Below, one piece after another: positions 1 through 64,000 of a DNA stretch of 64,000 nt (its first letter is position 1; each line of letters starts with the position of its first letter). The notes beneath the pieces were generated by a model. That model made no database searches. It had not been told where the DNA came from and was given only the letters and a program-made list of their open reading frames with translations. The translations under genes were made by a program, and so were the position numbers. This stretch comes from an uncultured Candidatus Rokubacteria bacterium (GTDB taxonomy: Bacteria; Methylomirabilota; Methylomirabilia; Rokubacteriales; CSP1-6). The stretch is taken from contig CAVUPM010000002.1 in NCBI GenBank assembly GCA_963743355.1, positions 2,546,825 to 2,610,824 on the forward strand, in the 5' to 3' direction.

Positions 1-245
1 AAGACACCGACGACGCCCGTGAGCTGCTGGCCTTCGTGCTCGAGCAGTGCGCGCCGGTGGTGACCGCGGCCGCGAACGCGACCGACGGACTCGCGGCGTT
101 CCTCCGCGACCGCCCTCGGATCGTCGTCACCGATCTCGCCATGCCCGGGCACGACGGCTACTGGCTGCTGCGCCAGGTGCGGGCGCGCGCGGCCGCCGCC
201 GACGTGCGCGCCACGGCTCCGCCGGGGCGTCCCGAGCCACCCTAG
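1..245 (+). CDS. Response regulator receiver domain protein, 5' end outside the window; ORF terminates abnormally after helix alpha3 inside a copy of the dispersed repeat element
   Basis: Translation DTDDARELLAFVLEQ...IVVTDLAMPGHDGYWLLRQVRA matches the CheY-like receiver fold (D-x-x-MPG-DG); the C-terminal ...ADVRATAPPGRPEPP* and the stop at 243-245 are encoded by the repeat element (209-278). Confidence 0.55.
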   Translation, partial: DTDDARELLAFVLEQCAPVVTAAANATDGLAAFLRDRPRIVVTDLAMPGHDGYWLLRQVRARAAAADVRATAPPGRPEPP

Positions 246-278
246 GGGCTTGGGGAGCCCGTTCGAGGCCCCCCATCC
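209..278. repeat. Copy D of the dispersed GC-rich double-hairpin repeat element
   Basis: cgccacggctccgccggggcgtcccgagccaccctaggggcttggggagcccgttcgaggcccccc aligns nearly base-for-base with the copies at 12615-12712 and 44141-44225. Confidence 0.6.
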
Positions 279-281
279 TAA

Positions 282-1082
282 CTAATCCAGCAGCCGCCGC
301 CGAAGGCCGTCGACGGCACTGCGAAAGTCGTCGCCCGCCGAATCGACACCTCGCTGGATCTCGCGCCAGTCTTCGCGGAGCTTGTTCGGCAGATCGAAGC
401 CCCGCCGGGGCGCCGGGCGTGACGCGGCCGGGGCGGGCGCAGCGTCGGTCGGTGCCGCGCGTGGAGTCACCGCCGCCACCGGCGGCGAGGGCGCGATGAT
501 GGGCGCGGGCGGCGGGGCTGGGGGATCCATGGTCCGTGACGTCGACGGTGACGCGGCCGGGGCGGGCGGCTCGGACCTGGCCATCTCTTCGATCGGCCTC
601 GCGAGAGTCGGCGGCACGGGTCTGACGGCAGGCGAAGCGCCCGGCCGGGTCCCCGCCGGCGGCGGGGTCGGCGCAGGCCGCTCGACCACCGGCCGCGGTG
701 GGGCGGCCTCGCGCCGGCGCAGCGCGTCCTGCAGCTCTCGAATCCGAGCCTCGGTCTCCATCAGCCGCGACTCCTGCCCTGCGACCTTCTCGCCAAGCGC
801 CGGGACCTGGGCGTCGGACGCCGGCACCGCAACGGCCGCTGGCGACGGTGTGGGCGAGGGCTGAACGAGCACGATGGCAATCAGGATGGCCGTCGCGGCG
901 AAGCACGCGGCGGCCACCGTGTGGCCGAGGCGGGTCAGGATGAGACGGCGGTTGGCTCGGTCAGGCGCGTCCTCGTCGCCCGGAGTGAAGCCGTAAAGCA
1001 CCACGAGGATGCAGATGACGACGGCACCGAGGGCGCTGAGGGCCACTGCGGTGGCGAGCGCGGCCGGGGCGAACGCAGGCAT
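282..1082 (-). CDS. Hypothetical membrane-anchored protein with two TM helices, a coiled-coil segment and a long Pro/Ala-rich tail
   Basis: Reading from the internal Met (MPAFAPAALATAVALSALGAVVICILVVLYGF...): hydrophobic helices, then EARIRELQDALRRRE, then P/A/S/T-rich low-complexity region; no recognisable family. Confidence 0.4.
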   Translation of the reverse strand: MPAFAPAALATAVALSALGAVVICILVVLYGFTPGDEDAPDRANRRLILTRLGHTVAAACFAATAILIAIVLVQPSPTPSPAAVAVPASDAQVPALGEKVAGQESRLMETEARIRELQDALRRREAAPPRPVVERPAPTPPPAGTRPGASPAVRPVPPTLARPIEEMARSEPPAPAASPSTSRTMDPPAPPPAPIIAPSPPVAAVTPRAAPTDAAPAPAASRPAPRRGFDLPNKLREDWREIQRGVDSAGDDFRSAVDGLRRRLLD

Positions 1083-1133
1083 GGTACTCCTCCTGCCCCC
1101 AAGTCTGCACACACTATACCAGGCCCGCCGAGC

Positions 1134-2951
1134 TCAGAGCCCGAGCGCGGACAGGCGCGCGCGCGTGGGCACCCCGTCGTCGTCCCAGCCGCGCAGCGCG
1201 TAGTAGGCGTCGAGCATGGCGGCCAGCTCGGCGGGCGGACAGTACATGCCCGCCGATGGTCCCTCGGCAATCGGCTCGTGCATGACCTTCCACGGCAGCA
1301 CGTCCTGGCCGCGGCGCACGCCCTCGCGGACGTTGAACAGGCGCTCGAGGTTGACGATGCGCTCGCCGATCCGCTCCAGCTCCTCGACGCTCACGTCCCA
1401 GCCGGTGATCGCGCTCACCATCCGCGCGTAGGGCTCGCCCACGAACAGGCCGAAGCCGCGCTCGGAGGTGAAGCGGCACAGCACGAGCGAGTCGCCGACC
1501 GCGGTGAAGTGCTGGCTGCGCGCGGCAAAGGCGGGCTTGTCCTCGGTGGATCGGCGATCGAAGGTCGGCGCGTACTGCGGCGTGGGGCGCGTGTCGTGGT
1601 GGCTGCCGCCCCGGGTCGCGGTCGCGTAACCGATCGACAGCCCCTTGAGCGCGCGCGCGGAGTGCGCGGGCAGCTCGAGGCGCTTGACCGCGTACACCAG
1701 CCGCGTCGCCTCGGGGTGGATCGACTCGGCCAGGCGCCAGGCCCCGTCGGCCAGGCGATCGCCGAAGCCCTCGCGGCGCGCGGTCATCTCGACCAGGCGC
1801 AGCATCCCGCGCCAGTCGCCCCAGCCGAACGGCACCCCGACCTCGGCCGGCGACAGCCACCCGCGCTCCAGCGCCTCGCACACGAGCGCGAGCGTGACGC
1901 CCATGGAGATCGTGTCGAGCCCCTGCAGGTCGCACAGGTCGTTGGCAAGGATCAACGCCTCCGGCTCGGCGATCCCCAGCATCGGCCCCAGCGCGAAGAT
2001 CGACTCGTACTCCGGCATCTTCGCCCGCGTGCCGGCGAATTCCCCGTCCCGGATCGCGTACTGCTTGCCGCACGCCACCGGGCACTTCAGGCACGTGGTG
2101 TCGCGCTCGTGGTAGTGCTCCTTCATCGACTCGCCGCCGATCACGCGCGCCTCGGCGAAGACCTCGCTCCGGAGGTTGTAGCTGCCGAGCGCGCCGAGCG
2201 CGTTGATCGGGCCGACCAGGAACGGCGTGCCGAACGTGGTCAGCGCCTGCGTGCCCTTCTTCAGTGGCTCGCGCGTCTCCTCGAGCAATGCCTTGAGGGC
2301 GGCGGGATCGGCGACCTCGGTCCGGCAAGCGCCCCGGACCACGACCGCCTTGACGTTTTTGCTGCCCAGCACGGCGCCGAGCCCGCCGCGCCCGGCGACG
2401 GCCTCGCGGTTTTTCCAGTAGTGCGCCATCGCCGCGAAGCGCACGCCGCGCTCGCCGGCGGGGCCGATGGCGATCGCGTCGGCGTCGGCGCCCTCGGCGG
2501 CCACCAGCGCGGTGACGGCCTCCCGCGTCGACTGCCCCCACACCGCGGCCGCGGATTTCAGGACGGCGCCGTGCTCGTCGACGGCGACGTAGCTGGGCGC
2601 CGGCGCCCGCCCGGTCAGCACGACGGCGTCGAAGCCGGTGCGCTTGAGCGTCACCGGAAAGCGGCCGCCGAACGTGGAGTCGAAGAAGAGCCCCGTGAGC
2701 GGCGACTTGGCCACCGCGCACGCGCGACTGTTGCCGGCCACCGTGGTGTCGGTCACCGGCCCGACGGCGAAGATGATCGCGTTGGCCGGATCGAACGCGT
2801 CGACGCCCGCCGGCACCAGGTCGTAGAGCAGCCGCGCGGCAAGGCCGTTGCCGCCCAGGAGGGCGCGGGCCGTGGCCTCGGCCAGCGGCTCGATGCGGGA
2901 GGAGCCCGTCGTACAGTCGACGAACAGGATGCGGCCGCCATAACCCTTCAT
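1134..2951 (-). CDS. Tungsten-containing aldehyde:ferredoxin oxidoreductase (AOR family)
   Basis: Start at MKGYGGRILFVDCTTGS (ATG at 2951); AOR N-terminal domain, GRGGLGAVLGSKNVKAVVV, and the Fe-S Cys motif EHYHERDTTCLKCPVACGK. Confidence 0.85.
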   Translation of the reverse strand: MKGYGGRILFVDCTTGSSRIEPLAEATARALLGGNGLAARLLYDLVPAGVDAFDPANAIIFAVGPVTDTTVAGNSRACAVAKSPLTGLFFDSTFGGRFPVTLKRTGFDAVVLTGRAPAPSYVAVDEHGAVLKSAAAVWGQSTREAVTALVAAEGADADAIAIGPAGERGVRFAAMAHYWKNREAVAGRGGLGAVLGSKNVKAVVVRGACRTEVADPAALKALLEETREPLKKGTQALTTFGTPFLVGPINALGALGSYNLRSEVFAEARVIGGESMKEHYHERDTTCLKCPVACGKQYAIRDGEFAGTRAKMPEYESIFALGPMLGIAEPEALILANDLCDLQGLDTISMGVTLALVCEALERGWLSPAEVGVPFGWGDWRGMLRLVEMTARREGFGDRLADGAWRLAESIHPEATRLVYAVKRLELPAHSARALKGLSIGYATATRGGSHHDTRPTPQYAPTFDRRSTEDKPAFAARSQHFTAVGDSLVLCRFTSERGFGLFVGEPYARMVSAITGWDVSVEELERIGERIVNLERLFNVREGVRRGQDVLPWKVMHEPIAEGPSAGMYCPPAELAAMLDAYYALRGWDDDGVPTRARLSALGL

Positions 2952-2970
2952 GGCGTCGTATCTTACCTGC

Positions 2971-5937
2971 TCAGCGCGGGAGCGTGGAGAGACCCTGGCG
3001 GGCGGCGTCGGCGAGGTCGGTCGGCAGGTCGCCCTGGGCGAGCAGCTTGCGATAGGCGAGCTCCGCGGCCTCGTGCTGCTTGAGCGAGGCGAACGCGCGG
3101 CCGGCGGCGAGCAGACTGCGGCGGCCCTGGGGCGACGCCGGCGCCACGTAGGCGGCGGTGAGGTAGTACTCGGCCGCGGCGAGCGCATCGCCCTCCCCGC
3201 TGTAGGTGTCGCCGATGGCCTGCGCAGCCTCGGAGGCCACCGTGATCTCGTCGCTCTTCAGGAGCCGCTCGAGGACGCCGCGGGCCTGGTCCCAGCGCTT
3301 CTCCTGGGTCAGCAGCCGCGCGTGGCCGAACAGCGCGGGCGTGCTCCACTCCGGCCCCGACCCGTCGCGGGCCGCCCGGGAGTACGCCTCGAGCGCACCC
3401 GGACGATCGCCGGCCGCCTCCCGCACGCGCGCGAGGATCATCGTGGCCCGCTGGTCGTTCGGCGTATCGACGACGGCCTTCTCGATCTCCTGGCGGGCGT
3501 CGTTCACGCGGCCGGTCTCGAACAACGCCTCCGCCACGCGCACGCGCGCCGCGGCGGTGAACGGGCTCTGCGGATAGCGTTGCCGCAGCAGCGTGTCGGC
3601 CTCGTAGGCGATCGGCCACGCCTTTGCCCCGGCGGCGGCGGCGGCCACGCGCTCGAGCGCGTCGTCGGCCGTCTCGTGAGCCGCCTGGTCGGTCGCGAGT
3701 CGGCGCGCGGTGCCGAGCGCGCCCGACCAGTCACGGCCGTCGAGCGCGACCCCCGTGAGGGCGTACAGCAGCTCGCCGGCGCGATCCGCGCTGGCCGGGC
3801 CCGGCGGCAACGCCGCCAGCGCCGCCTGGGCCGGCCTGGCGAACTCGCGGACGGCCCCCGTCTGGAAGCTCGCCACCGCCATCCCGTAGTCGGCCGCGGC
3901 GACGACGTCAGGCGTGCCGGCGTCGCGCGCCTCGGAGAAGGCCTTCTTCGCGTCGTCCCAGCGCCGCTGGCGCAGCGCGATCGCGCCCGTCCCCAGGCTC
4001 GAGAACGCCGTGAGCCCCTCGCGGCGGGCCAGCGCCAGGGCACGCTGGGCGCCGGGGAGGTCGCCGGTCGCCAGCGCGGCGGCGGCGAGCGCGGCGTGGG
4101 CACGCCCGAACAGCGCCGGGAAGGGCGCGCGGCCGAGCCAGTCGTTCAGCGCGGTCCTGGCGGCGGCGGCGTCGCCCGTGCGCACCAGCACGATGCCGCG
4201 ATTCAGCCGTGCGAAGTCTGTGCGGGGATGGGTCGGGTACGTCTGCACGATCCGGTCGAGCAGGGCCCGTCCCCCCTCCAGATCGCCGGCGCTCACCGTG
4301 AGCTCGGCGGCGAGCACGAGGGCGTCGATGGCGTTCGGGTGATTGGGCGCGCTCTGCGCGAAGTCGAGGAACTCGCGCCGCGCGACGTCGGCCCGGCCCT
4401 GCCGCAGCGACGTCCAGGCGACGGCCAGGCGGAGCATCGGACTCTCGGAGGCGCCGGGGAACTCGAGCAGGGCGCGCCGGAAGGCGGCGGCCGCGACCGC
4501 GTGATCACCGACCTGGTACGCCGCCTCGGCCTGCTGGATCAGCACGGCGACGCGCAGGTCGGGCGGCAGCGGGGCATTGGCCAGGGGTGCCAGTTCGACG
4601 AGCACCTGCCGGAACTCGCGCAGCTCGAAGTTCGTACGGGCCAGGCGGAACGCCGCCTGCCACGCCGTCGGCGTGTTGCCCGCCACCTGGCGGGCCAGCT
4701 CGAACTGCGTCCGCGCCTCGTCGCGATTGCCCTGGGCGCGATCGATCTCACCCTTGACGAGGAGCACCCAGCCGCGCACCGGCGGCGTGAGATTGGCGGC
4801 CAGCAGGTCCTGCACGATCGGATCGATCTGGGCGGTCCCTGCCGAGTCGAGCGCCGTGCGCACCAGCCGCAGCTGCAGCGGCAGCGCCAGCGGCGAGCGC
4901 CGGGCGTTGAGGGCGGCGGCCGCGTCGCGGGCGCCGTTCCACTCGCCCGTGGCCAGCAGCGCCAGCGCGAGGCCGGCCTCGCCCCACTCGCGCTCCTTGC
5001 CGGTGAACGACGGGAGATGGGTGAGATAGGCGCGGAACGCCGTCACCGCCTCGGGCGCGTGCCGGGCGGCCAGCGCCCACCAGGCCAGCCGCAGCTGCGC
5101 GGTCGGCATGAGCGGGTGCGCGCCGCCGGCGATGAAGCGCTTGAGGTTGGCCTCGGCCCGGCCCGGCTCGCCGATGCGCCCGAGCGCCTCGCCGTGCCAG
5201 AACAGGATGTCGCGCCCCAGCATGACCGGCGTGCCCCGCTGCAGCGCCAGCGCCCACGCCTGCTCGGCCTCCTGATGGCGACTGAGCGCGTAGCTGGCGA
5301 GCCCCAGGCCGTGGCGCGCCCACGCCTCGATCGGCGCCGGCGCCGCCCCCGCGAGGACCGCGGTGAATGCGTCGCGCGCGCGGGTCGCGTCGCCAACCCG
5401 CAGCGCCGTCCACCCGCTCGAGTGCTGCGCCCACACGCCCCACTCCTGGCGCGGGCTGTCCTGGCCGACCTGGCGGAACAGCCAGTCGGCCTCCTCGATG
5501 CGGTTGAGACGGTAGTAGGTCTCGCCGAGCCAGTACCGGGCCTCGCGAAGGAGGTCGCGATCGGCGCCGGGACGCGCCGCGCTCTCCAGTGCCTTGGCGG
5601 CCTCTTCGAACTCGCCGCGCTGGAAGCGCGCGCGGCCACACTCCAGGGACTCCGACGGCACGCCGGTCCACGCCCCGATGCAGGGCAGCGAGCGAGGCGG
5701 CTGGGCGAACGCAACCGGCTTGTCGCCGGCCGGCACGCTGAGCGCCGCCAGCGGCAGCGGCGGCAATTCCAGCGGCGCCGGTGGCAGCGGTGCGTCGGCA
5801 AGCACGGGCGGCTTGTCGAGGGGCGCGGCGACGAACGGAACGAGCGGCGTGATCTCGGGCGGCGGCGGCAGGAACGGACGCGGCGTCGCCGCCACCAGGC
5901 CGACCCAGACCACCGCGAGCACGAGCGCGCGCCTCAC
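2971..5937 (-). CDS. Large secreted tetratricopeptide (TPR) repeat protein, 988 aa
   Basis: Signal peptide MRRALVLAVVWVGLVAA followed by many TPR-like helical repeats (Ala/Leu/Arg-rich, W..A...Y patterns). Confidence 0.7.
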   Translation of the reverse strand: MRRALVLAVVWVGLVAATPRPFLPPPPEITPLVPFVAAPLDKPPVLADAPLPPAPLELPPLPLAALSVPAGDKPVAFAQPPRSLPCIGAWTGVPSESLECGRARFQRGEFEEAAKALESAARPGADRDLLREARYWLGETYYRLNRIEEADWLFRQVGQDSPRQEWGVWAQHSSGWTALRVGDATRARDAFTAVLAGAAPAPIEAWARHGLGLASYALSRHQEAEQAWALALQRGTPVMLGRDILFWHGEALGRIGEPGRAEANLKRFIAGGAHPLMPTAQLRLAWWALAARHAPEAVTAFRAYLTHLPSFTGKEREWGEAGLALALLATGEWNGARDAAAALNARRSPLALPLQLRLVRTALDSAGTAQIDPIVQDLLAANLTPPVRGWVLLVKGEIDRAQGNRDEARTQFELARQVAGNTPTAWQAAFRLARTNFELREFRQVLVELAPLANAPLPPDLRVAVLIQQAEAAYQVGDHAVAAAAFRRALLEFPGASESPMLRLAVAWTSLRQGRADVARREFLDFAQSAPNHPNAIDALVLAAELTVSAGDLEGGRALLDRIVQTYPTHPRTDFARLNRGIVLVRTGDAAAARTALNDWLGRAPFPALFGRAHAALAAAALATGDLPGAQRALALARREGLTAFSSLGTGAIALRQRRWDDAKKAFSEARDAGTPDVVAAADYGMAVASFQTGAVREFARPAQAALAALPPGPASADRAGELLYALTGVALDGRDWSGALGTARRLATDQAAHETADDALERVAAAAAGAKAWPIAYEADTLLRQRYPQSPFTAAARVRVAEALFETGRVNDARQEIEKAVVDTPNDQRATMILARVREAAGDRPGALEAYSRAARDGSGPEWSTPALFGHARLLTQEKRWDQARGVLERLLKSDEITVASEAAQAIGDTYSGEGDALAAAEYYLTAAYVAPASPQGRRSLLAAGRAFASLKQHEAAELAYRKLLAQGDLPTDLADAARQGLSTLPR

Positions 5938-7346
5938 GACTTCTTCCCCGCCGGCTTGGACGGCTCCGAGCGCTTCGGCGCCGCGGGCGCCGCGGGGCTC
6001 GCTTTCAGCTGGGTCTTCATCGCCGTCACGCGCTCACGCGCCCAGTCGCGCAGGCCGGAGTCGGGGCTGCGGCCGGCGACGGCCTCGTAGGCGGTCAGCG
6101 CCGCTTTCCACTCCTTCTGCTCCTCGCGCGCCAGGCCCAGCCCGGCCAGCGCGCGGTACCGCGCGCCGGCCTCGACGCCGCCGACCGCGCCGACCGCCTC
6201 GAACGCCTTGGCCGCCTGGGGAAAGCGCTTCAGCTTCAGCTCGGACTCGCCGATCAGCAGCCAGGCATCGGCGCGCACGGTGTCCTCGTCGCTCTGGGCC
6301 GCCGTCGCGCCGAGCGCGCTCGCGTCCTTCCAGTTCTTCTGCTTGAACGCCGTGTCGGCCAGACTGAGCGCCAGTCGCCGGGTGAGCGCGTGCTCGGGGA
6401 ACTGGCTCTTGAGCCGGCGCCAGGCGGCGTCGACGTCCTTGGGCCGCGAGAGCTGCCTGGCGATGTCCGCCGCCCGGGAGAGGTCCTCGGCGGTGGGCGG
6501 GCTCTGCTCCATCAAGGCTTTGTAGGCGTCGAGCATCTCGTCCTTGTTGCCGGACCGGCCGAGCGCCTGATTGATGAGCTTCTGCGCCACGGGCGCCTGC
6601 TCGTGCGACGGGTTGGCCGCGACGAACGCGCGCAGGTCGGCGAGACCGCCGCGCGGATCGCCGTTGTTGACCTTCACCCAGCCGAGCAGGTACTGGGCGT
6701 CGGGAATCAGCTTGGAGCTGGGATACTTCGTCGCAAACGTGGTGAGGAGCGGCAGCGCGTCGCTGGGGTGCTTGAGCTCGATCTGCGCCCGCGCGAGGTG
6801 CAGCGTGGCCGAGGGCGCCAGCGCGTGCTCGGGCCAGGTCGTCAGGAACTCGCGGAGCGCGGTGACGGCCGGCTCGGGGCGCTGCAGCTCGAGCTCGGTC
6901 CACGCCAAGCCGTACATCGCCTCGGGGGCGAGCGGCGAGGCGGCGTCGGTGCGCACGACTTCGTCGTACAGGGTCCGGGCCTCGCCGAATCGCTTGAGTC
7001 GGAACAGCGCCTCGGCCTGCCAGAACTTCGTCTCCAGCAGTTCGGCCGGCGCCGTGAGCGAGCCCTGCGTCCGGGCGAACGCCTCGAGGGCCGATTGCGG
7101 GTCGTTGAGGGCCAGGCGCGCCTTGCCGAGCATGACGAGGGCCCGGGCGCCGCGCGGGTCCTTGGGATACTGCGCGACGAACCGCTCGAGCGCGCGACGG
7201 GCGACCGGGTAGAACCGATCGGCCAGGGCCCGCTCGCCGACCATGAACAGACGATCGGCCTCGTCGAGCGCCGATACGGGGGCGACTGCGACCACCAGCA
7301 CCAGGAGCGCAGCGAGGGTCGAAACCATCGCCAGGCAGCGCTTCAT
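5934..7346 (-). CDS. Secreted TPR repeat protein, 470 aa, YbgF/CpoB-like architecture
   Basis: Signal peptide MKRCLAMVSTLAALLVLVVAVAPVSA; repeated TPR units; 4-bp ATGA overlap with the downstream TPR gene. Confidence 0.65.
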   Translation of the reverse strand: MKRCLAMVSTLAALLVLVVAVAPVSALDEADRLFMVGERALADRFYPVARRALERFVAQYPKDPRGARALVMLGKARLALNDPQSALEAFARTQGSLTAPAELLETKFWQAEALFRLKRFGEARTLYDEVVRTDAASPLAPEAMYGLAWTELELQRPEPAVTALREFLTTWPEHALAPSATLHLARAQIELKHPSDALPLLTTFATKYPSSKLIPDAQYLLGWVKVNNGDPRGGLADLRAFVAANPSHEQAPVAQKLINQALGRSGNKDEMLDAYKALMEQSPPTAEDLSRAADIARQLSRPKDVDAAWRRLKSQFPEHALTRRLALSLADTAFKQKNWKDASALGATAAQSDEDTVRADAWLLIGESELKLKRFPQAAKAFEAVGAVGGVEAGARYRALAGLGLAREEQKEWKAALTAYEAVAGRSPDSGLRDWARERVTAMKTQLKASPAAPAAPKRSEPSKPAGKKS

Positions 7347-7383
7347 GCCACCGAGCGTAGCACGGTCATAGTAAAGTCAGTGC

Positions 7384-8019
7384 GTGCGTTTGTGCGTGTT
7401 CGACCTGGATCACACTCTCGTCCACACCCCGCTGGACCTGGCGGCGATGGCGCTGGACATGCGCGCGACGCTGGAGCGCCGCTGGGGTCCCCTCCCGGCC
7501 CGCCCGGATCGCTACCGGGTCGGCGAGCTCATCGGCTGGTGCCAGGCGAATGCCCCCGACGCCGAGAAGCCACTCTGGGAGATCGCGCTCGATCACGAGC
7601 GCCGGGCCATGGCCATCGCCGCGCTCGAGGCCGGCGCGCGGGAGGCGATCGACGGCGCCCGCGCGGCCGGCTTCGCCACCGCGGTGTGGACGAACAACGC
7701 CCGTGAGGTCACGGCCGTCGCGCTCGAGCGATTCGAGCTTCTGCCCGTGCTCGACCTCGTGGTGACCCGCGACGAGATGCGGGCGCTCAAGCCCGACCCC
7801 GACGGCTGGCGCGTCATCCTCGAGCACTTCGGCCCCACGCGCGACGCCGTCGTCGTCGGCGACTCCTGGGTCGACGGCATCGCCGCCCAGGCGGCCGGCG
7901 TTCCCTTCGTCGCCTACCGCCCGAAGGAAGCCGACCTCGAGCGCTGGAAGATCACCCCGATCGCTCGAATCACCGATCTCGCCGCGCTGCCCGCCTGGCT
8001 TCGCCGGCGCGGGGCCTGA
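7384..8019 (+). CDS. HAD-superfamily hydrolase
   Basis: N-terminal HAD motif I in CVFDLDHTLVHT and C-terminal motif in VVGDSWVDGIAAQAAG. Confidence 0.75.
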   Translation: MRLCVFDLDHTLVHTPLDLAAMALDMRATLERRWGPLPARPDRYRVGELIGWCQANAPDAEKPLWEIALDHERRAMAIAALEAGAREAIDGARAAGFATAVWTNNAREVTAVALERFELLPVLDLVVTRDEMRALKPDPDGWRVILEHFGPTRDAVVVGDSWVDGIAAQAAGVPFVAYRPKEADLERWKITPIARITDLAALPAWLRRRGA

Positions 8020-8026
8020 CACCGCC

Positions 8027-9364
8027 ATGGAGCTGTTCGAGGAGCCCGCGAGCGCGGCCGGAGCGGCGCCGGCGGGGCCGCTGGCCGATCGCATGCGCCC
8101 GCACGTGCTCGACGAGATCGTCGGCCAGGAGCACCTGCTCGGGCCCGGCCGCGTGCTGCGGGCGGCGATCGAGAGCGGCGAGCTGCACTCGATGATCCTG
8201 TGGGGGCCGCCGGGCTCGGGCAAGACCACGCTGGCCTCGCTGATGGCCCAGGTGGCCGGCGCCCGCTTCGTCGCGTTCTCGGCCGTCCTGTCCGGCGTCA
8301 AGGAGATCCGCCAGGTGGTCGCCGAGGCGGAGACCGAGCGCGCGCGGCGCCGCCGGCGGACCATCCTCTTCGTCGACGAGATCCACCGCTTCAATCGCGG
8401 GCAGCAGGACGCCTTCCTGCCCCACGTCGAGAAGGGGACGATCGTGCTCGTCGGCGCCACGACCGAGAACCCGTCGTTCGAGGTGAACTCCGCCCTGCTG
8501 TCGCGCTGCCGCGTGTACGTGCTGCGCGCGCTCACCGACGAGGATCTGACATCGATCATGCGGCGCGCGCTGGCCGACGGCGAGCGCGGCCTGGCCAGGC
8601 TTCAGGCCGAGGTCCCCGACGATGCGCTGCGGCACATCGCGCGCCTGGCCAACGGCGACGCGCGGTCGGCGCTGAACATCCTGGAGCTGGCGGTGCAGCT
8701 CGCCCCGGTGACGAATGGCCGGCGGCGGGTGACCGAGCCCGCGATCCGCGACGCCGCCCAGCGCAAGACGCTGCTCTACGACAAGAGCGGAGAGGAGCAC
8801 TACAACCTCATCTCGGCCCTCCACAAGTCGCTGCGTGACTCCGACGCCGACGCCGCCCTCTACTGGATGACCCGCATGCTCGACTCCGGCGAGGACGCGC
8901 TCTACGTCGCCCGCCGGCTCGTGCGCTTCGCCTCGGAAGACATCGGCAACGCCGATCCGCGGGCGCTCACGCTCACGCTTGCCGCCAAGGACGCCTACGA
9001 CTTCCTCGGCTCCCCGGAGGGCGAGCTGGCGCTGGCCCAGGCCACCCTCTACCTGGCGCTGGCGCCGAAGTCCAACGCCGCCTACGTGGCGTTCAACGAG
9101 GCCAAGGCCGACGTGCAGGAGCGGCCCGCCGAGCCGGTCCCGCTGCACATCCGCAACGCCCCCACCGGCCTCATGCGCGACCTGGGCTACGGCGCCGGCT
9201 ACCAGTACGCGCACGACGCCCCCCAGGCCCGGGTGGAGCAGGAGCACCTGCCCGAGGCGCTGCGCGATCGCCAGTACTACCGCCCCGTCGAGCGCGGCCT
9301 CGAGGCCGAGCTGGGCCGGCGCCTGGCCGAGTGGCGCCGCTGGCGGGCCGAGCGGCAGAAGTGA
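8027..9364 (+). CDS. rarA: Replication-associated recombination protein A (AAA+ ATPase RarA/MgsA)
   Basis: Walker A GPPGSGKTT, Walker B LFVDEIHRFN, sensor motifs and the MgsA C-terminal domain (YQYAHD). Confidence 0.9.
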   Translation: MELFEEPASAAGAAPAGPLADRMRPHVLDEIVGQEHLLGPGRVLRAAIESGELHSMILWGPPGSGKTTLASLMAQVAGARFVAFSAVLSGVKEIRQVVAEAETERARRRRRTILFVDEIHRFNRGQQDAFLPHVEKGTIVLVGATTENPSFEVNSALLSRCRVYVLRALTDEDLTSIMRRALADGERGLARLQAEVPDDALRHIARLANGDARSALNILELAVQLAPVTNGRRRVTEPAIRDAAQRKTLLYDKSGEEHYNLISALHKSLRDSDADAALYWMTRMLDSGEDALYVARRLVRFASEDIGNADPRALTLTLAAKDAYDFLGSPEGELALAQATLYLALAPKSNAAYVAFNEAKADVQERPAEPVPLHIRNAPTGLMRDLGYGAGYQYAHDAPQARVEQEHLPEALRDRQYYRPVERGLEAELGRRLAEWRRWRAERQK

Positions 9365-9379
9365 ACTTCCCGACCTGAC

Positions 9380-9394
9380 TGGCACCCGCCTTGC
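9380..9394 (+). promoter_or_regulatory. Sigma54 (RpoN) -24/-12 promoter, TGGCAC-N5-TTGC
   Basis: ctTGGCACccgccTTGCc sits 27 nt upstream of the ATG at 9421, followed by RBS GAGGAGG. Confidence 0.5.
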
Positions 9395-9420
9395 CTGAAC
9401 GACAGGCGAGGAGGTCCGTC

Positions 9421-10050
9421 ATGAAGCGCTCCCTCATCACCCTCGCTATCCTCGCGCTCACTGCCGGCACGGCGCTCGCCGCGCCCGGTGACCCGCGCAT
9501 CATCCAGGGGACCGTCGAATGGCCCCCCACCCTGTCCACCGAGCCCTTCGTCGTGATACGCGGCGACGACGGCCGTCTCTACTACGCCGACATCAGCGCC
9601 GCTCAGCGCCGCGCGCCCGGCGCGGTGACGGCCGGCTCGCCGGTCGCTGCGCTCGGGATCGAGGGCAGCCGGCCGTACGAGCTGGCGGGCCTCGCCTTCG
9701 GGCCGGGCACCGCGGCCTCGCTCGGGCTGACAACGCTCACGCCGTCCCCGGCGCCCTCGGCCTCGATGCCGTCCACGGCGCCCCAGGCGAGCTCGGCCCC
9801 GGAGCCCATGTGGCGGCTCGACGGGACTGTGCAATCCGTTTCCGGCACGATGGTGGCGTTGCAGACTGCTGACGGGCGAACCCACACCGTCGACGCCTCC
9901 CAGCTCAGCAACGGGACGATCCGCGCCCTCCGACCCGGCGATCCCGTGACGCTGTTCGGGGTGCCACGCGCCGACAACAAGCTCATCGCCAACGGCTATG
10001 TCCAGAGCGAGCCGGCCTCGCCCGCCGCCTCGCCACCTTCCACCCGCTAG
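9421..10050 (+). CDS. Secreted hypothetical protein with two similar beta-rich modules and a Ser/Pro/Ala-rich linker
   Basis: Signal peptide MKRSLITLAILALTAGTALA; internal duplication (GTVEWPP...RGDDGRLYYADIS and GTVQSVSGTMVALQTADGRTHTVDAS); strong RBS. Confidence 0.5.
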   Translation: MKRSLITLAILALTAGTALAAPGDPRIIQGTVEWPPTLSTEPFVVIRGDDGRLYYADISAAQRRAPGAVTAGSPVAALGIEGSRPYELAGLAFGPGTAASLGLTTLTPSPAPSASMPSTAPQASSAPEPMWRLDGTVQSVSGTMVALQTADGRTHTVDASQLSNGTIRALRPGDPVTLFGVPRADNKLIANGYVQSEPASPAASPPSTR

Positions 10051-10359
10051 TTTCTGCGATTGATGAATCTCGTGCTACGTGGTGACGCCGGGCCCCGGAC
10101 CCGAGGGCCGCGGGCGCGCCATCACGGCGGCCGTCGTCGCCGTTCGAGCGCAGGGGGCGGCGAGCGAGCCGCCGAGGATTCGGCTGGTCCGCGCCCGAGC
10201 CCCCGCGGGGGGATGGGGGCCCCGAGCGAGCCGGGCAGGCGCGCCCGCGGCCCTCGGGCCTGGCGCCCGGCGTCACCAGACTCCACGAGGATCGTTCGCC
10301 CCGCGGCGTCGGACTTCCGCATTCACGTGTGGCTGAGCGGGACTGCTACAATCCGGGGC

Positions 10360-11472
10360 ATGCGGCGCGTCGGCGTGATTTTCGGGGGGCGCTCCGGCGA
10401 GCACGAGGTGTCCCTGGCCTCCGCCGCCTCGGTGATCGCCGCGCTTGAGCGCCGCGGGCACCACGTGGTCCCCATCGGCATCGCGCGCGATGGGGGCTGG
10501 GTGGTGGGCGGCGATCCGATGCGCGCGCTCGCCGAGCAGGCCCGGGTCGCACTCCCCAACGGTGACGAGACCGGCGCCGTCAAGAAGGCCCTGGCCGATC
10601 GCGCCGAGGGCGTCCTGAGCGACACTGCCGTCTCCCTCGTGCGCTCGGAGCCGGCCGGTAGCGTGCCCAGCGAGCTGCGCCAGGGTCTCGACGTCGTCTT
10701 CATCGCGCTGCACGGGCCGTACGGCGAGGACGGCACCATCCAGGGCCTGCTGGAGGTCGCCGACATCCCCTACGTCGGCGCCGGGGTGCTGGCCTCCGCC
10801 GTCGGCATGGACAAGGCAACCATGAAGACGGTGTTCCGGGCGCACGGGCTGCCGATCGTCGAGCACGTGGTCGTCATGCGTCGCGACTGGCGCGAGCGGC
10901 CCGCCGCCGTCGCCCGCGAGATCGCCGAGACCATCGGCTTCCCCTGCTTCGTCAAGCCCTCCAACCTCGGCTCCAGCGTCGGCATCAGCAAGGTGAAGTA
11001 CGCCGGCGACCTCGCCGCCGCCATCGACGAGGCCGCCCGCCACGACCGCAAGCTGGTCGTCGAGCGGGCGGTCCGCGCGCGCGAGATCGAGGTCAGCGTT
11101 CTCGGCAACGACGCGCCGGACGCCTCGCTGCCGGGCGAGATCGTCTACGAGGGTGAGTGGTACGACTACGCCACCAAGTACGGCGAGGGCCAGGCCCGCC
11201 TCGTCTGCCCGGCGCCGGTGACCCCGGAGCTCACGGCCCAGTTCCGCGAGCTCGCGGTGGCGACGTTCCGCGCGATCGACTGCGCCGGGATGGCCCGCGT
11301 CGACTTCTTTCTCGAGGGCAATCGCATCCTCGTGAACGAGATCAACACGATCCCCGGCTTCACGTCGACCAGCGGCTACGCGCGGATGTGGGAAGCAACC
11401 GGGCTGTCGTATCCCGACCTCGTCCAGCGCCTCGTCGACCTCGCCCTGGAGCGGCACCGCGAAAAGTCGTAG
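10360..11472 (+). CDS. ddl: D-alanine--D-alanine ligase
   Basis: [19 protein letters not shown]..., ATP-grasp motifs [16 protein letters not shown] and [10 protein letters not shown]. Confidence 0.9.
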
Positions 11473-11473
11473 C

Positions 11474-12580
11474 GTGACGATCGTCATCGCGGGCGGCGGG
11501 ACCGGGGGCCACACCAGCCCCGGACTCGCCGTGGCCACGCTGTTGCGCGAGCGCGGCGTGGGCCACGCCTGGATCGGCAGTCGGGACGGCGTCGAAGCGC
11601 GGCGCGCGCCCGAAGAAGGCATCCCCTACCACGCCATCGCGACCGGCAAGCTGCGCCGCTACTGGGCGTGGCGCAACGTCACCGACCTCGCGATCAACGT
11701 GCCGGCCGGCATCGTCGGCGCCCACGTCCTGCTGCGCCGGCTGCGCCCGCGCGTCGTGCTGGCCACCGGCGGCTTCGTCGCCCTGCCCGTTGTGCTGGGC
11801 GCCGCGCTGGCCGGCATCCCGGTCGTCGTCCACGAGCAGACGGCGGTGCCGGGCCTGGCCAACCGGATCGCCGCCCGGGGCGCGCGCCGCATCGCGGTGA
11901 CGTTCGCGGAGAGCGCGCGACACTTCCCGGCCGACCGGGTGGTCGTCACCGGCAACCCGCTGCGTCCGGACCTGCGCGCCGGCTCGCGGGCGGATGCGGT
12001 GGGGCGCTTCGGCCTGGATGCCGCGTTGCCCCTCGTCTACGTCACGGGCGGCGCGCTGGGCGCGCACGCCATCAACCGGGTCGTCGGCGAGATCGCGGGC
12101 GACCTGCTCGCGCACGCCCAGGTGATCCACCAGTGCGGCGACAACGCCGTCACCGGCGACCGCGCCTGGCTCGAGGCCAGGCGCAACGCGCTGCCGGCAG
12201 CACTCGCGCGCCGGTACACGGTGCAGCCGTGGGTCGGCCCGGAGCTGGCCGGCATTTACGCGACCGCGGCGCTCGTGGTCGCCCGCTCCGGCGCCGGCAC
12301 CGTGAACGAATGCTGCCAGCTCGGGCTGCCGGCCCTCTACGTCCCGATGCCCGGCGCCAGCGGCGACGAGCAGACGGCCAACGCCCGGCTGGTCGGCCGT
12401 GTCGGCGGCTGCTCGATCGCGCCCCAGGCCTCGCTCACACCCGAGCTGCTCCTCGAGCGCATCCGCGGCCTCCTGGCCGAGCCCGCCCGACTCAAAGACA
12501 TGGGCGAGCGCGCCCGCACCCTGGCGATTCCCGACGCCGCCGAGCGCCTCGTCAACCTCCTGCTGGAGATCGTCGGGTGA
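11474..12580 (+). CDS. murG: MurG-family glycosyltransferase (UDP-GlcNAc:lipid I GlcNAc transferase)
   Basis: GTG start; GGTGGH motif near the N-terminus (IAGGGTGGHTSPGLAV) and GT28 C-terminal domain. Confidence 0.8.
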   Translation: MTIVIAGGGTGGHTSPGLAVATLLRERGVGHAWIGSRDGVEARRAPEEGIPYHAIATGKLRRYWAWRNVTDLAINVPAGIVGAHVLLRRLRPRVVLATGGFVALPVVLGAALAGIPVVVHEQTAVPGLANRIAARGARRIAVTFAESARHFPADRVVVTGNPLRPDLRAGSRADAVGRFGLDAALPLVYVTGGALGAHAINRVVGEIAGDLLAHAQVIHQCGDNAVTGDRAWLEARRNALPAALARRYTVQPWVGPELAGIYATAALVVARSGAGTVNECCQLGLPALYVPMPGASGDEQTANARLVGRVGGCSIAPQASLTPELLLERIRGLLAEPARLKDMGERARTLAIPDAAERLVNLLLEIVG

Positions 12581-12585
12581 TCAGG

Positions 12586-13377
12586 CTACCGGCGTTTCGT
12601 GGTGTGGCGGCTCGACGGATATCGAGGAGCGCCCCGGCTCCGCCGGGGCGCTCCGAGCGTCGGGGGGGTCTGGGGGGCCATCTCGGGGCCCCCCATCAGG
12701 TCGAAGCGGGCCGGGCAGGAATCGCAGCGCGGGATCGTGCGGCAGTGTGCCTTGGCAACCGCGACCAGCAAGGCGTGGAACTCGTTGAAGAGCGCGGGGT
12801 CCGAGGGCAGGTGCGCCTCGAGGAACGCGCGCGTCTCCTCGTAGCCGGCGTGGAGCCGCAGCAGGCGGTGACGCACGAGCACGCGGCGCGTGTAGGCGTC
12901 GGCGACGAAGACCGGACGGCCGGCGGCGTAGAGCAGGATCGCGTCGGCCGTCTCCGGCCCCAGGCCGGGGACCCCGAGCAGCTCACGCCGCACGGGCCCC
13001 AGCGGCGCCCGGCGCATGGCGCGGAAGTCGCCGCCGAAGCGCTCGAGCAGCCAGCCGGTGAAGTCGAGCAGGCGGCGCGCCTTCAGGCGATAGGTGCCGG
13101 CCGGTCGCACCAGCGCGCCGAGGGCGACGACATCGCAGCCGGCCAGGCGTCTCGGGGTCAGCAGTCGATGGGCCCGGAGCGCGGCCACGGCCCGAGCGGC
13201 GCCCGGCCAGGCCGTGTGCTGGGTCAGGATCGCTCCGACGGCCACCTCGAAGGCCGTGCGGGCCGGCCACCAGCCCTGCGGGCCGTAGCGCGCCTGCAGC
13301 GCGCGGTAGAGCCGCAGCAGGCGCGCCTTGCTGGGATCGCGCGGCGGGCCGGGGATCCGGCGCCAGCCCGGCAGCAT
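12586..13377 (-). CDS. Endonuclease III-like HhH-GPD DNA glycosylase family protein with an atypical, repeat-derived C-terminus
   Basis: HhH-GPD motif LLGVPGLGPETADAILLYAAGRPVFVADAYTRRV; Fe-S motif HCRTIPRCDSC keeps 3 Cys but the fourth is replaced by a tail (MGGPEMAPQTPPTLGAPRRSRG...) encoded by the repeat element. Confidence 0.6.
   Translation of the reverse strand: MLPGWRRIPGPPRDPSKARLLRLYRALQARYGPQGWWPARTAFEVAVGAILTQHTAWPGAARAVAALRAHRLLTPRRLAGCDVVALGALVRPAGTYRLKARRLLDFTGWLLERFGGDFRAMRRAPLGPVRRELLGVPGLGPETADAILLYAAGRPVFVADAYTRRVLVRHRLLRLHAGYEETRAFLEAHLPSDPALFNEFHALLVAVAKAHCRTIPRCDSCPARFDLMGGPEMAPQTPPTLGAPRRSRGAPRYPSSRHTTKRR
12615..12712. repeat. Copy A of the dispersed GC-rich double-hairpin repeat element, overlapping the 3' end of the endonuclease III-like gene
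   Basis: Hairpin 1 GGAGCGCCCCGG-ctccg-CCGGGGCGCTCC (12-bp stem) and hairpin 2 GGGGGGCC-atctcgg-GGCCCCCC; about 90% identical to the copy at 44141-44225. Confidence 0.65.
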
Positions 13378-13393
13378 GGGACGGCCTGAGGCA

Positions 13394-14359
13394 ATGCTGG
13401 GCGTCATCATCCTGGTCCAGACTCTCGTGCTGGCGATTGCGGGCCCGGCGACCTCACCGGAGTATCTCCCGCTCCGCGTCGCCGAGGCCGAGGGGTTCTT
13501 CGCGCGCGAGGGTCTGAACGTCGTCCTGCGCACCACGCGGGCCGAGCCCGGCGCCGCCGAGGCGCTGGTGCAGGCCCAGGCCGACCTGGTCGCGACCTCG
13601 CTCGACGCGATCCTGCGCTTCGGTCCGCGCTCCGTCACGCAGGGCCCGCGGCTGGTGTTCGGGCTGACCGCGGCGCCGCCGGTCGCCCTGCTGGTACCGA
13701 CCTCCCAGGTCACGATCGTCAGGTCGCTGAACGACCTGCCGGGCACGCGCGTGGGACTGTCCAGCCCCGGCGCGCCCGAGCAGATGTGGTTCGGGTGGTT
13801 GCTGGCCCGGACGGGGCTCAGCGTGGCGCAGATGTGGGTCGTGAGCTACGGCAGCCGGGGCCTCGTCGCCGCGGTGGAGAGTGGCGACGTCCACTCCGGG
13901 CTCGTGCACGAGCCGGCGGCGTCGCGACTGATCGCGGACGGCCAGGCGCGGGTGCTCGTGGATCTGCGGAGCCCGGCCGCGGTCGCGCAGGCGATCGGCA
14001 CGTCGACGGTGAACGCCGCGGTCTTCGCGCGGGCCGACCGGCGGCCGCGCGACCGTGACCTCGGCGCCTTCGCGCGGGCCGTGCTCGCCGCCGAGCAGCG
14101 CATCGCGGCCGCCAAGGCGGACGACCTGGCCACGCGCCTGCCCAAGCGCATCGGCGCCGATGACTTCGCGACCCGGCTGGAGGCGACGCGAGCGATCTAT
14201 CTGCCCGACGGCCTCGTCACCGCCGACCAGCTCCGCGAGACGCTGGCGCTGATCCGCGCCCATCAGCCGCTGCCCGTCACCAGCCGGGTGCCTTCGCCGG
14301 AGGAGCTGCTCCACATCGAGCCTCTGCGCCGCGTCCTCAGCGCTCCGGCGGAACGCTGA
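13394..14359 (+). CDS. ABC transporter substrate-binding protein (NMT1/SsuA/TauA-like periplasmic binding fold)
   Basis: N-terminal signal/anchor MLGVIILVQTLVLAIAG and periplasmic binding-protein type 2 pattern; specific substrate not assignable. Confidence 0.55.
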   Translation: MLGVIILVQTLVLAIAGPATSPEYLPLRVAEAEGFFAREGLNVVLRTTRAEPGAAEALVQAQADLVATSLDAILRFGPRSVTQGPRLVFGLTAAPPVALLVPTSQVTIVRSLNDLPGTRVGLSSPGAPEQMWFGWLLARTGLSVAQMWVVSYGSRGLVAAVESGDVHSGLVHEPAASRLIADGQARVLVDLRSPAAVAQAIGTSTVNAAVFARADRRPRDRDLGAFARAVLAAEQRIAAAKADDLATRLPKRIGADDFATRLEATRAIYLPDGLVTADQLRETLALIRAHQPLPVTSRVPSPEELLHIEPLRRVLSAPAER

Positions 14360-14900
14360 CCGGCACCCCGAAGGCCGCCAGCAGCCCGGCCGTCTCCTCG
14401 AGCGGCAGCCCGACCACGTTGCTGAAGGAGCCCTCGAGCCCGGCCACCAGCGCGCCGCCGCGCCCCTGGATCGCGTAGGCGCCGGCCTTGTCGAGCGGCT
14501 CGCCGGTCGCCACGTAGGCCTCGATGTCGCCCTCGCCGTACTCGGCCATCCGTACCCGGCTCACCACCACCGTCGCCTGGGACCGTCCGGTGCGCGCGTC
14601 CACGACCGCCACGCCGGTAATCACCTCGTGCTCGCGCCCGCGCAACCGTCGGAGCATGACGCGCGCGTCGCCGGCGTCGGCCGGCTTGCCGAGCGCTTCC
14701 CCGTCGATCACCACGATGGTGTCGGCGCCGAGCACCACCCCCTCGCCCACGCGCGTCGCCACCGCTCGCGCCTTGTCGAGCGCCAACCGGGCGACGGCGT
14801 CGGCGAGCGGGCCGGGGGCGAGCGCTTCCTCGACGTCACTGGGCACGACGCGGAAGTCGGCGCCGAGCGAGCCGAGGAGCTCCCGCCGTCTCGGCGAGGC
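14337..14900 (-). CDS. maf: Maf-like nucleoside triphosphate pyrophosphatase (septum formation protein Maf); start codon unresolved
   Basis: SLILASASPRRRELLGSLGADFRVVPSDVEE... and AYAIQGRGGALV; no ATG/GTG/TTG in the roughly 25 in-frame codons upstream of the conserved N-terminus. Confidence 0.65.
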   Translation of the reverse strand, partial: ASPRRRELLGSLGADFRVVPSDVEEALAPGPLADAVARLALDKARAVATRVGEGVVLGADTIVVIDGEALGKPADAGDARVMLRRLRGREHEVITGVAVVDARTGRSQATVVVSRVRMAEYGEGDIEAYVATGEPLDKAGAYAIQGRGGALVAGLEGSFSNVVGLPLEETAGLLAAFGVPVSVPPER

Positions 14901-14935
14901 CGACGCGAGGATGAGAGACGGCGCCGCGGCGGGTC

Positions 14936-15856
14936 CTACGTGACGATCAGGGGGTGGGCGTCGGTGACCACGCGCGTCTGCGCGGCGATGGCCGCCCGGA
15001 TGTGCCGGGGCAGGTGGAACGCGTGCTGGTGGGTCTGGCCGTCCCAGTACGTCATCGGCCCCTTGATCCGCTCGCTGATGAGCCGGTCCACCGTCGCGGC
15101 GTCCTGCCGGAGGGGATCGACCTTCTTGGTGGCCGTGATGAAGCCCCACGGCGTGCCGAAGCAGGAGATGAACGTCTGGTAGCCGGCGACGACGGGGAAG
15201 ACCTCGCGCAGCGTGCGGTGGATCGACGTGAAGAAGTCGAGCTCGCCGAGCTTGGTCATGCCGGCTTGCAGGGTGAGCGCGCCGCCGGGAGTCAGGCGGT
15301 CGCGCACCAGGGTATAGAACTCCTTCGTGAACAGCAGACAGGCCGGGCCTTCTTCGAGCGGCTCGACCAGGTCGATCGTGATGAAGTCGAAGCGCTCGCT
15401 GGTCTTCTCGAGGTAGGCCCGGGCGTCCTCGTGCCGCAGCTCGGAGCGCCGGTCCTCGAACGCCCCCTGGTGCATCTCCGGCAGGTGTTTCTTGCAGAGC
15501 TCGACCACCTCGTCGTCGATGTCGACCATGACGGCGCGCCTGATCGAGGGGTAGCGCAGGATCTCGCGCAGGGTGGCGCCCTCACCCCCGCCGATGACCA
15601 GGCCCGACTCGGGGGCGCGCTCGGAGGCCAGCATGCCCGGGTGGACGAGGGCCTCGTGATAGACGAAGTCTTCGGCCTGGCTCGACTGGATCCGCCCGTC
15701 GAGAACCAGGACCTTGCCGTAGGCGTGGGTTTCCATGATCTCGACGTGCTGAAACTTCGTCTGAGCCTCGACGATCGTCCGCCGGATGGCGTGCATGTGG
15801 CCTTCGACGGCCGTGGTGGGCTCGAAGAACCACTTATAGGACTGCGGGGTGATCAA
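14936..15856 (-). CDS. speE: Spermidine synthase (putrescine aminopropyltransferase)
   Basis: WFFEP...HVEIMETHAYGKVLVLDG...VYHEALVHPGM...VIGGGEGATLREILR; probable TTG start overlapping the speD stop (TTGA). Confidence 0.85.
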   Translation of the reverse strand: MITPQSYKWFFEPTTAVEGHMHAIRRTIVEAQTKFQHVEIMETHAYGKVLVLDGRIQSSQAEDFVYHEALVHPGMLASERAPESGLVIGGGEGATLREILRYPSIRRAVMVDIDDEVVELCKKHLPEMHQGAFEDRRSELRHEDARAYLEKTSERFDFITIDLVEPLEEGPACLLFTKEFYTLVRDRLTPGGALTLQAGMTKLGELDFFTSIHRTLREVFPVVAGYQTFISCFGTPWGFITATKKVDPLRQDAATVDRLISERIKGPMTYWDGQTHQHAFHLPRHIRAAIAAQTRVVTDAHPLIVT

Positions 15857-16248
15857 CTGATGGCGACCGGGCTCTTGTTGACGACCGCCGACGGGGAGTT
15901 GATGAACATGCCCCGCTGCATCTCCACGACCGAGGCGCGCTCGGCCCCGAACTGCTCGACCAGGTAGTTGGCCGCCACCTCCGGCTGAAGGACGTCGCCG
16001 CACGAGAAGATGTCGACCGCGGCGTAACGGTACTCCGGCCAGGTGTGGATGGACAGGTGGGACTCGGCGATCACGACGACTCCGCTGATGCCGAACGGGT
16101 TGAACTCGTGGAACACCACGTCGACGATGGTGGCCTGGGCCCGCTTTGCCGCTTCGACGAGGGCGCCCTTGACACTTTCAAGATTGTTGATGGCGTCCGT
16201 GTCGCAGTCGAACAACTCGAGAAGCAGGTGCCGCCCCAGCGCGTTCAA
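15853..16248 (-). CDS. speD: S-adenosylmethionine decarboxylase proenzyme (class 1A, self-processing)
   Basis: MNALGRHLLLELFDCD...VVIAESHLSIHTWPE, with the ES/H processing site that generates the pyruvoyl group. Confidence 0.85.
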   Translation of the reverse strand: MNALGRHLLLELFDCDTDAINNLESVKGALVEAAKRAQATIVDVVFHEFNPFGISGVVVIAESHLSIHTWPEYRYAAVDIFSCGDVLQPEVAANYLVEQFGAERASVVEMQRGMFINSPSAVVNKSPVAIS

Positions 16249-16323
16249 TCCACTGACCCTCCTTTGTCCGGTCCGCCCATCTACCGCACCTCACTTGCGA
16301 CGTTGCGGTCGCGTCGCTGTTAC

Positions 16324-16342
16324 GGCGAAAAAGTTTTTCGCC
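16324..16342. promoter_or_regulatory. Perfect 19-bp palindrome GGCGAAAAAGTTTTTCGCC about 75 bp upstream of speD; candidate operator
   Basis: Exact inverted repeat with an AT-rich centre in an otherwise GC-rich intergenic region, followed by a GTGACAAAA motif. Confidence 0.35.
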
Positions 16343-16675
16343 GGTGACAAAATCTGTTTCACTGTATGGTCCGCAAACCCCCATTGCAAGAAAAAAACGC
16401 GTCTCGCCGCCGTTTCCGTCCCGTCTCTCTCCCGATTCACCTCACCGACAGCGCGCCGCGCGCCCGCGTGCGCACCTCGCAAGGCGCTTCACAGTCTCGC
16501 CGCGCGGTGGCGCGCTCCACGTGCTCGTCGCCCTCGCCTCGTGCAGCCTCGGCGGCGGGTTCTTCGTCTCACCGACGAGCCGCTCGCGCCCGCCGGCGCG
16601 CCGCGCGCACGCCGGTGTCGCCGGCGCGCGTACCGGCGGCCTGCTCGCGCGCCCGGCGGCCGCCGGAGCGGCGCG

Positions 16676-16745
16676 GTGACGTCACTTTTCTCTTGCGTTG
16701 AGTCGACGGGCCGGTAAAGTGACAAAAGATTTCTCTCCGCCCTGG
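16676..16745. promoter_or_regulatory. Cluster of GTGAC-containing inverted and direct repeats upstream of pdaD
   Basis: Palindrome GTGACGTCAC (16676-16685), inverted repeat GTCACTTTT...AAAGTGAC (16681-16733) and GTGACAAAAGATTTCTC (16729-16745); a related GTGACAAAATCTGTTTCAC lies at 16344-16362. Confidence 0.35.
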
Positions 16746-16796
16746 TGGCGGCACGGTGATTGGAGGCGAGATCCCAGCGTGAGGAGGAGCGAGCGA

Positions 16797-17276
16797 ATGA
16801 CGAAGACGGTGACGATGGCGGCAGCGACTGCGGGTCACGCAGAAGGCGGCACCACCCTCAATGCCTTCGACAACGCGCTTCTGGCCGCGGGCATCGGCAA
16901 CATCAACCTCATCAAGGTGTCGAGCATCCTGCCCCCCGAAGTGCCGGTGATCGACCTCCCCAAGATCAAGCCCGGCGCCCTGATTCCGACGGCCTACGCG
17001 GCCATCACCAGCGAGACGCCCGGCGAGACCCTGGCAGCGGCGGTCGGCTACGCCGTGCCCGACGACCCGGCCAAGAACGGCGTCATCATGGAGTTCCACG
17101 GGGTGGCGACGAAGGCCGAGGCCGAGCGGCAGATCCATCTGATGCTGGAAGAGGCGTTCCGGACCCGCGGCGAGGTCATCCGCGAGCGCGCGGTCTTCGC
17201 CGTCGAGCACACGGTGGAGCGGGTCGGCTGCGCGCTGGCCGCCATCACCCTGCTCGCGGACGAGGACCTCGTCTAG
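16797..17276 (+). CDS. pdaD: Pyruvoyl-dependent arginine decarboxylase
   Basis: ATG at 16797 with RBS GAGGAGGA; hallmark GNINLIKVSSILPP with the Ser-Ser self-cleavage site. Confidence 0.85.
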   Translation: MTKTVTMAAATAGHAEGGTTLNAFDNALLAAGIGNINLIKVSSILPPEVPVIDLPKIKPGALIPTAYAAITSETPGETLAAAVGYAVPDDPAKNGVIMEFHGVATKAEAERQIHLMLEEAFRTRGEVIRERAVFAVEHTVERVGCALAAITLLADEDLV

Positions 17277-17304
17277 GCCGGACGCGGCGGCAGTACCCGA
17301 CGGG

Positions 17305-18171
17305 ATGCGACCGGTCTCACCGCGCTTCATCGCCTGCGACCGGTCGCTCACCGACGGGCGGATCATCGTCTACGGCATCCCGTTCGAGGGCCAGGTCAAC
17401 CTCCGCAAGGGCGCCGACAGCGGTCCGCTCGACCTGCGGCTGGCCTCCGACTCCATCGAGACGTACTCGCCGTGGGTCGAACGCGACCTCGAAGATCTGG
17501 CGCTCGCCGACATCGGCGACTGTGAGCTGCCGAAGGACGTCTCGCCCCGCGAGCAGCTCGACGCGGCGCGCAAGCAGATCGCGGCCTGGTGGCGGCCCGG
17601 GCTGATCCCCTTCATGCTGGGCGGCGACCATACCTCGACCGTGCCGGTGATCGAGGTGCTCGCGCCCTCCTTTCCGGACCTGCGCATCCTGCAGCTCGAC
17701 GCCCACCCCGACACCCGCGAGGAGTTCCTCGGTGAGCGCTACAACTACGCCTCGGCGATGGCGCGGGTGATGGAGGTGGTCGAGCCGGCGCGCGTGTTCC
17801 AGGTGGGCATGCGGACGGGCTCGCGCGAGGAGTACGTGAACCGTCGGCCCAACTTCTACCCGGTGCTGGCCGGCCATCCGGTCGACGTCGTCCGCCGGCT
17901 CCTGCCCCAGCTTCGGCGCCACCCACTCTACGTGACGATCGACGTGGACGTGCTCGACCCGGCCGAGGCGCCGGGAACGGGCTCGCCGGAGCCCGGCGGC
18001 CTGCGCGTCCCCGAGCTGCTCGAGATCGTCCGCATGCTGGCCGACTGCCAGATCATCGGCGGCGACCTGGTCGAGGTCACCCACGCGTGGGATCCGAGCG
18101 GACGCACTGGCATCGCCGCCGCCTGGGTCATCCGCGAGGCCATGCTGACCTGGTGGGGCGACACCCGGTGA
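17305..18171 (+). CDS. speB: Agmatinase (ureohydrolase family)
   Basis: Arginase-fold metal-binding motifs GGDHTST, LDAHPDT, DVDVLDPAEAPGTGSPEPGG. Confidence 0.85.
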   Translation: MRPVSPRFIACDRSLTDGRIIVYGIPFEGQVNLRKGADSGPLDLRLASDSIETYSPWVERDLEDLALADIGDCELPKDVSPREQLDAARKQIAAWWRPGLIPFMLGGDHTSTVPVIEVLAPSFPDLRILQLDAHPDTREEFLGERYNYASAMARVMEVVEPARVFQVGMRTGSREEYVNRRPNFYPVLAGHPVDVVRRLLPQLRRHPLYVTIDVDVLDPAEAPGTGSPEPGGLRVPELLEIVRMLADCQIIGGDLVEVTHAWDPSGRTGIAAAWVIREAMLTWWGDTR

Positions 18172-18959
18172 CGTCGCGGCAGGGCGCCCGGCGCGAGCGT
18201 GAGTACACCGCGCCCCGGCTCTACGAGATCGCCTTCGACATGAACCGCAAGGGCGAGGTCGATTTCCTCGTCCACTGCTTCAAGCGCTACGCCCGCCGGC
18301 CGGTCAAGCGCGTGCTCGACATCGCGTGTGGCACCGGGCCCCACCTGGTCCGGCTCGCCGAGCGGGGGTACCGCATGGCCGGGCTCGACCTGTCCCGCCG
18401 CAACGTCGAGTTCCTCGGCGAGCGGCTGGCCGACAAGGGACTGGCGGGCGAGCTCGTCGTCGGCGACATGACCGACTTCCGCCTCGCGAAGCCGGTCGAC
18501 GCCGCCATCTGCATGCAGGACTCGCAAGGGCACCTGCTCACCAACGCGCAGCTGCTCGCCCACCTGCGAAGCGTGGCGGGCAATCTCCGAAGGGGCGGGC
18601 TCTACATCTTCGACCGCTACATGGCGTCGTCGTGGACGAACCCGGCGCGCTCGTGGTCGTGGTCGCGCCGCCGCGGCGGCCTGATCGTCCGCGCCTCGTT
18701 CTCGGCGCTGAACGACGTCGATCCGGTTTCCCAGGTCTTCAAGGAGCACATGACGCTGGAGGCCGTCGAGAACGGCACCCGTCGCGTGTACCGCCAGACG
18801 CATCTCTCGCGGATGGTCTTCCCCCAGGAGCTGCGCGGTCTCGTGGAGCTGGCGGGCGGGTTTGAGTTCGAGCAGTGGTTTTTCGGCTTCAAGCCGCACC
18901 AGCTCCTGGAGAAATCGAAGCACCCGCTGCTGATGGTGGTCGTTCTCAGGCGCACCTGA
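18168..18959 (+). CDS. Class I SAM-dependent methyltransferase, translationally coupled to speB (GTGA overlap)
   Basis: SAM-binding motif I VLDIACGTGPHLVRLAERG and motif II/post-I acidic residues; GTG start overlaps the speB stop codon. Confidence 0.65.
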   Translation: MTSRQGARREREYTAPRLYEIAFDMNRKGEVDFLVHCFKRYARRPVKRVLDIACGTGPHLVRLAERGYRMAGLDLSRRNVEFLGERLADKGLAGELVVGDMTDFRLAKPVDAAICMQDSQGHLLTNAQLLAHLRSVAGNLRRGGLYIFDRYMASSWTNPARSWSWSRRRGGLIVRASFSALNDVDPVSQVFKEHMTLEAVENGTRRVYRQTHLSRMVFPQELRGLVELAGGFEFEQWFFGFKPHQLLEKSKHPLLMVVVLRRT

Positions 18960-19065
18960 TCGACGGGCCGCCGAACAGCGGCCATCCGCGGCGTTGGCTC
19001 CTCGCTCTTCCCTGAGGCGCCTGCGGCATACGCCTCAGAGCTCGTGCACGAATCGCGTGGTCGAG

Positions 19066-19093
19066 GCGCGCCCCGGGTGTCCCGGGGCGCGCC
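19066..19093 (+). terminator. Candidate intrinsic terminator hairpin after the polyamine/methyltransferase operon
   Basis: Perfect palindrome GGCGCGCCCCGGG-tgt-CCCGGGGCGCGCC (13-bp stem), preceded by a second hairpin CTGAGGCG-11nt-CGCCTCAG at 19012-19038; no U-tract, as is common in high-GC genomes. Confidence 0.4.
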
Positions 19094-19141
19094 GAGCGCA
19101 TGGGGGGCGTGGGGCCCTGACCGCGAGGTAGGCTTCAGACC

Positions 19142-20320
19142 ATGCCCAGACTGACGGCGGTTGTGAGGCTCAAGCGCGGACGTGAGCAGAAGGCTCGGGT
19201 GCATCCGTGGATCTTCAAGGGCGATGTCGCCGATGCCAGCGATGTTGCGCCCGGCAGCATCGTGACGGTGGTGGATGCCGGGGGACGGTTCGTGGGGCGG
19301 GGGTTCTTCAATCCGCGGCCGGCGCTGTGCTGTCGGATCGTGACGTGGGAAGACGAGGCGGTCGACGCCCGGCTCCTGTCGCGCCGGCTCGTGGCGGCGG
19401 TCGACGCGCGGGGGCGCGGGGGAGCGGTGCCCGACGTCGGGCGGCTGGTGTGGAGCGAGGCGGACGGGTTGCCGGGGCTGGTGGTCGATCGGTACGGGCC
19501 GGGGCTGGTGGTGCAGTGTCTGACGCTGGGCATGGCGCGGGTACGGGATGACATCGTTGCCGGGCTCCGCGCCCGGGTCGGCGATCTCGCCGTGTTCAGC
19601 ATGGACGACGCCGTGGTGGCTCAACTGGAGGGCTTCGAACCGGCGGCCGGCTGGGTGGATCGGCCCGGGCCCGAGGAGATCGTGATCGACGAGGGCGGTG
19701 TGCGCTTCGCGGTGCGGCCCGGCGTCGGCCACAAGACCGGCGTCTACCTCGACCAGGCCGGTAACCGGGTAGCCGTCGGGGCCGCGGCCGGTCCCGGCGT
19801 CGCCCTGGACGTCTTCGCCTACACCGGCGGCTTCGCCTGCCACGCGCTCCAACGGGGCGCGCGGCGGGTGGTGTGCATCGAGTCCTCCCCCGAGGCCATC
19901 GCGGGCGCCCGCCGCAACCTCGAGCTGAACGGCTTCACCGAGCGCGCGGAAATCCGCGCCGTCAACGCCTTCGACGAGCTCCGCCGCCTGGACCGCGACC
20001 GCACCCGCTTCGACCTCATCGTCCTCGACCCCCCACCCTTCGCCCGCAGCCGATCAGCCCTGGACGCCGCCCTCCGCGGCTACAAGGAGATCAACCTGCG
20101 CGCGCTGCGCCTGCTGGCTCCCGGCGGCCGCCTGGCCACGTTCTCGTGCTCCCACCACGTGGACGAGACCACCTTCGAAGCCACCATCCGCGACGCCGCC
20201 ACCGACGCCGCCGTCCGTCTCCGCCTCCTCACCCGCCTGGACCAAGCCCCCGACCACCCGATCCTCCTGACCATCCCCGAGACCCGCTATCTGAAAGGAT
20301 TTCTCCTCCAAGCGCTGTGA
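19142..20320 (+). CDS. rlmI: 23S rRNA (cytosine1962-C5)-methyltransferase RlmI (PUA plus class I methyltransferase)
   Basis: N-terminal PUA-like region (RVHPWIFKGDV), SAM motif LDVFAYTGGFACHA, DPPPFARS motif IV. Confidence 0.8.
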   Translation: MPRLTAVVRLKRGREQKARVHPWIFKGDVADASDVAPGSIVTVVDAGGRFVGRGFFNPRPALCCRIVTWEDEAVDARLLSRRLVAAVDARGRGGAVPDVGRLVWSEADGLPGLVVDRYGPGLVVQCLTLGMARVRDDIVAGLRARVGDLAVFSMDDAVVAQLEGFEPAAGWVDRPGPEEIVIDEGGVRFAVRPGVGHKTGVYLDQAGNRVAVGAAAGPGVALDVFAYTGGFACHALQRGARRVVCIESSPEAIAGARRNLELNGFTERAEIRAVNAFDELRRLDRDRTRFDLIVLDPPPFARSRSALDAALRGYKEINLRALRLLAPGGRLATFSCSHHVDETTFEATIRDAATDAAVRLRLLTRLDQAPDHPILLTIPETRYLKGFLLQAL

Positions 20321-20488
20321 CCGCGCGGGGCCCGGCGCTGGCGCCGGGTGGCGGGCGAGGCACTCCCGCCGGACGAGCCGTGGCACCACCCGCAACGCAA
20401 GGCTGGCCGGGCGAGCCGGCGGGCGGGTGCCGAGCCGGACAGGGCCCGGCGCCAGCGCCGGGCCCCGCGCGGTCACAGCGCTTGGAGG
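20305..20488. repeat. Perfect 44-bp inverted repeat flanking a 96-bp spacer between convergent genes; MITE-like element or very long bidirectional terminator
   Basis: Left arm CCTCCAAGCGCTGTGACCGCGCGGGGCCCGGCGCTGGCGCCGGG (20305-20348) is the exact reverse complement of the right arm (20445-20488); the last 5 codons and stop of rlmI lie inside the left arm and the stop of the minus-strand gene abuts the right arm. Confidence 0.6.
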
Positions 20489-20489
20489 A

Positions 20490-21540
20490 CTACCAGGCGC
20501 GCGTCTCGCCGTGCGTGAGGATCCAGACGCGATCGGGGTCGAGGCCGAGCCGGCGCGCCTCGACCTGAAGCCGCGCCGGCGGCTCGGTCAGCGGCTCGTC
20601 CGCGAGGTCGAACGTCCCCCAGTGCATGGCGACGAAGCGGCGCCCGCGCACGTCGCCGAAGATCCGCAACGACTCCTCGGGCGTCGTGTGCGTGTGGCGC
20701 ATGATGGCCGCCGGCATGTAGGCGCCGATCGAGATCGCCGCCAGGTCGAAGGGGCCGAGGCGGGCGCCGATCTCCTTGAAGTACGGCTCCCAGTATCCCG
20801 TGTCCCCCGTGAAGAGCAGGCGTCGGTCGCGGCCGACCACGGTCCAGCCGCTCCAGAGCCGGCCGTTCTGCTCGAAGAACGCGCGGGCCGTCCAGTGCTG
20901 CACGGGCACGCACGTCAGCGTGAGCCCGCGCTCCGTCCGGCTGTCCCACCAGTCGAGCTCGACGACGTCGGTGATGCCGCGGCCGGCGAACCACGCCTTG
21001 AGCCCGAGCGGCACGTAGAACCGCGGCCGGTGAGCGGCGGCCAGCCGGGTGACCGTCGCCTCGTCGAGGTGATCGAAGTGGTCGTGCGAGATCAGCACGA
21101 CGTGGATCGGCGGCAGGTCCTCGAAGCGCAGCCCGGGCGGCGTCACCCGCCGGGGGCCGGCGAAGCTCAGCGGACTGGCGCGCTCCGACCACTGCGGGTC
21201 GGTGAGCACGTTCACGCCGTCGAGCTGGATCAGCAGCGTGGCGTGTCCGACCCACGTGATGGTGGCCTCGGTCTGGTTGGCCCGCAGGGCGGCCCCGTCG
21301 TTGGGCACGCGGGGCAGCGTCACCGTGCGCGGCGAGAAGGTGCTGGCCCACACCCGCTTCGCGAAGAACCTGGTGCGGGTCCAGAACGCCGGCCGGGCGA
21401 AGTCGGGATTGGCGTTGGCGAAGCCGCGCTCACGGTGGTGGGCGGGCGCGCCGGGGATGGGTCCTCCGACCCCGGTACAGGCGGCGGCCAGGAGGAGACA
21501 CGGCACGAGCAGGGCGAGCCGGCGACACGGGCGGAGCGAC
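20490..21540 (-). CDS. MBL-fold metallo-hydrolase lipoprotein (NAPE-PLD/Lactamase_B_2-like); start codon unresolved
   Basis: Lipoprotein signal ...RLALLVPCLLLAAACTG; metal motif HVVLISHDHFDHLD, GDTGY, MHWGTFD; only CTG/GTG candidates for the start, overlapping the histidine kinase stop. Confidence 0.6.
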
Positions 21541-21547
21541 GACAGCC

Positions 21548-22804
21548 TCAGGCGGTCTCTCCGGCCGGCAACGCCACGGTGAAGATCGCGCCACGGCGGT
21601 CGAGGCGGTTCTCGCCGCGCAGCGTACCCTTGTGCTCGGCCACGATGCCGTAGGACACCGACAGGCCGAGACCGCTGCCCTCGCCCGGCGGCTTGGTGGT
21701 GAAGAAGGGATCGAACAACCGCGGCAGCGCCTCCGGCGGAATGCCGTGGCCCGTGTCGAGAATCTCCACCAGGAGCGTCGCCGCCAGCGGCCGCACCCGG
21801 ACGGTCAAGACCCTCTCGTCCCCCTGCTGGAGCATCGCCTGGTGGGCATTCTGCACCAGGTTGAGAATGACCTGCTGGATCTGGTTCTCGTCGGCGGAGG
21901 CCGAGGCGCACGGCTCGAAGTCCGTCAGCACCTCCACCCGATCCCGCTCGAGCTGGTAGGCCTTGAGCTCGATCACCCGACGCACCTGCTCGGCCAGCGA
22001 GCAGGGCCGCCGCTCGGGCGGGTAGTGACGCGAGAACAACAAGAGGTTCTGCACGATGCGGCCGGCACGCGAGGCCTCGTCGGCGATGATCGCCAGCCGG
22101 CTGCGGACGTGGGACGTGACCTCGCGGTGATCCAGCAGCAGGTGCGCCTGGCCCAGGATCGTGGTGAGCGGGTTGTTGATCTCGTGGGCGACGCCGGAGG
22201 CCAGCTCGCCGACCGCCGACAGCTTCTCGACGTGGACCAGATGGGCCTGCGTCCGCTGCTGCTCCTCGAGCTGGCGCCGCGCCTCCGAGTAGAGCCGCGC
22301 GTTGTCGAGCGCCGCCCCGATCTGATCGGCCGTCGCCTCGACGAGCGTCACCTCCCGTTCGTCGAACGGGTCGCTGTTCTGGCGGCCGAGCGACAGGGTG
22401 CCGAGCCGCCGCCCCCGGCTGTTGATCGGCACGCACAGGAAGCCACGCATGCGGTCCTGCTGCACGACCGCCTTGGCCGCCGGCAGCAGGTGCGGCGATT
22501 TGACGACGTTGCGTAGATTGAGCGTCTGCCCGGTGGCGGCCACCGTGCCGATCAGCCCGTGGCCGACCGTGAGGACGCGATTGATCTCGCGCAGCCCCGC
22601 GGACAGGCCGCGGTCGCCGCGCAGCTGGAGGGTTGCGCCGTCCTCGGACAGCAGGTGCAGGCTGGAGATCTCGTGGCCGGTCACGTGCGTGAGCGCGTCG
22701 AGCGCCGTGCGCAGGACTTCGTCGACGTCGAGCGATCGGCTCACCGTCCCCGCGACGGTGTGCAGGATCTCCAGATGCCGCGCGGAGCCCAGGCGGTCAC
22801 TCAT
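21548..22804 (-). CDS. GAF-domain sensor histidine kinase (GAF, HisKA, HATPase_c)
   Basis: GAF-like N-terminus; H-box SGVAHEINNPLTTI; N, G1 and G2 boxes (QNAHQAM, DTGHGIP, GSGLGLS). Confidence 0.8.
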   Translation of the reverse strand: MSDRLGSARHLEILHTVAGTVSRSLDVDEVLRTALDALTHVTGHEISSLHLLSEDGATLQLRGDRGLSAGLREINRVLTVGHGLIGTVAATGQTLNLRNVVKSPHLLPAAKAVVQQDRMRGFLCVPINSRGRRLGTLSLGRQNSDPFDEREVTLVEATADQIGAALDNARLYSEARRQLEEQQRTQAHLVHVEKLSAVGELASGVAHEINNPLTTILGQAHLLLDHREVTSHVRSRLAIIADEASRAGRIVQNLLLFSRHYPPERRPCSLAEQVRRVIELKAYQLERDRVEVLTDFEPCASASADENQIQQVILNLVQNAHQAMLQQGDERVLTVRVRPLAATLLVEILDTGHGIPPEALPRLFDPFFTTKPPGEGSGLGLSVSYGIVAEHKGTLRGENRLDRRGAIFTVALPAGETA

Positions 22805-22997
22805 GTGGCGTGACCCATCCCGTCGGGCATTCTAGCATCACCGTTGTCGGCCGCTCTCGGCGCTCGAGCTGATCGAGCAGCGTCTTGACCCGCCGCAGCG
22901 CGCCCACGCGCGCACGCAGCTCGAGGAAGTCGAACGGCTTGCCGAAGACGTCGTGGTAGCGCCGCCGTTGCCGTGCAGGGACTGGAGCATCACTCAC
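22797..22997 (-). pseudogene. Remnant of a response-regulator receiver domain (C-terminal beta5-alpha5 only), 66 codons wedged between the alaS stop and the kinase start
   Basis: YHDVFGKPFDFLELRARVGALRRVKTLL matches the conserved ...DDYLTKPFD..EL.ARI.ALLRR end of CheY-like receivers; upstream in frame is the alaS stop codon, so the N-terminal 80-90% of the domain is absent. Confidence 0.35.
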
Positions 22998-23033
22998 CTG
23001 GAGGCCCCCCGGGCGGGCCGGCGGGTGTCCGGC

Positions 23034-25724
23034 TTACGCGCCGGTGCGGGCCACGGCGTCGTACACGCCGTCGAGAGCAGCGTCGAGCTTGGCGGGTTCC
23101 TTGCCGCCGGCCTGGGCGAGATCCGGACGGCCGCCCCCGCCCCCGCCGACGGCGCGGGCCACCTCCTGCACCAGCTTGCCGGCCTGGAAGCGCTTGGTCA
23201 GGTCCTTGGTGACCGCCGCCACGAGATTGACCTTGCCGTCCACGACGCTGCCGACGAGCACGATGCCCGAGCCGAGCCGCTCGCGCAGGCGATCGGCCAC
23301 CGCGCGCAGGCCGTCGGCGTCGAGCCCGTCGATGCGGCCGGTCACGACGGCGACCCCGTTCACCTGGCGGGCGCCCGCCACCAGATCGTCGGCCTTCGAG
23401 CGGGCGGCCTTGCCCTGGAGCTCCTGGAGCTGGCGCTCGAGCGCGCGCTGCTCGTCCAGCAACTTGCGCAACCGCTGCGGCGCCTCGGCCGGCGCGATCC
23501 TGAGGATGTCGCCGATCTCGCGCAGCACCCGTTGCTGGCGAGCCACCGCCTCGATCGCGGCGGTGCCGGCCACCGCCTCGATGCGGCGCACGCCGGCCGC
23601 CACGGCCCCTTCGGTGTCGACCTTGAAGAAGCCGATCTGGCCGGTGGAATCCAGGTGCGTACCGCCGCACAGCTCGGTCGAGAAGTCGCCGATGCGCACC
23701 ACGCGCACGCGGTCGCCGTACTTCTCGCCGAACAGCGCCATGGCGCCGGAGGCCAGCGCCTCCTTGATGCCCATCACGTCGTGGGTGACGGGCGTGTTGG
23801 CCTGGACCTGCTCGTTGACCAGCTCCTCGATCTGCTCGACCTCGCGGTCCTTCACCGAGCCGCCGTGCGAGAAGTCGAAGCGCAGGTGGTCGGGCGCGAC
23901 GAGCGAGCCAGCCTGGGCCACGTGCGTGCCGAGCACGCGGCGGAGCGCGGCGTGTAGCAGGTGGGTGCCGGTGTGGTGCTGGCGCAGCCCCTGGCGCCGA
24001 GGCGTCTGCACCGCCACCGCCACGTCCTCGTTGTCGCGGAAGCCGCCCGACCGCACGGCCACGCGGTGCACGATGAGCTTGGAGCCTCGGTAGTACGTGT
24101 CGAGAATCTCGCCGCGGCCCTGGCGACCGGCCAGCGTGCCGGTGTCGCCGATCTGGCCGCCCGACTCGGCGTAGGCGGGCGTGCGATCGAGAATGACCTC
24201 GACCTCGTCGCCGGCCGCCGCCTCCCGCACGCGCTGCGTGCCGCGCACCATCGCGAGGATCCGCGCCGGCGTCGTCAGCGTCTCGTAGCCGACGAACTGG
24301 ACCGCGGGGATCTCCGCGCTCAGTCGCTGGTAGACGGCGGCGCTCTCGCTCTCGTCGCCCGCGGTGAACGTCGCGCCCGCCCGCGCCCGGTCGCGCTGGG
24401 CGGTCATCTCGGCCTCGTACGCCACTTGCGTCTCGTCGGTCACGCGCCAGCCCTTCTCCTGGAAAATCTCCTCGGCGAGGTCTTTGGGGAATCCGTGGGT
24501 GTCGTACAGCTTGAAGAGGAACTTCCCATCGAGCTCGAGCGGAGTCGTGAGGTCCGACGGTCCCTGACGGCCCTGGACCCCGGCGTACTCATCTATCAGG
24601 CGCATACCGCTGTCGAGGGTCTCGGCGAACCGCTCCTCCTCGCTCCGCACCACGTCCTCGATGCGCACCCGCTCCTTGAGGATCTCCGGGTACGCCGCAC
24701 CCATCACGTCACCGACCCAGGCTACGGTCTTCCAGAGGAACGGCTCGGTGAGGCCGAGCATGCGGCCGTGGCGCATGGCCCGGCGCATGATCCGTCGCAG
24801 CACGTAGCCGCGCCACTCGTTGGACGGCGTCACGCCGTCGGCGATGAGGAAACTCGCCGTGCGGCCGTGGTCGGCGATGACGCGCATGGAGACGTCGTCG
24901 TCCCCGGAGGCGCCGGGGCGCTTGCCGGCCAGCTCACTGATGCGCGCGATGAGCGGCGCGAACAGGTCGGTCTCCCAGCTCGAGAGCTTACCCTGCATCA
25001 CCGCGGCGACGCGCTCGAGCCCCATGCCGGTGTCGATCGACGGCCGCGGCAGCGGTGTCATGCGCCCGCTGGCGTCGCGGTTGAACTGCATGAACACGAG
25101 GTTCCAGATCTCCAGCCAGCGATCGCACTCGCAGGCCGGCCCCTGGCACACGCGCCCGGCCGCCTCTTCGGCGCACGGCAGGTGATCGCCCTGGTGGAAG
25201 TGGACCTCCGAGCACGGCCCGCAGGGCCCGGTGTCCCCCATCGCCCAGAAGTTGTCCTTCTCGCCCAGGCGCAAGACGCGGTCGTCCTTCAGCCCCGCGA
25301 TCTGCTTCCACAGGGCGAAGGCGTCGTCGTCGTCGGTGTAGACGGTGGCGATGAGCCGGCTCGCGTCGATCCCGAGCTCCTTGGTGAGGAACTCCCAGCC
25401 GAAGGTGATGGCCTCGGCCTTGAAGTAGTCGCCGAACGAGAAGTTGCCGAGCATCTCGAAGAACGTGTGGTGGCGCGCGGTCCGGCCGACGTTCTCGAGG
25501 TCGTTGTGCTTACCGCCGGCCCGCACGCACTTCTGGCAGGTGGTGGCCCGCACGTAGTCGCGCCGCTCCTCACCGAGGAACACGCTCTTGAACTGCACCA
25601 TCCCGGCGTTGGTGAACAGCAGGGTGGGGTCGTTGCCGGGGACGAGCGGGGAGGACTGCACCCGGGTATGGCCGTGGCGCTCGAAGTAGCGGAGGAAGGC
25701 TTCGCGAATGTCGCTACCGGTCAT
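23034..25724 (-). CDS. alaS: Alanine--tRNA ligase
   Basis: MTGSDIREAFLRYFERHGH..., class II aaRS motifs, editing-domain HxxxH/CxxxH region, C-terminal DHHA1 domain. Confidence 0.95.
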   Translation of the reverse strand: MTGSDIREAFLRYFERHGHTRVQSSPLVPGNDPTLLFTNAGMVQFKSVFLGEERRDYVRATTCQKCVRAGGKHNDLENVGRTARHHTFFEMLGNFSFGDYFKAEAITFGWEFLTKELGIDASRLIATVYTDDDDAFALWKQIAGLKDDRVLRLGEKDNFWAMGDTGPCGPCSEVHFHQGDHLPCAEEAAGRVCQGPACECDRWLEIWNLVFMQFNRDASGRMTPLPRPSIDTGMGLERVAAVMQGKLSSWETDLFAPLIARISELAGKRPGASGDDDVSMRVIADHGRTASFLIADGVTPSNEWRGYVLRRIMRRAMRHGRMLGLTEPFLWKTVAWVGDVMGAAYPEILKERVRIEDVVRSEEERFAETLDSGMRLIDEYAGVQGRQGPSDLTTPLELDGKFLFKLYDTHGFPKDLAEEIFQEKGWRVTDETQVAYEAEMTAQRDRARAGATFTAGDESESAAVYQRLSAEIPAVQFVGYETLTTPARILAMVRGTQRVREAAAGDEVEVILDRTPAYAESGGQIGDTGTLAGRQGRGEILDTYYRGSKLIVHRVAVRSGGFRDNEDVAVAVQTPRRQGLRQHHTGTHLLHAALRRVLGTHVAQAGSLVAPDHLRFDFSHGGSVKDREVEQIEELVNEQVQANTPVTHDVMGIKEALASGAMALFGEKYGDRVRVVRIGDFSTELCGGTHLDSTGQIGFFKVDTEGAVAAGVRRIEAVAGTAAIEAVARQQRVLREIGDILRIAPAEAPQRLRKLLDEQRALERQLQELQGKAARSKADDLVAGARQVNGVAVVTGRIDGLDADGLRAVADRLRERLGSGIVLVGSVVDGKVNLVAAVTKDLTKRFQAGKLVQEVARAVGGGGGGRPDLAQAGGKEPAKLDAALDGVYDAVARTGA

Positions 25725-25740
25725 GAGAAAGATAGTTTAC

Positions 25741-25800
25741 CACCCCGGGCGGTGGGGCCCCGGCGCCTGGCACCCCCCGACAGGGGGGGCCGGGGTTACT
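25741..25800. repeat. Degenerate G/C-hairpin sequence possibly related to the dispersed repeat family
   Basis: caccccgggcggtggggccccggcgcctggcaccccccgacagggggggccggggttactcccc between alaS and recX; similarity to the main family is weak. Confidence 0.25.
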
Positions 25801-26260
25801 CCCCGTCTGGCTGTATGCGCAGCGACTCGCGCACCACCCGGGCCACCACCCCGCCCGGAAACCCGCGCCGTAGCAGGTGATCGCGCAGGCGCGCGGCGGC
25901 CTTGCGAGGCTCCGCGCGGGCCAGTGCTGGAAGCCGGCGGCGGGCCAGGCGCCGCGCTTCTTCGAGCTGATCGCCGCGGTCCACGACGGTCAGCGCCGTG
26001 TCGATGAGCGGGGCGGGAACCCCGCGGGCCCGAAGCTCGGCCCGCAGCCGGGCGGTGCCATAGCCGCGGGGGGCGCGGGTCGTGACCCAGTGCCGGGCGA
26101 ACGCCGCATCGTCCACGTGGCCGCGCGCAACGAGGTCGTCGGTGACGCTGGCGGCGACGTCCAGCGGGGCGCCGCGGCGCCGGAGCCTGGTCATGAGGTC
26201 GGCCCGGGTCCAGGCGCGGCGGGCCAGCAGGTCACCCGCGGCCAGGCGGGCGGCCTTGAG
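25796..26260 (-). CDS. recX: RecA regulator RecX; N-terminal extent uncertain (no canonical start codon in frame)
   Basis: RecX helical repeats ...DLLARRAWTRADLMTRLRRRG...LRAELRARGVP...AARLRDHLLRRGF; the frame stays open up to the recA stop with RecX-like sequence but no ATG/GTG/TTG. Confidence 0.65.
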   Translation of the reverse strand, partial: LKAARLAAGDLLARRAWTRADLMTRLRRRGAPLDVAASVTDDLVARGHVDDAAFARHWVTTRAPRGYGTARLRAELRARGVPAPLIDTALTVVDRGDQLEEARRLARRRLPALARAEPRKAAARLRDHLLRRGFPGGVVARVVRESLRIQPDGE

Positions 26261-26293
26261 ATCCAGCTCCCGCCGTGGCGCGCGGATGGTCGG

Positions 26294-28396
26294 CTACTTC
26301 AGCGAGGCGGCCGCCCGCAGGCCGAGCGCCTCGCGGACCTTGGCCTCGAGGTCGGCCAGCGCCACCGGGTTCTCCTGCAGCCACTTCTTGGCGTTCTCCC
26401 GGCCCTGCCCGATGCGCTCGTTCTTGAAGCTGTACCAGGTGCCGGACTTCTCGACGAGGCTCTGCTCGACCGCCGCGTCGAGCACGGTCCCCGACTTGGA
26501 CACACCCTCGCCGTAGATGACGTCGAACTCGGCCTCGCGGAACGGCGGCGCCAGCTTGTTCTTCACGACCTTCACCTTGGTGCGCACGCCGATCGACTCC
26601 GTCCCCTGCTTGATCGCATCCTGCCGCCGGATGTCCAGCCGCACGGAGGCGTAGAACTTGAGCGCGCGCCCGCCGGTCGTGGTTTCTGGCGAGTTGTGCA
26701 CGACGACGCCGTCGGCCAGGTAGGTATGGTTGCCCTCGATCTCGAGGTCGAAGCGGTGCGTCGACCGCGTCGGTGGCTTGATGTAGCACTTCGTGATCTC
26801 GACAGGGACAACGCGCAGTCGGCGTCGGCCCGCGAGGCGCTCAGTCTCACTCAGATGAGCATCTCCATCGTCGACGTGCCAGATGAACCGGCCCCTCTGA
26901 GAGGGATGCAGCTTGTAGTCCATCGAGGGATGAAGGTATGGCGAGATCAGCTCGTGAAACCGGGCCGTGTCCTCGGAGTTGAACCAGAAACCGCGATCAT
27001 CGTCACGAACATCGGGGAACCCAAGGCGGGCCAAGGCCCCGAGGACTACGGCGCGTCCGGCAGCCTTCAATGACGTATTGTAGATGACTGCCTTGCCCTT
27101 GCCCCAGCGATTGTAAGACCCCATGAAGGAGCCGTCGTCGCCATACCAGACAGCGAGCCCTCGGGCATCGAGGCGGCCGAGACCGGGGTTCGTTGCGATG
27201 CGGCGTCCGGTCGTGTCGTAGAGCTCACCGTGCAGTTCAGCAAGGGCAGGCATCGTGAGAATGCTGAACCCGACGCCGTTGCCGACCCGGCCAATCGGCC
27301 GCGCGAAGGGTTCGAGCATCGAATGCTTCCATTCCAGGTAAGCCTTTTGCGCCGGCGCGTGGGCCACCCGGAAATGCGCGGCGTGACGCCCCACCATACG
27401 GATCGAACCGTCGCCTAGGGTCCCCCCGAGCAGAAGCTGGTACTGGTCACCGGACAACGCATAGTCCGGCATGGCGAACAGCACCTTGTCACCGACCTTC
27501 AGCTTACCCGCAGGAACTTCACCAGTGGGGGTAAAGACCATGTGGTTCGGAGTCGCGGCAAAGCAGCGTCGGCGCGCTGGTCCTCCACGAACTTCAAACT
27601 GAATAAAGTGCTCGGTCACGCCGTTGTCGAACCAGTTGACGACGCGGCGAGGCTCTACCCGTCCGCTCTCGGGATCGTACGAGAGCACCTCCACCGCTCG
27701 ACGTTCCCGGACGATCCGACCGATCGGTACGCGGGTTCCATCGGCTAGAAGCACGAGAGTGTCGTGATGCAGACACCCAAACATTACTCCGATCTTCTCG
27801 CGGATCTGGTTGATGAAGACGACGACGACGCCGGAGCGGGAGATGGCGGCGGTGAGCTTGCGCAGGGCCTGCGACATGAGGCGCGCCTGCAGGCCGGGCA
27901 GCGAGTCGCCCATGTCGCCGTCGAGCTCGGCGCGCGGCACCAGCGCGGCGACCGAGTCGATCACGATGACGTCGACCGCGTTGGAACGCACGAGCGTCTC
28001 GGTGATCTCCAGCGCCTGCTCGCCGGTGTCGGGCTGCGAGATCAGCAGCTCGTCGATGTTGACGCCGAGCTTGCGCGCGTAGATGGGATCGAGGGCGTGC
28101 TCGGCGTCGATGAAGGCCGCGATGCCGCCCAGGTTCTGGGCCTCGGCGATGACGTGCAGGGCCAGCGTCGTCTTGCCCGACGACTCCGGCCCGTAGATCT
28201 CGACGACCCGACCGCGCGGCAGGCCCCCGATGCCGAGCGCGGCGTCGAGCGAGAGGGCGCCGGTGGGGATGACGGCGATCTCCTCGAGCGGGCCGTTCGC
28301 GCCCAGCCGCATGACCGAGCCCTTGCCGAACTGTCGCTCGATCTGCGAGATCGCCAGCTCGAGGGCCTGCCGCCGATCGTTCTTGCTCTCAGCCAT
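26294..28396 (-). CDS. recA: Recombinase RecA interrupted by an in-frame intein (700-codon ORF: 207-aa N-extein, 361-aa intein, 132-aa C-extein)
   Basis: RBS AAGGAG then [26 protein letters not shown]...; Walker [10 protein letters not shown]; the extein junction ...KIGVMFG/[[10 protein letters not shown]...GVVVHN]/[23 protein letters not shown]. Confidence 0.9.
26693..27775 (-). mobile_element. RecA intein of 361 aa with Hint splicing blocks and a double-motif LAGLIDADG homing endonuclease, at the RecA-a insertion site
   Basis: Block [22 protein letters not shown] at N-end; block G ...[17 protein letters not shown] followed by +1 Ser; LAGLIDADG-like [12 protein letters not shown] and VWYGDDGSF; markedly lower GC (about 58-60%) than the flanking recA exteins. 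Confidence 0.8.
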
Positions 28397-28445
28397 GCGT
28401 AGGCTCCTTGTCTCGTGTAAGGGTCGAACGCGGCTCACGAGGGTG

Positions 28446-28487
28446 ATGCACGCGTGCATTCTAGGTGCGTGCGCACGACACCGTCAA
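28446..28487 (-). promoter_or_regulatory. Near-consensus sigma70 promoter for recA (TTGACG-18-TAGAAT) overlapped by a perfect 14-bp palindrome ATGCACGCGTGCAT (candidate SOS/repressor operator)
   Basis: On the recA strand: ttgacggtgtcgtgcgcacgcacctagaatgcacgcgtgcatcac; -35 at 28482-28487, -10 at 28458-28463, palindrome 28446-28459, a second palindrome GTGCGCAC in the spacer. Confidence 0.45.
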
Positions 28488-28525
28488 TGTCCCGGATCGC
28501 GGACAGCGATCTTTTTCGCCGGGGC

Positions 28526-28765
28526 TCACCCATCACGCCGGCTCGTGTAGCCCTTGCGCTCCATGCACTCGTTGATCGCCTCCTGGTCCAGGCGCCCCGC
28601 GCGCGTCACCGCGAACCACTGCGGGCGAACCGACTGCCGCCGGCAGGCTTCCAGGTCATGATCGAGACCGGCCGGCGTCAAGCCGGGCTTGGCGTAGGTC
28701 CACGGCTCGGTCGCGCATCCCGCCAGCAGGCCGAGCCCGAGCACCGCCCAGGCGCGGCCCCTCAC
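28526..28765 (-). CDS. Small Cys-containing lipoprotein (79 aa), GTG start overlapping the patatin stop (GTGA)
   Basis: MRGRAWAVLGLGLLAGC lipobox, then ATEPWTYAKPGLTP...EACRRQ...LDQEAINECMERKGYTS; paralog of the lipoprotein at 55588-55914. Confidence 0.45.
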   Translation of the reverse strand: MRGRAWAVLGLGLLAGCATEPWTYAKPGLTPAGLDHDLEACRRQSVRPQWFAVTRAGRLDQEAINECMERKGYTSRRDG

Positions 28766-29727
28766 GGGCGGTCCGCCTGCCAGCGCTCGAGGCACCGCAC
28801 CGCGTCGGCCCGGCCGCGCGCGAGCGCCGCGATCATGCCAGCCGGATCGAACTCGAGCGGCCGCAGTTGCAGCGGCCCCCCCGGCGTGAGGAGCTGAACG
28901 TCCACGGCCGGGTACTTGAAGCGCGCCAGCTCGGCGTCGCGCCGGATCTGATGAATCATCGCCGTCTCGAATGCCTCCTCCAGCGTGCGGCGCAAGCGAG
29001 TGGGTGCCTGGCCGGGCTCGTCGGCGGCGTAGCTCAACAGCACGAGCGCGCGGCCGATCGGGACCTCGGTCGCCAGCGCCTCCAGCACCGGCGCGCGGCC
29101 GGTGAGCCCGCCGTCGACGAGCAGCGTGCCGTCCACGCTCACCGGCGGGAAGGCGCCGGGCACCGCCGCCGCCGCCATCAGCGCGTCCACGCTGACCGTG
29201 GCGTTGTCGAAGATGCGGGGCGCGCGCCGGGCCAGGTCGGTGGTGACGACGAGCAAGCGGCGGGGCGAGACGCGGATGCGCTCGACGTCCAGCGCGCCGG
29301 CGATCAGCTCGCGCAGCGGGGTCGGGTCGAAGAGCGAGCCAGCCGCGTCGAGCGCGAGAAGCGTCAGCCAGCCCGGCAACAGGCCGGCGAAGATCACGCT
29401 GGGACGGAAGGCGTACACCTGCTCGCGTGACAGCGAGCGCCAGAGCGCCTGCAGCCGGTCGAGACGTCCGTCGGCGAGCATGGCCGCGTTGAGGGCGCCG
29501 GCCGAGGAGCCGGCGACCAGGTTCACCGGCAGGCCGCGCTCGATGAGGGCCGCGGCGGCGCCGGCCTCCCACGCGCCCTTGGCCCCCCCGCCGGACAGGA
29601 CGAGCGCGACGGGCGTGTCGAGGGCCGTGCGGGCCGGCTCGCAGGCGTGCGCGGGGGTCACCGAGACGAGAAGGACGGCGGCGAGCAGCGTGCGGAGCGC
29701 CCGTGGGGCTGACGGCACGCCCCACAT
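28762..29727 (-). CDS. Secreted patatin-like phospholipase
   Basis: Signal peptide MWGVPSAPRALRTLLAAVLLVSVTPAHA; oxyanion GGGAKG, nucleophile elbow GSSAG, catalytic DGG (LVDGGL). Confidence 0.8.
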   Translation of the reverse strand: MWGVPSAPRALRTLLAAVLLVSVTPAHACEPARTALDTPVALVLSGGGAKGAWEAGAAAALIERGLPVNLVAGSSAGALNAAMLADGRLDRLQALWRSLSREQVYAFRPSVIFAGLLPGWLTLLALDAAGSLFDPTPLRELIAGALDVERIRVSPRRLLVVTTDLARRAPRIFDNATVSVDALMAAAAVPGAFPPVSVDGTLLVDGGLTGRAPVLEALATEVPIGRALVLLSYAADEPGQAPTRLRRTLEEAFETAMIHQIRRDAELARFKYPAVDVQLLTPGGPLQLRPLEFDPAGMIAALARGRADAVRCLERWQADRP

Positions 29728-29728
29728 T

Positions 29729-30290
29729 CTACCCGGGCGATCCAGCCACCAGCGGCACGGCGGCGAGCTCGGTGTAGCGGGCTCCACGCGGAGACAGCTC
29801 GCTGCGCATCAGCGCCAGACGATCCACGCGCTGCCGGCCGAAGGCCGCGCCGCCGGCCAGCGCCTCGACCAAGCGCGGGTTGGAGCGCGGCGCGCGCACG
29901 CGACCGAGGGTCACGTGGGCGGAGAACGCGCGCGACTCGGCCGGAAAGCCGAGCGCGACGAGCGCGTCGTCGACCCGGCGGGCCAGCGTCGCCGCCAGTG
30001 CAGCGCCCTCGTCGGCCCCGGCCCAGAGCACGCGCGGGCGCGCCGGAGTGGGAAAGGCGCCCAGGCCGCGCACGGTGAGGTCGAAGGGGCGACAGCCCGC
30101 CACCGCGCCGGCCAGCGCGCCAGCGACGGCGTCGAGCCGAGCCGCCTCGACGCCGCCAAGAAACTTGAGCGTCAGGTGGACGTTGTCGGGGGCGACCCAG
30201 GCCACGTCCCGGGCCACGAGCCGCAGGCGCTCGACCTCCGTCGCCAGCCGCTCCCGGATGTCCTCGGTCAGCAGGATGGCGACGAAGGAC
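29729..30290 (-). CDS. thpR: RNA 2',3'-cyclic phosphodiesterase / 2'-5' RNA ligase (2H phosphoesterase, ThpR/LigT); start codon unresolved
   Basis: Two H-x-T-x motifs (HLTLKFLG and HVTLGRV); no canonical start in the short window between the upstream stop and the conserved N-terminus VRSFVAILL. Confidence 0.65.
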
Positions 30291-30300
30291 CGAACGGTCG

Positions 30301-31143
30301 CTATGGTGCGCTTTCCAGCATCCGCAGGAGATTCTCGAGCGAGACCCGCCGCGCCGGGTCCTTCTCCATGTCGAGCGCGGCTCGGAGATCCTGCAGCGCG
30401 CCGGCGCGGTCGCCATCGAGCTGACGGCTGATCGCCCGCGTGGCCAGCGCTCGCGCGTCGATCGACTCGGGCGTGGGCGGCGAGGCCGCCGGCGCCGTCG
30501 GCGGCGTGGCCGCCAGCGTCGCGGGTGGCGGGAGCGGTACGGCATCGGTCGCCATGCCGGGCGGCGGCGCCGGCGCCACCGTGGCCGCGGTCGTCGGCAC
30601 CCCGGCCGTGGCCAGCGCCGGGCTCCGCTCGAGGCCGGCGCTGCGGCGCATGGCCGCACGCGCCCATGGATCGCCCTCCACGTCGATGGCGTGCAGCCAG
30701 TCCTTCATGGCCGCCTCGGGTTGGCCGGCCAGCGCGCGCGCGCTGCCGCGGTTGAACCACGCCTTGGCGTACACCGGCGACAGCTCGACGGCCCGAGTGA
30801 AGTCCTCGATCGCCGGCCCGTACTGGCCGGCGGCGACCAGGGCGTTGCCGCGGTTGAAATAGATTGCGGGGTCGTCGTTGTCGAGTTGGATGGCCCGGTT
30901 GTAGTCCTCGATCGCCAAATTGAGCTGGCCCAGCCTCACTCGCGCGATGCCGCGATTGACGTAGGCGTCGACCGAGCGCGGATCCTGCCGGACCGCCTCG
31001 TTGAACTCGCCGGCGGCGAAGACGTAGTTGCCGTCCTGATAGTGCGCGATCCCCCGCTCGAGCGGGCGGGCCGAGGTCGCGCATCCGGCCGCGACGACGG
31101 CGAGGCCCCCGAGCGTCACAGTGGTCAACGTCTTGCGCATCAT
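30301..31143 (-). CDS. TPR-repeat lipoprotein
   Basis: MMRKTLTTVTLGGLAVVAAGC lipobox, three TPR units (AYVNRGIARVRLGQLNLAIEDYNRAIQLD...), Pro/Ala-rich linker, C-terminal helical region. Confidence 0.7.
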   Translation of the reverse strand: MMRKTLTTVTLGGLAVVAAGCATSARPLERGIAHYQDGNYVFAAGEFNEAVRQDPRSVDAYVNRGIARVRLGQLNLAIEDYNRAIQLDNDDPAIYFNRGNALVAAGQYGPAIEDFTRAVELSPVYAKAWFNRGSARALAGQPEAAMKDWLHAIDVEGDPWARAAMRRSAGLERSPALATAGVPTTAATVAPAPPPGMATDAVPLPPPATLAATPPTAPAASPPTPESIDARALATRAISRQLDGDRAGALQDLRAALDMEKDPARRVSLENLLRMLESAP

Positions 31144-32378
31144 GGTCGCGAGCCTCCCAGCGACCTGCGCAGCATATCTAGTGCCATCTGGGACGACTGC
31201 CACTTGACGGCCGCACGGCCGCCGGCGAACCGGAAGTGCCGCGCCTCCACCGCCCCCGCGACCGCCAGGCCGATGAAGACGGTGCCCACCGGCTTGCTCG
31301 GCGTCCCGCCGTCGGGCCCGGCGATGCCCGTGATCGAGAGACCGCACGCCGTACCCGACCGCTCGCAGATCCCCCGCACCATCGCCTCCGCGCACGGGCC
31401 GCTGACGGCGCCGTGCGTGCGGAGGATCTCGGACGGCACCCCGAGCAGCTCCTCCTTGGCGCGGTTGGAATAGACGACGACGCCACGCTCGAAGAACGCG
31501 GACGAGCCCGACACGCTCGTGAGTCGATGGCCCACCAGTCCGCCCGTGCACGACTCGGCCACCGCCAGCGTCATCCCGCGCGCCCCGAGCCGGCGTCCCA
31601 CCGCTTGCTCCAGTGACTCGCCGTCGCGGCCGTAGCAGTCGTCGCCCAGCACCTCGGCGATGCGCCGGTCGAGGGCGTTCAGCGCCTCGGCCGCCGCCTC
31701 GGGCGTGCCCGCTCGCGCGCGCAGCCGCACCCACACCTCACCCTCGCCGGAGGCGGTCAGCGCGACGTCGCCGCCACCGTCGCCGGGGACCAGCCACGGC
31801 GCCAGCCGCTCCTCGAGATCTGCCAGCGACACGCCGGCAGTGCGCAGCGTGCGGACGCCCAGGGCCGGGCCGCGACCGAGCCGCGCGCGGGCGAAGTCGA
31901 TCACGAGCGCGGCGAGGTCCGCGCTCAGGCCGCCGCGGGGCAAGACCACCCAGGCGACGCCGTCGCCCTCCAGCGCCCACGCCGGCTCCCCCTCCGGCAG
32001 CGCCCACACCGTGGCCCCCTGCGGCAGCAGCGCCAGCCGCTCGTCGCGGCGCGGCAGCGGGCGATCGCGGCGACGGTGGATCTCCCCCAGCGCCACCAGC
32101 ATGCGCTCGTTGAGGACGAGCCGGGCGCCGGTCACGCGCGCCAGCACACGGCGCGTGACGTCGCCCGTCGAGCCGCCGGGACCCGCCACGAGCACGGTCA
32201 GCGGCGCGGCGGGGGTGAGCGCGCGCTCGAGCGCGGCCTCGTCCTCCTCGACGACCGTGCGGCTCTCGAGCCCGACGCCGGCGCCGGCCAGCGCCGCCGC
32301 CACCACCGCCCCGTCGTCGTCGAGGGCGACGAGCGGCGAGCCGATCGCGACCAGGCGGACGCCGGGGCTCACAGCCAT
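31140..32378 (-). CDS. cinA: Competence/damage-inducible protein CinA (MoCF-biosynthesis-like N-domain plus CinA C-domain)
   Basis: Start MAVSPGVRLVAIG; C-terminal CinA domain LAVAESCTGGLVGHRLTSVSGSSAFF...GLSITGIAGPDGG; ATGA overlap with the downstream gene. Confidence 0.8.
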   Translation of the reverse strand: MAVSPGVRLVAIGSPLVALDDDGAVVAAALAGAGVGLESRTVVEEDEAALERALTPAAPLTVLVAGPGGSTGDVTRRVLARVTGARLVLNERMLVALGEIHRRRDRPLPRRDERLALLPQGATVWALPEGEPAWALEGDGVAWVVLPRGGLSADLAALVIDFARARLGRGPALGVRTLRTAGVSLADLEERLAPWLVPGDGGGDVALTASGEGEVWVRLRARAGTPEAAAEALNALDRRIAEVLGDDCYGRDGESLEQAVGRRLGARGMTLAVAESCTGGLVGHRLTSVSGSSAFFERGVVVYSNRAKEELLGVPSEILRTHGAVSGPCAEAMVRGICERSGTACGLSITGIAGPDGGTPSKPVGTVFIGLAVAGAVEARHFRFAGGRAAVKWQSSQMALDMLRRSLGGSRP

Positions 32379-32812
32379 CCGAGCGACCTCGCCAGCACCA
32401 CGAGCGCGAGCGCGTAGAGGCCGGCGATCAGATCGTCGACCATCACGCCCAGGCCGCCGCGCAGCCGCTGGGAGACGTTGGCCGGGAACGGCTTGACGAC
32501 GTCGAACGCGCGGAACAGGAGGAAGGCGACGATCAGCGCCGGCAGCGTCGGCGGAGCCGTGAGGAGTGCCAGGGTCATGCCGGCGACCTCGTCCACGACG
32601 ATGGCGCCGGGGTCCTTGCCGCCGCCGAGCGTGCGCTCGGCTTCGTGGGCGGCCCAGGTACCGAGCACGGTGACGACGATCAGCAGCCCGAGGAGTACCA
32701 GCGGCGAGAGATTCAGCAGCCACAGGACGACGGCGGTGAGGGCACTGGCGACGGTCCCCGGCGCCAGCGGCGCCCGGCCGACGCCGCCGAGCGTGGCGAC
32801 GGCGATCGCCAG
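32369..32812 (-). CDS. pgpA: Phosphatidylglycerophosphatase A; probable non-ATG start just after the rimO stop
   Basis: Conserved N-terminal LATLGGVGRAPLAPGTVASAL and C-terminal FDVVKPFP...GVMVDDLIAG; the first in-frame ATG/GTG/TTG (a GTG at 32668) lies inside the conserved region, so the start must be non-canonical (a CTG at 32812 is a candidate) or there is an upstream frameshift. Confidence 0.65.
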   Translation of the reverse strand: MAIAVATLGGVGRAPLAPGTVASALTAVVLWLLNLSPLVLLGLLIVVTVLGTWAAHEAERTLGGGKDPGAIVVDEVAGMTLALLTAPPTLPALIVAFLLFRAFDVVKPFPANVSQRLRGGLGVMVDDLIAGLYALALVVLARSLGWL

Positions 32813-32831
32813 GCGGGTGCGGAGGGCGAGG

Positions 32832-34151
32832 CTAGGCGCGCTCGCCGACGAGCTCGTAGCCGTCGACCTCGACGACGCGCACGCGGGCGAAGTGTCCGGC
32901 GCGGAAATCGCGCCGGCCGCGCAGGTACACGACGCCGTCGATCTCCGGGGCCTGGCCGGCGGTCCGGCCCTCCCAGGCGAAGGCGCCGTCCTCGCTGGTC
33001 CCGTCCACCAGCACGTCGGTCTCGGTCCCCACGAGCTTGGCCGCCCGCTCCCAGGCGATCGCGTCCTGCGCCTCCTGCACCCGCGCCGCGCGCTCGGCCG
33101 CCGTCTCGGGATCGACCTGGCCGGGGAACTCCGGCGACGGGGTGCCCTCCTCCGCGGAGTACGTGAAGACGCCCAGCCGGTCGAAGCGCACCTCGTCGAC
33201 GAACGCCAGCAGCCGCTCGAAGGCGGCGTCGGTCTCGCCGGGGAAGCCGACCAGCACGGTGGTGCGCACGGTCACCCCGGGAATCGCCGCGCGGAACTGC
33301 GCGACGATGTCGCGCATGCGCCGGACGGTGACCGCGCGGCGCATCGACTTCAAGATTGCGTCGTCGGCGTGCTGGATCGGCATGTCGAGGTACGGAACGA
33401 CCCGCGCGCTGGCCCACGCCTCCACGAGCCGGTCGTTGACGTGGGCCGGGTGCAGGTACATCGGGCGGATCCACGGCATGCGCGTGTCGCCGAGCGCCAG
33501 CAGCAGCGCGCCGATGTCGCCGTTGCCCGGCAGGTCACGGCCGTAGGCGAGCGTGTCCTGGGAGACGAGGATCGCCTCCTGCACGCCGCGCGCGGCCAGG
33601 CCCTCGACCTCCCGGACGATGTCCGCCAGCGGGCGGCTGCGGTGGCGGCCGCGGAACTGGGGGATCGCACAGAAGGTACAGCCCATGTCGCAACCCTCGG
33701 CGATCTTCACGTACGTGTAGGGCACCTTCGCGGTCAGCAGCCGCGGCGTGCTGGCGTCGTACAGGTAGCCGGGCGGGGCCGCCGTCGCCCAGTCGTGGCG
33801 ATTGGCGGCCTGGCGAACCAGGTCCACGATGGCGGGCAGGTTGGAGGTGCCGAGGATGCCGTCGATCTCCGGCATCTCCTTCATCACCTCGGCGCCGTAG
33901 CGCTGGGTGAGGCAGCCGGTGACGATCAGCGCCCGGCAGCGGCCGCGCTCCTTGAGGCGGGCCAGCTCCAGGATCGTCTGCACCGACTCCTCGCGCGCCC
34001 GGTCGATGAACGCGCAGGTGTTGACGATCAGGCACTCGGCGTCCTCGGCGCGCTCGGCCAGCACGAAGCCGGCCTCGCCGAGGAGCCCGAGCATGATTTC
34101 GGAATCCACCTGATTCTTCGGACAGCCCAGCGTCGTGAGATGGACCTTCAT
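32832..34151 (-). CDS. rimO: Ribosomal protein S12 methylthiotransferase RimO (radical-SAM MTTase with TRAM domain)
   Basis: MKVHLTTLGCPKNQVDSEIM..., radical SAM CDMGCTFCAIP, C-terminal TRAM domain; RimO-type length and architecture. Confidence 0.8.
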   Translation of the reverse strand: MKVHLTTLGCPKNQVDSEIMLGLLGEAGFVLAERAEDAECLIVNTCAFIDRAREESVQTILELARLKERGRCRALIVTGCLTQRYGAEVMKEMPEIDGILGTSNLPAIVDLVRQAANRHDWATAAPPGYLYDASTPRLLTAKVPYTYVKIAEGCDMGCTFCAIPQFRGRHRSRPLADIVREVEGLAARGVQEAILVSQDTLAYGRDLPGNGDIGALLLALGDTRMPWIRPMYLHPAHVNDRLVEAWASARVVPYLDMPIQHADDAILKSMRRAVTVRRMRDIVAQFRAAIPGVTVRTTVLVGFPGETDAAFERLLAFVDEVRFDRLGVFTYSAEEGTPSPEFPGQVDPETAAERAARVQEAQDAIAWERAAKLVGTETDVLVDGTSEDGAFAWEGRTAGQAPEIDGVVYLRGRRDFRAGHFARVRVVEVDGYELVGERA

Positions 34152-34181
34152 GGACGAGGAGAAAGTATACCCTGCCGGTGA

Positions 34182-34877
34182 CTAGCGGTCGCGCTTGCGG
34201 AAGCGACGGGCCTCCAGGCGGAGCAGCCGCCGGTCGACCCTCGTGAACTGAGCGCGAACCTCGCTCTGGAAGCGGTCGAGCCGCTCGTTGGTCCCTCGCA
34301 CGCCTTCGGCGACCAGCTCGATCTTCATGATGAGGCCCTCGGCGACGACCCCGGCGTGCCGACGCGTCTCCGCGCCCTGCTCGTCGACGTAGTGGCGGGT
34401 CTCCACGCCCTGCTCGTCGACGTAGCGGCGCGTCTCCACGCCCTGCTCATCGATGTAGCGGCGCGTCTCCACGCCCTGCTCATCGATGTAGCGGCGCGTC
34501 TCCACGCCCTGCTCATCGATGTAGTGACGCGTCTCCACGCCCTGCTCATCGATGTAGCGGCGCGTCTCCACGCCCTGCTCATCGATGTAGTGACGCGTCT
34601 CCACGCCCTGCTCATCGATGTAGCGGCGCGTCTCCACGCCCTGCTCATCGATGTAGTGACGCGTCTCCACGCCCTGCTCATCGATGTAGCGGCGCGTCTC
34701 CACGCCCTGCTCATCGATGTAGCGGCGGGTCTCGGCGTGACTCGCGTCGACGTCGCGACGGGTCTCGGCCGCACTCTCGTCGACACGGTGCAGGATCCGC
34801 TGTTCGAGAGCGGCCAGAGTAGCGAGCAGCTCCTGACGGAAGGGATCGGGAGACGGCTCAGGTGCGGGCGTGTCCAC
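34182..34877 (-). CDS. Hypothetical protein built around about 12 tandem copies of an 11-residue repeat ETRR(Y/H)(I/V)DEQGV, flanked by short coiled-coil-like N- and C-terminal regions
   Basis: MDTPAPEPSPDPFRQELLATLAALEQRIL...[ETRRYIDEQGV]x12...LIMKIELVAEGVRGTNERLDRFQSEVRAQFTRVDRRLLRLEARRFRKRDR; GC3-rich codons on this strand, whereas the opposite-strand ORF runs antisense into yajQ. Confidence 0.55.
   Translation of the reverse strand: MDTPAPEPSPDPFRQELLATLAALEQRILHRVDESAAETRRDVDASHAETRRYIDEQGVETRRYIDEQGVETRHYIDEQGVETRRYIDEQGVETRHYIDEQGVETRRYIDEQGVETRHYIDEQGVETRRYIDEQGVETRRYIDEQGVETRRYVDEQGVETRHYVDEQGAETRRHAGVVAEGLIMKIELVAEGVRGTNERLDRFQSEVRAQFTRVDRRLLRLEARRFRKRDR
34356..34784. repeat. Tandem array of about 13 units of a 33-bp repeat (GTAGCGGCGCGTCTCCACGCCCTGCTCATCGAT), near-identical, with alternating CGGCGC/GTGACG variants
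   Basis: Eight central units are identical apart from the 66-bp alternation (CGGCGC vs GTGACG variants); outer units progressively diverge. Confidence 0.9.
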
Positions 34878-34933
34878 GACCCGCAGTGTGGTCCGGCGGC
34901 GCCGGCAGTGTCAATGTCTCCGCCCGGAGACGG

Positions 34934-35431
34934 TCAGGCGTTGCGGCGGTTCGTGAACTGCAGCGCGATCCCGAAGTCGCGCTCGCGCAACAAGGCCATG
35001 ATCCGCTGCAAGTCGTCGAGGCTCTTGCCGGATACGCGGACCTGGTCCTCCTGGATGGAGGCCTGCACCTTGATCTTCGTGTCCTTGATGAGCCGCACGA
35101 TCTCCTTGGCTTTGTCGATGGGGATCCCCTGCTGCAGCCCGATCTTCTGCCGGAGCACGCCGGCAGCACCCGTCTCCACCGTGCCATAGGTCAGGGCCTT
35201 GAGCGGCACGCCGCGCTTGTGCAGCTTGGACTGGAGAATGTCGGTCACGGCCTTGAGCTTCATGTCGTCGGCCGAGGTCAGCTTGATGTCGGTCTTCTCC
35301 AGCACGATCTCGTTCTTGGAGCCCTTGAGGTCGTAGCGGGTCTCGATCTCCCGCCGGGCCTGGTCGAGCGCGTTGGTGACCTCCTGCATGTCGATCTTGC
35401 AAACGACGTCGAAGGAGTTGTCGGCGGCCAT
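34934..35431 (-). CDS. yajQ: YajQ-family nucleotide (cyclic-di-GMP)-binding protein (UPF0234)
   Basis: MAADNSFDVVCKIDMQEVTNALDQARREIETRYDLKGS..., the characteristic 160-aa tandem ferredoxin-like YajQ sequence. Confidence 0.85.
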   Translation of the reverse strand: MAADNSFDVVCKIDMQEVTNALDQARREIETRYDLKGSKNEIVLEKTDIKLTSADDMKLKAVTDILQSKLHKRGVPLKALTYGTVETGAAGVLRQKIGLQQGIPIDKAKEIVRLIKDTKIKVQASIQEDQVRVSGKSLDDLQRIMALLRERDFGIALQFTNRRNA

Positions 35432-35441
35432 GCCCGGCAGT

Positions 35442-36134
35442 CTACCGCAACGGGACCGTGGCCACGCCTTTGGGTGCCACGAAGGTGAAGAGCGAGTCGG
35501 CCAGCCCGGTGTTCACGGCCGGCTTGCGGAACAGCATGGTCACCGTGTTCTCGAACTGGTCGTAGACCACCCCCCGCCGCACCTCCCAGGAACGCGGGTC
35601 GAAGGACAGGACCAGCCGGTTCATGGTCGGCAGCGGCTGCTTGGGCACCAGGTCGAGCACGATGTTGCCGTCGCGGTCGCGCGGCTCGGCCGGATTGAGG
35701 AAGCGCGCGTTGAAGTGCTCGCGCACACGGCCCAGCCCGGTCAGGAACGAACCGGCCGGCCCCGCCAGCGCCTCGGGCGCGGGGCCGACGTTCACCTGGT
35801 TGAGCGCCGGGGTGTAGATCCAGACGGTCTTGCCGTCAGAGACGATCTGCTGGGGCGTGGGATCGGCGTACTCCCAGCGCAGCTTGCCGCCCTTCTTGAG
35901 GTAGACCGTCCCCTGGGCGGGGATGCTCTGGTTGAGGCTCTTGTTGAAGGCGGTCTGGGTGAACTCGGCCTTGAGGTCGATGATTCGACCGTACGCGCTC
36001 TCCACGGACTTGATGACCTCCTCGAGCGAGGGCACCTTCCCGGGCGCCGGGGCGGGTGCCGGGGCCTGGGCCCAGGCGGCGGCGGCACCGAGGACGAGCA
36101 CGCTGAGGACGAGGGCGACGAGCCTCCGGGCCAT
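35442..36134 (-). CDS. lolA: Outer-membrane lipoprotein carrier protein LolA
   Basis: Signal peptide MARRLVALVLSVLVLGAAAAWA; LolA fold pattern ...FTQTAF...QGTVYLKKGGKLRWEY...VSDGKTVWIYTP. Confidence 0.75.
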   Translation of the reverse strand: MARRLVALVLSVLVLGAAAAWAQAPAPAPAPGKVPSLEEVIKSVESAYGRIIDLKAEFTQTAFNKSLNQSIPAQGTVYLKKGGKLRWEYADPTPQQIVSDGKTVWIYTPALNQVNVGPAPEALAGPAGSFLTGLGRVREHFNARFLNPAEPRDRDGNIVLDLVPKQPLPTMNRLVLSFDPRSWEVRRGVVYDQFENTVTMLFRKPAVNTGLADSLFTFVAPKGVATVPLR

Positions 36135-36191
36135 GAGCTTACTGTACATGAGCACCTCCCGAGGGATAGACGAACGGAAGCGCCACTGCCT

Positions 36192-36881
36192 TCAGCCGGC
36201 AAACGCCACCGGCCGCCGAACGGCCGCGGCCAGCCGCATGAGGTACTCGTCGCGGGGGATCGCCCGGGCGCCCAGCGTGGTCAGGTGCTCCGAGAGCACC
36301 TGCACGTCGAGCAGCGCGGTGCCCACGCGCCGGGCGTGCTGAACCAGCGCGACGACCGCCACCTTGGAGGCGTCGGTCACGCGGTGGAACATCGACTCGG
36401 CCGCGAAGAGGCCACCGATCGCCACGCCGTAGAGCCCACCGGCCAGCGCGCCGTCCGTTCCCCACACCTCCACGCTGTGCGCCCAGCCCAGGCCGTGCAG
36501 CCGCACGTAGGCCGCGCGCATGGCCGGCGTGATCCACGTCTCCTGCCGCGCCGCGCAGCCGTCGATCACCGCCGCAAACGCCGCGTTGAGGGTGACGCGA
36601 AAGCGGCCGCGCCGCACGGTGCGCGCCAGACTGCGCGAGACGTGCAGCGCGTCCAGCGGCAGGACCGCCCGCGGATCCGGCGACCACCAGAGCAGCGCCG
36701 TCTCGTCGTACGGCCAGGGAAACACGCCCTGGCGGTAGGCGGCGACGAGCGTGCCGGGCTCCAGGTCGCCGCCCTGGGCGAGGAGCCCTTCGGCGTCGGC
36801 CCGCGCGGGGTCGGGAAAGCGGAAGCGGCAGGCCGGCAACCGCGCCGGCGCCGGAGCCGGGGCGATCGCGATGTCGAGCAC
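36192..36881 (-). CDS. aat: Leucyl/phenylalanyl-tRNA--protein transferase
   Basis: AAYRQGVFPWP...DPRAVLPLDALHVSRSL...HSVEVW, typical Aat sequence. Confidence 0.85.
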   Translation of the reverse strand: MLDIAIAPAPAPARLPACRFRFPDPARADAEGLLAQGGDLEPGTLVAAYRQGVFPWPYDETALLWWSPDPRAVLPLDALHVSRSLARTVRRGRFRVTLNAAFAAVIDGCAARQETWITPAMRAAYVRLHGLGWAHSVEVWGTDGALAGGLYGVAIGGLFAAESMFHRVTDASKVAVVALVQHARRVGTALLDVQVLSEHLTTLGARAIPRDEYLMRLAAAVRRPVAFAG

Positions 36882-36910
36882 GCCCCGAGCCTCCGCGCCG
36901 GCGATAGGCG

Positions 36911-37258
36911 TCAGCGCGCCAGCGTCAGCTCGGCCGCCAGCACCAGCGCGGTGAAGGCCAGCTCCAGCGTGGCCGGCAGGCGCTCGAGCACGAGCCCGAA
37001 CGCCGGCTGCTGGTGACGGAAGGACTCCCCGAGGTCGCCGCGGACGGCGCCGCCGAGGAACGCCACGTACTGCACGGGCACCGACCGGTCGAGACCGAGC
37101 TCACGGCGCAGATGGGCCAGCTCGTCGACCGTGGCGTCGCCGGGGAGCATCGAGGCTGCCGGGTCACCGCTGAGCCGCAGGGCGATGAACACCAGGGTAG
37201 CGACGCCGACGGTCACGAGGGCGGTGTGCAGGAGACGGCGGGCGACGAACTCGAGCAC
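36911..37258 (-). pseudogene. N-terminal 115-codon fragment of a DppB/OppB-family ABC transporter permease; remainder of the gene absent
   Basis: MLEFVARRLLHTALVTVGVATLVFIALRLSGDPAASMLPGD...LAHLRRELGLDRSVPVQY matches the conserved permease N-terminus; stop after about 115 aa, followed 30 bp later by the aat start. Confidence 0.4.
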
Positions 37259-37300
37259 GGCCAGACTCTAGCACCGCACCGCTGTGGTAGGGTAACCACG

Positions 37301-37588
37301 ATGCTGCGCCGCGCCGCTCTCCTCGCGCTCGTCCTGGCGCTCGCCGCGTGCGACGGGCCCAAGCCCCCCAAGACCCAGGCCGCGGAGCGCCTCGCCAAGG
37401 CCCAGACCGCAATGGAGGAGTGCAAGAAGCGCGTCGGGCTCGGCGACATCGCGACGCCGACGGCCGCCATCCTCGACGATCCGGCCACACGCGGTCAGGC
37501 GCTGACGCAGGAGCTGGCGGGGCAGTTGCGGCTCAAGGTCCAGTGCCGGCTGGAGCTCGACGAATTGCTGGCGGCCGGCGGGCGGTAG
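37301..37588 (+). CDS. Small lipoprotein (95 aa), hypothetical
   Basis: MLRRAALLALVLALAACDG lipobox, then a helical Lys/Glu-rich sequence with two Cys. Confidence 0.5.
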   Translation: MLRRAALLALVLALAACDGPKPPKTQAAERLAKAQTAMEECKKRVGLGDIATPTAAILDDPATRGQALTQELAGQLRLKVQCRLELDELLAAGGR

Positions 37589-37590
37589 GT

Positions 37591-38349
37591 CTACGAACGG
37601 CGGTCGTCGGCGCTGTCGACCGGCGCCCAGCCCAGGACGGCGCGCGCGTGCTCGAGGTCGCGGTAGCTCCAGCGATTGTTGGAGACGACGAAGAACGTGT
37701 CGAAGCGCAGCGTGGCGGGCGCCTCGATACACGCGACGAGCATGCGGACCACGTCGCGCTGGCTGCACCAGACAGAGAGATCGCGCGGTCCGGTCGGCCG
37801 GTCCTCCTCCTTCACGCGGCCGATCCGCAGACAGATGACCGACATCCCGTAGGCGTCGGAGTAGTGGCGCGCGAGGGCTTCGCCCCACACCTTGCTGGCG
37901 CCGTAGAGCCCGCCCGGACGCAGCGGGGACTCGTGCGTCAGCTTCGCCCAGGCGCCGAGCTTGTCGTAGTCGCCGGCGACGACGTGCGCGAGCGGCGGCT
38001 CACGCTCCCAGCCGGCGACGGTCGCGCCGCTGCTGGCGAAGATGACGCGGGCGACGCCGGCCAGCCGCGCCGCCTCGAAGACGTGGTAGGCGCCCATCAC
38101 GTTGGATCTCAGGATATCGGCGGGCGCGTTGTTGTCGCCGGCGGCGGCGGCCAGATGCACGACGGTGTCAATGCCGGCGAACGCGGGCCGGATCGCGGCG
38201 AGATCGCCGAGGTCGGCCAGGTGACAATCTACGCCGGGGACCGCGCGCCGGTTCAGCGCGCGCAGCGTGTACGTCCCCTCGACGTGCTTGCGCAGCGCGC
38301 CGCCGATGAGACCGCTCAGCCCGGTGATCAGCAGGCGACGGGTCGCCAC
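37591..38349 (-). CDS. NAD-dependent epimerase/dehydratase family (SDR) protein
   Basis: Rossmann LITGLSGLIGGAL and catalytic YGASK motif. Confidence 0.75.
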   Translation of the reverse strand: MATRRLLITGLSGLIGGALRKHVEGTYTLRALNRRAVPGVDCHLADLGDLAAIRPAFAGIDTVVHLAAAAGDNNAPADILRSNVMGAYHVFEAARLAGVARVIFASSGATVAGWEREPPLAHVVAGDYDKLGAWAKLTHESPLRPGGLYGASKVWGEALARHYSDAYGMSVICLRIGRVKEEDRPTGPRDLSVWCSQRDVVRMLVACIEAPATLRFDTFFVVSNNRWSYRDLEHARAVLGWAPVDSADDRRS

Positions 38350-38356
38350 GGCCGGA

Positions 38357-39271
38357 CTAGCCGTCCACCTCGTGGTTGAGCCCGAAGTCGTCCGGCACCG
38401 GCGGCCCCCACCGGTAGAGCGCGTCGGCCTCCGGGAAATCGCGCGGCTCCCACGCGCACTGCTCGGGAATGTAGTCGAGGTCGTGGAAGTACTCGGCGAA
38501 GGAGCCCCACGGGTCGCGGATGTAGTAGAAGAAGTTCGAGCCGATGACGTGACGGCCCAGCCCCCAGCCCGGCTGCCAGCCGGCCTCCTGCATCCGCAGC
38601 GCCCCCATGGCGATCTCGTCCACGCTGCCGACCTCGAACGAGGCGTGGTGGAAGCCCGGGCCCCGGGAGGTCAGGAACGCCACGTTGTGATGGTCGGTCG
38701 TGCAGCGCAGGAACGCGATGATGCTCTGCGACCGGTCGGAGAGCTTCAGCCCGAGCACGCGCGTGTAGAAGTCGAGCTGGCGCTGGACCTCGGGGGTGAA
38801 GAGCAGCACGTGGCCGAGCCGGCGGGGGCTCGCGGTCAGCCCCGCGTCGGGGGCGCCGCGGTCGACCTGGCGCGCGATGTGGCCGGGGCTGTTGAGCCGC
38901 AGGGGCGGGTCGGCCGGCGGCGGCGCCGGCGCCTCGTCGCGCACCGTGAGGAGGTTGCCGTCGGGATCGCGCACCCACACGCCGCCGTCGGGGACGCCGC
39001 GCGGCGGGTCCACCTCCGGCACACCGGCGCGGCGGATCGACGCGACCGTCGCCTCGTAGTCGCCGCCGGGCGCGCCGAAGGCCAGATGGTGCAGGCGCTT
39101 CCTGGGGCCGGGGTAGAGACGGACGGACTCGCGCGTCAGCGGCGCCGGCCGCAGGTGCACGGCGCCGTCGCGCCCCGCCTCGTCGACCAGGCCGAAGCTC
39201 CGGTAGAATTTTTCGCCGACCGTCTGGTCGGGCACCTCGAGCGCGTAGTGGAGCAGCGAGCGGACCGCCAT
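38357..39271 (-). CDS. VOC-superfamily extradiol dioxygenase-like protein (two glyoxalase/bleomycin-resistance/dioxygenase modules)
   Basis: ATG at 39271 with RBS GGAGGTG; HHLAF, HVLLFTPE, HHASFEV metal-binding patterns typical of type I extradiol dioxygenases. Confidence 0.65.
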   Translation of the reverse strand: MAVRSLLHYALEVPDQTVGEKFYRSFGLVDEAGRDGAVHLRPAPLTRESVRLYPGPRKRLHHLAFGAPGGDYEATVASIRRAGVPEVDPPRGVPDGGVWVRDPDGNLLTVRDEAPAPPPADPPLRLNSPGHIARQVDRGAPDAGLTASPRRLGHVLLFTPEVQRQLDFYTRVLGLKLSDRSQSIIAFLRCTTDHHNVAFLTSRGPGFHHASFEVGSVDEIAMGALRMQEAGWQPGWGLGRHVIGSNFFYYIRDPWGSFAEYFHDLDYIPEQCAWEPRDFPEADALYRWGPPVPDDFGLNHEVDG

Positions 39272-39371
39272 GTCGGCACCTCCGGGTGACGCTGCGCGAG
39301 TGTACACCGGCCGGAGCGCCGGCGATCGCTGCGACCGTTCCGAGCGCTCGGAGCCGATGGGAGGATCCGAA

Positions 39372-39400
39372 TTGACACCCGTGAGACCGGCGCCTAGAAT
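39372..39400 (+). promoter_or_regulatory. Near-consensus sigma70 promoter TTGACA-17-TAGAAT for the liv-type transporter operon
   Basis: gaTTGACAcccgtgagaccggcgccTAGAATtcc about 60 nt upstream of the ATG at 39459 (RBS CAGGAGGA). Confidence 0.5.
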
Positions 39401-39458
39401 TCCGCCACTTGCGCGCGGAGGACATTCCTACGGAGGGACTCCTCAGGAGGACATTTCC

Positions 39459-40667
39459 ATGGATCGTCGCACATTTCTGCACTCGACCACGGCCGCTGTC
39501 GCCATCCTCGGCTTCCCCTCGATCCTGCGAGCCCAGAGCGGCCCCCTGAAGATCGGCTTCCCGCTGCCCCTCACCGGGCCCTTCGCCTCCATCGCCGCCG
39601 ACCAGAAGCGCGGGGCCGAGCTGGCCGTGGACGAGCTGAACGCCAAGGGCGGGGTGCTCGGCCGCAAGGTCGAGGTGCTCTTCCGTGACGACGAGCTCAA
39701 GCCGGCCGTGGGCGCGCAGCGCACGAAGGAGCTGATCGAGAACCAGAACGTCGACTTCGTGGTCGGCGGGCTGGCCGCCCACGTGCAGATGGCGATCAAC
39801 GAGCAGACGAAGAGAGCCGGCAAGCTCTTCATCTCGATCAGCCAGTCCGACGAGATCTCGGCCAAGCCCGACACCAGCCCGATCACCTTCCACGAGGCCC
39901 TGAACCCGACCATCACCGGCCGGGCGGTCGGGGGCTGGGGCGTGCAGAACCTCGGCAAGAAGTGGTGGATCGTCTACGCCGACTACGCGTGGGGCAAGCA
40001 GAACAACGCGGTCTTCACCGACGTCGTCCAGAAGGGCGGCGGCACGGTGCTCGGCAGCACGCCCTACCCGCTCGGCAAGCCCGAGTTCTCCGCCCACATT
40101 CCCAAGATCCAGTCGGCCAAGCCCGAGGTGCTGCTGGCCGTGACGCCCGGCGCCGACGGCGTGGCGTTCATGAAACAGGCCATCAGCTTCGGGATGAAGA
40201 AGGAGATGAAGATCCTCGTCCCGCTCCACTTCCTCTTCCTGGCCAAGGAGGGCGGGGCCGAGCTGTTCGCCGACGTCTACGGCGGCACCAACTTCTACTG
40301 GGAGCTGGCCGAGACGCTGCCCCAGGCCAAGAAGTTCGTCGACGCCTCGCTCAAGAAGTTCGGCGTGCCGCCCGACGGCTACGCCGGTTACGGCTACAAC
40401 GGCATCATGGAGGTCGCCCGCGGCGCCACGCTGGCCAAATCCACCGACGCCAACGCGGTGGCCGACGCCCTCCGCAAGAACGCCACCTACGACCACTACA
40501 AGGGCAAGCAGTTCTGGCGGGCCTGCGACAACAAGTCCTTCCAGGACCTCTACCTCGTCAAGGGGCGGGCCCAGGCCAAGGGCGAGTGGGGCTACTTCGA
40601 GGTCACCGGCAAGGTGCCGGCCGACGAGAAGCTCGAGCGCACCTGCGCCGAGAAGGGCCACGTGTAA
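39459..40667 (+). CDS. Branched-chain amino-acid-type ABC transporter substrate-binding protein (LivK/periplasmic binding protein type 1) with a twin-arginine signal
   Basis: MDRRTFLHSTTAAVAILGFPSILRA (RR Tat motif), then the Leu/Ile/Val-binding-protein fold. Confidence 0.8.
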   Translation: MDRRTFLHSTTAAVAILGFPSILRAQSGPLKIGFPLPLTGPFASIAADQKRGAELAVDELNAKGGVLGRKVEVLFRDDELKPAVGAQRTKELIENQNVDFVVGGLAAHVQMAINEQTKRAGKLFISISQSDEISAKPDTSPITFHEALNPTITGRAVGGWGVQNLGKKWWIVYADYAWGKQNNAVFTDVVQKGGGTVLGSTPYPLGKPEFSAHIPKIQSAKPEVLLAVTPGADGVAFMKQAISFGMKKEMKILVPLHFLFLAKEGGAELFADVYGGTNFYWELAETLPQAKKFVDASLKKFGVPPDGYAGYGYNGIMEVARGATLAKSTDANAVADALRKNATYDHYKGKQFWRACDNKSFQDLYLVKGRAQAKGEWGYFEVTGKVPADEKLERTCAEKGHV

Positions 40668-40670
40668 GGC

Positions 40671-41555
40671 GTGCCCGACGTCACGCTGTCCGCCCTGGCG
40701 GCCCAGCTCTTCACGGGGCTCGTCCTCGGCGGCATCCTGGTGTTGCTCGCCATCGGGCTCAGCCTGATCTTCGGGCTGATGACCGTCGTGAACTTCGCCC
40801 ACGGGTCCTTCTTCATGCTGGGCGCCTACGCGGGCTTCTTCGTGCTGGCCTACACGAAGAGCTTCTGGGTTGCGCTCGTGGTGGCCCCGCTCGTGGTCGG
40901 GGCCTTCGGCCTCGTCGTCGAGCGGTTCCTCATCCGCCCCCTCTACGGGCGCGGCCCCGACGACCCGCTGCTCCTCACCTTCGGGCTGTCGCTGGTGCTG
41001 ATCGAGGCGGTCAAGCTCCTCGTCGGCAAGATCGGCCTCACGCTCGATCCCCCGGCCGCGCTGGCCGGCGCCGCCGACCTCGGCTTCATGATGTTCCCGG
41101 CCTATCGGATCTTCGTGCTCGTGGTGACCGCGGTGGTGCTGCTCGCGCTCTGGCTCTTCCTCGAGAAGACCAACGTCGGCCTCGTGGTCCGCGCGGGCTC
41201 CCGGGACGCCCTCATGGTCCGCGCGCTCGGCATCGATCTGGGGCGGGTGTGGTTTCTCGTCTTCGGCCTCGGCATCGCCATGGCCGGGCTCGCCGGCATC
41301 CTGGCCGGACCGCTGCGCGGTGTCTACGCCGAGATGGGGATCGAGATCATCATCGAGGCCTTCGTGGTGGTCGTGGTCGGTGGCATGGGCAGCCTGCCGG
41401 GGGCGATCGTCGCCGGCCTGATGATCGGCCAGGTCATCAGCCTCACGACCTTCTTCGCGCCCAAGCTCGCCGAGATCGTCGTCTTCGTCGTGATGGCGGT
41501 CGTCCTCCTGACCCGACCCAGCGGGTTGCTCGGCGAAGCGGGTCTCGCGGAATGA
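40671..41555 (+). CDS. livH: Branched-chain amino-acid ABC transporter permease LivH
   Basis: Multi-TM LivH-family sequence, GTG start. Confidence 0.85.
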   Translation: MPDVTLSALAAQLFTGLVLGGILVLLAIGLSLIFGLMTVVNFAHGSFFMLGAYAGFFVLAYTKSFWVALVVAPLVVGAFGLVVERFLIRPLYGRGPDDPLLLTFGLSLVLIEAVKLLVGKIGLTLDPPAALAGAADLGFMMFPAYRIFVLVVTAVVLLALWLFLEKTNVGLVVRAGSRDALMVRALGIDLGRVWFLVFGLGIAMAGLAGILAGPLRGVYAEMGIEIIIEAFVVVVVGGMGSLPGAIVAGLMIGQVISLTTFFAPKLAEIVVFVVMAVVLLTRPSGLLGEAGLAE

Positions 41556-42520
41556 CGCGCGGTCCGCTCGCGCCGGTCGCTGCGTGGATCGCCGCCCACC
41601 CGGTCGTCTCCATCGTGGCCTTCTTCGCCGTGCTGCCGTTCGTGGTGCCGTACACGTCGCTGGCCACCCAGATCCTCGTCTACGGTCTCTTCGCGCTCGG
41701 ATTCAACCTGCTCTACGGCTACACCGGCCTGCTGTCGTTCGGTCACGCCGCCTACTGGGGTCTCGGCGCCTACGGTGCCGGGATCATGCTGGCCAAGCTC
41801 GGGTGGACCTCGCTGTGGGGCGCGCTCGCCGTCGGCGTGCTCACCGCCGGCCTGGGGGGCGCCTTCGTCGGGTTCTTCGCGCTGCGGCGGCGCGGCATCT
41901 ACTTCGCGATGCTGACACTGGCCTTCGCCCAGCTCTTCTACTTCGTCGCGTTCCACCTCGCCGATCTCACCGGCGGCGACGACGGCCTGCGTGGCATCCC
42001 CCAGCTGCCGCTGGGGTTCTTCTGGTGGTCGATCCCCCTCAAGACCCCGCTGGCCTTCCACTACTTCGCGCTGGCCTGGGCGGCGCTGGCGGTGGCCGGA
42101 CTGCAGCGCGTGCTGAAGTCCCCGTTCGGGGCGGTGCTCGCCGCCATCCGGGAAAACGGGGACCGAGCCTCCGCGTGCGGCTACGACGTCAACCGGGCGA
42201 GGCTGCTGTCGTTCGTGTTCTCGGCGTCCATCACCGGGCTGGCCGGGTCGCTCGACGCGCTCCGGCTCAACGTCGTGCCGGTCGAAGCGCTGTTCTGGTC
42301 GACGTCGGGCCAGGTGGTGATCATGACCCTGCTCGGCGGGGCCGGGACGTTCTTCGGGCCGTTCGTGGGCGCGGCAACCTTCCTCGTACTCGCCGACCGG
42401 CTGAGCCTGGTGATGGCCGACTCGTGGCCCATCGTGATCGGAAGCGTGTTCATGGCGTTCGTGCTCTTCCTTCCCAAGGGCATCTGGGGCACGTTGATCG
42501 GAGGGTTCCATGGCCGTTAA
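41552..42520 (+). CDS. livM: Branched-chain amino-acid ABC transporter permease LivM
   Basis: ATGA overlap with livH; LivM-family multi-TM sequence. Confidence 0.85.
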   Translation: MTRGPLAPVAAWIAAHPVVSIVAFFAVLPFVVPYTSLATQILVYGLFALGFNLLYGYTGLLSFGHAAYWGLGAYGAGIMLAKLGWTSLWGALAVGVLTAGLGGAFVGFFALRRRGIYFAMLTLAFAQLFYFVAFHLADLTGGDDGLRGIPQLPLGFFWWSIPLKTPLAFHYFALAWAALAVAGLQRVLKSPFGAVLAAIRENGDRASACGYDVNRARLLSFVFSASITGLAGSLDALRLNVVPVEALFWSTSGQVVIMTLLGGAGTFFGPFVGAATFLVLADRLSLVMADSWPIVIGSVFMAFVLFLPKGIWGTLIGGFHGR

Positions 42521-42968
42521 AGTGCTCGAGCTGCATCATCACGGCATCCGCGTCGGCCCCTCGCCGGAGGAGGTCGCGAAGGCCCGCCAGTTCTACGGCG
42601 ACGTGCTCGGCCTCGGGCACGACCCCGGTCGTCCGACCATTCCGACCATCGACGGGTACTGGATGGACGTGGGCGGCACCGCGCAGATCCACCTCATGGG
42701 TGTGAACGGGCAGTCGAAGTTCGCCAAGGGGCCCGGCCGGGACCCGTCGACGCCGCACGTGGCCCTCGCCGTCGCCGACATCCAGGAGACGCGCCAGGAG
42801 CTGGAACGGCTCGGCGTGGACTACTGGGTAGCCGAGAGCGTCGTGGGTCCCCAGTCGCAGCAGATCTTCATGAAGGACCCGTTCGACAACATGATCGAGC
42901 TGCACCAGATCGACACCTGCCGGTGCGTGACGTCGCGGCGCTCGGCCGCGGGCGGCCGGATGGCGTGA
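42510..42968 (+). CDS. VOC-family protein (glyoxalase/bleomycin resistance/dioxygenase)
   Basis: LHHHGIRVGP...HVALAVADIQETRQELERLGVDYW single VOC module. Confidence 0.6.
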   Translation: MAVKVLELHHHGIRVGPSPEEVAKARQFYGDVLGLGHDPGRPTIPTIDGYWMDVGGTAQIHLMGVNGQSKFAKGPGRDPSTPHVALAVADIQETRQELERLGVDYWVAESVVGPQSQQIFMKDPFDNMIELHQIDTCRCVTSRRSAAGGRMA

Positions 42969-44141
42969 GTGAGCCCCGCCTCGACCGGGATCGTCGCGAC
43001 GGCGGCCCGGCTCGCCCGCGAATGCCTGGCGCCGCGGGCGGCCCGCTACGACCGCGACGCCGCCAACCCGGTCGACAGCTGGCGTGATCTACACGCCGAG
43101 CACCTGATCGCGGCCGCCGTCCCCACCGCCCACGGGGGCCTCGGCCTCGACATGCCCACCTACGTGGAGGTCATCCGCGCGCTGGCCCAGGGCTGCGCCA
43201 GCACCGCGATGACCCTGCACATGCACTCCACCGTCATGCGCTTCATCGCGGCGCTCGGCACCTGCGACCAGCAGCGGCGCTACTTCGGCGAGGTCGTCGA
43301 CCGCGGCCGGATGTTCGGCTCGTGGGGCAGCGAGCCGGCCGTGAGCCTGTCACGCACGTTCCTGATGGAGACGACGCTGCGCGCCGACGGCGACGGGTTC
43401 GTCGTGGACGGTGTGAAGTACTTCTGCACGATGGCGCTCGGCGCGTCCTTCTACATGGTGTGGTGCGCGCTCGACGGCGAGGCCGACATGGGCAAGGCGC
43501 TGTGCCTGGCCCTGGTGCCGGCCGACACCGCCGGCCTGGCCACCGACGGCAAGTGGGACACGCTCGGCATGCGGGGGACGTACAGCCCGTCGGTGACGCT
43601 CACCGGCGTATGGATCCCGGGCGACGCGGTGCTGGGCCGGCCGGGCGCGGCGACCCAGGTCGGCGTCGTCGAGAGCTTCGGCCTGGGCTACGCGGCGGTC
43701 TACGTCGGAATCGCCGAGGCCGCGCTGGATTTCACGCTCGACTACGCCAAGAAGCGCGTGGTGAAGCCGGAGAACGTCGCGGTCGCCCAGGACCCCACCG
43801 TGCAGCGCCACCTCGGCGGGCTCGTCGTGCACCTGGATGCCGCCCGTCTGGTGCTGCGCGCCGCCGCCGCCGGCTGGGAGGTGGCCGACGTGGCCGAGCG
43901 CGGCAACCTCGCCAACCGCGCCAAGTTCCTCGGCACCGAGGTCGGGCTGGACGTGACGTCGAAGTGCATCCAGGTCGTGGGCGGCCGCGGCGCCTACCGC
44001 GATTACCCAGTGGAGCGCGCCTTCCGCGACGCCCGTACCGCCACGCTCATGCCGCCGACGATGGACCGCATGGCGGAGCTGATTGGCAAGAGCGCGCTCG
44101 GGCTCACCGAGGGGATGTTCCGGATCAGCGGCGAGAGCTGA
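42969..44141 (+). CDS. Acyl-CoA dehydrogenase family protein
   Basis: ACAD fold; C-terminal QVVGGRGAYRDYPVERAFRDARTATL FAD/CoA-binding motif. Confidence 0.8.
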   Translation: MSPASTGIVATAARLARECLAPRAARYDRDAANPVDSWRDLHAEHLIAAAVPTAHGGLGLDMPTYVEVIRALAQGCASTAMTLHMHSTVMRFIAALGTCDQQRRYFGEVVDRGRMFGSWGSEPAVSLSRTFLMETTLRADGDGFVVDGVKYFCTMALGASFYMVWCALDGEADMGKALCLALVPADTAGLATDGKWDTLGMRGTYSPSVTLTGVWIPGDAVLGRPGAATQVGVVESFGLGYAAVYVGIAEAALDFTLDYAKKRVVKPENVAVAQDPTVQRHLGGLVVHLDAARLVLRAAAAGWEVADVAERGNLANRAKFLGTEVGLDVTSKCIQVVGGRGAYRDYPVERAFRDARTATLMPPTMDRMAELIGKSALGLTEGMFRISGES

Positions 44142-44225
44142 CGGGACATCGAGGGGCGCCACGGCTCCGCCGGGGTGCCCCGAGCGACTGGGGGGTCTAG
44201 GGGGGCCATGTCGGGGCCCCCCTAC
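44141..44225. repeat. Copy B of the dispersed GC-rich double-hairpin repeat element (intergenic, between convergent genes)
   Basis: gccacggctccgccggggtgccccgagcgactggggggtctaGGGGGGCCatgtcggGGCCCCCC. Confidence 0.65.
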
Positions 44226-44929
44226 ACTTCGAGGAAGCGCTGCTGGATCGTGGGGTCGCGGCGCAGCTCGGCCGGCGTTCCCTCGAACTGGATCCGTCCC
44301 TGGTCCATCACGTAGAGGCGGTGGGAGAGGCTCATCGCCACCTCCAGCGTCTGCTCCACCAGCAGCAGCGTCGTGCCGCGCTGGTTGATGCGGGCCAGGA
44401 TCGCGGTCAGGTTCTGCACGATCAGCGGCGCCAGCCCCTCGGTGGGCTCGTCGACCAGCATCACCGACGGCCGGGCCACCAGCCCCCGCGCGATGGCGAG
44501 CATCTGCTGCTCGCCCCCCGACAGGAAGACCCCGCGCTGATCCACGCGCTCGCGCAGCCGCGGGAAGTACTCGAAGACCTCGTCGAGAGCGCCAGGGGCC
44601 GCCCCGCCCGCGCGGCCGAGCATGCCGAGCCGCAGGTTCTCGAGCACGGTGAGGTTCGGCAGGATCCGGCGCTCCTCGGGGATCCACGCGATGCCGTGGC
44701 GGGCGATCTCGTGGGTCTCGAGGCGGCCGATGTCGACGCCGCGCAGGGTGACCCGGCCACGGCTCGGCCGCGCGATGCCCATGATCGAGCGCAGCGTGGT
44801 GGTCTTGCCGGCGCCGTTGCGCCCGATCAGCGTGACGACCTCGCCTTCGTCCAGGCGCAGCGACACGCCCTGGAGGATATGCGCCTCGCCGTAGTAGGTG
44901 TGGATGTCCTCGACGCTGAGGAACGCCAT
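44222..44929 (-). CDS. livF: Branched-chain amino-acid ABC transporter ATP-binding protein LivF
   Basis: Walker A GRNGAGKTT, signature LSGGEQQM, Walker B VMLVDEP. Confidence 0.85.
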   Translation of the reverse strand: MAFLSVEDIHTYYGEAHILQGVSLRLDEGEVVTLIGRNGAGKTTTLRSIMGIARPSRGRVTLRGVDIGRLETHEIARHGIAWIPEERRILPNLTVLENLRLGMLGRAGGAAPGALDEVFEYFPRLRERVDQRGVFLSGGEQQMLAIARGLVARPSVMLVDEPTEGLAPLIVQNLTAILARINQRGTTLLLVEQTLEVAMSLSHRLYVMDQGRIQFEGTPAELRRDPTIQQRFLEV

Positions 44930-44933
44930 CGAA

Positions 44934-45683
44934 TTAGCGGACGACGCCGAGGTAGGTCTGCTGGACGCGGTCGTTGTTGCGGATCTCCTCGGGCGTGCCC
45001 TCGGCGAGCACCTGGCCCTGGTGGAGCACGGTGATCCGGTCGGAGATCTTCATCACGACCTTCATCTTGTGCTCGACCAGGATCACGGTGCGGCCGACGG
45101 CCAGCTCGCGGATGAGGCGCATCGTCTCGTCGGTCTCCTCGGGGCTCATCCCGGCGGTCGGCTCGTCGAGCAGGAGCAGTGCCGGGTTGGACGCGAGCGC
45201 GATGCCGAGCTCCAGGTGCCGCTTCTCCCCGTGGGAGAGATGCGCGGCCAGCTGGTCGCCCTTGGCCGTGAGCCCGACCGTCTTCAGCAGGGCGGCCGCC
45301 CGGTCGCGCACGTCGTCGAGATGGTCGGCCCGCGACCAGAAGTCGAAGGCGCGCGCGGGCCCCTGGACGGCGACGCGGACGTTCTCGTGCACGGAGAGGT
45401 GCGGAAAGACATTCGTGATCTGGTACGACTTCGCGATGCCGAGCCGCACCACCGCGTGCTGGGGCAGGCCGGTGATGTCGCGGTCGTCGAAGACGATGCG
45501 CCCCGAGCTCGGCGTCGTCTCGCCCGAGATGAGCCGGAAGAAGGTCGTCTTGCCGGCGCCGTTGGGGCCGATGATCGAGCGCAGCTCGCCGCGGTGGACG
45601 ACAACGTCCACGCGATCGACGGCGATGAGGCTGCCGAACGCCCGGGTCAGGCGCTCGGTGCGCAGCAGGACGGGCTCGGGCAT
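44934..45683 (-). CDS. livG: Branched-chain amino-acid ABC transporter ATP-binding protein LivG
   Basis: Start MPEPVLLRTERLTRAFG; Walker A GPNGAGKTT, signature LSHGEKRHLEL, Walker B LLLLDEPTAG. Confidence 0.85.
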   Translation of the reverse strand: MPEPVLLRTERLTRAFGSLIAVDRVDVVVHRGELRSIIGPNGAGKTTFFRLISGETTPSSGRIVFDDRDITGLPQHAVVRLGIAKSYQITNVFPHLSVHENVRVAVQGPARAFDFWSRADHLDDVRDRAAALLKTVGLTAKGDQLAAHLSHGEKRHLELGIALASNPALLLLDEPTAGMSPEETDETMRLIRELAVGRTVILVEHKMKVVMKISDRITVLHQGQVLAEGTPEEIRNNDRVQQTYLGVVR

Positions 45684-45843
45684 ACGCGCAAATAGCACGC
45701 CCGCTTTCGACGTGTCAAGCCGAGCGGCGGTGTAGTATCGACTCGCGATGACGACGCCGCCCGCCGACGGCATGCCGACCACGCGCGGGCCGAACGTCTA
45801 TCTCGCCGAGCCCGCCGGAGGCTGCTGAGATCCCGCCGCCGCG

Positions 45844-45871
45844 GGAACTTCCCGGACCGCGCCCGGTCTAA
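45844..45871 (+). promoter_or_regulatory. ECF-sigma-type promoter GGAACTT-N15-GTCTAA upstream of the ECF sigma factor gene (autoregulation)
   Basis: gcGGGAACTTcccggaccgcgcccgGTCTAAcc, ending 2 nt before the annotated GTG start, so the transcript may be leaderless or the true start lies downstream. Confidence 0.5.
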
Positions 45872-45873
45872 CC

Positions 45874-46431
45874 GTGCGTGAGGGGCTCACAGACGACGCC
45901 CCGCTGCTCGCGCGGCTGCGCGCCGGCGACACGCGGGCGTTCGAGGAGCTGGTGACGATGTACCAGCACCGGGTCTTCGGGGTCGCGCTCCGCATGCTGG
46001 GCAATCGCGCCGAGGCCGAGGAGATCGCCCAGGAGACCTTCCTGCGCGCCCACCGCGCGCTCGACGCGTTCCGCGGCGAGGCCCGGCTCGCCACCTGGCT
46101 CTACGGGATCGCTTCCCGGCTGTGTCTGAATCGGCTGGCCTCCGGCCCCCGCCGTCACGAGCGGAGCGACGTCATCGCGTTGTCGCTGGCGCCGGCCGAG
46201 GGCGCCGACGCCGTCGGGGCGCTGGAGCGCGGCGAGCTGGAGGCCGCGCTCCACGAGGCCGTCGCCGCGCTGCCGGAGGAGCGGCGGATCGTCGTCGTGC
46301 TCCGCGATCTCGAGGGGCTGAGCTACGAGGAGATCGCCGAGGTCCTCGGGGTACCGCTCAACACGGTCCGCACGCGCCTGCACCGGGCGCGGCTGGACCT
46401 CAAGGCCAAGCTGGAGCGATGGCTGCCGTGA
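45874..46431 (+). CDS. ECF-subfamily RNA polymerase sigma-70 factor
   Basis: Region 2 (DTRAFEELVTMYQHRVFGVALRMLGNRAEAEEIAQETFLRAHR) and region 4 (LEGLSYEEIAEVLGVPLNTVRTRLHRAR). Confidence 0.85.
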   Translation: MREGLTDDAPLLARLRAGDTRAFEELVTMYQHRVFGVALRMLGNRAEAEEIAQETFLRAHRALDAFRGEARLATWLYGIASRLCLNRLASGPRRHERSDVIALSLAPAEGADAVGALERGELEAALHEAVAALPEERRIVVVLRDLEGLSYEEIAEVLGVPLNTVRTRLHRARLDLKAKLERWLP

Positions 46432-47424
46432 CGTGCCCGGAGATCCGCGAGCTGTTCTCGTCGCGCGTGGACGACGCGCTCACCGCCGCCGAGCGCGGCC
46501 GTCTCGACGCGCACCTGGCCACGTGCGCCGAGTGCACGGCCGAGTGGCAGCGCTTCGAGCGCACCGTCGGCCTGCTGCGGGCGGTCGCGCCGGCCCGGGC
46601 GCCTGCCGGCTTCGTCGACCGGATGCTGGCCGCCCGGCCCCGGCCGTGGTACCGGCGGCTCGCGCGTGGCCTGTTCGTGCCGTGGCCGGTGAAGCTGCCG
46701 CTCGAGGCCGCTGCCCTCGTGCTCGTCGCCGGCCTGGCGGTCATGATCTTCCAGCGGTCACCCGAGCTGCGGCAGGCGGCGCGCGCGCCGGAGACGCCGT
46801 CCGGCGTGACGGCGCCGGCGCCCACGGTTCCAGCACCCGGCACCCTCGAGCCGGACTCCGTCCAGACTCTAACCAACCCCGAGGCCAAGCGCTCGCTCCA
46901 GGACGATGCCACGTCGCGGGCTGCCGAGCCTCCCTCCGCCGACACGCGGACGGACCTGAAAGCGGCCCGCGACGCCCCCCCGGCGGCACCACCAGCCGCG
47001 TCGTCGCCGCGCCTCTCCGAAGAATCGCGGACGAAGCGCGCGGACGCGCCGGAGGCGGGCGCGCGGCAGGAGGCCGTCTCAGGAGCGGACAGGCGCCGCG
47101 GCCCGCCAGGCGGCTCCGGCGCCGGCCCTGGGCAAGTCCGGCGAGATCCAGGCGCTGGCGGCTCCGACGTCGTTGCAGGGGCGTCTGACCGTCGGGGACC
47201 ACGCCGCGGCCGAGCGCACGGTGAGCGATCTCGTGACCCGGGCCGGAGGTCGCATCGTCACTCGCGTCGAGGAGCCGGGTGCGCTCGTCCTGGGTCTCGC
47301 CGTTCCCGGCGACCGCTGGGACGAGGTGAGGCGCGGCCTGGAGTCGCTGGGCACGCTCCGGCTCGAGGGTGAGCGCGGGCCCGCGACCGGTCCGCTGCGC
47401 GTCACCCTTCGCCTCGAGCGCTGA
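46419..47424 (+). CDS. Anti-sigma factor (zinc-finger N-domain, one TM helix, Pro/Ala-rich linker, C-terminal folded domain) with an apparent +1/-1 frameshift near 47090-47130
   Basis: Frame 0: MAAVTCPEIRELFSS...HLATCAECTAEW (HxxxCxxC) and TM LEAAALVLVAGLAVMIF; after about 47100 frame 0 becomes Arg/Gly junk, while the adjacent frame reads a clean domain ...GRLTVGDHAAAERTVSDLVTRAGGRIVTRVEEPGALVLGLAVPGDRWDEV... ending at 47424. Confidence 0.55.
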
Positions 47425-47432
47425 GCGCTCCG

Positions 47433-47460
47433 GGAACTTCCTCGCCACCGCCCTGTCTAA
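47433..47460 (+). promoter_or_regulatory. Second ECF-type promoter GGAACTT-N15-GTCTAA, upstream of the secreted DUF4139-like gene
   Basis: ccGGGAACTTcctcgccaccgccctGTCTAAcc about 37 nt upstream of the ATG at 47497 (RBS GGAGGGG). Confidence 0.5.
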
Positions 47461-47496
47461 CCGGGCAGGAGTCGATTCGATCGCCCGGAGGGGCCC

Positions 47497-48906
47497 ATGA
47501 AGACCCGGCTGCTCGCGCTCGCGTTGCTCATCGTGTTCGTGACGGCGCCGCCCGCCTCCGCCGCCACGCTCGCCGTCACCCGCGAGGTCCAGAAGGACGT
47601 GATGGTGACCATCTACAACGGCAACCTCGGCCTCGTGAAGGACGTGCGCGAGGTGCGGTTTCCGATCGGGCTCACCGAGGCGCAGTTCATGGACGTGGCC
47701 GCCCAGATCGACCCCACGACCGTCCACCTCAAATCGCTCACCGCTCCGGCCGGCCTCAAGATCCTGGAGCAGAACTACGAGTACGACCTGCTCTCCAGCG
47801 ACAAGCTGCTCGAGAAGTACGTCGGCAAGATCGTACGCCTCTACCAGTCCGACGGCACCTTCCACGAGGCCCGGCTCCTGTCGACGGCCGGGCCGGTGTT
47901 CGAGATCAACGGCCAGATCCATCTCGGCTACTCCGGCCGGATGGTGCTGCCCTCGCTGCCGGAGAACCTCGTGGCCAGGCCCACGCTGGTCTGGCTGCTC
48001 CGCAACCAGACGGCGGCGCCCCAGAAGGTGGAGGCGTCCTACCTCACCGGCGGGATCACCTGGAAGGCCGACTACGTGATGGTCGTCAACGACACCGATG
48101 CGAAGAGCGACCTCACCGGCTGGGTCACGATCGACAACAAGAGCGGCGCGACCTACGCCAACGCCGCGCTCAAGCTCGTGGCCGGCGACGTCAACCGCGC
48201 CCGCGAGGGCCGGCGTGACGGACGCCTGATGGAGCTGGCCGCCAAGGCCGCCTCCCCGCGCGAGGCCAGCCGCGACTTCGCCGAGGAGGGCTTCTTCGAG
48301 TACCACCTCTACACCCTCGACGGCCGCACGACGATCAAGAACCAGCAGACCAAGCAGCTCGCGCTCCTGAACGCCGCCGAGGTGCCGGTGACCAAGCACC
48401 TGATGTACTACGGCGCCCAGGACTACTACCGGACGTCCTACGGCATGCCGATGTCCAACCAGAAGGTGTCGGTGCTGCTCGAGCTGAAGAACAGCAAGGA
48501 GCACCGCCTGGGGCTGCCGCTACCCAAGGGCAAGGTGCGCGTCTACAAGGCCGATGCCTCCGGCAGCCAGCAGTTCATCGGCGAGGACTGGATCGACCAC
48601 ACGCCCCAGGGCGAGCGCGTGAAGATCAAGCTGGGCGAGGCGTTCGACGTGGTCGGCGAGCGCACGCAGAAGGAGTATCGCAAGCTGGCCCCCGGCCTCT
48701 GGGAGGTCGAGTGGGAGATCTCGCTGCGCAACCACAAGAAGCAGGATCAGACGGTGACCGTCATCGAGCCGGTGCCCGGCGACTGGCAGGTGCTGCACGC
48801 GACGCACCCCTACGAGAAGCCCCAGGCCCACACGCTGCGTTTCTCGATCCCCGTCCCGAAAGAGAGCGCCGCGAAGCTCGTCTACCGCGTCCGCATCCGC
48901 GGCTAG
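47497..48906 (+). CDS. Secreted hypothetical protein, possibly DUF4139 (mucoidy-inhibitor-A-like) family; likely target of the ECF sigma
   Basis: Signal peptide MKTRLLALALLIVFVTAPPASA; 469-aa beta-rich sequence; family name is a tentative recollection, not verified. Confidence 0.5.
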   Translation: MKTRLLALALLIVFVTAPPASAATLAVTREVQKDVMVTIYNGNLGLVKDVREVRFPIGLTEAQFMDVAAQIDPTTVHLKSLTAPAGLKILEQNYEYDLLSSDKLLEKYVGKIVRLYQSDGTFHEARLLSTAGPVFEINGQIHLGYSGRMVLPSLPENLVARPTLVWLLRNQTAAPQKVEASYLTGGITWKADYVMVVNDTDAKSDLTGWVTIDNKSGATYANAALKLVAGDVNRAREGRRDGRLMELAAKAASPREASRDFAEEGFFEYHLYTLDGRTTIKNQQTKQLALLNAAEVPVTKHLMYYGAQDYYRTSYGMPMSNQKVSVLLELKNSKEHRLGLPLPKGKVRVYKADASGSQQFIGEDWIDHTPQGERVKIKLGEAFDVVGERTQKEYRKLAPGLWEVEWEISLRNHKKQDQTVTVIEPVPGDWQVLHATHPYEKPQAHTLRFSIPVPKESAAKLVYRVRIRG

Positions 48907-49133
48907 CGTCCCCGGTCTGATATCGCGCACCGTGACAGCGGTGTCGCCGACGCGGGCGGAGGACGTACGAGATGGGGTCCGTGGACCCGTTCCCGCCACC
49001 CATCACCGTGTGCCCCCCAGCCGGATGGAGCCCAGCCACGGCCGGGCGAGGCGGCCTCCGGCCGCGTGGTGCCACGGACCCCACCTCGTACGTCCTCCGC
49101 CCGCGTCGGCGACACCGACCGGCGGCGCGGAGG

Positions 49134-49526
49134 CTAGCCGGCGGGACCGAGAACGGTCGCGACGATGTGGTTGAGGTACTGGAACTTCACGGGCTTGGGC
49201 AGGTAGGAGTAGGCGCCGTCCCTGATCACCTCACCGGCAACGCGCGTGCTCGCGTTGCCGGTGACCATGATGACCGGGATCCTGGCGTCGATGGCGCGCA
49301 TGCCCCGCAGCGCCTCGACGCCGTCCATGCCGGGCATGTCGATGTCGAGCAGGACCAGCGCGGGCCGCCGGCGGCGCACCGCCGCCAGCGCCTCGGCGCC
49401 GTCACCGGCCGTCTCGACGCTGTAGCCACGCGGCCCGTAGTGATGCTCGAAGTAGCCGACCAGCACCTCGCGCACCGACGGCTCGTCATCCACGATCAGG
49501 ATCGTCTTGCTGACCGGCGCGCTCAT
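49134..49526 (-). CDS. Single-domain response regulator (CheY-like receiver)
   Basis: MSAPVSKTILIVDDEPSVREVL...LLDIDMPGMDGVEALRG...PVIMVTG...SYLPKP. Confidence 0.8.
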   Translation of the reverse strand: MSAPVSKTILIVDDEPSVREVLVGYFEHHYGPRGYSVETAGDGAEALAAVRRRRPALVLLDIDMPGMDGVEALRGMRAIDARIPVIMVTGNASTRVAGEVIRDGAYSYLPKPVKFQYLNHIVATVLGPAG

Positions 49527-49656
49527 GCCGGCCACCCTACACCGGCGCCGCGCGGCTGGCGCGTCCCTATCCATCTACTGTGGACAAAATCTGACCGCCC
49601 CATGGAGACGCTCGCCGGATCGCCATGCTGGCAGGAGGTTACGGGTCACCCGGGGT

Positions 49657-51120
49657 ATGGTGCCGCCCTTGCAGCCCATGCTCGGTTCGATGACCGACAT
49701 CGCGGCATCGCGATCGACGACGGCCGGGCGGAGGCCGGGGACGAGCGGCGGCCCGCTGGCGCCCGCAGCGCACCCTGCGGCGGCGAGCGAAGCCGACGCG
49801 GTCTTCGTGCGTCCACCGACCGACGCCGAGCGCCGGCGCACGCGGCTGCGCCAGGAGATCGCCGCCCGCGTCATCGTCTCCGTCGCGGCGCTGGTCTTCA
49901 ACGAGCTCGTCGCGTTCGACCACGAGGCCGCCGCGGTCATCCGCGTCACCGCGCTGATCGCGCTCGGCGTCAACCTGCCCTACCTCCTCGCGGTCCGCAC
50001 CGGCCGTGCGCTGCGTACGCAGGCCCATCTCAGGATCCTGATCGACGTCGCACTCACCACCGCCGGCCTCTACGGCGCCGGCGGACTCAGCGCCGCGCCC
50101 TACATCGGCATCTACGCCATCGTGCCCGTGTACAGCGCCATCGTGTTCTCGAGCCTCGCCTGCGTGCTGGCCGTGCTGTTCGCGACGGCCACCTATCTCG
50201 TGCTCGCCGCGCTCCAGTCGGCCGGCGTCCTGCCGTTCCTGGCGCCACCGCCGCCGGGCGCCTGGACGACGGCCGCCTTCAATCTGCTGATCCTCAACAT
50301 CGTCGGCTGGCTGGCGGCCCTGCTCGCCCACGCCTACCGCGTCAGCCGCGAGCGCCTGGCCGCGCTCTACGCCGAGCTGGAGCGGGCCCACGACCACTCG
50401 GTGCAGATGAACACGCAGCTGCAGCTCGCGACGCGGCGCTACGTGCTGGGCGAGGTGGTGACCGGCGTCACCCACGAGGTGCGCGACGCGCTGCAGGGCG
50501 TGTTCGGCCACCTGTGGCTGGCGCGGCGCGGGGGCCCGGCGCTGCCGGCCGCCGCTCTCGACCACCTGGCCCGGGCCGAGCAGGCGTGCGAGAACGCCAT
50601 GCGCATCATGGCGACCACGCTCGACATGGCGCGCCGCCCCGAGCCCACGCGCGAGACCGTTGCCGTCGCGGAGGTCGTGCGCCGCGTGGCCGAGCTCAAG
50701 GCCGTCGAGTTCCGCCGCGAGCGCATCGTGCTGCGCGTGGAGCTCGCCGAGCCGCTGCCGCCCATCCTCGGCGGCTCGCTCCAGCTCCAGCAGGCGTTGC
50801 TGAACCTGGTCGTCAACGCGCAGGAGGAGCTGCGCGGCGCGGGCGGCCGGCGCGAGATCTCGATCGTGGCGCGGGAGGACGGCGACCGGGTGCTCCTGGA
50901 CGTGCGCGACACCGGCCGGGGCATCCCGCCCAGCATCCTGCCCCACCTCTTCGAGCCGTTCCACACGACCAAGACGGCCGGCACCGGGATCGGGCTGGCG
51001 ATGTCGGCGGGCATCGCGGAGAGTCTGGCGGGCACGCTGACCGGCGAGAACCGCCCCGAGGGCGGCGCCGCCTTCCGCCTCACGCTGCCCGCCGCTACTC
51101 GCCGGGCTGCAGCTTCCTGA
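49657..51120 (+). CDS. Membrane sensor histidine kinase; start position approximate
   Basis: Several TM helices, then H-box VTGVTHEVRDAL and HATPase_c boxes (NLVVNAQEE, DTGRGIP, GTGIGLAMS). Confidence 0.7.
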   Translation: MVPPLQPMLGSMTDIAASRSTTAGRRPGTSGGPLAPAAHPAAASEADAVFVRPPTDAERRRTRLRQEIAARVIVSVAALVFNELVAFDHEAAAVIRVTALIALGVNLPYLLAVRTGRALRTQAHLRILIDVALTTAGLYGAGGLSAAPYIGIYAIVPVYSAIVFSSLACVLAVLFATATYLVLAALQSAGVLPFLAPPPPGAWTTAAFNLLILNIVGWLAALLAHAYRVSRERLAALYAELERAHDHSVQMNTQLQLATRRYVLGEVVTGVTHEVRDALQGVFGHLWLARRGGPALPAAALDHLARAEQACENAMRIMATTLDMARRPEPTRETVAVAEVVRRVAELKAVEFRRERIVLRVELAEPLPPILGGSLQLQQALLNLVVNAQEELRGAGGRREISIVAREDGDRVLLDVRDTGRGIPPSILPHLFEPFHTTKTAGTGIGLAMSAGIAESLAGTLTGENRPEGGAAFRLTLPAATRRAAAS

Positions 51121-51607
51121 GCAGGCGACGCGTGATGGGGCGTTCGTCCTCGCCCTGATCGGTCAGGAGCACGTCGCCGGGTAGCACCGGCACCTTGCTC
51201 CCCGGATCGCGTACCGCCCGCATCACCACCCGGCACTCGCCCTTCTCGACCCGCGTGGCGCCGGCGTTCTGCCGCATCAGCCGGCCGCCGGCATCCAGCG
51301 CCCAGGTCGTCGCGGCCGGCGCCAGCAGCATCGCGCGGTGCTCGTCCGGCGTCGGAGGCGCCGGGGAGGCCGCGTAGGCCATCGTGGCGTTGGAGTTGAA
51401 GACGTAGCGCTGGTGCATCTGGTAGGCCGGCGCGCTGCGGTCGACGTCAGCCCCGGTCGCGAACCCGAAGCGGACCACGCGCCAGAAGCCCAGGAGGTCG
51501 GCGCGCCGGCACGGACGCAGGACGTCCACCTCCTGCGCGAGCGCCGGCACCGCCATCAGCCCGAGCAGCACCAGCACCAGGACCGGCGACAGTCGCCGGG
51601 GCGGCAC
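51095..51607 (-). CDS. Secreted hypothetical protein (about 170 aa), GTG start just after the ftsK stop
   Basis: Signal peptide (M)PPRRLSPVLVLVLLGLMAVPALA-QE; no recognisable domain. Confidence 0.45.
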   Translation of the reverse strand: MPPRRLSPVLVLVLLGLMAVPALAQEVDVLRPCRRADLLGFWRVVRFGFATGADVDRSAPAYQMHQRYVFNSNATMAYAASPAPPTPDEHRAMLLAPAATTWALDAGGRLMRQNAGATRVEKGECRVVMRAVRDPGSKVPVLPGDVLLTDQGEDERPITRRLLRKLQPGE

Positions 51608-51612
51608 GGCCC

Positions 51613-53839
51613 TTACCGTCCGGCCTTGGCCAGGAACTCCGGACCGACGAGGATCTCGCGCGGCTTGGCGCCCTGGCCGGGACCGATGATCCGGTCCTGC
51701 TCCATCATGTCGATGAAGCGCGCGGCCTTCGGGTAGCCCAGGCTCATGCGACGCTGCAGGAACGAGATCGACCCCTGCCGCTGGCCGATGACGAGCCGCA
51801 CGCAGTCCCAGTACAGGTCGTCGCGCTCGGCACCGTCGCCACCTTCGCCGCCGTCGGCGTCGGCGGGCAGCACGACCTCCTCGTAGACGGCCGTCCCCTG
51901 CTTCCTCAAGAATTCGCAGACGCCCTTGACCTCGTCGTCGGCCACCCAGGCGCCGTGCACGCGCATCTGCTTGTTCGCGCCCGGCGGCACGTAGATCATG
52001 TCGCCCCGGCCCAGCAGCTGCTCGGCGCCGTTGCCGTCGAGCACGGTGCGCGAGTCGACCTTGGAGGCCACCTGGAACGCGATGCGGGTGGGGAAGTTGG
52101 CCTTGATCAGCCCGGTGACGACGTCGACGGACGGCCGCTGCGTCGCGATGATCAGGTGGATGCCGACCGCCCGGGCGATCTGGGCCAGCCGCACCAGCGA
52201 CGTCTGGACCTCGCCGGCCGAGACCATCATGAGGTCGGCCAGCTCGTCGACGACGACCACCCAGTAGGGCAGCCGCTCCTCGGGGCCGACGGCGCGGTTG
52301 TAGCCCTCGATGTTGCGCACCTGCTTGTGCTGCAGCGTCTTGTAGCGCTCGTCCATCTTGCCGACGATCCAGCGCAGCCGGGCCGCCGCCTCCTTGGCGT
52401 CGGTGACGACCGGCGCCAGCAGGTGCGGAATGCCCTCGTAGCAGGACAGCTCCAGCCGCTTGGGGTCGATCATCAGGAAGCGCACGTCGGCCGGCGTGGC
52501 CTTGTACAGGATCGAGCAGATCATGCCGTTGAGGCCGACCGACTTGCCGCTGCCGGTGGCGCCGGCGATGAGCAGGTGCGGCATCGCGGTGAGATCGGCC
52601 ACGACCGGCTGGCCCTGGACGTCCTTGCCGAGGGCCAGCGGCAGCTTGCCCTTGGACTCGGCGAACTCCGGCGAGACGAAGATCTCGCGCAGGTAGACGA
52701 TCGCGTGGTCGTCGTTGGGGACCTCGATCGCCACCGTGCCGCGCCCCGGGATCGGTCCCACGATGCGCACGGAGGCGGCCTTGAGCGCCAGCGCCAGGTC
52801 GTCGGAGAGGTTCACGACCTGGCTCACCTTGATGCCCGGCGCCGGCTCGAACTCGTAGGACGTGATGATCGGGCCCGGGCTCACCTGCACGATGCGGCCG
52901 TCGACCTCGAAGTCCTGCAGCTTGCGCCGCAGGACCTCGGCGTTGTCCTGCAGCTCCAGGCGCGTGCGCTTCAGCTCGGACGCCGGCGGCGGCTTGAGCA
53001 GGCCGACCGGCGGAAGCTGGAAGGACTGGGCGCCGCCCTTGCCGAAGTCGAAGGTCTCCTGCCACGCCAGCCCCTGCTCCATGAGGCGGCCGCGCGGCTT
53101 GGCCGGCTCGACCACGACCGGCAGCGGCGGCTCGACGGCGTCCGCGGGCAACGCGATGGCCGGCGAGGTCCGCTCGAGCTCGAGCCGGGGTACGGCCGGC
53201 TTGGCCGCGCGACGCGTGCGCCGCAGCTTCGCCACGCCGGACCGCCGTGAGCCGGGCGACGGCGGCGTAGGAGGCCTGGGTGACGAGCAGCACGCCGACC
53301 GGCACGGCGGCGAGCAACAGCAGCCAGGCTCCGACCCGGCCGAGCGTGGCGTGCAGCGACGCCGTGAGCGTCCAGCCCAGCCAGCCGCCGGTGGCCAGGA
53401 TGCCGCCGCGGGTCACGCGCGTGGCGACGAACGTATCGGCCGCCTGCTGCAGCAGTCCGGCGGAGGCGAGCAGCAGGACGCCGAGGCCGGCCAGCGGCAG
53501 CCAGCCCTTCGCCACGTGCGGCCGCACGAACGCCGCCGCGCCCCAGGCGCCGAGCAACAGCGGGAGCAGGAACCCCGCGTACCCCAGCACGCGGAACAGC
53601 CCCCAGCCCAGGTACCAGCCACCGGGGCCGACGGGCGAGCCCTGGTCGGCCGGCGGCAGCGCCGGGTCGAAGACGGCCAGCGAGATCAGCGCGAAGCCGG
53701 CGATGGCGAGGGCCACGATGCCGCGCGCCTCGCGCGTCCACCGGCGTGGATCGCTCTTGCGGCGCTTCCGGGGCCGGGCGGCCACCGGCCTGGGGATGGT
53801 GAGGGGCTTGTCGCGCTCGACGGAGACGGTCGCGGGCAT
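51613..53839 (-). CDS. ftsK: DNA translocase FtsK (N-terminal 4-TM domain, Pro/Ala-rich linker, RecA-like motor, gamma domain) with an apparent single-nucleotide frameshift near 53215-53250
   Basis: N-terminal membrane domain MPATVSVERDKPL...IVALAIAGFALISL... in one frame from ATG 53839 (RBS GGAGGT); motor Walker A GATGSGKS, VVVDELADLMM and winged-helix gamma domain in the adjacent frame from 53235. Confidence 0.75.
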
Positions 53840-55521
53840 CAGACCTCCAGGATCATGGGCAGCACCACGGGCTTGCGCTGGAAGCGGTGGTTCACGAACT
53901 GACGCACCGTGGTGCGCACGCGGGCGCCGATGGCCTCGCGGTCCCACGGCTCGTCCGGCACGCGCTCGCCGAGCGCGGCGATCACCGCCGCGCGCATCGC
54001 CTCCAGCAGCGCCTCGTTCTCCTTGACGTAGATGACGCCGCGGGTGGCAATCTCGGGGCCCGCCACCAGCGCGCCCTTGGCGTCGACGGCGAGCGAGACG
54101 GCGATGACGCCGTCCTCGTTCAGGATCTGCCGGTCGCGCAGGACGACCGCGCCGACGTCGCCGATCCCCTTGCCGTCGACCAGCACGCGGCCGGCCGGGA
54201 ACCCCTCCACCACGCGCGCGGACGTCGGCGTGGCCTCCAGGCCGGCGCCGTCCTCGATGAGGAAGATCCGCTCGGAGGGCAGCCCCGTCGACGCGGCCAG
54301 GCGGGCGTGGCCCAGCAGGTGCCGATACTCGCCGTGAACGGGCACGAAGTAGCGCGGGCGCGTGAGCGCGAGCATCCGCTTGAGGTCTTCCTGACTCGCG
54401 TGCCCGGAGACGTGCACGAAGGCGTTGTCGTCGTACAGCACCTCGGCGCCCAGCCGGTAGAGCGCGTTGATCACCCGCCCCACGGTGCGCTCGTTGCCGG
54501 GGATGACGCGCGCGGAGATGACGACGAGGTCGCCGCGCGCGACCTGCACGTACTTGTGCTCGCCGGCGGCCATGAGGGCCAGCGCGGAGTGCGGCTCGCC
54601 CTGGCTGCCGGTGGAGAGGATCACCTGGCGCTCGGGCGGCAGCGCCACCAGCTCCTCCAGCGGCAGCAGCAGGCCCTCCGGCACGCGCAGGTACCCGAGC
54701 TCGGCGGCGATCGCCACGTTGCGCTCCATCGAGCGCCCCAGCAGCGCGACCTGCCGGCCGAACCGTGCGGCCTGAGTGAGGACCTGCTGGATGCGATGGA
54801 TGTGCGAGGCGAAGGTGGCGAGGATGATGCGGCCGGAGGCGTGCGCGAACCGCTCGGCGAACGCGGCCCCCACCTCGAGCTCCGAGGGCGTGTGGCCGGG
54901 CCGGTCGACGTTGGTGGAGTCCGAGCACAGCACGAGGACGCCGCGCTCGCCCAGCTCGGCGAACCGGCGATCGTCGGACGGCTCGCCGTCGAGCGGGCTC
55001 GGATCGAGCTTGAAGTCGCCGGTGAGGACGACGGTGCCGGCGGGCGTGTCGACCGCCAGGCCGATGCCGTCCACGATCGAGTGGGTCACCCGGATCGGCT
55101 CCACCCGGAACGGCCCCACCTCGAACGCCTCCCGCGGCCGCATGACCCGCAGGTCCGCGCTCTCGAGCAGACCGTGCTCGCGCAGCTTCTCGGTGACCAG
55201 CGCCAGCGTCAGCGGCGTGCCGTACACCGGCACGGTGGCCGCGCGCAGCAGGTACGGGATCGCGCCGATGTGGTCTTCGTGACCGTGCGTCAGCACCACC
55301 GCCCGAAACCCGTCGCCCTTGGCCAGCGCGTGGGAGAAATCCGGGATGACGTAGTCGATGCCCGGCAGCTCGTCGTCCGGGAACATCAGGCCGCAGTCCA
55401 CGGCGATGACGTCGTCCCCGAACTCGACGAGCATCATGTTCAAACCGATTTCGCCGAGCCCACCGAGGGGAATGAGACGAACCGCTGGCTCCACCAGAAC
55501 TCCTTTCGAGACGCCAGTCAT
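53839..55521 (-). CDS. rnj: Ribonuclease J (MBL, beta-CASP, C-terminal domain)
   Basis: MTGVSKGVLVEPAVRLIPLGGLGEIGLNMM..., HGHEDHIGA motif II, beta-CASP motifs; TGA stop overlaps the ftsK ATG; start coordinate uncertain by 1 nt. Confidence 0.85.
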   Translation of the reverse strand: MTGVSKGVLVEPAVRLIPLGGLGEIGLNMMLVEFGDDVIAVDCGLMFPDDELPGIDYVIPDFSHALAKGDGFRAVVLTHGHEDHIGAIPYLLRAATVPVYGTPLTLALVTEKLREHGLLESADLRVMRPREAFEVGPFRVEPIRVTHSIVDGIGLAVDTPAGTVVLTGDFKLDPSPLDGEPSDDRRFAELGERGVLVLCSDSTNVDRPGHTPSELEVGAAFAERFAHASGRIILATFASHIHRIQQVLTQAARFGRQVALLGRSMERNVAIAAELGYLRVPEGLLLPLEELVALPPERQVILSTGSQGEPHSALALMAAGEHKYVQVARGDLVVISARVIPGNERTVGRVINALYRLGAEVLYDDNAFVHVSGHASQEDLKRMLALTRPRYFVPVHGEYRHLLGHARLAASTGLPSERIFLIEDGAGLEATPTSARVVEGFPAGRVLVDGKGIGDVGAVVLRDRQILNEDGVIAVSLAVDAKGALVAGPEIATRGVIYVKENEALLEAMRAAVIAALGERVPDEPWDREAIGARVRTTVRQFVNHRFQRKPVVLPMILEV

Positions 55522-55587
55522 CGTAGCACCCGGCCCGCGCCGCCCCGAAGTTCTGCTACGGGCACGATTCTTGGATACCCAAAGGGT

Positions 55588-55914
55588 ATGAAAGTTTTCA
55601 TCCTGGCCGTTTTGGTAGGTCTTCTCGCTGGTTGCACGAACTCGTACTGGGCGCGGCCGGGGGCCACGCTGCCCGATCTGGTAAGCGAATCCGAGAATTG
55701 TTACCGGGCCGCGTTCGACTTCGACGCGCCTTCCGCACTCCCCGGCCCCAGCGGCGCGCCACAGCTGCTGCCCCGGACGACCCCGCCGCCCAGGCTGTGG
55801 GAGCGGGCGCCGTCGGCGGCCGCCTTCGAACGCTTCGATGAGCAGTTGAAATACGAGCGCTGCATGCACACGCGCGGCTGGGACTCGGCCCGGGCCTCCG
55901 CCCCGAAACTCTGA
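55588..55914 (+). CDS. Small Cys-containing lipoprotein (108 aa), paralog of the one at 28526-28765; 5' end notably AT-rich
   Basis: MKVFILAVLVGLLAGC lipobox, then TNSYWARPGATLPDL...ENCYR...FDEQLKYERCMHTRGWDS, sharing the WxYAxPG, ExC and ECMxxxGY/W-xS motifs with the other copy. Confidence 0.5.
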   Translation: MKVFILAVLVGLLAGCTNSYWARPGATLPDLVSESENCYRAAFDFDAPSALPGPSGAPQLLPRTTPPPRLWERAPSAAAFERFDEQLKYERCMHTRGWDSARASAPKL

Positions 55915-55934
55915 CGCTCGGCCCGCAAGGCGGC

Positions 55935-55995
55935 GCCGCCGGGCCGGCACCCCCGAGCCACCCGGGGGGTCTGGGGGCCATGTCGGGGCCCCCCA
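55935..55995. repeat. Copy C (partial) of the dispersed GC-rich hairpin repeat element
   Basis: ggcacccccgagccacccggggggtctGGGGGCCatgtcggGGCCCCCC. Confidence 0.55.
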
Positions 55996-56026
55996 GGCAG
56001 GCTATCCCCCCGGTAAACTATCCCGC

Positions 56027-56725
56027 GTGCCGCTGCGCCGCCTGCGCTACGCGACCCTGGATGCCCTGCTCCGCCGCGAGCTGGTCCGCGAGGAGCATCC
56101 GGCCACCGCGGCGCTGATCCGCGACCTCGCCGGCGTGCGCGCGCGCGGCGCCTTCACGCGCGGGGAGTTCACGCGGATGTGCCGGTGGAAGAGCCCGCGG
56201 GCGCGCCTGCTGTGGGGGGCCAACTCCCCGGCGCGCGTCCGCGCGGTCTCTCGCGCAGTCCTGGCGACCCGCAGCGAGCGGCGCCGGATGGAACTGCTGA
56301 CGAGCCTGCGCGGCGTCGGCGTGCCCATCGCCTCCGCCATCCTCACCCTCATCGACCCGCGCCGCTACGGCGTCCTCGACATCCGCGCCTGGCAACTCCT
56401 CGTCGCCATCCGCTCCGTCCGCACGAACGCCCGCGGCCAAGCCTTCACCATCGCGCAGTGGGAGCAATACCTCTCGGCCCTACGCCACCACGCCCGTTGC
56501 CTCGGCGTCACCGCCCGTACGATCGAATACACGCTGTTCGAGTGCCACCGGAAATTTCAACAGGGGACTCTCTACGTCCGCTCCGAGCGCCGGCTCCGCC
56601 GGCGCAATCCTGTCCTCGGGGGAGGCAGCGAGGAGCGCGCCGCCAGGCGCGCGACGACCGTCGGCCGGGGAGTCCGAGGGGGCGTAGCCCCCTCGCTCAC
56701 ACGGGGGACGAAGTCCCCCGTGTGA
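56027..56725 (+). CDS. Small HhH-GPD-like (DNA-glycosylase-fold) hypothetical protein
   Basis: LTSLRGVGVPIASAILTLIDPRRYGVLDIRAWQLL resembles the helix-hairpin-helix plus Gly/Pro loop plus Asp of the EndoIII superfamily (compare LPGVGRKTANVVL...AVDTHIFRV); GTG start; the last 9 codons are the hairpin at 56698-56728. Confidence 0.45.
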   Translation: MPLRRLRYATLDALLRRELVREEHPATAALIRDLAGVRARGAFTRGEFTRMCRWKSPRARLLWGANSPARVRAVSRAVLATRSERRRMELLTSLRGVGVPIASAILTLIDPRRYGVLDIRAWQLLVAIRSVRTNARGQAFTIAQWEQYLSALRHHARCLGVTARTIEYTLFECHRKFQQGTLYVRSERRLRRRNPVLGGGSEERAARRATTVGRGVRGGVAPSLTRGTKSPV

Positions 56726-56728
56726 GTC
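56698..56728. terminator. Perfect 14-bp-stem hairpin between convergent genes (candidate bidirectional terminator)
   Basis: CTCACACGGGGGAC-gaa-GTCCCCCGTGTGAG. Confidence 0.45.
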
Positions 56729-57968
56729 CTAAAACGGCGAGGAGTCCTCGAGCCGGCGGACGAGGGCGCGCGCTTCCTTGAGGTAGCGGCGGTGCTCGGC
56801 GCCATCCAGCGGCTGGCCGGGGACGAACTTCTCGTTCAGCGGGTTCACGAAGCGCCCGTTCTTCTTGACGCGATAGTCCAGATGGGGGCCGGTGCTCAAT
56901 CCGGTGGACCCGACGTAGCCGATCACGTCGCGCTGGCTCACGCGCGTGCCCGTCCGGACGCCAGGCCCGAGCCGCGCGAGATGGTTGTACAGCGTCTCGT
57001 AGCCCGCGTGGTGCCGCAGGTGCACCTGGATGCCGTTGCCGCCGTTCCAGCCGGCCAGGACCACGGTGCCGTCGGCGACGGCGCGAACGGGCGTGCCCAC
57101 CGGCGCCCCGTAGTCCACCGCCAGGTGCGGCCGCACGCCGCCCAGGATCGGGTGCGGGCGCGCGTAGGTGAAGCCCGAGGTGACGCGCGTGAACTCCAGC
57201 GGCGACTTCAGGAAGGTCTTCTTCAGCGAGCGGCCGTCGAGATCGTAGTACGCGTTCCGCCCGCCGGCCGGCTCGAAGCCCACCCCGGTCAGGATGCGGC
57301 CGTCACTCAGATACTGCGCGACGAGGATCTGGCCGTAGTCCACGAACTGCTCGCCGGCGTAGCGCTTCTCGACGAGCAGGCGGAAGCGGTCGCCGCCGCG
57401 GCTGTCGGCGGTGAAGTCGAAGTCCGAGGAGAAGATCTCGACCAGCTCGAGCACGAGCTGCGGCGACTCGCCCAGCGCCTCGACCGCCTCGAACAGCGAG
57501 CGCTTCAGCTCGCCGCCCACCGCCTCCACGCGCACGTCGGGACGGGTCTCGGCGCGCCGCACCTCCCAGCCCGGTGTCGGTCGCCACCACCGCGAAGCCC
57601 AGCCACGGGCTCGGCTCCCAGCGCACCGCGACCGGCTCGCCCTCGAGCGTCCACGTGATCTCCAGCTCGTCGCTCGGGCGCATGCGCCGCAGGTCGGCGC
57701 CGCCGGCGCGCAGCGCGGCGGCGATGCCGGTGGAGGCGCGGCGGTCGAGGCCGAGCCGGCCGAGCGCGCTGACGAGCGTGTCGCCCCGGCGCAGCGAGAC
57801 CGACTCCGTGCGGACCTGGGGCGGCGGGGGCTCGGCGGCGACGGGCTCGGGCGCCGGCGCCGGGGCGATCGCAACCGGGGGCGGGGCCGACGGCTTGAAG
57901 ACGACGAGGCCGGTGGCGGCAACTGGCAACACGGCGAGGAGCGAGAGCACGATCGTGCGCCGCGACAT
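56729..57968 (-). CDS. M23-family metallopeptidase with N-terminal membrane anchor; apparent 1-nt frameshift near 57570-57600
   Basis: N-terminal MSRRTIVLSLLAVLPVAATGLVVF...VRWEPSPWLGFAVVATDTGLG in one frame; LytM/M23 core HxxxD...GSTGLSTGPHLDYRV...H in the adjacent frame. Confidence 0.7.
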
Positions 57969-57973
57969 CCCCG

Positions 57974-58762
57974 TTATGATAGCCGAGCCGTCAGCGCGAC
58001 GAACTCCTCAATCGTCAGGGTCTCAGCCCGGCGCCCGGGGTCGACCCCAGATCTGGTGGCCGCCTCGCGTGCGACCCCCAGCGAAAGGCCGAGCCCGCCC
58101 GTGAGCGCGTTGGCGAGGGTCTTGCGCCGACTCGCGAACGCCGCGCGCACGACGTCGCGAAAGCGCGCCTCGAGCCCGGGGGGCACCCGCGTCTGCGCGC
58201 GCGGCGTGAGCCGCACCACGGCGGAGTCCACCTTGGGGGGCGGACGGAACGCGCCGGGCGGCACCCGCAACGCCAGCTCCACGTCGCACACGGCCTGGGT
58301 CAGCACCGACATCGCGCCGTACACCTTGCCGCCGGGCGGCGCGGCCAGACGCTCGGCCACCTCGCGCTGGAGCATGAGCGCCATCGCGTCGATCACGCCC
58401 CGCGCCTCGAGCAGGGCCGCCACGATCGGCTTGCCGACGCTGTAGGGCAGGTTGCCGACGACGAGCACGCGGCCGCCGGCCGGCCGCTCGAGCGTGCCGT
58501 AGTCCCACGTCCGCGCATCCGCCTCCAGCACCTCCACCGCCGGCCACCGGCGGCGCAGCGCCTCGAGGAGCCCGCGGTCCACCTCCAGCGCGATGAGTCG
58601 GCCCGCCCGGCGGGCCAGCTCGTGCGTGAGCGCGCCCTCCCCCGGCCCGATCTCGACGACGAGGTCGGCGGAGGTCGGCGCGACGAGATCGACGATGGAT
58701 CGGGCGATGCCGGCGTCGCGGAGAAAGTGCTGCCCGAGCGCCCGGCGCTTACCGCCCGGCAC
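57974..58762 (-). CDS. rsmA: 16S rRNA (adenine1518-N6/adenine1519-N6)-dimethyltransferase
   Basis: GTG start (M)[15 protein letters not shown]..., SAM motif VVEIGPGEGALT, NLPYSV. Confidence 0.85.
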   Translation of the reverse strand: MPGGKRRALGQHFLRDAGIARSIVDLVAPTSADLVVEIGPGEGALTHELARRAGRLIALEVDRGLLEALRRRWPAVEVLEADARTWDYGTLERPAGGRVLVVGNLPYSVGKPIVAALLEARGVIDAMALMLQREVAERLAAPPGGKVYGAMSVLTQAVCDVELALRVPPGAFRPPPKVDSAVVRLTPRAQTRVPPGLEARFRDVVRAAFASRRKTLANALTGGLGLSLGVAREAATRSGVDPGRRAETLTIEEFVALTARLS

Positions 58763-59379
58763 GGGTGCGCAGGTCTTCGAGGAGGGCGGCGTGGACCTCG
58801 CGGGTGCGGGCCTCGGTGGCGGCGCGGTCGCCGGAGTTGTCGATGACGTGGTCGGCGAGCCTGGCCTTGTCGGCCAGCGACATCTGGCTGGCGATCTTGC
58901 GCTCGGCGTCGGCCCGGTCGCCGTCGCGGGCCAGCGCGCGGGCGCGCTGGGTCGCATCGTCGGTGATCACGACGATCAGCCGGTCCATGTCACGGTAGCC
59001 ACCCGACTCGATCATCACGGGCGCGTCCCAGACGACGATCCCCTCGAAGCCCCGCGCCTCCAGCTCGGTCAGGCGGGCGCGGTAACGGTCGCGGATCGCG
59101 GGGTGCGTGATCGCCTCCAGGCGTTGGCGCCGAGCCGGGTCGGCGAAGACGACGGCGCCGAGTCGCCTGCGGTCGAGCGTGCCGTCCGCCTGCAGGACGT
59201 CGCGGCCGAACTCCTCGGCGATGGCGACCAGGGCGGGCTCGCCCGGGGTCGACGACCTCGCGGGCCAGCACGTCGGCATCGAGCACGACGCAGCCGAGCC
59301 CCCGCAAGGTCTCCGACACGGTGCTCTTGCCGGTCGCGAGGCCGCCGGTGAGCCCGACCAGCAGGAAGCGGCGGCTCAC
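58749..59379 (-). CDS. coaE: Dephospho-CoA kinase with an apparent 1-nt insertion in a CCCCGGG run near 59243-59249
   Basis: [25 protein letters not shown]...[15 protein letters not shown] in one frame, continuing [27 protein letters not shown]...ITHPAIR in the adjacent frame; GTGA overlap with the polA stop. Confidence 0.7.
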
Positions 59380-61979
59380 ACGTCCGACCAGTCGGCGCCT
59401 GTCTTGACGTCCACGACGATCGGCACCGCCAGCGGCAACGCCGCCTCCATGATCTCCTGCGCCAGCGCCGCCATCGCGTCGACCTCCTCGGGCGGCGACT
59501 CGAAGAGCAGCTCGTCGTGCACCTGCAGCAGCATGCGGCTGGCCAGCCCGCGCTCGCGCAGCGCCGCCTGCATGCGCACCATCGCGATCTTGATCATGTC
59601 GCTGGCGGTCCCCTGCACCGGCGCGTTCATGGCCATGCGCTCGGCCGCGTTGCGGGCCACCGGGTTGTTGGAGCGCAGGTCGGGCAGGTAGCGCCGGCGG
59701 CCCAGCAGCGTGGTGACGTAGCCGCGCTCGCGGCCGTCGGCCAGCGTGCGGTCGATGAACGCCCGCACCCGCGGATGGGCGGCGAAGTACGCCTCGATGT
59801 ACCGCTGCGCCTCCTTCTGGTCGATCTTGGTCGCCTGCGACAGCCCGAACGCCGAGACGCCGTAGAGGATCGCGTAGTTGGCGCTCTTGGCGATCGTGCG
59901 CTGCAGCGACGTCACGCTCGCCGGCGCGATCTTGAAGACCTCGCAGGCCGTGCGGGTGTGGATGTCCTCGCCCCGCTGGAACGACTCGATGATCGCCGTC
60001 TCGCCGGAGAGGTGCGCGAGGATGCGCAGCTCGATCTGCGAGTAGTCGGCGGCCACGAAGCGCCAGCCCTCCTCCGGCACGAACGCCTGCCGGATCCGCC
60101 GCCCCAGCTCGGTCCGGATCGGAATGTTCATGAGGTTCGGGTCCTGGCTCGACAGCCGTCCCGTCGCCGCCACCAGCTGGTTGAACGTGGTGTGGATCCG
60201 GCCCGTCCCCGGATTCACCAGCACCGGCAGCGCGTCGGCGTAGGTGCCCTTGAGCTTCGACAGCGTGCGGTGCTCGAGGATCTTGGCCGGGAGCGGATGG
60301 CCCACGGCCAGCTCGGTGAGCACGTCGGCGTCGGTGGAGTAGCCGGTCTTGGTGCGCCGGATGGCCGGCAGCTTGAGCTTCTCGAACAGGATCTGGGCGA
60401 GCTGCTTGGGCGAGGCGATGGTGAACGACTCGCCGGCCAGCTCGTAGATCTCACGGGTGAGATTGTCGAGGCCGCGCTCCAGCTCCTTGGCGAACGCCTC
60501 CAGCCGGGCCGGCTCCACCCGGATGCCGTGCCGCTCCATCTCGGCCAGCACGGGCACCAGCGGGCGCTCGATGTCGTCGTAGATCCGGCGCAGCGCGCGC
60601 TCGTCGAGCTCGGCCGCCGCGTGCGTCCAGTAGCGCACCAGCCAGCGGGCGCGCTCGCCGAGGATCGCGCCGAGCGCGTCGTCGACCACGCGGCCGTCCG
60701 GAGCGGGCGCGGGCGGCGTGGGTGGACACTCGCCGAACGCCTCCATGCACACCTCGTCCAGCCGGTACGTCGCCCGCGCCGGGTTCAGCAGATAGGCGGC
60801 CAGCGCGGTGTCCTCCGCCGAGGGCAACGCGACGCCCGCGGCCAGGCCGGCCTCCAGGAGCGGCTTGGCGTCGTGCACGATCACCGGCCGCCCGGCGAGC
60901 GCCGCGCCCGGCGCCAGGCGCGTCCACGCCGCGCCGGCCGCCGGATGGAACAGCCCGAGCGCGTCGATGCGCGGCACCGGCGGGCGCGCCTCGCCGACCC
61001 AGTCGACGGCCAGCGGCGCGCCGGCCGGTACCCGACCCAGATAGTCGGCGAGAGCCGCCGCGTCGTCGAGCCGCGCCACCGGCTCCGCACTCACCGACAC
61101 CACGGTGGCCGGCAGCTCCTTGACGAGGCGCGTGAACTCCATCTCCATCCAGAGCCCGCGCAGCCGCACCCAGTCCGGCTCGCCGAGACGGAACGCCTCG
61201 AGGTCCAGCGTCGCCGGCGCCGAGCGCGACAGCGAGGCCAGCTCGCGCGAGAGCAGCGCCTGCTTGCGGCTGGCCGCCAGGGTCTCGCGCAGCTTGCCGC
61301 CCACCAGCGTGAGGTTCTCGTACAGGCGCTCGACCGAGCCGAACTGCGTGATCAGCTTCACCGCGGTCTTCTCGCCCACGCCCTTGACGCCGGGGATGTT
61401 GTCGATGGCGTCGCCCATGAGCGCCAGTACGTCGGCGATCTGGGCCGGCTCCACGCCCCACCGCTCGCGCACCTTGGCCTCGTCGTACATCACGCGCTCG
61501 CCGGTGCGGCCGAGCACCGAGAGCACGCGCACGCGGGGCCCGACCAGCTGCAGCAGGTCCTTGTCGCCGCTGACGACCACGACGTCGAGGTCCTCCTGAC
61601 GAAGCGCCTGCTCGACCAGGGTGGCGAGCACGTCGTCGGCCTCGTAGCCGGGCACCTCGACGACCGGCGTCCGCAGGGCCTCGAACAGCCGTCGCACATA
61701 CGGAAGCTGGCGCACGAGGTCGTCGGGCATGGCGGTCCGCGTGGCCTTGTACTCGGCGAACATCGCGTCGCGGAAGGTGGGGCCGGGCGGATCCAGCGCG
61801 ATGCCGAGATAGTCGGGCCGCTCCTCGCGGATCAGCTTCCACAGCATCGTGCTGAGGATCAGCACCGCGTGGCTCGGCACGCCCTTGGAGGTCGAGAGGT
61901 AGCCGACCGCATGGTAGGCCCGGAAGATGTGCGAGTGCCCATCGACGATGTAGAGCGTGGGTGTGGTAGCGGGTGTCAT
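59376..61979 (-). CDS. polA: DNA polymerase I
   Basis: 5'-3' exonuclease N-terminus [24 protein letters not shown]; polymerase motifs A (DYSQIELR), B ([14 protein letters not shown]) and C ([10 protein letters not shown]). Confidence 0.9.
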
Positions 61980-64000
61980 GAGCCCGGCTCGGGACGTGGG
62001 TGGCCCGCACTCGAGGGTTGCCGGCTCCGTGCGTTGTCGGGAGAGAAGACTTCGTCGTACGCAGCTCGCACCCTCGACGTGCGCTCGCGGTAGGCGGCCA
62101 GGAATGCGTCGCGGGAGGCGAGGCCGAGTGCGCTGGCCACGCGGGCGGGCATCGGGCCGGCCAGCTCCAGCGTGTCGCTGGGGCGAGCGCCGAGAAGACG
62201 CAGGGCCGTCGAGACGCGGCGCAGGAACCGATAGTCGTCGCTCAGCCGGGCGGCGGCCGCCGCCGGCAGCGCCCCCACGCGGACCAGCCCGGCCAGGGCC
62301 GCGGTCGTGGACGTCCGTCGCACGTCGGGATGCGTGGCGCCGTGCACGAGCTGGAGCGCCTGGGTCAGGAACTCGACGTCCACGAGGCCGCCGCGGCCGA
62401 ACTTCACGTGCCACCGGCCCGGCGTCTCCTTGCCCAGCTCCAGCTCCATCCGCGTCCGCACCTCCCCGATCTCCTTCAGCGCGCTGTGGGGCAGGGGCGC
62501 CCCGTACACGAGCCCCCGCAGCGTCGCCCGCACCCGGCGGCCCAGCGCGCGATCGCCCAGCACGAGGCGCGCGCGGGTCAGGGTCTGGCGCTCCCACAGG
62601 TCCCCGTGCTCCTCATAGTACCGTCGTAGCGCATCGACGGAGGCCGCGAAGCCACTGCCCTTGCTGCCGGGTCGCAAGCGCAGGTCGACGGCGAACGCCA
62701 CCCCGGCCGGAGTGATGTCGCCGAGCGCGCCGGCCAGTCGCTCGACGGCGCCGCTGTAGAAGGTGTGGGCGTCCACCGGGGCGGCGCCGTCGGTCATCCC
62801 GTCGCGGGATCCCGGCGTGTCGAACACGACGAACAGGTCGAGGTCGGAGCCCGTCGTCAGCTCGCGCCCCCCCAGCTTGCCGACCCCGACGATCACGGCG
62901 GGGACGAAGCGACCACGGTCGTCGCGCGGCACGCCGTGGCGCTCGACCTGGGCGCCGAGCGCCATCAGCCAGCCGGCCTGCAGCGTGGCCTCGGCGAGCC
63001 CGGTCATCTCGCGGGCGTAGCGCTCGATCGTGGTCACCCCCAGCAGGTAGCGCCACACGATCGTCAGCTCCTCGGCTTGCTTGATCCGGCGCAGCCGGTC
63101 GCGCCGCTCGGCCGGCGCCGGGCCGGGCGCGAACACCGCCGCCAGCGCCGCGCCCAGGCTCGACCGCGTGCGCCGCCCCGCGAGCGATGCCGGATCGGCC
63201 AGCGACGCCAGCAGCTCGGGCTGCGTGATCAGGAGCTGCGTGAGCAGGTCGCCTCCGGCGCACAGGCGCACCAGGCCCTCGAGCAAGTGGGGGTCGTCAG
63301 CCAGCAGCTCGATGTAGCCGGCCCGGGGGCCGGCCGCCGACAGGAAGCGCTCGAACTGGTTCAGCGCCTCGTCGGGATCCGGGCTCTTCCAGAGCGCGTC
63401 GAGCAGCGCCGGGTAGAGCCGCTCGAGCGCCGCCCCGAGGGCGCCCGCGTAGGGCACCAGCGGGCGCCCCTCCAGGATCAGCCGGAGATTGTGGCGGGCG
63501 CGCTCGGGATCGGCGAAGCCGGTGGCCTGCAGCGCGACGAGCCCGGGCAGGCGCAGCCGTCGTCGCGACGGCGCCGGCCGCTCGCGGAAGAACTCGACGA
63601 ACGCCCGGTGCACGGCGGTCGTCACCGCCCGGTGGCGCGCGCGGAACGTGCGGGCCGCCGCCGCCGGCGACCCCTCGATGCCGAGCCGGCGGGCCAGACG
63701 CCCGAGCGACGGCGCGTCATCCGGCAGGGTGTGCGTCTGGAACTCGTGCAGCAGCTGTAGCCGGTGCTCGACGGTCCGCAGGTGCACGAGGGCGTGCGAC
63801 AGGGCGCGGCCGAGGGCGGGCGCCAGGAAGCCGCGCTCGGTGAGCCGGAAGAGCGCCTTGAGCGAGTTGCGCTCGCGCAGCCACGGGTCGTCGCCCCCGT
63901 ACAGGAGCTGCAGCGCCTGCACGATGAACTCGATCTCGCGGATGCCGCCGCGCCCGAGCTTGACGTTGGTCGCCAGCGACTCCCCGCGCCGGCCCAGCTC
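61976..64000 (-). CDS. glnE: Glutamine synthetase adenylyltransferase/adenylyl-removing enzyme GlnE, 5' end beyond the window
   Basis: Two nucleotidyltransferase repeats (GSDLDLFVVF...LRLRPGSKGSG and KFGRGGLVDVEFLTQALQL / KLGRGGIREIEFIVQALQL); TGA stop overlaps the polA ATG. Confidence 0.8.
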   Translation of the reverse strand, partial: ELGRRGESLATNVKLGRGGIREIEFIVQALQLLYGGDDPWLRERNSLKALFRLTERGFLAPALGRALSHALVHLRTVEHRLQLLHEFQTHTLPDDAPSLGRLARRLGIEGSPAAAARTFRARHRAVTTAVHRAFVEFFRERPAPSRRRLRLPGLVALQATGFADPERARHNLRLILEGRPLVPYAGALGAALERLYPALLDALWKSPDPDEALNQFERFLSAAGPRAGYIELLADDPHLLEGLVRLCAGGDLLTQLLITQPELLASLADPASLAGRRTRSSLGAALAAVFAPGPAPAERRDRLRRIKQAEELTIVWRYLLGVTTIERYAREMTGLAEATLQAGWLMALGAQVERHGVPRDDRGRFVPAVIVGVGKLGGRELTTGSDLDLFVVFDTPGSRDGMTDGAAPVDAHTFYSGAVERLAGALGDITPAGVAFAVDLRLRPGSKGSGFAASVDALRRYYEEHGDLWERQTLTRARLVLGDRALGRRVRATLRGLVYGAPLPHSALKEIGEVRTRMELELGKETPGRWHVKFGRGGLVDVEFLTQALQLVHGATHPDVRRTSTTAALAGLVRVGALPAAAAARLSDDYRFLRRVSTALRLLGARPSDTLELAGPMPARVASALGLASRDAFLAAYRERTSRVRAAYDEVFSPDNARSRQPSSAGHPRPEPGS

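What the first reader, a model, noticed from the sequence alone, without database searches (positions are those of the whole stretch)
12586..12712. Copies of the repeat element form the 3' ends of two genes, truncating a response regulator and replacing the C-terminus of an EndoIII-like protein
The response regulator at 1-245 stops after helix alpha3 of the receiver fold. Its final ...ADVRATAPPGRPEPP* is encoded by element copy D, and no continuation of the receiver exists in any frame. The HhH-GPD protein at 12586-13377 keeps three Cys of the [4Fe-4S] motif (HCRTIPRCDSC) but lacks the fourth. Its last 36 residues (MGGPEMAPQTPPTLGAPRRSRGAPRYPSSRHTTKRR) are translated from element copy A. This suggests the element inserts into coding regions and remodels C-termini, as MITEs do, and that both proteins may be non-functional or altered.
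Basis: partly seen in the sequence, partly recalled or inferred. Interest (0 to 1): 0.55.

Follow-up and report, generated by a model that had tools for sequence, protein, structure and literature searches.

The report
Repeat element rewrites two gene ends
A small hairpin-forming repeat that is common in Rokubacteria has landed in the tail of a DNA-repair gene, adding a harmless junk tail, and sits where the last third of a signalling gene used to be; small repeats are already known to damage gene ends this way in other bacteria.

Summary
The sequence facts hold. A ~80-nt two-hairpin repeat has five copies in the window, all on the + strand, and is abundant in Rokubacteria/Methylomirabilota MAGs. 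It supplies the 3' ends of two ORFs.

**Response regulator (3-245).** The annotated protein has 103 aa; syntenic orthologs have 136-138. Forty-seven codons (beta4-alpha5, including the conserved Thr and Lys) are gone. A 5'-truncated element copy (207-276) supplies 12 codons and the stop. This is a deletion or replacement, and the gene is very probably dead.

**HhH-GPD gene (12586-13377, minus strand).** One 80-nt unit (12617-12696) was inserted cleanly after Leu227, with no target duplication and no terminal inverted repeats. The old 11-codon tail is still present (12581-12616) but is now read out of frame.

**The "missing fourth Cys" is not caused by the element.** All 120 orthologs have only Cys-X5-Cys-X2-Cys, followed by a short tail. 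The core is intact. dN/dS is 0.18-0.24 among lineages that carry the insertion. The new tail is predicted disordered, and its amino-acid sequence is not conserved. The enzyme is therefore most likely still functional.

**How common this is.** About 10% of genes converging on copies of this element end inside it. Close precedents are the Coxiella QMITE2-EnhC extension and Rickettsia RPEs. How the element moves is unresolved.

The parts
12617..12696 (+). Element copy A, one 80-nt unit (GGATATCGAGG...GGGGCCCCCCAT). Its reverse complement encodes residues 228-254 of the HhH-GPD protein.
   Evidence: nhmmer hit 12613-12696, E 1e-17. Boundaries come from the filled/empty comparison with L134, L129 and L130.
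12626..12654 (+). Hairpin 1: a 13-bp G+C-rich stem with a 3-nt loop. Its structure is conserved across copies while its sequence varies.
   Evidence: Fold of the window copy. Compensatory base-pair changes at four or more stem positions in 121 distinct copies.
12672..12694 (+). Hairpin 2, GGGGGGCC-ATCTCGG-GGCCCCCC, preceded by G-tracts. This is the sequence-conserved part of the element.
   Evidence: Its invariance in the collected copies follows partly from how they were retrieved.
12581..12616 (-). Displaced native tail of the HhH-GPD gene: 11 codons plus the ancestral TGA at 12581-12583, which abuts the murG stop (TGATCA). It is now read out of frame.
   Evidence: It aligns with the native tail of the empty site L134 and with the same segment in L129 and L130. 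The native-frame reading is VEPPHHETPVA*.
12586..12588 (-). Present stop codon (TAG) of the extended HhH-GPD ORF. It lies 2 nt (12584-12585) upstream, in the gene's reading direction, of the ancestral TGA at 12581-12583 (5 nt start to start).
   Evidence: L129 and L130 use the same TAG.
12697..13377 (-). Intact HhH-GPD core (residues 1-227). It ends with the family's Cys-X5-Cys-X2-Cys-Pro-x-x-x-Asp-Leu.
   Evidence: Pfam HhH-GPD; alignment of 60 orthologs; AF2 pLDDT above 90 over the core; dN/dS 0.18-0.30.
11474..12580 (+). murG, the convergent neighbour. The element is co-oriented with it and lies just past its stop.
   Evidence: Pfam Glyco_transf_28 N- and C-terminal domains. Synteny in L007, L129 and L130.
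3..245 (+). 3' part of the truncated CheY-like response regulator gene. Native sequence runs to position 206; positions 207-245 are element-derived.
207..276 (+). Element copy D. It is 5'-truncated (profile positions 27-96, lacking the TCGAGG end) and sits in place of the last 47 codons of the receiver.
   Evidence: nhmmer E 2.5e-4. DNA alignment with the syntenic locus L001.
282..1112 (-). Convergent proline-rich gene. Its native C-terminus (...RRLLD*) is intact. In orthologous loci its stop overlaps the stop of the response regulator gene.

Best explanation
**What the element is.** It is a non-coding repeat of about 80 nt, built from a variable-sequence G+C hairpin, G-tracts and a conserved GGGGGGCC...GGCCCCCC hairpin. 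It is abundant in Rokubacteria/Methylomirabilota and lives in the very short gaps at gene 3' ends, usually within 0-10 nt of a stop codon. At two places in this window it lies inside former coding sequence.

**(1) HhH-GPD glycosylase.**
- Shown: one unit was inserted between codon Leu227 and the last 11 codons, with no target duplication.
- Inferred: ribosomes now read 27 codons of the element's reverse complement, then 9 codons of the old tail in the wrong frame, and stop at a TAG 5 nt before the old TGA.
- Shown: the catalytic core and the family's complete three-Cys end are untouched.
- Inferred: the extension is disordered junk that is tolerated, and the gene stays functional.

**(2) CheY-like response regulator.**
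- Shown: the last 47 codons (beta4-alpha5, with the conserved Thr and Lys) are absent. A copy of the element lacking its own left end sits in their place and supplies 12 codons and a stop.
- Inferred: the simplest route is a deletion with one end in the element and the other in the gene, and the result is a dead gene.

**The fourth Cys.** Its absence is a trait of the whole protein family and has nothing to do with the element.

**How the element moves (inferred).** It most likely moves by a mechanism that makes neither inverted ends nor target duplications. A single-strand, hairpin-recognising HUH-type transposition, as for REP/RAYT or IS200/IS605 derivatives, is the best guess.
For: **Element family.**
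- A genome-collection scan found more than 119 stretches in many Rokubacteria MAGs, with several copies per genome and tandem arrays.
- Hairpin 1 shows compensatory changes.
- Both strands of copy A fold more stably than shuffles, z -2.5 and -3.4.

**Position relative to genes.**
- The element is almost absent between divergent genes (2 of 133 arrays).
- In 51 of 70 convergent neighbours the stop lies 0-10 nt from the element end.
- 7 of 70 convergent neighbours end deep inside the element.

**HhH-GPD.**
- 120 orthologs have three Cys and no fourth.
- 66 of 77 loci have a 12-14 aa tail.
- Empty site L134 reads GATCTG|GGCGGCCGCC...CGCCGCTGGCCTGA. The filled sites L129, window and L130 have a 79-80 nt insert at that point, followed by the same tail.
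- The insertion is shared by window, L129 and L130/L132, which form one clade.
- dN/dS among these is 0.18-0.24, at dS 0.3-0.4.
- The tail amino-acid sequences differ because the element is read in different frames.
- AF2 gives the core pLDDT above 90 and the tail 53-62 with no secondary structure.
- The nearest solved relative is MagIII.

**Response regulator.**
- Orthologs are 136-138 aa against 103 here.
- Synteny and DNA homology stop at 206 and resume at about 282.
- No remnant of the missing part exists in the window.
Against: **History at the HhH-GPD site is not simple.**
- The closest relative, L005 (96% DNA identity), has no element and a short tail. It can be explained as a later deletion, but the contig is only 904 nt.
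- L006, from a different clade, has the element at the identical junction. Its copy is 89% identical to the window's, whereas clade-mates L129 and L130 are 78-80% identical and have decayed hairpins. This points to repeated or refreshed insertion at one site rather than a single old event.

**Other weaknesses.**
- The match between the displaced tail and native tails is short. Shuffle support is p about 0.007-0.03 at best.
- There are no expression or protein data. If transcripts end at the hairpins, the mRNA could lack a stop codon and the protein could be degraded.
- No cognate transposase was found. That test was weak, because the queries were recalled from memory and only 1.1 Mb was searched.
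- The N-terminal part of the response regulator gene lies outside the window.
Confidence: 0.75

Rival explanations
1. One reading: the element replaced the native C-terminus of an EndoIII-like enzyme, including its fourth iron-sulfur cysteine, and left a crippled protein.
For: The protein has Cys-X5-Cys-X2-Cys, no fourth Cys, and an element-derived tail.
Against: - No ortholog has a fourth Cys. Only three Cys columns are conserved in 120 sequences.
- The native tail is 12-14 residues without Cys.
- Sequence is conserved through Asp226-Leu227.
- The core shows purifying selection.
- The closest solved structure is MagIII, reported in the literature to lack an iron-sulfur cluster (for the match; the cluster status is from my own knowledge).
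Confidence: 0.04
2. Sequencing or assembly artefact: a homopolymer-length error in the G/C runs hides the real stop codon, or the real continuation of the receiver.
For: The element contains runs of 6-7 G or C, which are error-prone. A different truncated response regulator (L131) is indeed just a frameshift.
Against: - All three frames through the element give an extension of at least 36 aa.
- The same junction occurs in independent assemblies: L006, L129, L130 and L132.
- No frame after position 207 resembles a receiver, and the missing 141 nt are absent.
Confidence: 0.03
3. Exaptation: the Arg/Pro/Gly-rich extension has become a useful part of the glycosylase, for example a flexible DNA-binding tail, and is kept for that reason.
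For: The ORF stays open to the same TAG in three lineages with dS 0.3-0.4. The tail is basic.
Against: - The amino-acid sequence is not conserved, because hairpin 1 is read in different frames (APRRSRGAPR versus RPGEAPALL).
- Two of the three frames end within 8 nt of each other anyway.
- L006 stops early inside the element. L005 and L133 look like deletion derivatives that lost the extension.
- The tail is predicted disordered.
Confidence: 0.07
4. History variant: the element did not enter once. It inserts repeatedly and site-specifically at ...GACCTG|, and can excise precisely, in the manner of IS200/IS605-type or RAYT-mobilised elements. On this view the window copy is recent and independent of those in L129, L130 and L006.
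For: - The junction is identical in two clades.
- The window copy is near the family consensus and 89% identical to L006's, while the L129 and L130 copies are decayed.
- There is no TSD and no TIR, and hairpins sit near both ends.
- All five window copies are on one strand.
- Element-free relatives are nested among filled ones.
Against: - No conserved target motif could be defined at either end.
- No Y1/RAYT gene was found (a weak test).
- Neighbouring copies in other loci are not co-oriented: 17 same, 14 opposite.
- The shared downstream tail features of window, L129 and L130 fit a single old event equally well.
Confidence: 0.3

Closest known systems
QMITE1/QMITE2 of Coxiella burnetii (PMC5896051)
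   Same: These are small, structured, multi-copy non-coding elements that overlap the 3' ends of functional genes. In strain Dugway a QMITE2 insertion at the 3' end of enhC supplies the C-terminal 33 residues and the stop lies just beyond, which closely parallels the 36-residue tail here. The authors also raise the idea of stop-less mRNA and degradation.
   Different: QMITEs have terminal inverted repeats and direct repeats. The Rokubacteria element has neither. There is no sequence relationship, and the host is a high-G+C soil phylum.
Rickettsia palindromic elements (RPEs), as reviewed in PMC10969869
   Same: These are palindromic repeats found inside protein-coding genes and translated as part of the product, apparently without destroying function.
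   Different: RPEs are about 150 bp and are typically inserted in frame within ORFs. Here the unit is 80 nt (not a multiple of 3), lies 11 codons from the end, and shifts the frame of the old tail. Most copies are extragenic.
REP/BIME elements and their RAYT transposases (PMC3733652, PMC3479197)
   Same: These are high-copy imperfect palindromes at gene 3' ends, often between convergent genes, with no TIR or TSD. They occur in tandem or mosaic arrangements and are thought to act as mRNA 3'-end stabilisers or terminators (titles and abstracts; the role is from my own knowledge).
   Different: REPs are 20-40 nt and carry a GTAG or CGTC tag. This unit is 80 nt with two different hairpins and G-tracts, has no conserved GTAG/CGTC, and no RAYT was found.
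MagIII-type / 'endonuclease III-related' HhH-GPD glycosylases (PDB 1PU6)
   Same: This is the best solved-structure match to the protein (E 1e-18) and the best NCBIfam match (PRK13913, below cutoff). The HhH-GPD fold is confirmed by Pfam and AF2.
   Different: The Rokubacteria family keeps three of the four EndoIII cysteines. From my own knowledge, MagIII has none and EndoIII has four.

Membership tests
MITE (miniature inverted-repeat transposable element) | Small, non-coding, multi-copy element with presence/absence polymorphism | tested here: met
   The unit is about 80 nt. There are 5 copies in 64 kb and more than 119 stretches in MAGs. Filled and empty sites exist at one locus.
MITE (miniature inverted-repeat transposable element) | Terminal inverted repeats | tested here: not met
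   The ends defined by the filled/empty comparison are GGATATCGAGG... and ...GGGGCCCCCCAT, which are not complementary. The two hairpins are internal and differ from each other.
MITE (miniature inverted-repeat transposable element) | Target-site duplication of fixed length | tested here: not met
   The HhH-GPD insertion has no duplication. Among 79 isolated copies the flank repeats match the null distribution, except for a few odd long duplications of 11, 46 and 84 nt.
REP/BIME | Short imperfect palindromes, extragenic, at gene 3' ends, in high copy number | tested here: met
   However, the unit is longer than a classical REP and holds two different hairpins.
REP/BIME | Conserved GTAG or CGTC tetranucleotide at one end of the palindrome | tested here: not met
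   The consensus ATCGAGGAGCGCCACGGCTTCGCCGGGGCGCTCCGAGCG... has no conserved GTAG or CGTC tag at a stem foot.
REP/BIME or IS200/IS605-derived element | Cognate HUH (Y1) transposase or RAYT gene in the genome | tested here: inconclusive
   tblastn with IS200 TnpA and E. coli RAYT sequences recalled from memory found nothing in 1.1 Mb of window plus loci. The whole genome could not be searched.
IS200/IS605-derived element (PATE) | No TIR, no TSD, subterminal hairpins; insertion next to a fixed 4-5 nt target | tested here: inconclusive
   The first three features are met. No fixed target motif was found: flank conservation is weak (A93 T52 G47 T57 ...), although the junction is identical in two clades.
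Endonuclease III / MutY [4Fe-4S] glycosylases | HhH-GPD domain | tested here: met
   PF00730, E 4e-10, above the cutoff.
Endonuclease III / MutY [4Fe-4S] glycosylases | Four-cysteine cluster loop Cys-X6-Cys-X2-Cys-X5-Cys | tested here: not met
   The family has Cys-X5-Cys-X2-Cys, and Leu stands at the fourth position in all 120 orthologs. The NCBIfam nth and mutY scores are far below their cutoffs.
Response regulator receiver domain (CheY-like) | Complete (beta-alpha)5 fold with the phospho-acceptor Asp plus the conserved Thr/Ser (beta4) and Lys (beta5) | tested here: not met
   Only Pfam profile positions 6-70 of 111 are present. The ortholog segment ...ALTAFTERY...KPI... is missing. The roles of the Thr and Lys are from established knowledge of CheY.

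The most novel reading that the evidence does not exclude
The element is an undescribed kind of bacterial mobile repeat. It moves without inverted ends or target duplications and homes to the few A+T-containing nucleotides around stop codons in a 70% G+C genome. It carries stop triplets near both of its ends, so it usually caps the neighbouring genes harmlessly. About one neighbour in ten nevertheless acquires a new, translated C-terminus. On this reading the element is a systematic, phylum-wide source of C-terminal variation and of small deletions in Rokubacteria. The HhH-GPD site would be a recurrent, site-specific insertion hot spot.
Probability: 0.2. Interest if true: 0.55.

Novelty: new member of a known kind. 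Interest (0 to 1): 0.3.

Why it matters
**For annotation.** The 263-aa 'endonuclease III-like' protein and the 103-aa 'response regulator' should be read, respectively, as a normal MagIII-like glycosylase with a junk tail and as a pseudogene. The three-Cys motif should not be scored as damage.

**More generally.** The case shows that in Rokubacteria, a widespread and uncultured soil phylum, a very abundant hairpin repeat is packed against stop codons. In roughly 10% of convergent neighbours it becomes part of the ORF. Gene callers will therefore report many spurious or extended C-termini in these genomes.

**On novelty.** Repeat-derived C-termini and repeat-associated truncation are already documented in Coxiella and Rickettsia, so the finding extends a known phenomenon. 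It does not open a new one.

Tried and rejected
- **Flawed analysis.** I chose the coding strand by GC3, which is strand-symmetric. Those counts are void. They were redone with the GC1 > GC2 rule, which was checked on known window genes.
- **Other truncated response regulators.** I first thought these showed a hot spot. L131 (P0160) is only a frameshift, P0162 looks frame-shifted too, and no DNA could be retrieved for P0139.
- **Microhomology-mediated deletion.** I considered fusion of the glycosylase to a downstream element copy. The filled/empty alignment shows a clean insertion with the old tail retained.
- **In-frame insertion rejoining the native stop.** Rejected. The insert is 79-80 nt, and the present TAG is an out-of-frame stop 5 nt before the old TGA.
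- **Rfam.** There is no hit at gathering thresholds. A sub-threshold match to the gyrA RNA motif (22.5 bits against 45) has many non-canonical pairs and is not reproduced by the 44140 copy, so it is chance.
- **DNA of the window genome beyond its ends.** The exact-protein look-ups for P0001 and P0121 found nothing on record.
- **Transposase search.** Searching with sequences recalled from memory found nothing.
- **Literature.** The search found no description of this repeat in Rokubacteria.

Full report
**Source and element**

The window is about 70% G+C. Its proteins match a 3.28-Mb contig of a Rokubacteria/Methylomirabilota genome.

Direct-repeat search groups copies at about 196-273, 12617-12694, 19056-19133, 44144-44221 and 55953-55995. 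The conserved hairpin-2 string occurs 4 times against 0.02 expected.

A scan of one genome per species found that string in more than 119 stretches. Almost all are in Rokubacteria/Methylomirabilota MAGs, often with several copies per genome and sometimes in tandem arrays of about 98 nt. A profile built from those copies recovers five copies in the window, all on the + strand:
- 12613-12696
- 44140-44223
- 19049-19114
- 55951-55995
- 207-276

The consensus is ATCGAGGAGCGCCACGGCTTCGCCGGGGCGCTCCGAGCGTTGGGGGGTATGGGGGGCCATGTCGGGGCCCCCCAT.
- Hairpin 1 keeps its pairing through compensatory changes at several positions, for example C-G, T-A and G-C at one pair, and C-G versus G-C (66 versus 49) at another.
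- Hairpin 2 is invariant, but that is partly because the copies were retrieved by its sequence.
- Copy A folds more stably than shuffled sequence on both strands.
- Rfam has no family for it. A weak resemblance to the gyrA motif is chance.

**The response regulator**

Frame 3 of 3-245 matches only the first two thirds of the receiver profile. The annotated protein (P0121) has 103 residues, while its closest relatives are single-domain CheY-like proteins of 136-138 residues.

In the alignment the window protein follows the consensus through ...GYWLLRQVRA..AADV and then reads RATAPPGRPEPP*. The orthologs continue PAVALTAFTERYSR.QALAAGFDAFLPKPI.P..LC.ALR.VL.

The orthologous locus L001 has the same neighbours: a convergent proline-rich gene, an aldehyde:ferredoxin oxidoreductase and a TPR protein. 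In L001 the two convergent genes overlap at their stops.

At the DNA level, homology runs to window position 206 and resumes at about 282, at the stop of the convergent gene, whose own C-terminus is intact. In between, 141 nt of receiver coding sequence are replaced by about 75 nt. The profile identifies that segment as positions 27-96 of the element, that is, a copy lacking its own left end.

No frame continues the receiver, and nothing like the missing part exists elsewhere in the window.

From established knowledge of CheY-like receivers, loss of beta4-alpha5 with the conserved Thr and Lys abolishes function. A deletion with one end in the element is the simplest origin.

Another short response regulator in the database (L131) proved to be a mere frameshift.

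**The glycosylase and the 'missing' cysteine**

The ORF 12586-13377 (-) has an HhH-GPD domain. Its best NCBIfam and PDB matches are to MagIII-type 3-methyladenine glycosylase rather than to EndoIII.

Among the 120 best homologs, essentially all carry H-C-R-x4-C-x2-C-P-L-R-F-D-L followed by a short basic tail (typically RGRRPAx) and then a stop. Only three Cys columns are conserved anywhere in the protein. In 77 orthologous loci with a readable end, 66 have a 12-14-residue tail after the Cys-X2-Cys.

The absence of a fourth Cys is therefore a family trait. The window protein is conserved through Asp226-Leu227, the last conserved residues.

**What happened at the glycosylase 3' end**

The element-free locus L134 reads ...GATCTG|GGCGGCCGCCCGCCGGCGCGGTCGCCGCTGGCCTGA. 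Three loci carry an insert at the bar, followed by a recognisably homologous tail:

| Locus | Insert length | Sequence after the insert |
|---|---|---|
| L129 | 79 nt | GGCGAGGCCGCCACGGCGCCAGGCGCCGCTAGCCTGA |
| window | 80 nt | GTCGAGCCGCCACACCACGAAACGCCGGTAGCCTGA |
| L130 | 79 nt | same type, with 15 extra nt |

Shuffle tests of the short match give p of about 0.007-0.03.

The insert is exactly the element, from GGATATCGAGG to CCCCCCAT. There is no duplicated target and there are no inverted ends.

Because the insert is not a multiple of three, the old tail is now read out of frame. The ORF stops at a TAG (12586-12588) 5 nt before the old TGA (12581-12583), which directly abuts the murG stop.

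Of the 36 new residues, 27 come from the element and 9 from the frame-shifted old tail. Any of the three frames would give at least 36 extra residues.

**Is the glycosylase still functional?**

The window, L129 and L130/L132 form one clade and share the insertion. Between them, synonymous divergence is 0.3-0.4 and dN/dS of the core is 0.18-0.24. That is the same range as comparisons with element-free genes, which give 0.16-0.30.

The tails are not conserved as protein. Hairpin 1 is read as APRRSRGAPR in the window and as RPGEAPALL or RPGGAGPLL in the others.

AlphaFold2 gives the core pLDDT above 90, and gives residues 228-263 pLDDT 53-62 without secondary structure.

The best reading is a working enzyme with a tolerated, disordered junk tail. 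Without RNA or protein data I cannot exclude that hairpin-terminated, stop-less transcripts reduce its level.

**Unresolved history**

- The closest relative, L005 (96% DNA identity, 904-nt contig), has no element and ends ...DLRGRSR*. Its ...GCCGCTAGCC matches the distal part of the displaced tail, including the derived TAG, so it can be read as a later deletion of the element plus about 15 nt.
- L133 ends ...DLAGGPDLA*, which looks like hairpin 2 fused to the old stop. That is another deletion derivative.
- L006 belongs to a different clade and has the element at the identical junction. Its copy is 89% identical to the window's. The copies in clade-mates L129 and L130 are 78-80% identical, with decayed hairpin 2.
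- Elsewhere in this intergenic region the element sits beyond the native stop (L007, L140). In L161 it is flanked by an 84-nt duplication of the murG 3' end.

Either the window copy is kept near consensus by conversion or selection, or the site is hit repeatedly. I rate repeated site-specific insertion at about 0.3.

**How general is it?**

Coding strand was called from codon-position G+C (GC3 highest, GC1 > GC2). This corrected an earlier, invalid GC3-only analysis.

Arrays of the element fall as follows:

| Context | Number of arrays |
|---|---|
| Between co-directional genes | 59 |
| Between convergent genes | 26 |
| Unclear left flank, right-flank gene converging on the element | 25 |
| Between divergent genes | 2 |

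- For 70 genes converging on the hairpin-2 end, the stop codon lies 0-10 nt from CCCCCCAT in 51, with peaks at +1 and +4.
- 7 of those 70 (10%), including this glycosylase, end 39-266 nt past the element's hairpin-2 end, that is, within the element or array or just beyond its far side.
- On the other side, 8 of 58 co-oriented genes end inside it.
- A reverse-strand stop triplet occurs within 12 nt of the element end in 67% of copies, against 16% of random positions.
- In the window, the 44140-44223 copy fills the whole gap between the stops of an acyl-CoA dehydrogenase-like gene and a LivF-like ABC ATPase gene.

**Mechanism of mobility**

- No consistent target duplication exists, and there are no inverted ends.
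- Hairpins lie near both ends.
- No IS200-type or RAYT gene was found in the 1.1 Mb at hand, using queries recalled from memory, which is a weak test.

These traits resemble REP/RAYT or IS200/IS605-derived elements more than classical MITEs, but membership in either family is not established.

**Comparison with known cases**

- Coxiella QMITE1 and QMITE2 overlap the 3' ends of several functional genes. In strain Dugway, QMITE2 supplies the last 33 residues of EnhC (PMC5896051).
- Rickettsia palindromic elements are translated inside many genes (PMC10969869).

The present case is a new example of that known kind, in a phylum where I found no description of the repeat.

**Verdict**

The fourth-Cys argument is wrong, and the glycosylase is probably functional. 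Interest is moderate to low.

Noticed in passing
window 12697-12760 (-), residues 209-227; orthologs P0001-P0120: The whole Rokubacteria 'endonuclease III-related' family has Cys-X5-Cys-X2-Cys-Pro-x-x-x-Asp-Leu. The Asp is nearly invariant, and a few members have His instead (e.g. CPLAAHR, CPLAGHL). This may be a three-Cys plus Asp/His metal site, intermediate between EndoIII (four Cys) and MagIII (none).
   Followed up: partly
window 44140-44223: An element copy fills the entire gap between two convergent genes, from the TGA of an acyl-CoA dehydrogenase-like gene (44139-44141) to the TAG of a LivF-like ABC ATPase gene (44222-44224). That TAG overlaps the last nucleotides of the element. Both C-termini look native.
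   Followed up: partly
loci L161, L015, L107 (element flanks): A few copies are flanked by direct duplications of very different length: 84 nt of the murG 3' end in L161, 46 nt including a gene start in L015, and 11 nt in L107. This does not fit a fixed-stagger transposase. It hints at template switching or unequal exchange around the element.
   Followed up: partly
window 56587-56720; also inside copies in L019, L040, L075, L090: This is a second hairpin module (…GGGGAGTCCGAGGGGGCGTAGCCCCCTCGCT…). It occurs on its own in the window and is inserted between hairpin 1 and hairpin 2 of some element copies elsewhere. The repeats therefore appear to be mosaics of modules.
   Followed up: no
window 34261-34854: A tandem array of a 33-nt unit, with at least 13 in-register copies. 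It probably encodes an 11-residue repeat in a protein.
   Followed up: no
window 20304-20489, 48939-49117, 10069-10289: Long inverted repeats unrelated to the element: 45-nt arms at 100% complementarity with a 96-nt spacer; 46-nt arms at 98% with an 87-nt spacer; and 60-nt arms at 82% with a 101-nt spacer. They may belong to other repeat families.
   Followed up: no
locus L005, 735-904: Downstream of the element-free glycosylase gene lies a different repeat, with 19-nt inverted arms (GGGTGACCCCGCCGCGC ... GCGCGGCGGGGTCACCC). It is preceded by a stretch resembling the element's left extension (GAACGATATCGCG). This intergenic site seems to collect repeats.
   Followed up: no
proteins P0036, P0044, P0056, P0064, P0100, P0115; locus L156: Several orthologs are annotated with 290-299 residues. 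Their ORF has lost its stop and runs on through the antisense strand of murG (…RRSAASG…). These are over-extended gene calls typical of high-G+C genomes.
   Followed up: partly
protein P0139 (no DNA retrievable): Another response regulator ortholog, 99 aa long, breaks at the same place (…AVPA|APPPAL*). Its tail could be a frame-shifted reading of hairpin 1, so it may be a second element-truncated allele.
   Followed up: partly

What the first reader, a model, noticed from the sequence alone, without database searches (positions are those of the whole stretch)
14936..18959. Polyamine cluster built on the pyruvoyl-dependent route, with a co-transcribed SAM-dependent methyltransferase
speE and speD (both pyruvoyl, class 1A) are transcribed divergently from pdaD-speB-methyltransferase. 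All three genes on the plus strand are tightly spaced: pdaD (GNINLIKVSS/S self-cleaving arginine decarboxylase, a type mainly known from archaea and some bacteria), then agmatinase, then a class I methyltransferase with a GTGA overlap to speB. The coupled methyltransferase has no assigned role in the classic arginine-agmatine-putrescine-spermidine route, so it could modify a polyamine or a pathway intermediate. That functional link is speculative.
Basis: inference. Interest (0 to 1): 0.5.

Follow-up and report, generated by a model that had tools for sequence, protein, structure and literature searches.

The report
Uncharacterised methyltransferase locked to polyamine operons
A soil bacterium of the uncultured phylum Methylomirabilota (Rokubacteria) has an ordinary spermidine-making gene cluster whose last gene is an uncharacterised methyltransferase; that gene stays attached to polyamine genes in every relative examined, so it may be the first bacterial polyamine-methylating enzyme, but its strongly positive charge argues against this.

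Summary
speD-speE (minus strand) and pdaD-speB-methyltransferase (plus strand) are all present with strong family matches, and the methyltransferase (MT) start overlaps the speB stop (GTGA).

- speE is not a pyruvoyl enzyme.
- SpeD is the small class 1b type, not 1A.
- SpeE is the Thermus type.

Neighbourhood test: of 164 loci carrying an MT orthologue (at least 43% identity), 155 have readable upstream DNA. In all 155 the gene directly upstream is a polyamine gene. There are at least five architectures. One is an ornithine/lysine-decarboxylase–speE–MT cassette, which also occurs in an unrelated low-GC organism.

Homologues at or below 38% identity show no polyamine linkage.

Fold: the predicted structure (pLDDT 91) matches small-molecule and peptide amine N-methyltransferases (TylM1, DesVI, CypM, NmbA, GSMT). 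TylM1 active-site residues Ser120 and His123 are conserved.

Against a polyamine substrate:
- The clade is uniformly very basic (pI about 10, net charge +14).
- rlmI and maf are equally syntenic.
- No bacterial methylated polyamine of this origin is known.

Verdict: the operon linkage is solid and the substrate is unresolved. Polyamine N-methylation is the best single guess, at about 0.4.

The parts
14340..14939 (-). maf (Maf-like nucleotide pyrophosphatase), directly downstream of speE on the same strand. The exact start codon is unclear.
   Evidence: PF02545, E = 1.8e-61. There is no canonical start codon between the speE stop and the conserved Maf N-terminus. The gene is syntenic in nearly all relatives.
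14936..15856 (-). speE, a Thermus-type polyamine aminopropyltransferase. It has a TTG start in a TTGA overlap with the speD stop.
   Evidence: PF01564 7e-41 and PF17284. NF002010 scores 259 bits against a cutoff of 260, and TIGR00417 scores 214.9 against 249.55. The best solved relatives are T. thermophilus SpeE 3ANX/1UIR (6.7e-74), then thermospermine synthase 6BQ2.
15853..16248 (-). speD, a small pyruvoyl-dependent S-adenosylmethionine decarboxylase proenzyme (class 1b type). TTG start with RBS AAAGGAGGG.
   Evidence: TIGR03330 148.8 bits. It aligns end to end with T. maritima AdoMetDC 1TLU, including the ES/HLSIHTWPE processing site.
16249..16796 (.). Divergent spacer. It contains a promoter-like TTGCGT-N16-TAAAGT at 16693-16720 (+) for pdaD and TTGCAA-N17-TACAGT at 16389-16361 (-) for speD.
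   Evidence: The sequence is shown. The plus-strand hexamers and the RBS are the only blocks conserved across 99 relatives. Spacer length varies from 60 to 1020 bp. No Rfam family matches.
16797..17276 (+). pdaD, pyruvoyl-dependent arginine decarboxylase proenzyme. ATG start with RBS GAGGAGG.
   Evidence: TIGR00286 157.8 bits. It aligns with M. jannaschii PvlArgDC 1N2M/1MT1. The beta chain ends at residue 42 and the alpha chain begins at Ser43.
17305..18171 (+). speB, an agmatinase-family ureohydrolase. Its substrate could be agmatine or N1-aminopropylagmatine.
   Evidence: TIGR01230 200.2 bits and PF00491 2.6e-63. The GGDH, DAHPD and DVDVLDP metal-ligand motifs are visible in the translation. 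The best solved relative is 3LHL.
18168..18959 (+). Class I SAM-dependent methyltransferase of 263 aa, with a Rossmann core plus a C-terminal beta-strand cap. GTG start in a GTGA overlap with the speB stop. This is the focus of the finding.
19065..19093 (+). Perfect 13-bp GC hairpin in the 182-nt MT-rlmI spacer, with no U tract. It is a possible terminator or attenuator.
   Evidence: The MT-rlmI gap is variable in relatives, with a median of 73 nt and 30% at or below 20 nt.
19142..20320 (+). RlmI-like 23S rRNA (cytosine-C5) methyltransferase (PUA plus Methyltrans_SAM). It is the conserved downstream neighbour of the MT.
   Evidence: PF17785 and PF10672. NF053718 scores 312 bits, which is below its cutoff. 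It lies downstream of the MT in 140 of about 149 informative loci.

Best explanation
The locus is a spermidine (and possibly thermospermine) biosynthesis cluster.

Proposed pathway:
- PdaD self-cleaves to a pyruvoyl enzyme and decarboxylates arginine to agmatine.
- SpeD, a class 1b pyruvoyl enzyme, makes decarboxylated SAM.
- The Thermus-type SpeE aminopropylates agmatine and/or putrescine.
- The SpeB-family ureohydrolase removes urea.

The last, translationally coupled gene encodes a tailoring N-methyltransferase of the TylM1/DesVI/CypM/NmbA structural class. It is proposed to transfer methyl groups from SAM onto a primary amino group of the pathway's aminopropylated product (spermidine or a longer polyamine).

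What is shown: the gene identities, the coupling, the conserved linkage and the fold class. What is inferred: the substrate and the N-methylation chemistry.
For: Coupling:
- There is a GTGA stop/start overlap with speB.
- In 139 relatives the speB stop lies a median of 26 nt before the MT Tyr13 codon, so the start overlaps or abuts speB in about 88% of them.

Linkage survives rearrangement. 164 orthologous loci were examined, of which 155 are informative upstream.
- Upstream gene: speB in 140 loci, pdaD in 6, a speE-type gene in 8, and speB at 417 bp in 1.
- Architectures seen: pdaD-speB-MT, speB-MT, pdaD-MT, pdaD-speB-speE2-MT, ODC-like-speE2-MT and pdaD-speB-MT-speE3.
- The ODC-speE2-MT form appears at five or more separate places in the MT tree, and pdaD-MT at three or more.

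Independent lineage:
- L087 has 37% GC, against about 70% in the other loci. It carries Lys/Orn-decarboxylase-like, canonical speE and MT genes with 9-16 nt gaps and no rlmI adjacent.
- Its three proteins are 56%, 67% and 45% identical to the Methylomirabilota cassette.

The common denominator of all architectures is an aminopropyltransferase plus the MT, whichever route supplies the diamine.

Fold:
- The AF2 model has pLDDT 90.9.
- Every characterised whole-fold match is a small-molecule or peptide MT, mostly amine N-MTs. These are CypM, DesVI, TylM1, CalS10, KedS8, CcbJ, NmbA, GSMT and GNMT.
- The best NCBIfam hits are the daptide amine MT and glycine/sarcosine N-MT.
- TylM1 Ser120 and His123 align with Ser119 and His122, which are invariant in the clade. 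Asp118 and many Trp/Tyr/Phe and Asp/Glu positions are also conserved.
Against: - The clade is uniformly very basic. The window protein has pI 10.2 and net charge +14. The 235 close orthologues have a median pI of 10.4, and even the low-GC member has pI 8.8.
- 23 alignment columns keep Lys or Arg, many of them in the N-terminal helices and the cap.
- SpeD, PdaD, SpeB and SpeE in the same operon have pI 4.8-6.0. A polycation-binding enzyme would be expected to be acidic.
- rlmI and maf are conserved neighbours too, and rlmI is probably co-transcribed in many relatives. The block therefore mixes pathway and non-pathway genes.
- Nearly all loci come from one phylum with strong synteny. Only L087 is clearly independent.
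- Wider homologues (38% identity or less) have no polyamine context and often sit by aminoacyl-tRNA synthetase or ribosomal-protein genes.
- The literature searched describes no bacterial N-methyl polyamine made by such an enzyme.
Confidence: 0.4

Rival explanations
1. The MT modifies an anionic macromolecule of the translation apparatus (rRNA, tRNA, or an acidic ribosomal protein or factor). It sits in a growth-related housekeeping block of polyamine synthesis, rlmI and maf, and is co-expressed with polyamine genes without acting on polyamines.
For: - The basic character is conserved: pI about 10 and 23 conserved Lys/Arg columns, including R167-R169.
- The downstream neighbour rlmI is present in 140 loci and lies within 20 nt in 30% of them.
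- maf follows speE directly.
- Basic members of the wider family occur in reduced genomes (a Kuenenbacteria MAG, an Aenigmatarchaeota MAG) and beside PheRS/TrpRS/TyrRS, GlyRS, S28e/L24e and RecJ/RNase H genes.
Against: - There is no RNA-binding module such as PUA, THUMP or S4. The protein is only the MT core plus cap.
- In L087 the MT follows ODC-speE with no rlmI adjacent.
- In L016, L021 and L154 an aminopropyltransferase gene is inserted between the MT and rlmI.
- Coupling to speB is tighter and more constant than coupling to rlmI.
Confidence: 0.3
2. The MT N-methylates an anionic amine that only touches polyamine metabolism. Candidates are an amino-acid precursor, a carboxylated or conjugated polyamine (for example a carboxy-, glutamyl- or cell-wall-linked polyamine), or an unrelated small molecule or peptide. 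The basic cap would bind a carboxylate or phosphate, as TylM1 binds dTDP and GNMT binds glycine.
For: - The fold class comprises enzymes whose substrates are often anionic amines, namely dTDP-amino sugars, bacillithiol and glycine.
- A conserved Arg cluster lies in the cap, and conserved Ser119 and His122 lie next to the methyl-transfer site.
- This reading reconciles the operon linkage with the basic pI.
Against: - No gene for such a conjugating or carboxylating step was seen next to the MT in any architecture.
- Arginine and ornithine are not shared by the two cassette types.
- The idea is inferred only from charge.
Confidence: 0.2
3. The linkage is historical accident. The MT is an unrelated gene that has simply never been separated from a polyamine locus in a phylum with strong synteny.
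For: The whole block murG-nth-NMT1-maf-speE-speD | pdaD-speB-MT-rlmI is syntenic across the phylum.
Against: - Overlapping or abutting stop and start codons are maintained.
- The upstream cassette was swapped repeatedly without dislodging the MT.
- The same three-gene cassette occurs in a 37% GC genome.
Confidence: 0.1

Closest known systems
TylM1 / DesVI dTDP-amino-sugar N,N-dimethyltransferases, with relatives CalS10, KedS8 and CcbJ
   Same: - SAM motif DxACGTG.
- TylM1 Ser120 and His123 are conserved as Ser119 and His122.
   Different: - Only 21-23% identity.
- No sugar-nucleotide biosynthesis genes nearby.
- TylM1 Phe118 and Ser119 are replaced by Gln117 and Asp118.
- The protein is strongly basic.
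- The substrate is unknown.
PH1305 (PDB 1WZN), 3D2L and 1Y8C: structural-genomics methyltransferases of unknown function
   Different: - 15-25% identity.
- No function is assigned, so they give no substrate clue.
- Wider family members sampled here are not linked to polyamine genes.
CypM, daptide MT and NmbA: N-methyltransferases for a peptide terminal amine or for the bacillithiol cysteinyl amine
   Same: Same cap-type fold and primary-amine N-methylation. The daptide MT is the best NCBIfam hit (51.7 bits). NmbA gives E = 5.9e-17 with the clade profile.
   Different: All scores are far below family cutoffs (51.7 against 175). No RiPP or bacillithiol genes are in the neighbourhood.
Plant putrescine N-methyltransferase and coca spermidine N-methyltransferase
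   Same: These are the only known polyamine N-methyltransferases, so they are the functional analogue if the best explanation is right (PMC3725402, PMC9894180).
   Different: They evolved from spermidine synthases (Spermine_synth fold). The MT here has no such domain and would be a non-homologous, convergent solution.
Thermus thermophilus / Thermococcus N1-aminopropylagmatine route to spermidine (arginine decarboxylase, SpeE, SpeB-like ureohydrolase)
   Same: - The SpeE here is closest to T. thermophilus SpeE (6.7e-74, full length).
- PdaD plus SpeB plus class 1b SpeD is the archaeal/Thermus-like gene set.
- Background on this route is in PMC11107197.
   Different: - No methyltransferase is part of that described pathway.
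- Substrate preference of this SpeE and SpeB is untested.
- The host is a mesophilic soil phylum.

Membership tests
Pyruvoyl-dependent arginine decarboxylase (PdaD / PvlArgDC) | Equivalog-level profile match | tested here: met
   TIGR00286 scores 157.8 bits against a cutoff of 106.95, and PF01862 gives 3.2e-42.
Pyruvoyl-dependent arginine decarboxylase (PdaD / PvlArgDC) | Ser-Ser self-cleavage site that gives the pyruvoyl group | tested here: met
   The solved beta chain aligns to residues 8-42 and the alpha chain to residues 44-152, placing cleavage at VS42|S43ILPP. Actual processing and activity were not testable.
S-adenosylmethionine decarboxylase, class 1b (small B. subtilis / T. maritima type) | Proenzyme of about 125-135 aa, an ES cleavage motif, and an equivalog match | tested here: met
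   The protein is 131 aa. TIGR03330 scores 148.8 bits against a cutoff of 75.65. It aligns over 115 residues with 1TLU, including AESHLSIHTWPE.
   The length is 131 aa and the match is to the B. subtilis-type model only. The class naming comes from established nomenclature.
Agmatinase / ureohydrolase (SpeB) | Equivalog match and the binuclear-metal ligand motifs | tested here: met
   TIGR01230 scores 200.2 bits against a cutoff of 174.3. GGDH, DAHPD and DVDVLDP are present in the translation.
Agmatinase / ureohydrolase (SpeB) | Substrate is agmatine rather than N1-aminopropylagmatine | not testable with these tools
   No sequence rule was available. The Thermus-type SpeE partner makes either substrate possible (PMC11107197).
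Canonical spermidine synthase (TIGR00417 / NF002010) | Score above the curated equivalog cutoff | tested here: not met
   Scores are 214.9 against 249.55 and 259 against 260. The protein is closest to the T. thermophilus triamine/agmatine aminopropyltransferase and to thermospermine synthase. The speE2 of relatives does pass, at 343-375 bits.
Cap-type small-molecule/peptide N-methyltransferases (TylM1, DesVI, CypM, NmbA, GSMT) | Rossmann core with motif I plus a C-terminal beta-strand cap, matched over the whole fold | tested here: met
   [not shown]
Cap-type small-molecule/peptide N-methyltransferases (TylM1, DesVI, CypM, NmbA, GSMT) | Active-site Ser and His next to the acceptor amine (TylM1 S120 and H123) | tested here: met
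   These align with S119 and H122. Both are at least 97% conserved in 164 orthologues. They are not conserved across the wider family.
Cap-type small-molecule/peptide N-methyltransferases (TylM1, DesVI, CypM, NmbA, GSMT) | Demonstrated N-methylation of an amine substrate | not testable with these tools
   This needs an enzyme assay or metabolite profiling.
Any curated MT equivalog (daptide MT, GlySar N-MT, UbiE, BchM, Rmt) | Score above the curated cutoff | tested here: not met
   The best hit scores 51.7 against 175. UbiE scores 19.5 against 216 and Rmt scores 21.7 against 250.
Plant-type polyamine N-methyltransferase (PMT/SPMT) | Spermidine-synthase-derived fold | tested here: not met
   There is no Spermine_synth domain in the MT.
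rRNA/tRNA methyltransferases | An RNA-binding module, or a best structural match to RNA methyltransferases | tested here: not met
   [not shown]
rRNA/tRNA methyltransferases | Basic, nucleic-acid-compatible surface | tested here: inconclusive
   pI is 10.2 and Lys/Arg columns are conserved.

The most novel reading that the evidence does not exclude
This clade would be the first bacterial polyamine N-methyltransferase. It would be non-homologous to the plant enzymes and would make N-methylated spermidine or thermospermine as a normal cell constituent of Methylomirabilota/Rokubacteria, one of the most abundant uncultured soil phyla. A stranger variant that the evidence also allows: it methylates a polyamine only when that polyamine is bound or conjugated to an anionic partner such as RNA, cell-wall precursor or lipid, which would explain the conserved basic surface.
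Probability: 0.35. Interest if true: 0.65.

Novelty: new variant of a known kind. Interest (0 to 1): 0.5.

Why it matters
Polyamine biosynthesis in bacteria has been mapped in detail. No SAM-dependent methylation step is part of any described bacterial route. The only known polyamine N-methyltransferases are plant enzymes derived from spermidine synthase.

A conserved, translationally coupled methyltransferase in the polyamine operons of a whole phylum therefore points to one of two things. It may be an unknown polyamine modification. Or it may be an unrecognised regulatory or physical tie between polyamine supply and methylation of an anionic cell component.

The protein is small and its orthologues are sharply delimited. 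A three- or five-gene cassette can be expressed heterologously, so the question is directly testable.

Tried and rejected
- **Single-sequence AF2 model.** pLDDT was 36, so the model was useless. It was replaced by an alignment-based model.
- **Broad alignments for locus scanning.** Alignments A1 and A2 were too divergent for the scanner. The one genome-collection scan, run with A3, returned only Methylomirabilota MAGs at 72-95% identity.
- **Metagenome scan centred on the 43% outlier P0127.** It found no closer relative of P0127 (maximum 51%), so L087 remains a single independent data point.
- **Longer "fusion" homologues.** Homologues of 318-574 aa carry no second Pfam domain.
- **RNA element in the long divergent spacer.** There is no Rfam hit. 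The spacer length is not conserved, and only promoter-like hexamers and the RBS are conserved.
- **AFDB fold search.** The library was not available.
- **Ubiquinone, rRNA and DNA methyltransferase readings.** Rejected on profile scores and fold ranking. One source's name, "DNA methyltransferase", for P0098 has no support in these scans.
- **PH1305 literature.** It gave only a two-hybrid partner and no function.
- **Other polyamine genes in the window.** There are no paralogues of speE2, the ODC-like gene or the MT elsewhere in the 64-kb window.

Full report
**What is there**

The window has about 72% G+C. The closest relatives of every gene in the region are metagenome-assembled genomes of Candidatus Rokubacteria/Methylomirabilota.

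On the minus strand lie three genes:
- speD at 15853-16248.
- speE at 14936-15856.
- maf at about 14340-14939.

On the plus strand lie four genes:
- pdaD at 16797-17276.
- speB at 17305-18171.
- A 263-aa class I methyltransferase (MT) at 18168-18959.
- After 182 nt, an RlmI-like 23S rRNA m5C methyltransferase at 19142-20320.

Family matches are strong: TIGR03330 148.8 bits, TIGR00286 157.8 bits and TIGR01230 200.2 bits (all above curated cutoffs), and PF01564 at 7e-41.

The GTGA overlap between the speB stop and the MT start is in the sequence. speD and speE overlap by TTGA.

The GTG start of the MT is backed by a conserved N-terminal motif (Y13, P16, Y19, A22, F23). The next ATG would remove it.

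The pyruvoyl-forming cleavage sites align with solved enzymes:
- PdaD VS42|S43 aligns with M. jannaschii PvlArgDC.
- SpeD E62|S63 aligns with T. maritima AdoMetDC.

- speE is not a pyruvoyl enzyme.
- SpeD is the small class 1b type, not 1A.
- The PdaD site has two serines, not three.

**Which polyamine route**

The SpeE here falls just under the curated cutoffs for canonical spermidine synthase. Its best solved relative, over its full length, is the Thermus thermophilus triamine/agmatine aminopropyltransferase (3ANX/1UIR, 6.7e-74). The next is plant thermospermine synthase.

The Thermus enzyme is regarded as a bifunctional N1-aminopropylagmatine/thermospermine synthase. The N1-aminopropylagmatine route may be the default wherever arginine decarboxylase supplies agmatine (PMC11107197).

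The likely flow is arginine to agmatine (PdaD), then N1-aminopropylagmatine or putrescine, then spermidine. SpeD supplies dcSAM and SpeB removes urea. Whether SpeB acts on agmatine or on aminopropylagmatine cannot be told from sequence.

**What the methyltransferase looks like**

- Pfam gives only generic methyltransferase domains.
- No curated NCBIfam model comes near its cutoff. The best is the daptide amine MT at 51.7 bits against 175, followed by the corrinoid-protein-associated MT CpaM (40 bits) and glycine/sarcosine N-MT (37.6 bits). UbiE scores 19.5 against 216.
- By sequence against the PDB, the top hits are PH1305 (1WZN, unknown function), DesVI, TylM1, KedS8, CalS10, CypM and GNMT.
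- An alignment-based AlphaFold model is confident (pLDDT 90.9, pTM 0.88). It shows a Rossmann core plus a C-terminal beta-strand cap.
- The NmbA paper groups exactly these proteins as natural-product methyltransferases with a 4-strand cap (PMC12719100).
- In the HMMER alignment to TylM1, the mutagenised active-site residues Ser120 and His123 align with Ser119 and His122. TylM1 Phe118 and Ser119 become Gln117 and Asp118.
- The block C115-M-Q-D-S-Q-G-H-L-L124 is at least 97% identical in 164 orthologues.

**Neighbourhood test**

The library of 50%-identity representatives shows a sharp structure:
- A clade at 51% identity or more.
- One sequence at 43% (P0127).
- Everything else at 38% or less.

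I collected 164 loci that carry an orthologue at 43% identity or more. Sources were the genome collection, the metagenome collection and exact-protein look-ups.

Of these, 155 have enough upstream DNA to read. The gene directly upstream on the same strand is:

| Upstream gene | Loci |
|---|---|
| speB | 140 |
| pdaD | 6 |
| speE-type aminopropyltransferase | 8 |
| speB at 417 bp | 1 |

Most of this is one phylum in which the whole block murG-nth-NMT1-maf-speE-speD | pdaD-speB-MT-rlmI is syntenic. Raw counts therefore overstate independence. The rearrangements carry the information:
- pdaD is missing in about 17 species.
- speB is missing in 6, leaving pdaD directly before the MT.
- A second aminopropyltransferase is inserted before the MT in L093.
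- An aminopropyltransferase is inserted after the MT in L016, L021 and L154.
- pdaD-speB is replaced wholesale by a PLP-dependent decarboxylase plus a canonical speE in L079, L117, L132, L153, L162 and L166.

The replacement decarboxylase is closest to the lysine/ornithine decarboxylases 2PLJ and 5GJM (5e-90). The canonical speE scores 343-375 bits on TIGR00417 and NF002010.

On a neighbour-joining tree of the MT proteins, the decarboxylase-speE2-MT form occurs at five or more separate positions and pdaD-MT at three or more.

The same three-gene cassette is found on L087. This is a contig of 37% G+C with AT-rich codon usage, so it is clearly a different kind of organism. Its gaps are 9-16 nt and a convergent response-regulator gene follows the MT instead of rlmI. 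Its three proteins are 56-57%, 67% and 45% identical to the Methylomirabilota cassette.

Tight coupling is conserved. The speB stop lies a median of 26 nt before the MT Tyr13 codon, so in about 88% of loci the MT start must overlap or abut speB.

Eight sampled contexts of homologues at 38% identity or less contain no polyamine gene.

What every architecture has in common is an aminopropyltransferase plus the MT, whichever route makes the diamine.

**What argues the other way**

*Charge.*
- The MT is very basic: pI 10.2 and net charge +14 in the window.
- 235 proteins at 66% identity or more have a median pI of 10.4.
- 29 sister-clade proteins have a median pI of 9.9.
- The low-GC member has pI 8.8.
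- Every member has pI above 8.
- 23 alignment columns keep Lys or Arg in at least 85% of orthologues, including R167-R169 in a cap hairpin. Only 16 columns keep Asp or Glu.
- SpeD, PdaD, SpeB and SpeE from the same operon have pI 4.8-6.0.
- From general knowledge, enzymes and binding proteins for free polyamines are acidic. A conserved basic surface suggests an anionic partner.

*Non-pathway neighbours.*
- rlmI follows the MT in 140 loci, within 20 nt in 30% of them.
- maf follows speE directly.
- The block plainly contains genes that are not part of the pathway, so adjacency alone proves little.

*Wider family.*
- Members occur in reduced genomes (a Kuenenbacteria MAG, an Aenigmatarchaeota MAG).
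- The basic members I sampled lie beside PheRS/TrpRS/TyrRS, GlyRS, S28e/L24e or RecJ/RNase H genes. This is a housekeeping flavour.

*Literature.*
- Searches found only the plant spermidine-synthase-derived N-methyltransferases. Nothing was found on bacterial methylated polyamines or on this gene family.

**Weighing**

In favour of a small-molecule amine of the polyamine pathway:
- The linkage survives cassette swaps.
- It recurs in an unrelated genome.
- Coupling to speB is tighter than to rlmI.
- The fold class and the Ser/His constellation fit an amine N-methyltransferase.

In favour of an RNA or other anionic target: the charge, the company of rlmI and maf, and the wider family contexts.

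My confidence in each reading:

| Reading | Confidence |
|---|---|
| Methylates a polyamine-pathway amine, most plausibly the aminopropylated product | about 0.4 |
| Targets a macromolecule of the translation apparatus | about 0.3 |
| Acts on an anionic or conjugated amine, or an unrelated small molecule | about 0.2 |
| Pure synteny accident | about 0.1 |

The polyamine cluster itself is ordinary. What is new is the conserved, coupled and sharply delimited methyltransferase clade, so I rate the finding as a new variant of a known kind. Interest is moderate because a short expression and LC-MS experiment would settle it.

**Regulatory surroundings**

- The divergent spacer is 548 bp here but ranges from 60 to 1020 bp in 99 relatives.
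- Only a TTGCGT-N16-TAAAGT pair (16693-16720) and the pdaD ribosome-binding site are conserved.
- No Rfam family matches between 14000 and 20500.
- The consensus scan found no sigma-70 site at its threshold. It found one terminator-like hairpin in the speD leader.
- A perfect 13-bp GC hairpin without a U tract lies between the MT and rlmI at 19065-19093.

Noticed in passing
window 14860-14960 (-): maf follows speE directly, but there is no ATG, GTG or TTG between the speE stop (TAG, 14938-14936) and the conserved Maf N-terminus (LILASASPRR). maf therefore starts either more than 100 nt inside speE or at a non-canonical codon.
   Followed up: partly
window 16249-16796: The speD-pdaD divergent spacer is unusually long and GC-rich. 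Its length is not conserved in relatives (60-1020 bp, median 328). Only promoter-like hexamers at 16693-16720 and the RBS are conserved. No Rfam match. On the minus strand, TTGCAA-N17-TACAGT (16389-16361) is followed by a GGCGAAAAA/TTTTTCGCC hairpin near 16314-16328 in the speD leader.
   Followed up: partly
window 19065-19093: A perfect 13-bp GC-only hairpin (GGCGCGCCCCGGG-TGT-CCCGGGGCGCGCC) lies between the methyltransferase and rlmI, with no U tract. The fold z-score of the whole spacer is -2.1.
   Followed up: partly
L079 78-2937; L117 2935-5750; L132 1968-4798; L087 62-2845: In some relatives pdaD-speB is replaced in situ by a lysine/ornithine-decarboxylase-like PLP enzyme plus a canonical spermidine synthase. 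This switches the operon from the arginine/agmatine route to an ornithine (or lysine) route while the methyltransferase is kept.
   Followed up: yes
L093 3722-4765; L154 2277-3242; L021 7208-8134; L016 about 6793-7632: Extra, divergent aminopropyltransferase paralogues (below the spermidine-synthase cutoffs) are inserted immediately before or after the methyltransferase. This hints that some of these organisms make longer polyamines.
   Followed up: partly
locus of P0277 1-1382; L083 238-1125: Sister-clade loci carry a further speE paralogue about 5 kb upstream. In one of them it lies next to a LOG/Lysine_decarbox-family gene.
   Followed up: no
L088 2-2307; L089 630-2920: In an archaeal contig a 36%-identical homologue of the methyltransferase overlaps the stop of an AMP-binding (acyl-adenylate-forming) enzyme gene. 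This is a different and equally tight coupling that might point to the ancestral substrate class.
   Followed up: no
window 13328-14359 (+): An NMT1/THI5-like periplasmic-binding-protein gene sits between nth and maf. It is part of the block that is syntenic across the phylum. Its role is unknown.
   Followed up: no

What the first reader, a model, noticed from the sequence alone, without database searches (positions are those of the whole stretch)
20305..20488. Perfect 44-bp inverted repeat flanking 96 bp between convergent rlmI and the MBL-hydrolase gene
The arm CCTCCAAGCGCTGTGACCGCGCGGGGCCCGGCGCTGGCGCCGGG (20305-20348) and its exact reverse complement (20445-20488) enclose a GC-rich spacer that has its own sub-hairpins. 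A 44/44 identity is unusual for a simple terminator and points to a recent MITE-like insertion or a very stable bidirectional terminator. The last five codons and stop of rlmI (LLQAL*) lie inside the left arm, and the stop codon of the opposite gene abuts the right arm.
Basis: seen in the sequence. Interest (0 to 1): 0.55.

Follow-up and report, generated by a model that had tools for sequence, protein, structure and literature searches.

The report
Inserted hairpin element between convergent genes
The perfect inverted repeat is real: it is the stem of a 186-base GC-rich hairpin inserted into what was a 14-base gap between two converging genes, and part of the stem is a backwards copy of the end of the neighbouring rRNA-methyltransferase gene; unrelated hairpin inserts of the same build occur elsewhere in this genome and its relatives.

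Summary
The repeat is confirmed. It is 45 nt per arm (20304-20348 / 20445-20489), 100% complementary, with a 96-nt spacer. In 44 of about 70 related loci the rlmI and MBL stop codons lie only 0-27 nt apart, so the window's 169-nt spacer is a gain.

The same element ("F1") sits at the same position in the sister lineage. It also occurs twice, at a different position of the same spacer, in a more distant relative. Window versus sister lineage, the F1 core is 95% identical against 62% at neutral sites. Differences in the stem are compensated on both sides.

The rlmI codons in the left arm are native sequence. The outer 24-27 nt of the right arm are a new reverse-complement copy of them, which fits replication template switching.

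Two more long hairpins in the window (10069-10289, 48939-49117) are also lineage-specific inserts. Two such hairpin families, one of them including the 10069-10289 element, each occur at two different loci in different genomes, so these are dispersed elements.

There is no Rfam match, no U-tract, no target-site duplication and no conserved terminal repeat. Best reading: a REPIN/MITE-like non-autonomous hairpin element, with arms homogenised and extended by template switching, probably acting as a 3'-end RNA hairpin. Copy number in the source genome and the mobilising enzyme remain untested.

The parts
19142..20320 (+). rlmI-like 23S rRNA methyltransferase gene (392 aa). Its last five codons and stop lie in the left arm.
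   Evidence: ORF list, translation, Pfam PUA_3 + Methyltrans_SAM. The C-terminus ...GLLLQAL is conserved in relatives.
20490..21506 (-). MBL-fold hydrolase gene. Its stop codon (CTA on the + strand, 20490-20492) abuts the right arm. The start is uncertain; GTG at 21506 would give 338 aa.
   Evidence: Pfam Lactamase_B_2. Alignment to the L007 and L109 orthologues places the start.
20304..20348 (.). Left arm of the perfect 45-nt inverted repeat.
20445..20489 (.). Right arm of the perfect 45-nt inverted repeat.
20304..20330 (+). Native part of the left arm: the rlmI 3' end plus the ancestral spacer CCGCGCGGGG. This is not part of the insert.
   Evidence: It is orthologous to the empty sites in L007 (ctcctccaggcgcggTGAccgcgcgggg), L109 and L016.
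20331..20486 (+). DNA absent from empty-site relatives (156 nt): the F1 hairpin element plus the inverted copy of the flank.
   Evidence: Comparison of the window with L007 and L109.
20331..20462 (+). F1 element proper (132 nt): inner arms 20331-20348 and 20445-20462 and the conserved core 20349-20444. It lacks a 57-nt apical segment present in the L001 and L010 copies.
   Evidence: Alignment A2 of four independent copies. CM R1 scores it 110 bits. Core identity to L001 is 90/95.
20463..20489 (+). Reverse-complement copy of 20304-20330 (rlmI end plus spacer). 20463-20486 is new sequence. 20487-20489 (GGA) matches the GGA that precedes CTA in L007 and may be the return microhomology.
   Evidence: The template-switch reading is inference.
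10069..10289 (.). Element B: a second long hairpin insert (60-nt arms, 82% complementary, 101-nt spacer) between an unknown gene and the ddl promoter. Its sequence is unrelated to F1.
   Evidence: The orthologous spacer is 53 nt in L104 and L105. Its core is homologous to a hairpin at a different locus in L100/L101 (z = 7.9).
48939..49117 (.). Element C: a third long hairpin insert (46-nt arms, 98% complementary, 87-nt spacer) between a convergent DUF4139 gene and a response-regulator gene.
   Evidence: The orthologous spacer is 40 nt in L094-L099, and a different hairpin sits there in L100.

Best explanation
The repeat is the stem of a non-autonomous, REPIN/MITE-like hairpin element (called F1 here). 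F1 was inserted into the roughly 14-nt spacer between the convergent rlmI and MBL genes, in the common ancestor of this genome and its sister lineages.

Shown:
- It is a gain relative to empty sites.
- The same family was inserted at a different position of the same spacer in another lineage.
- Other hairpin families of the same build occur at different loci in related genomes.
- Between window and L001 the F1 core is far more conserved than neutral sites.
- Pairing is kept through two-sided changes across the four copies.
- The outer 24-27 nt of the right arm are a reverse-complement copy of the native rlmI 3' end.

Inferred:
- The arms are kept perfect, and were lengthened into the gene end, by replication template switching. 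In this model the nascent strand folds back on the hairpin, copies the left flank, and returns at a GGA microhomology.
- The element spreads as a single-stranded DNA hairpin, either through an unidentified HUH/RAYT-type enzyme or by template switching itself.
- When transcribed, it forms a very stable 3' stem-loop that blocks read-through and exonucleases for both convergent mRNAs. This is the likely reason the core is under selection.
For: Insertion:
- L007 and L109 have TGAccgcgcgggg + 4-5 nt + CTA between the genes.
- 44 of about 70 orthologous loci have 0-27 nt between the stops.
- The RlmI tree places these empty sites immediately outside the window + L001 clade.

Same element elsewhere:
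- It is present in seven independently assembled contigs, L001-L006 and L008.
- The RlmI 88%-identity lineage has a 213-nt spacer.
- L010 has two copies (96-105 bits).

Independent insertion: L010 keeps the ancestral spacer CCGGCGCGCGCG to the right of its inserts, while the window and L001 keep theirs to the left.

Dispersed nature of the class:
- Window element B matches a hairpin between two ABC transporter genes in L100/L101, a junction that is empty in the window (z = 7.9).
- The L034 hairpin upstream of rlmI matches the L100 hairpin at the DUF4139/response-regulator junction (z = 19.5).
- Elements A, B and C are all lineage-specific inserts.

Constraint and pairing:
- F1 core identity is 90/95 against 134/215 at rlmI 4-fold sites.
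- 93.7% of cells are paired, against 35-46% when the partners are slid.
- 27 pairs have two-sided changes against 1-5 in slid controls, and 0 of 500 shuffles reach this.
- Several of these are G-C to C-G swaps, which have no wobble intermediate.

Flank copy: 20463-20489 is the reverse complement of 20304-20330, and the latter is orthologous to the empty-site sequence.

Template switching is a documented way to create, perfect and homogenise hairpin arms and to invert spacers (PMC8794818; PMC8604942 abstract). Flipped cores are seen in L046 vs L073, L070 vs L078, and the two L010 copies.
Against: - No second F1 copy was found in the 64-kb window, nor outside the rlmI/MBL junction in 515 kb of related loci.
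- Multi-copy status of F1 in any one genome rests only on the two adjacent L010 copies.
- The source genome could not be scanned.
- No transposase, target-site duplication or conserved terminal repeat was found.
- Vertical inheritance with repeated precise losses would explain part of the distribution as parsimoniously as repeated gains.
- The GGA microhomology rests on one relative, L007; L109 has CCG there.
- No transcript data exist. There is no U-tract, and most relatives lack any hairpin at this junction, so a terminator role is not essential.
Confidence: 0.55

Rival explanations
1. A locally evolved, non-mobile structure. On this reading it is a dedicated bidirectional terminator or 3'-UTR RNA hairpin, built and maintained at this junction by successive template-switch events and inherited vertically, with losses in some lineages.
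For: F1 is seen only at this junction. The genes are convergent. Part of the stem is demonstrably made from local sequence. The core is under purifying selection and the stem covaries. There is no target-site duplication, terminal inverted repeat or transposase. Counts of gains and losses on the tree are similar.
Against: The core has no detectable source in the neighbouring 64 kb. The L010 copies sit on the other side of the ancestral spacer. Two other hairpin families of the same build are each found at two unrelated loci. At least five unrelated inserts occupy this same junction in different lineages. 44 of about 70 relatives have no hairpin at all. There is no U-tract.
Confidence: 0.25
2. 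A structured non-coding RNA gene or cis-regulatory RNA whose conserved core is the functional part, with the long stem as a scaffold. It could, for example, be a 3'-UTR-derived sRNA or an RNase III target that couples the two convergent genes.
For: Window versus L001, the core is 95% identical while neutral sites are 62%. Compensatory changes occur even within the core helix, and one U-G pair is invariant on the element's + strand. There are about 20 G-U cells against about 6 A-C cells. A 1-nt indel in the core excludes a coding function.
Against: No Rfam family matches, even at E up to 10. No promoter-like site was found. The element is absent from most relatives. Cores are found in either orientation relative to the genes. 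The G-U asymmetry is weak and rests on four copies.
Confidence: 0.15
3. A classical, recently inserted MITE (a cut-and-paste derivative of an insertion sequence).
For: It is a short insertion with long terminal inverted repeats, and sites are polymorphic between filled and empty.
Against: There is no direct target-site duplication. The outer arms are not shared between copies, and here they are partly native gene sequence. The insertion predates the split from a lineage with 38% divergence at 4-fold sites. The core, not the termini, is the conserved part.
Confidence: 0.05
4. An assembly artefact: a fold-back path through a shorter inverted repeat.
For: Metagenome assemblers can mis-join at inverted repeats. 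L070 shows a suspicious 107-nt arm that replaces the MBL 3' end.
Against: Both flanking genes are intact to their conserved stop codons. The orthologous element, with a diverged flank copy, is present in seven independent assemblies. The window comes from a 3.28-Mb contig.
Confidence: 0.02

Closest known systems
[quoted passage not shown]
   Same: Both are GC-rich extragenic hairpins made of two inverted halves plus a spacer. Both have no target-site duplication and lie downstream of genes, between unidirectional and convergent ORFs. Both are probably transcribed as RNA hairpins and are non-autonomous.
   Different: F1 is longer (132-190 nt against about 70-110 nt). No high-copy REP unit was seen: there are no further copies in 64 kb. 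No terminal GTAG/CGTC tag and no RAYT gene were found. The orthologous copy is conserved well above neutral sites. The stem has been extended into a neighbouring gene.
Bacterial MITEs with long terminal repeats, such as Neisseria Correia elements and enterobacterial ERIC (reviewed in PMC3184786)
   Same: Both are 100-200-nt intergenic inserts that fold into long hairpins. Both show filled and empty sites among relatives, and both have possible effects on transcript ends.
   Different: MITEs share conserved terminal inverted repeats and make direct target-site duplications. Here the termini vary between copies, the core is the conserved part, and the flank is duplicated in inverted rather than direct orientation.
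Template-switch mutations that create and repair hairpin stems (PMC8794818; PMC8604942)
   Same: A reverse-complement copy of adjacent sequence appears in one step. Imperfect arms become perfect. Multi-base compensatory changes occur. Spacers become inverted.
   Different: This is a mutational mechanism, not an element family. It explains the perfect arms and the captured rlmI end. It does not explain the origin or conservation of the F1 core.
U-tract-less ('I-shaped') intrinsic terminators described for high-GC bacteria (from my own knowledge, not checked here)
   Same: Both are GC-rich hairpins downstream of genes without a T-run, and both could act bidirectionally between convergent genes.
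   Different: Those stems are roughly 10-20 bp. This one is 45 perfect bp plus about 35 more imperfect pairs, is an insertion, and is absent in most relatives.

Membership tests
MITE | Terminal inverted repeats conserved among copies of the family | tested here: not met
   In four independent F1 copies only the inner ~20 nt of the arms are homologous, and these have diverged with compensated changes. The outer arms are copy-specific.
MITE | Direct target-site duplication flanking the insert | tested here: not met
   The flanks are ...CCGCGCGGGG | insert | GGA-CTA, with no direct repeat. Instead, 24-27 nt of the left flank are repeated in inverted orientation.
MITE | Multiple dispersed copies in one genome | tested here: inconclusive
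   No further copy was found in the 64-kb window. L010 has two copies in the same spacer. The source genome is absent from the scanned collections.
MITE | A parent insertion sequence with matching ends | not tested
   No whole-genome sequence was available, and the window's ORFs were not screened for transposases.
REPIN / REP | Two inverted repeat units separated by a spacer, folding into one hairpin | tested here: met
   The two conserved halves of F1 pair with each other (helix 4, 25 pairs, 98% of cells paired) and are enclosed by the arms.
REPIN / REP | The unit is a high-copy extragenic repeat (tens to hundreds of copies per genome) | tested here: inconclusive
   No other copy was found in the window or in 515 kb of related loci. 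A whole genome could not be tested. A different repeat (R) does occur five times in the window.
REPIN / REP | An unpaired GTAG or CGTC tag at one end of the palindrome (PMC3733652) | tested here: not met
   Read directly from the sequence: 20304-20489 has no GTAG or CTAC. The single CGTC (minus strand, inside the core motif CGGACGAGCC) is internal, not terminal.
REPIN / REP | An associated RAYT (HUH tyrosine transposase) gene | not tested
   This needs the full genome.
Canonical intrinsic terminator | A short GC-rich stem-loop immediately followed by a U-tract | tested here: not met
   The scan of 19900-20900 found no terminator-like site. The sequence after the stem is CTACCAGGCG on the + strand and GAAATCCTTTC on the - strand.
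Template-switch-derived inverted repeat | The new sequence is the exact reverse complement of adjacent pre-existing sequence, and the ancestral state lacks it | tested here: met
   20463-20489 is the reverse complement of 20304-20330. The left copy is orthologous to the empty sites in L007, L109 and L016, which lack the right copy.
Template-switch-derived inverted repeat | Microhomology at the return switch point | tested here: inconclusive
   GGA precedes CTA in both L007 and the window, but L109 has CCG at that position.
Rfam RNA families | A match to a curated covariance model | tested here: not met
   No hit at gathering score in the window or in 17 loci. Only chance-level hits appear at E up to 10.

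The most novel reading that the evidence does not exclude
Rokubacteria/Methylomirabilota-type genomes may carry an undescribed superfamily of long (130-270 nt) GC-rich hairpin elements. Their cores would be conserved under selection, while their stems are continually rewritten and lengthened by template switching, sometimes swallowing the ends of neighbouring genes. They repeatedly land in the few-nucleotide spacers at gene ends: at least five unrelated inserts occupy the same rlmI/MBL junction. They would spread without terminal repeats or target duplications, possibly by replication template switching itself rather than through a transposase.
Probability: 0.3. Interest if true: 0.65.

Novelty: new variant of a known kind. 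Interest (0 to 1): 0.45.

Why it matters
If the reading holds, this locus is an unusually clean natural example of template switching building a long perfect stem out of a gene's own 3' end. The ancestral empty site, an older diverged copy and a perfect copy are all available for comparison.

It also points to a set of hairpin element families in an uncultivated, high-GC phylum. These families do not fit the MITE rules (conserved ends, direct duplications). They insert into very tight gene junctions, and their cores are conserved far above the neutral rate. That makes them candidates for functional 3'-end RNA elements and for a transposase-independent mode of spread.

Practically, such elements can mislead gene-end annotation and metagenome assembly. 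L070 may be an example.

Tried and rejected
- Rfam: gathering thresholds on the whole window and 17 loci, and E up to 10 on 20250-20550, gave nothing meaningful.
- Exact look-up of the window's RlmI and of P0001 to fetch the source contig: not on record. Cluster look-up gave no name or accession.
- Genome-contig scan with a degenerate F1 core pattern gave four hits. All are chance matches inside coding regions of Actinobacteria or an alphaproteobacterium. That collection evidently lacks the source genome and its relatives, so copy number stays untested.
- Three viral-contig scans for the F1, F2 and F3 cores gave no relevant hits.
- Plasmid BLAST of element A and of repeat R found nothing.
- Pairwise Smith-Waterman with dinucleotide shuffles between all hairpin families found A, B, C and F2-F4 not detectably related. 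The exceptions are the B/L100 and L034/L100 pairs, plus a weak F2/F3 similarity in the G-rich arms.
- A covariance model of F1 found no extra copy. The F2 hairpins score 32-43 bits but on inconsistent strands, so I treat that as structure-driven rather than homology.
- The idea that the F1 core was built from nearby sequence found only weak 16-24-nt similarities to the MBL 3' region (I2 and D3), and no significant BLAST hit. I rejected it.
- The idea that the insert supplies the rlmI C-terminus was rejected, because the C-terminus and flank are conserved in empty-site relatives.
- A coding function for the core was rejected, because of a 1-nt indel between copies.

Full report
**Observation.** The inverted repeat exists and is slightly longer than reported. 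The arms are 20304-20348 and 20445-20489: 45 nt, 100% complementary, 96 nt apart. Neither half of the arm recurs in the 64-kb window at up to 3 mismatches, and shuffled sequence gave none. The region folds into one long hairpin: -173 kcal/mol on the + strand (z = -12.7 against dinucleotide shuffles) and -167.8 kcal/mol on the - strand. The left arm covers the last five codons and the TGA of a PUA + SAM methyltransferase gene, rlmI-like, at 19142-20320. The right arm abuts the stop codon (CTA, 20490-20492) of a convergent Lactamase_B_2 gene.

**Organism and synteny.** RlmI homologues at 65-88% identity come from soil metagenomes and from MAGs labelled Methylomirabilota, with Candidatus Rokuibacteriota labels on neighbouring-gene homologues. 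An identical RlmI sits on a 3.28-Mb contig that the tools could not fetch. The arrangement rlmI-> <-MBL is nearly universal in 87 fetched loci.

**It is an insertion.** The stop-to-stop distance is 0-27 nt in 44 of about 70 scorable loci across the whole tree. The closest empty sites read TGAccgcgcggggcggaCTA (L007) and TGAccgcgcggggggccgCTA (L109). The window has the same TGACCGCGCGGGG, then 156 extra bases (20331-20486), then GGA-CTA. The RlmI C-terminus ...GLLLQAL is common in relatives. The rlmI codons and the 10-nt spacer in the left arm are therefore native. The matching 24-27 nt at the outer end of the right arm (20463-20489) are a new reverse-complement copy.

**The element (F1) and its history.**
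- The sister lineage (L001-L006 and L008, seven independent assemblies, RlmI 86% identical) has a homologous 225-nt insert at the same position. Its inner arms are 33 nt at 97%, and its outer flank copy is more decayed.
- The 88%-identity lineage has a 213-nt spacer.
- A more basal relative, L010, has two F1 copies with cores in opposite orientation and different outer arms.
- L010 keeps the ancestral spacer CCGGCGCGCGCG, identical to the empty site of L011, on the right of its inserts. The window and L001 keep theirs on the left. F1 therefore entered this 12-14-nt spacer at least twice, at different positions.
- Homology among the four copies spans the core and about 20 nt of inner arm. The outermost arms are copy-specific, and the window copy lacks a 57-nt apical segment.

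**Selection and pairing.** Between window and L001, rlmI 4-fold sites are 62% identical (134/215). The F1 core is 90/95 identical, and the inner arms are 16/19 on each side. On the four-copy alignment, 93.7% of cells pair, against 35-46% when partners are slid. Twenty-seven pairs show two-sided changes against 1-5 in slid controls, and no shuffle of 500 reaches this. Several changes are G-C to C-G swaps, which have no wobble intermediate. A 1-nt indel in the core rules out coding. G-U cells outnumber A-C cells (about 20 to 6) on the element's + strand, which is a weak hint of an RNA role.

**The wider pattern.**
- The window has two more long hairpins of the same geometry but unrelated sequence: B (10069-10289, upstream of the ddl promoter) and C (48939-49117, between a convergent DUF4139 gene and a response-regulator gene).
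- Both are absent from the orthologous spacers of relatives: 53 nt in L104/L105 and 40 nt in L094-L099.
- Relative L100 carries a different hairpin at the C junction. It also has a 263-nt hairpin between two ABC transporter genes that are about 4 nt apart in the window.
- That ABC-junction hairpin is homologous to window element B (score 24.5 against 12.8 +/- 1.5, z = 7.9).
- The hairpin at the C junction of L100 is homologous to a hairpin just upstream of rlmI in L034 (z = 19.5). So two hairpin families each occur at two unrelated loci.
- At the rlmI/MBL junction itself, different lineages carry at least five unrelated inserts: F1, F2, F3, F4 and an R repeat. There are further unclassified inserts, and F3 occurs in both orientations in lineages separated by many empty sites.
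- F2 copies also keep their stem through two-sided changes.

**Mechanism.** The perfect arms and the captured gene end are what replication template switching produces. This process gives a reverse-complement copy of adjacent sequence in one event, homogenised arms, multi-base compensatory changes and inverted spacers (PMC8794818; PMC8604942 abstract). In the simplest version, the nascent strand folds back on the hairpin. Its 3' end is then extended along the left flank through the rlmI stop and four and two-thirds codons, and synthesis returns to the template at GGA. That trinucleotide precedes CTA in L007, but not in L109, so this step is tentative. L070 differs from its near-identical relative L078 by a flipped core and by 107-nt, 98% arms that replace the last 32 codons of MBL with an inverted copy of the left flank. 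It is either a second example or an assembly chimera. How the core elements move is not shown: no transposase, target duplication or conserved terminus was found.

**Function.** Function is inferred only. There is no U-tract or promoter-like site, no Rfam match, and most relatives have no hairpin at this junction. Still, the conservation of the core well above neutral sites argues that the element does something where it sits. The most plausible role is a transcribed 3' stem-loop that limits convergent read-through and protects both mRNA 3' ends.

**Limits.** The copy number of F1 in the source genome is unknown. The only genome-collection scan returned chance hits, because the relevant genomes are not in that collection. 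No F1 copy exists elsewhere in the window or in 515 kb of related loci. The alternative of vertical inheritance with repeated precise losses is not excluded for part of the distribution.

**Verdict.** The closest known kinds are REPINs/MITEs for the element and template-switch mutation for its perfect, gene-invading stem.

Noticed in passing
window 205-282, 12619-12701, 19059-19115, 44146-44230, 55926-56001 (all + strand); also L018 961-1042, L102 2147-2227, L083 4562-4635: A dispersed ~75-nt repeat ('R') made of two adjacent GC-rich stem-loops. Its consensus is about ATCGAGGAGCGCCCCGGCTCCGCCGGGGCGCTCCGAGCGTCGGGGGGGTCTGGGGGGCCATCTCGGGGCCCCCC. There are five copies in 64 kb, all intergenic and in one orientation. 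One copy lies just upstream of rlmI. It is REP-like and has no Rfam or plasmid match.
   Followed up: partly
window 10069-10289: Element B is a 221-nt hairpin (60-nt arms, 82% complementary) inserted between an unknown 219-aa gene and the conserved ddl promoter TGCTACAAT. It is absent in L104/L105, and its core is homologous to a hairpin at another locus in L100/L101.
   Followed up: yes
window 48939-49117: Element C is a 179-nt hairpin (46-nt arms, 98% complementary) between a convergent DUF4139 gene and a response-regulator gene. It is absent in L094-L099, and L100 has an unrelated hairpin at the same place.
   Followed up: yes
L070 1763-2035 (compare L078 4143-4700): In a strain nearly identical to L078, the F2 hairpin has 107-nt, 98% arms and a flipped core, and the last 32 codons of MBL are replaced by an inverted copy of the left flank. 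This is either a large template-switch or fold-back event, or a metagenome assembly chimera.
   Followed up: partly
L010 4180-4723: Two F1 copies with cores in opposite orientation fill a 544-nt spacer. Between them lies a fragment (CTACCAGCAGCGGGCGA) that resembles the MBL 3' end.
   Followed up: partly
L049, L051, L056, L064 (rlmI/MBL spacer, 253-381 nt); L054: Here the spacer is expanded by tandem ~60-70-nt units that each contain a copy of the junction sequence GCTCGCACTACCA (the MBL stop plus its last codons). A long hairpin sits at the rlmI-proximal (left) end of the spacer in L051, L056 and L064.
   Followed up: no
L100 5524-5786 and L101 (same element); window 44930: A 263-nt hairpin (58-nt arms, 93% complementary) lies between two co-directional ABC-transporter ATPase genes that are about 4 nt apart in the window. 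These elements therefore also land inside probable operons.
   Followed up: yes
window about 45800-45815 vs L100 6604-8361: The AidB-type acyl-CoA dehydrogenase gene (585 aa) present in L100, L094-L098 and L101 appears cleanly deleted from the window. Only its first and last few dozen bases align.
   Followed up: no
window 10343-10362 and orthologues in L102, L104, L107: A conserved extended -10-like TGCTACAAT lies 7-10 nt upstream of the ddl start codon in all relatives, suggesting a leaderless or near-leaderless ddl mRNA.
   Followed up: no
L009 and L016/L021, downstream of rlmI: In some lineages the MBL gene is lost (L016, L021) or reduced to a ~60-nt 3' remnant (L009), while the short spacer after rlmI is kept.
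   Followed up: no
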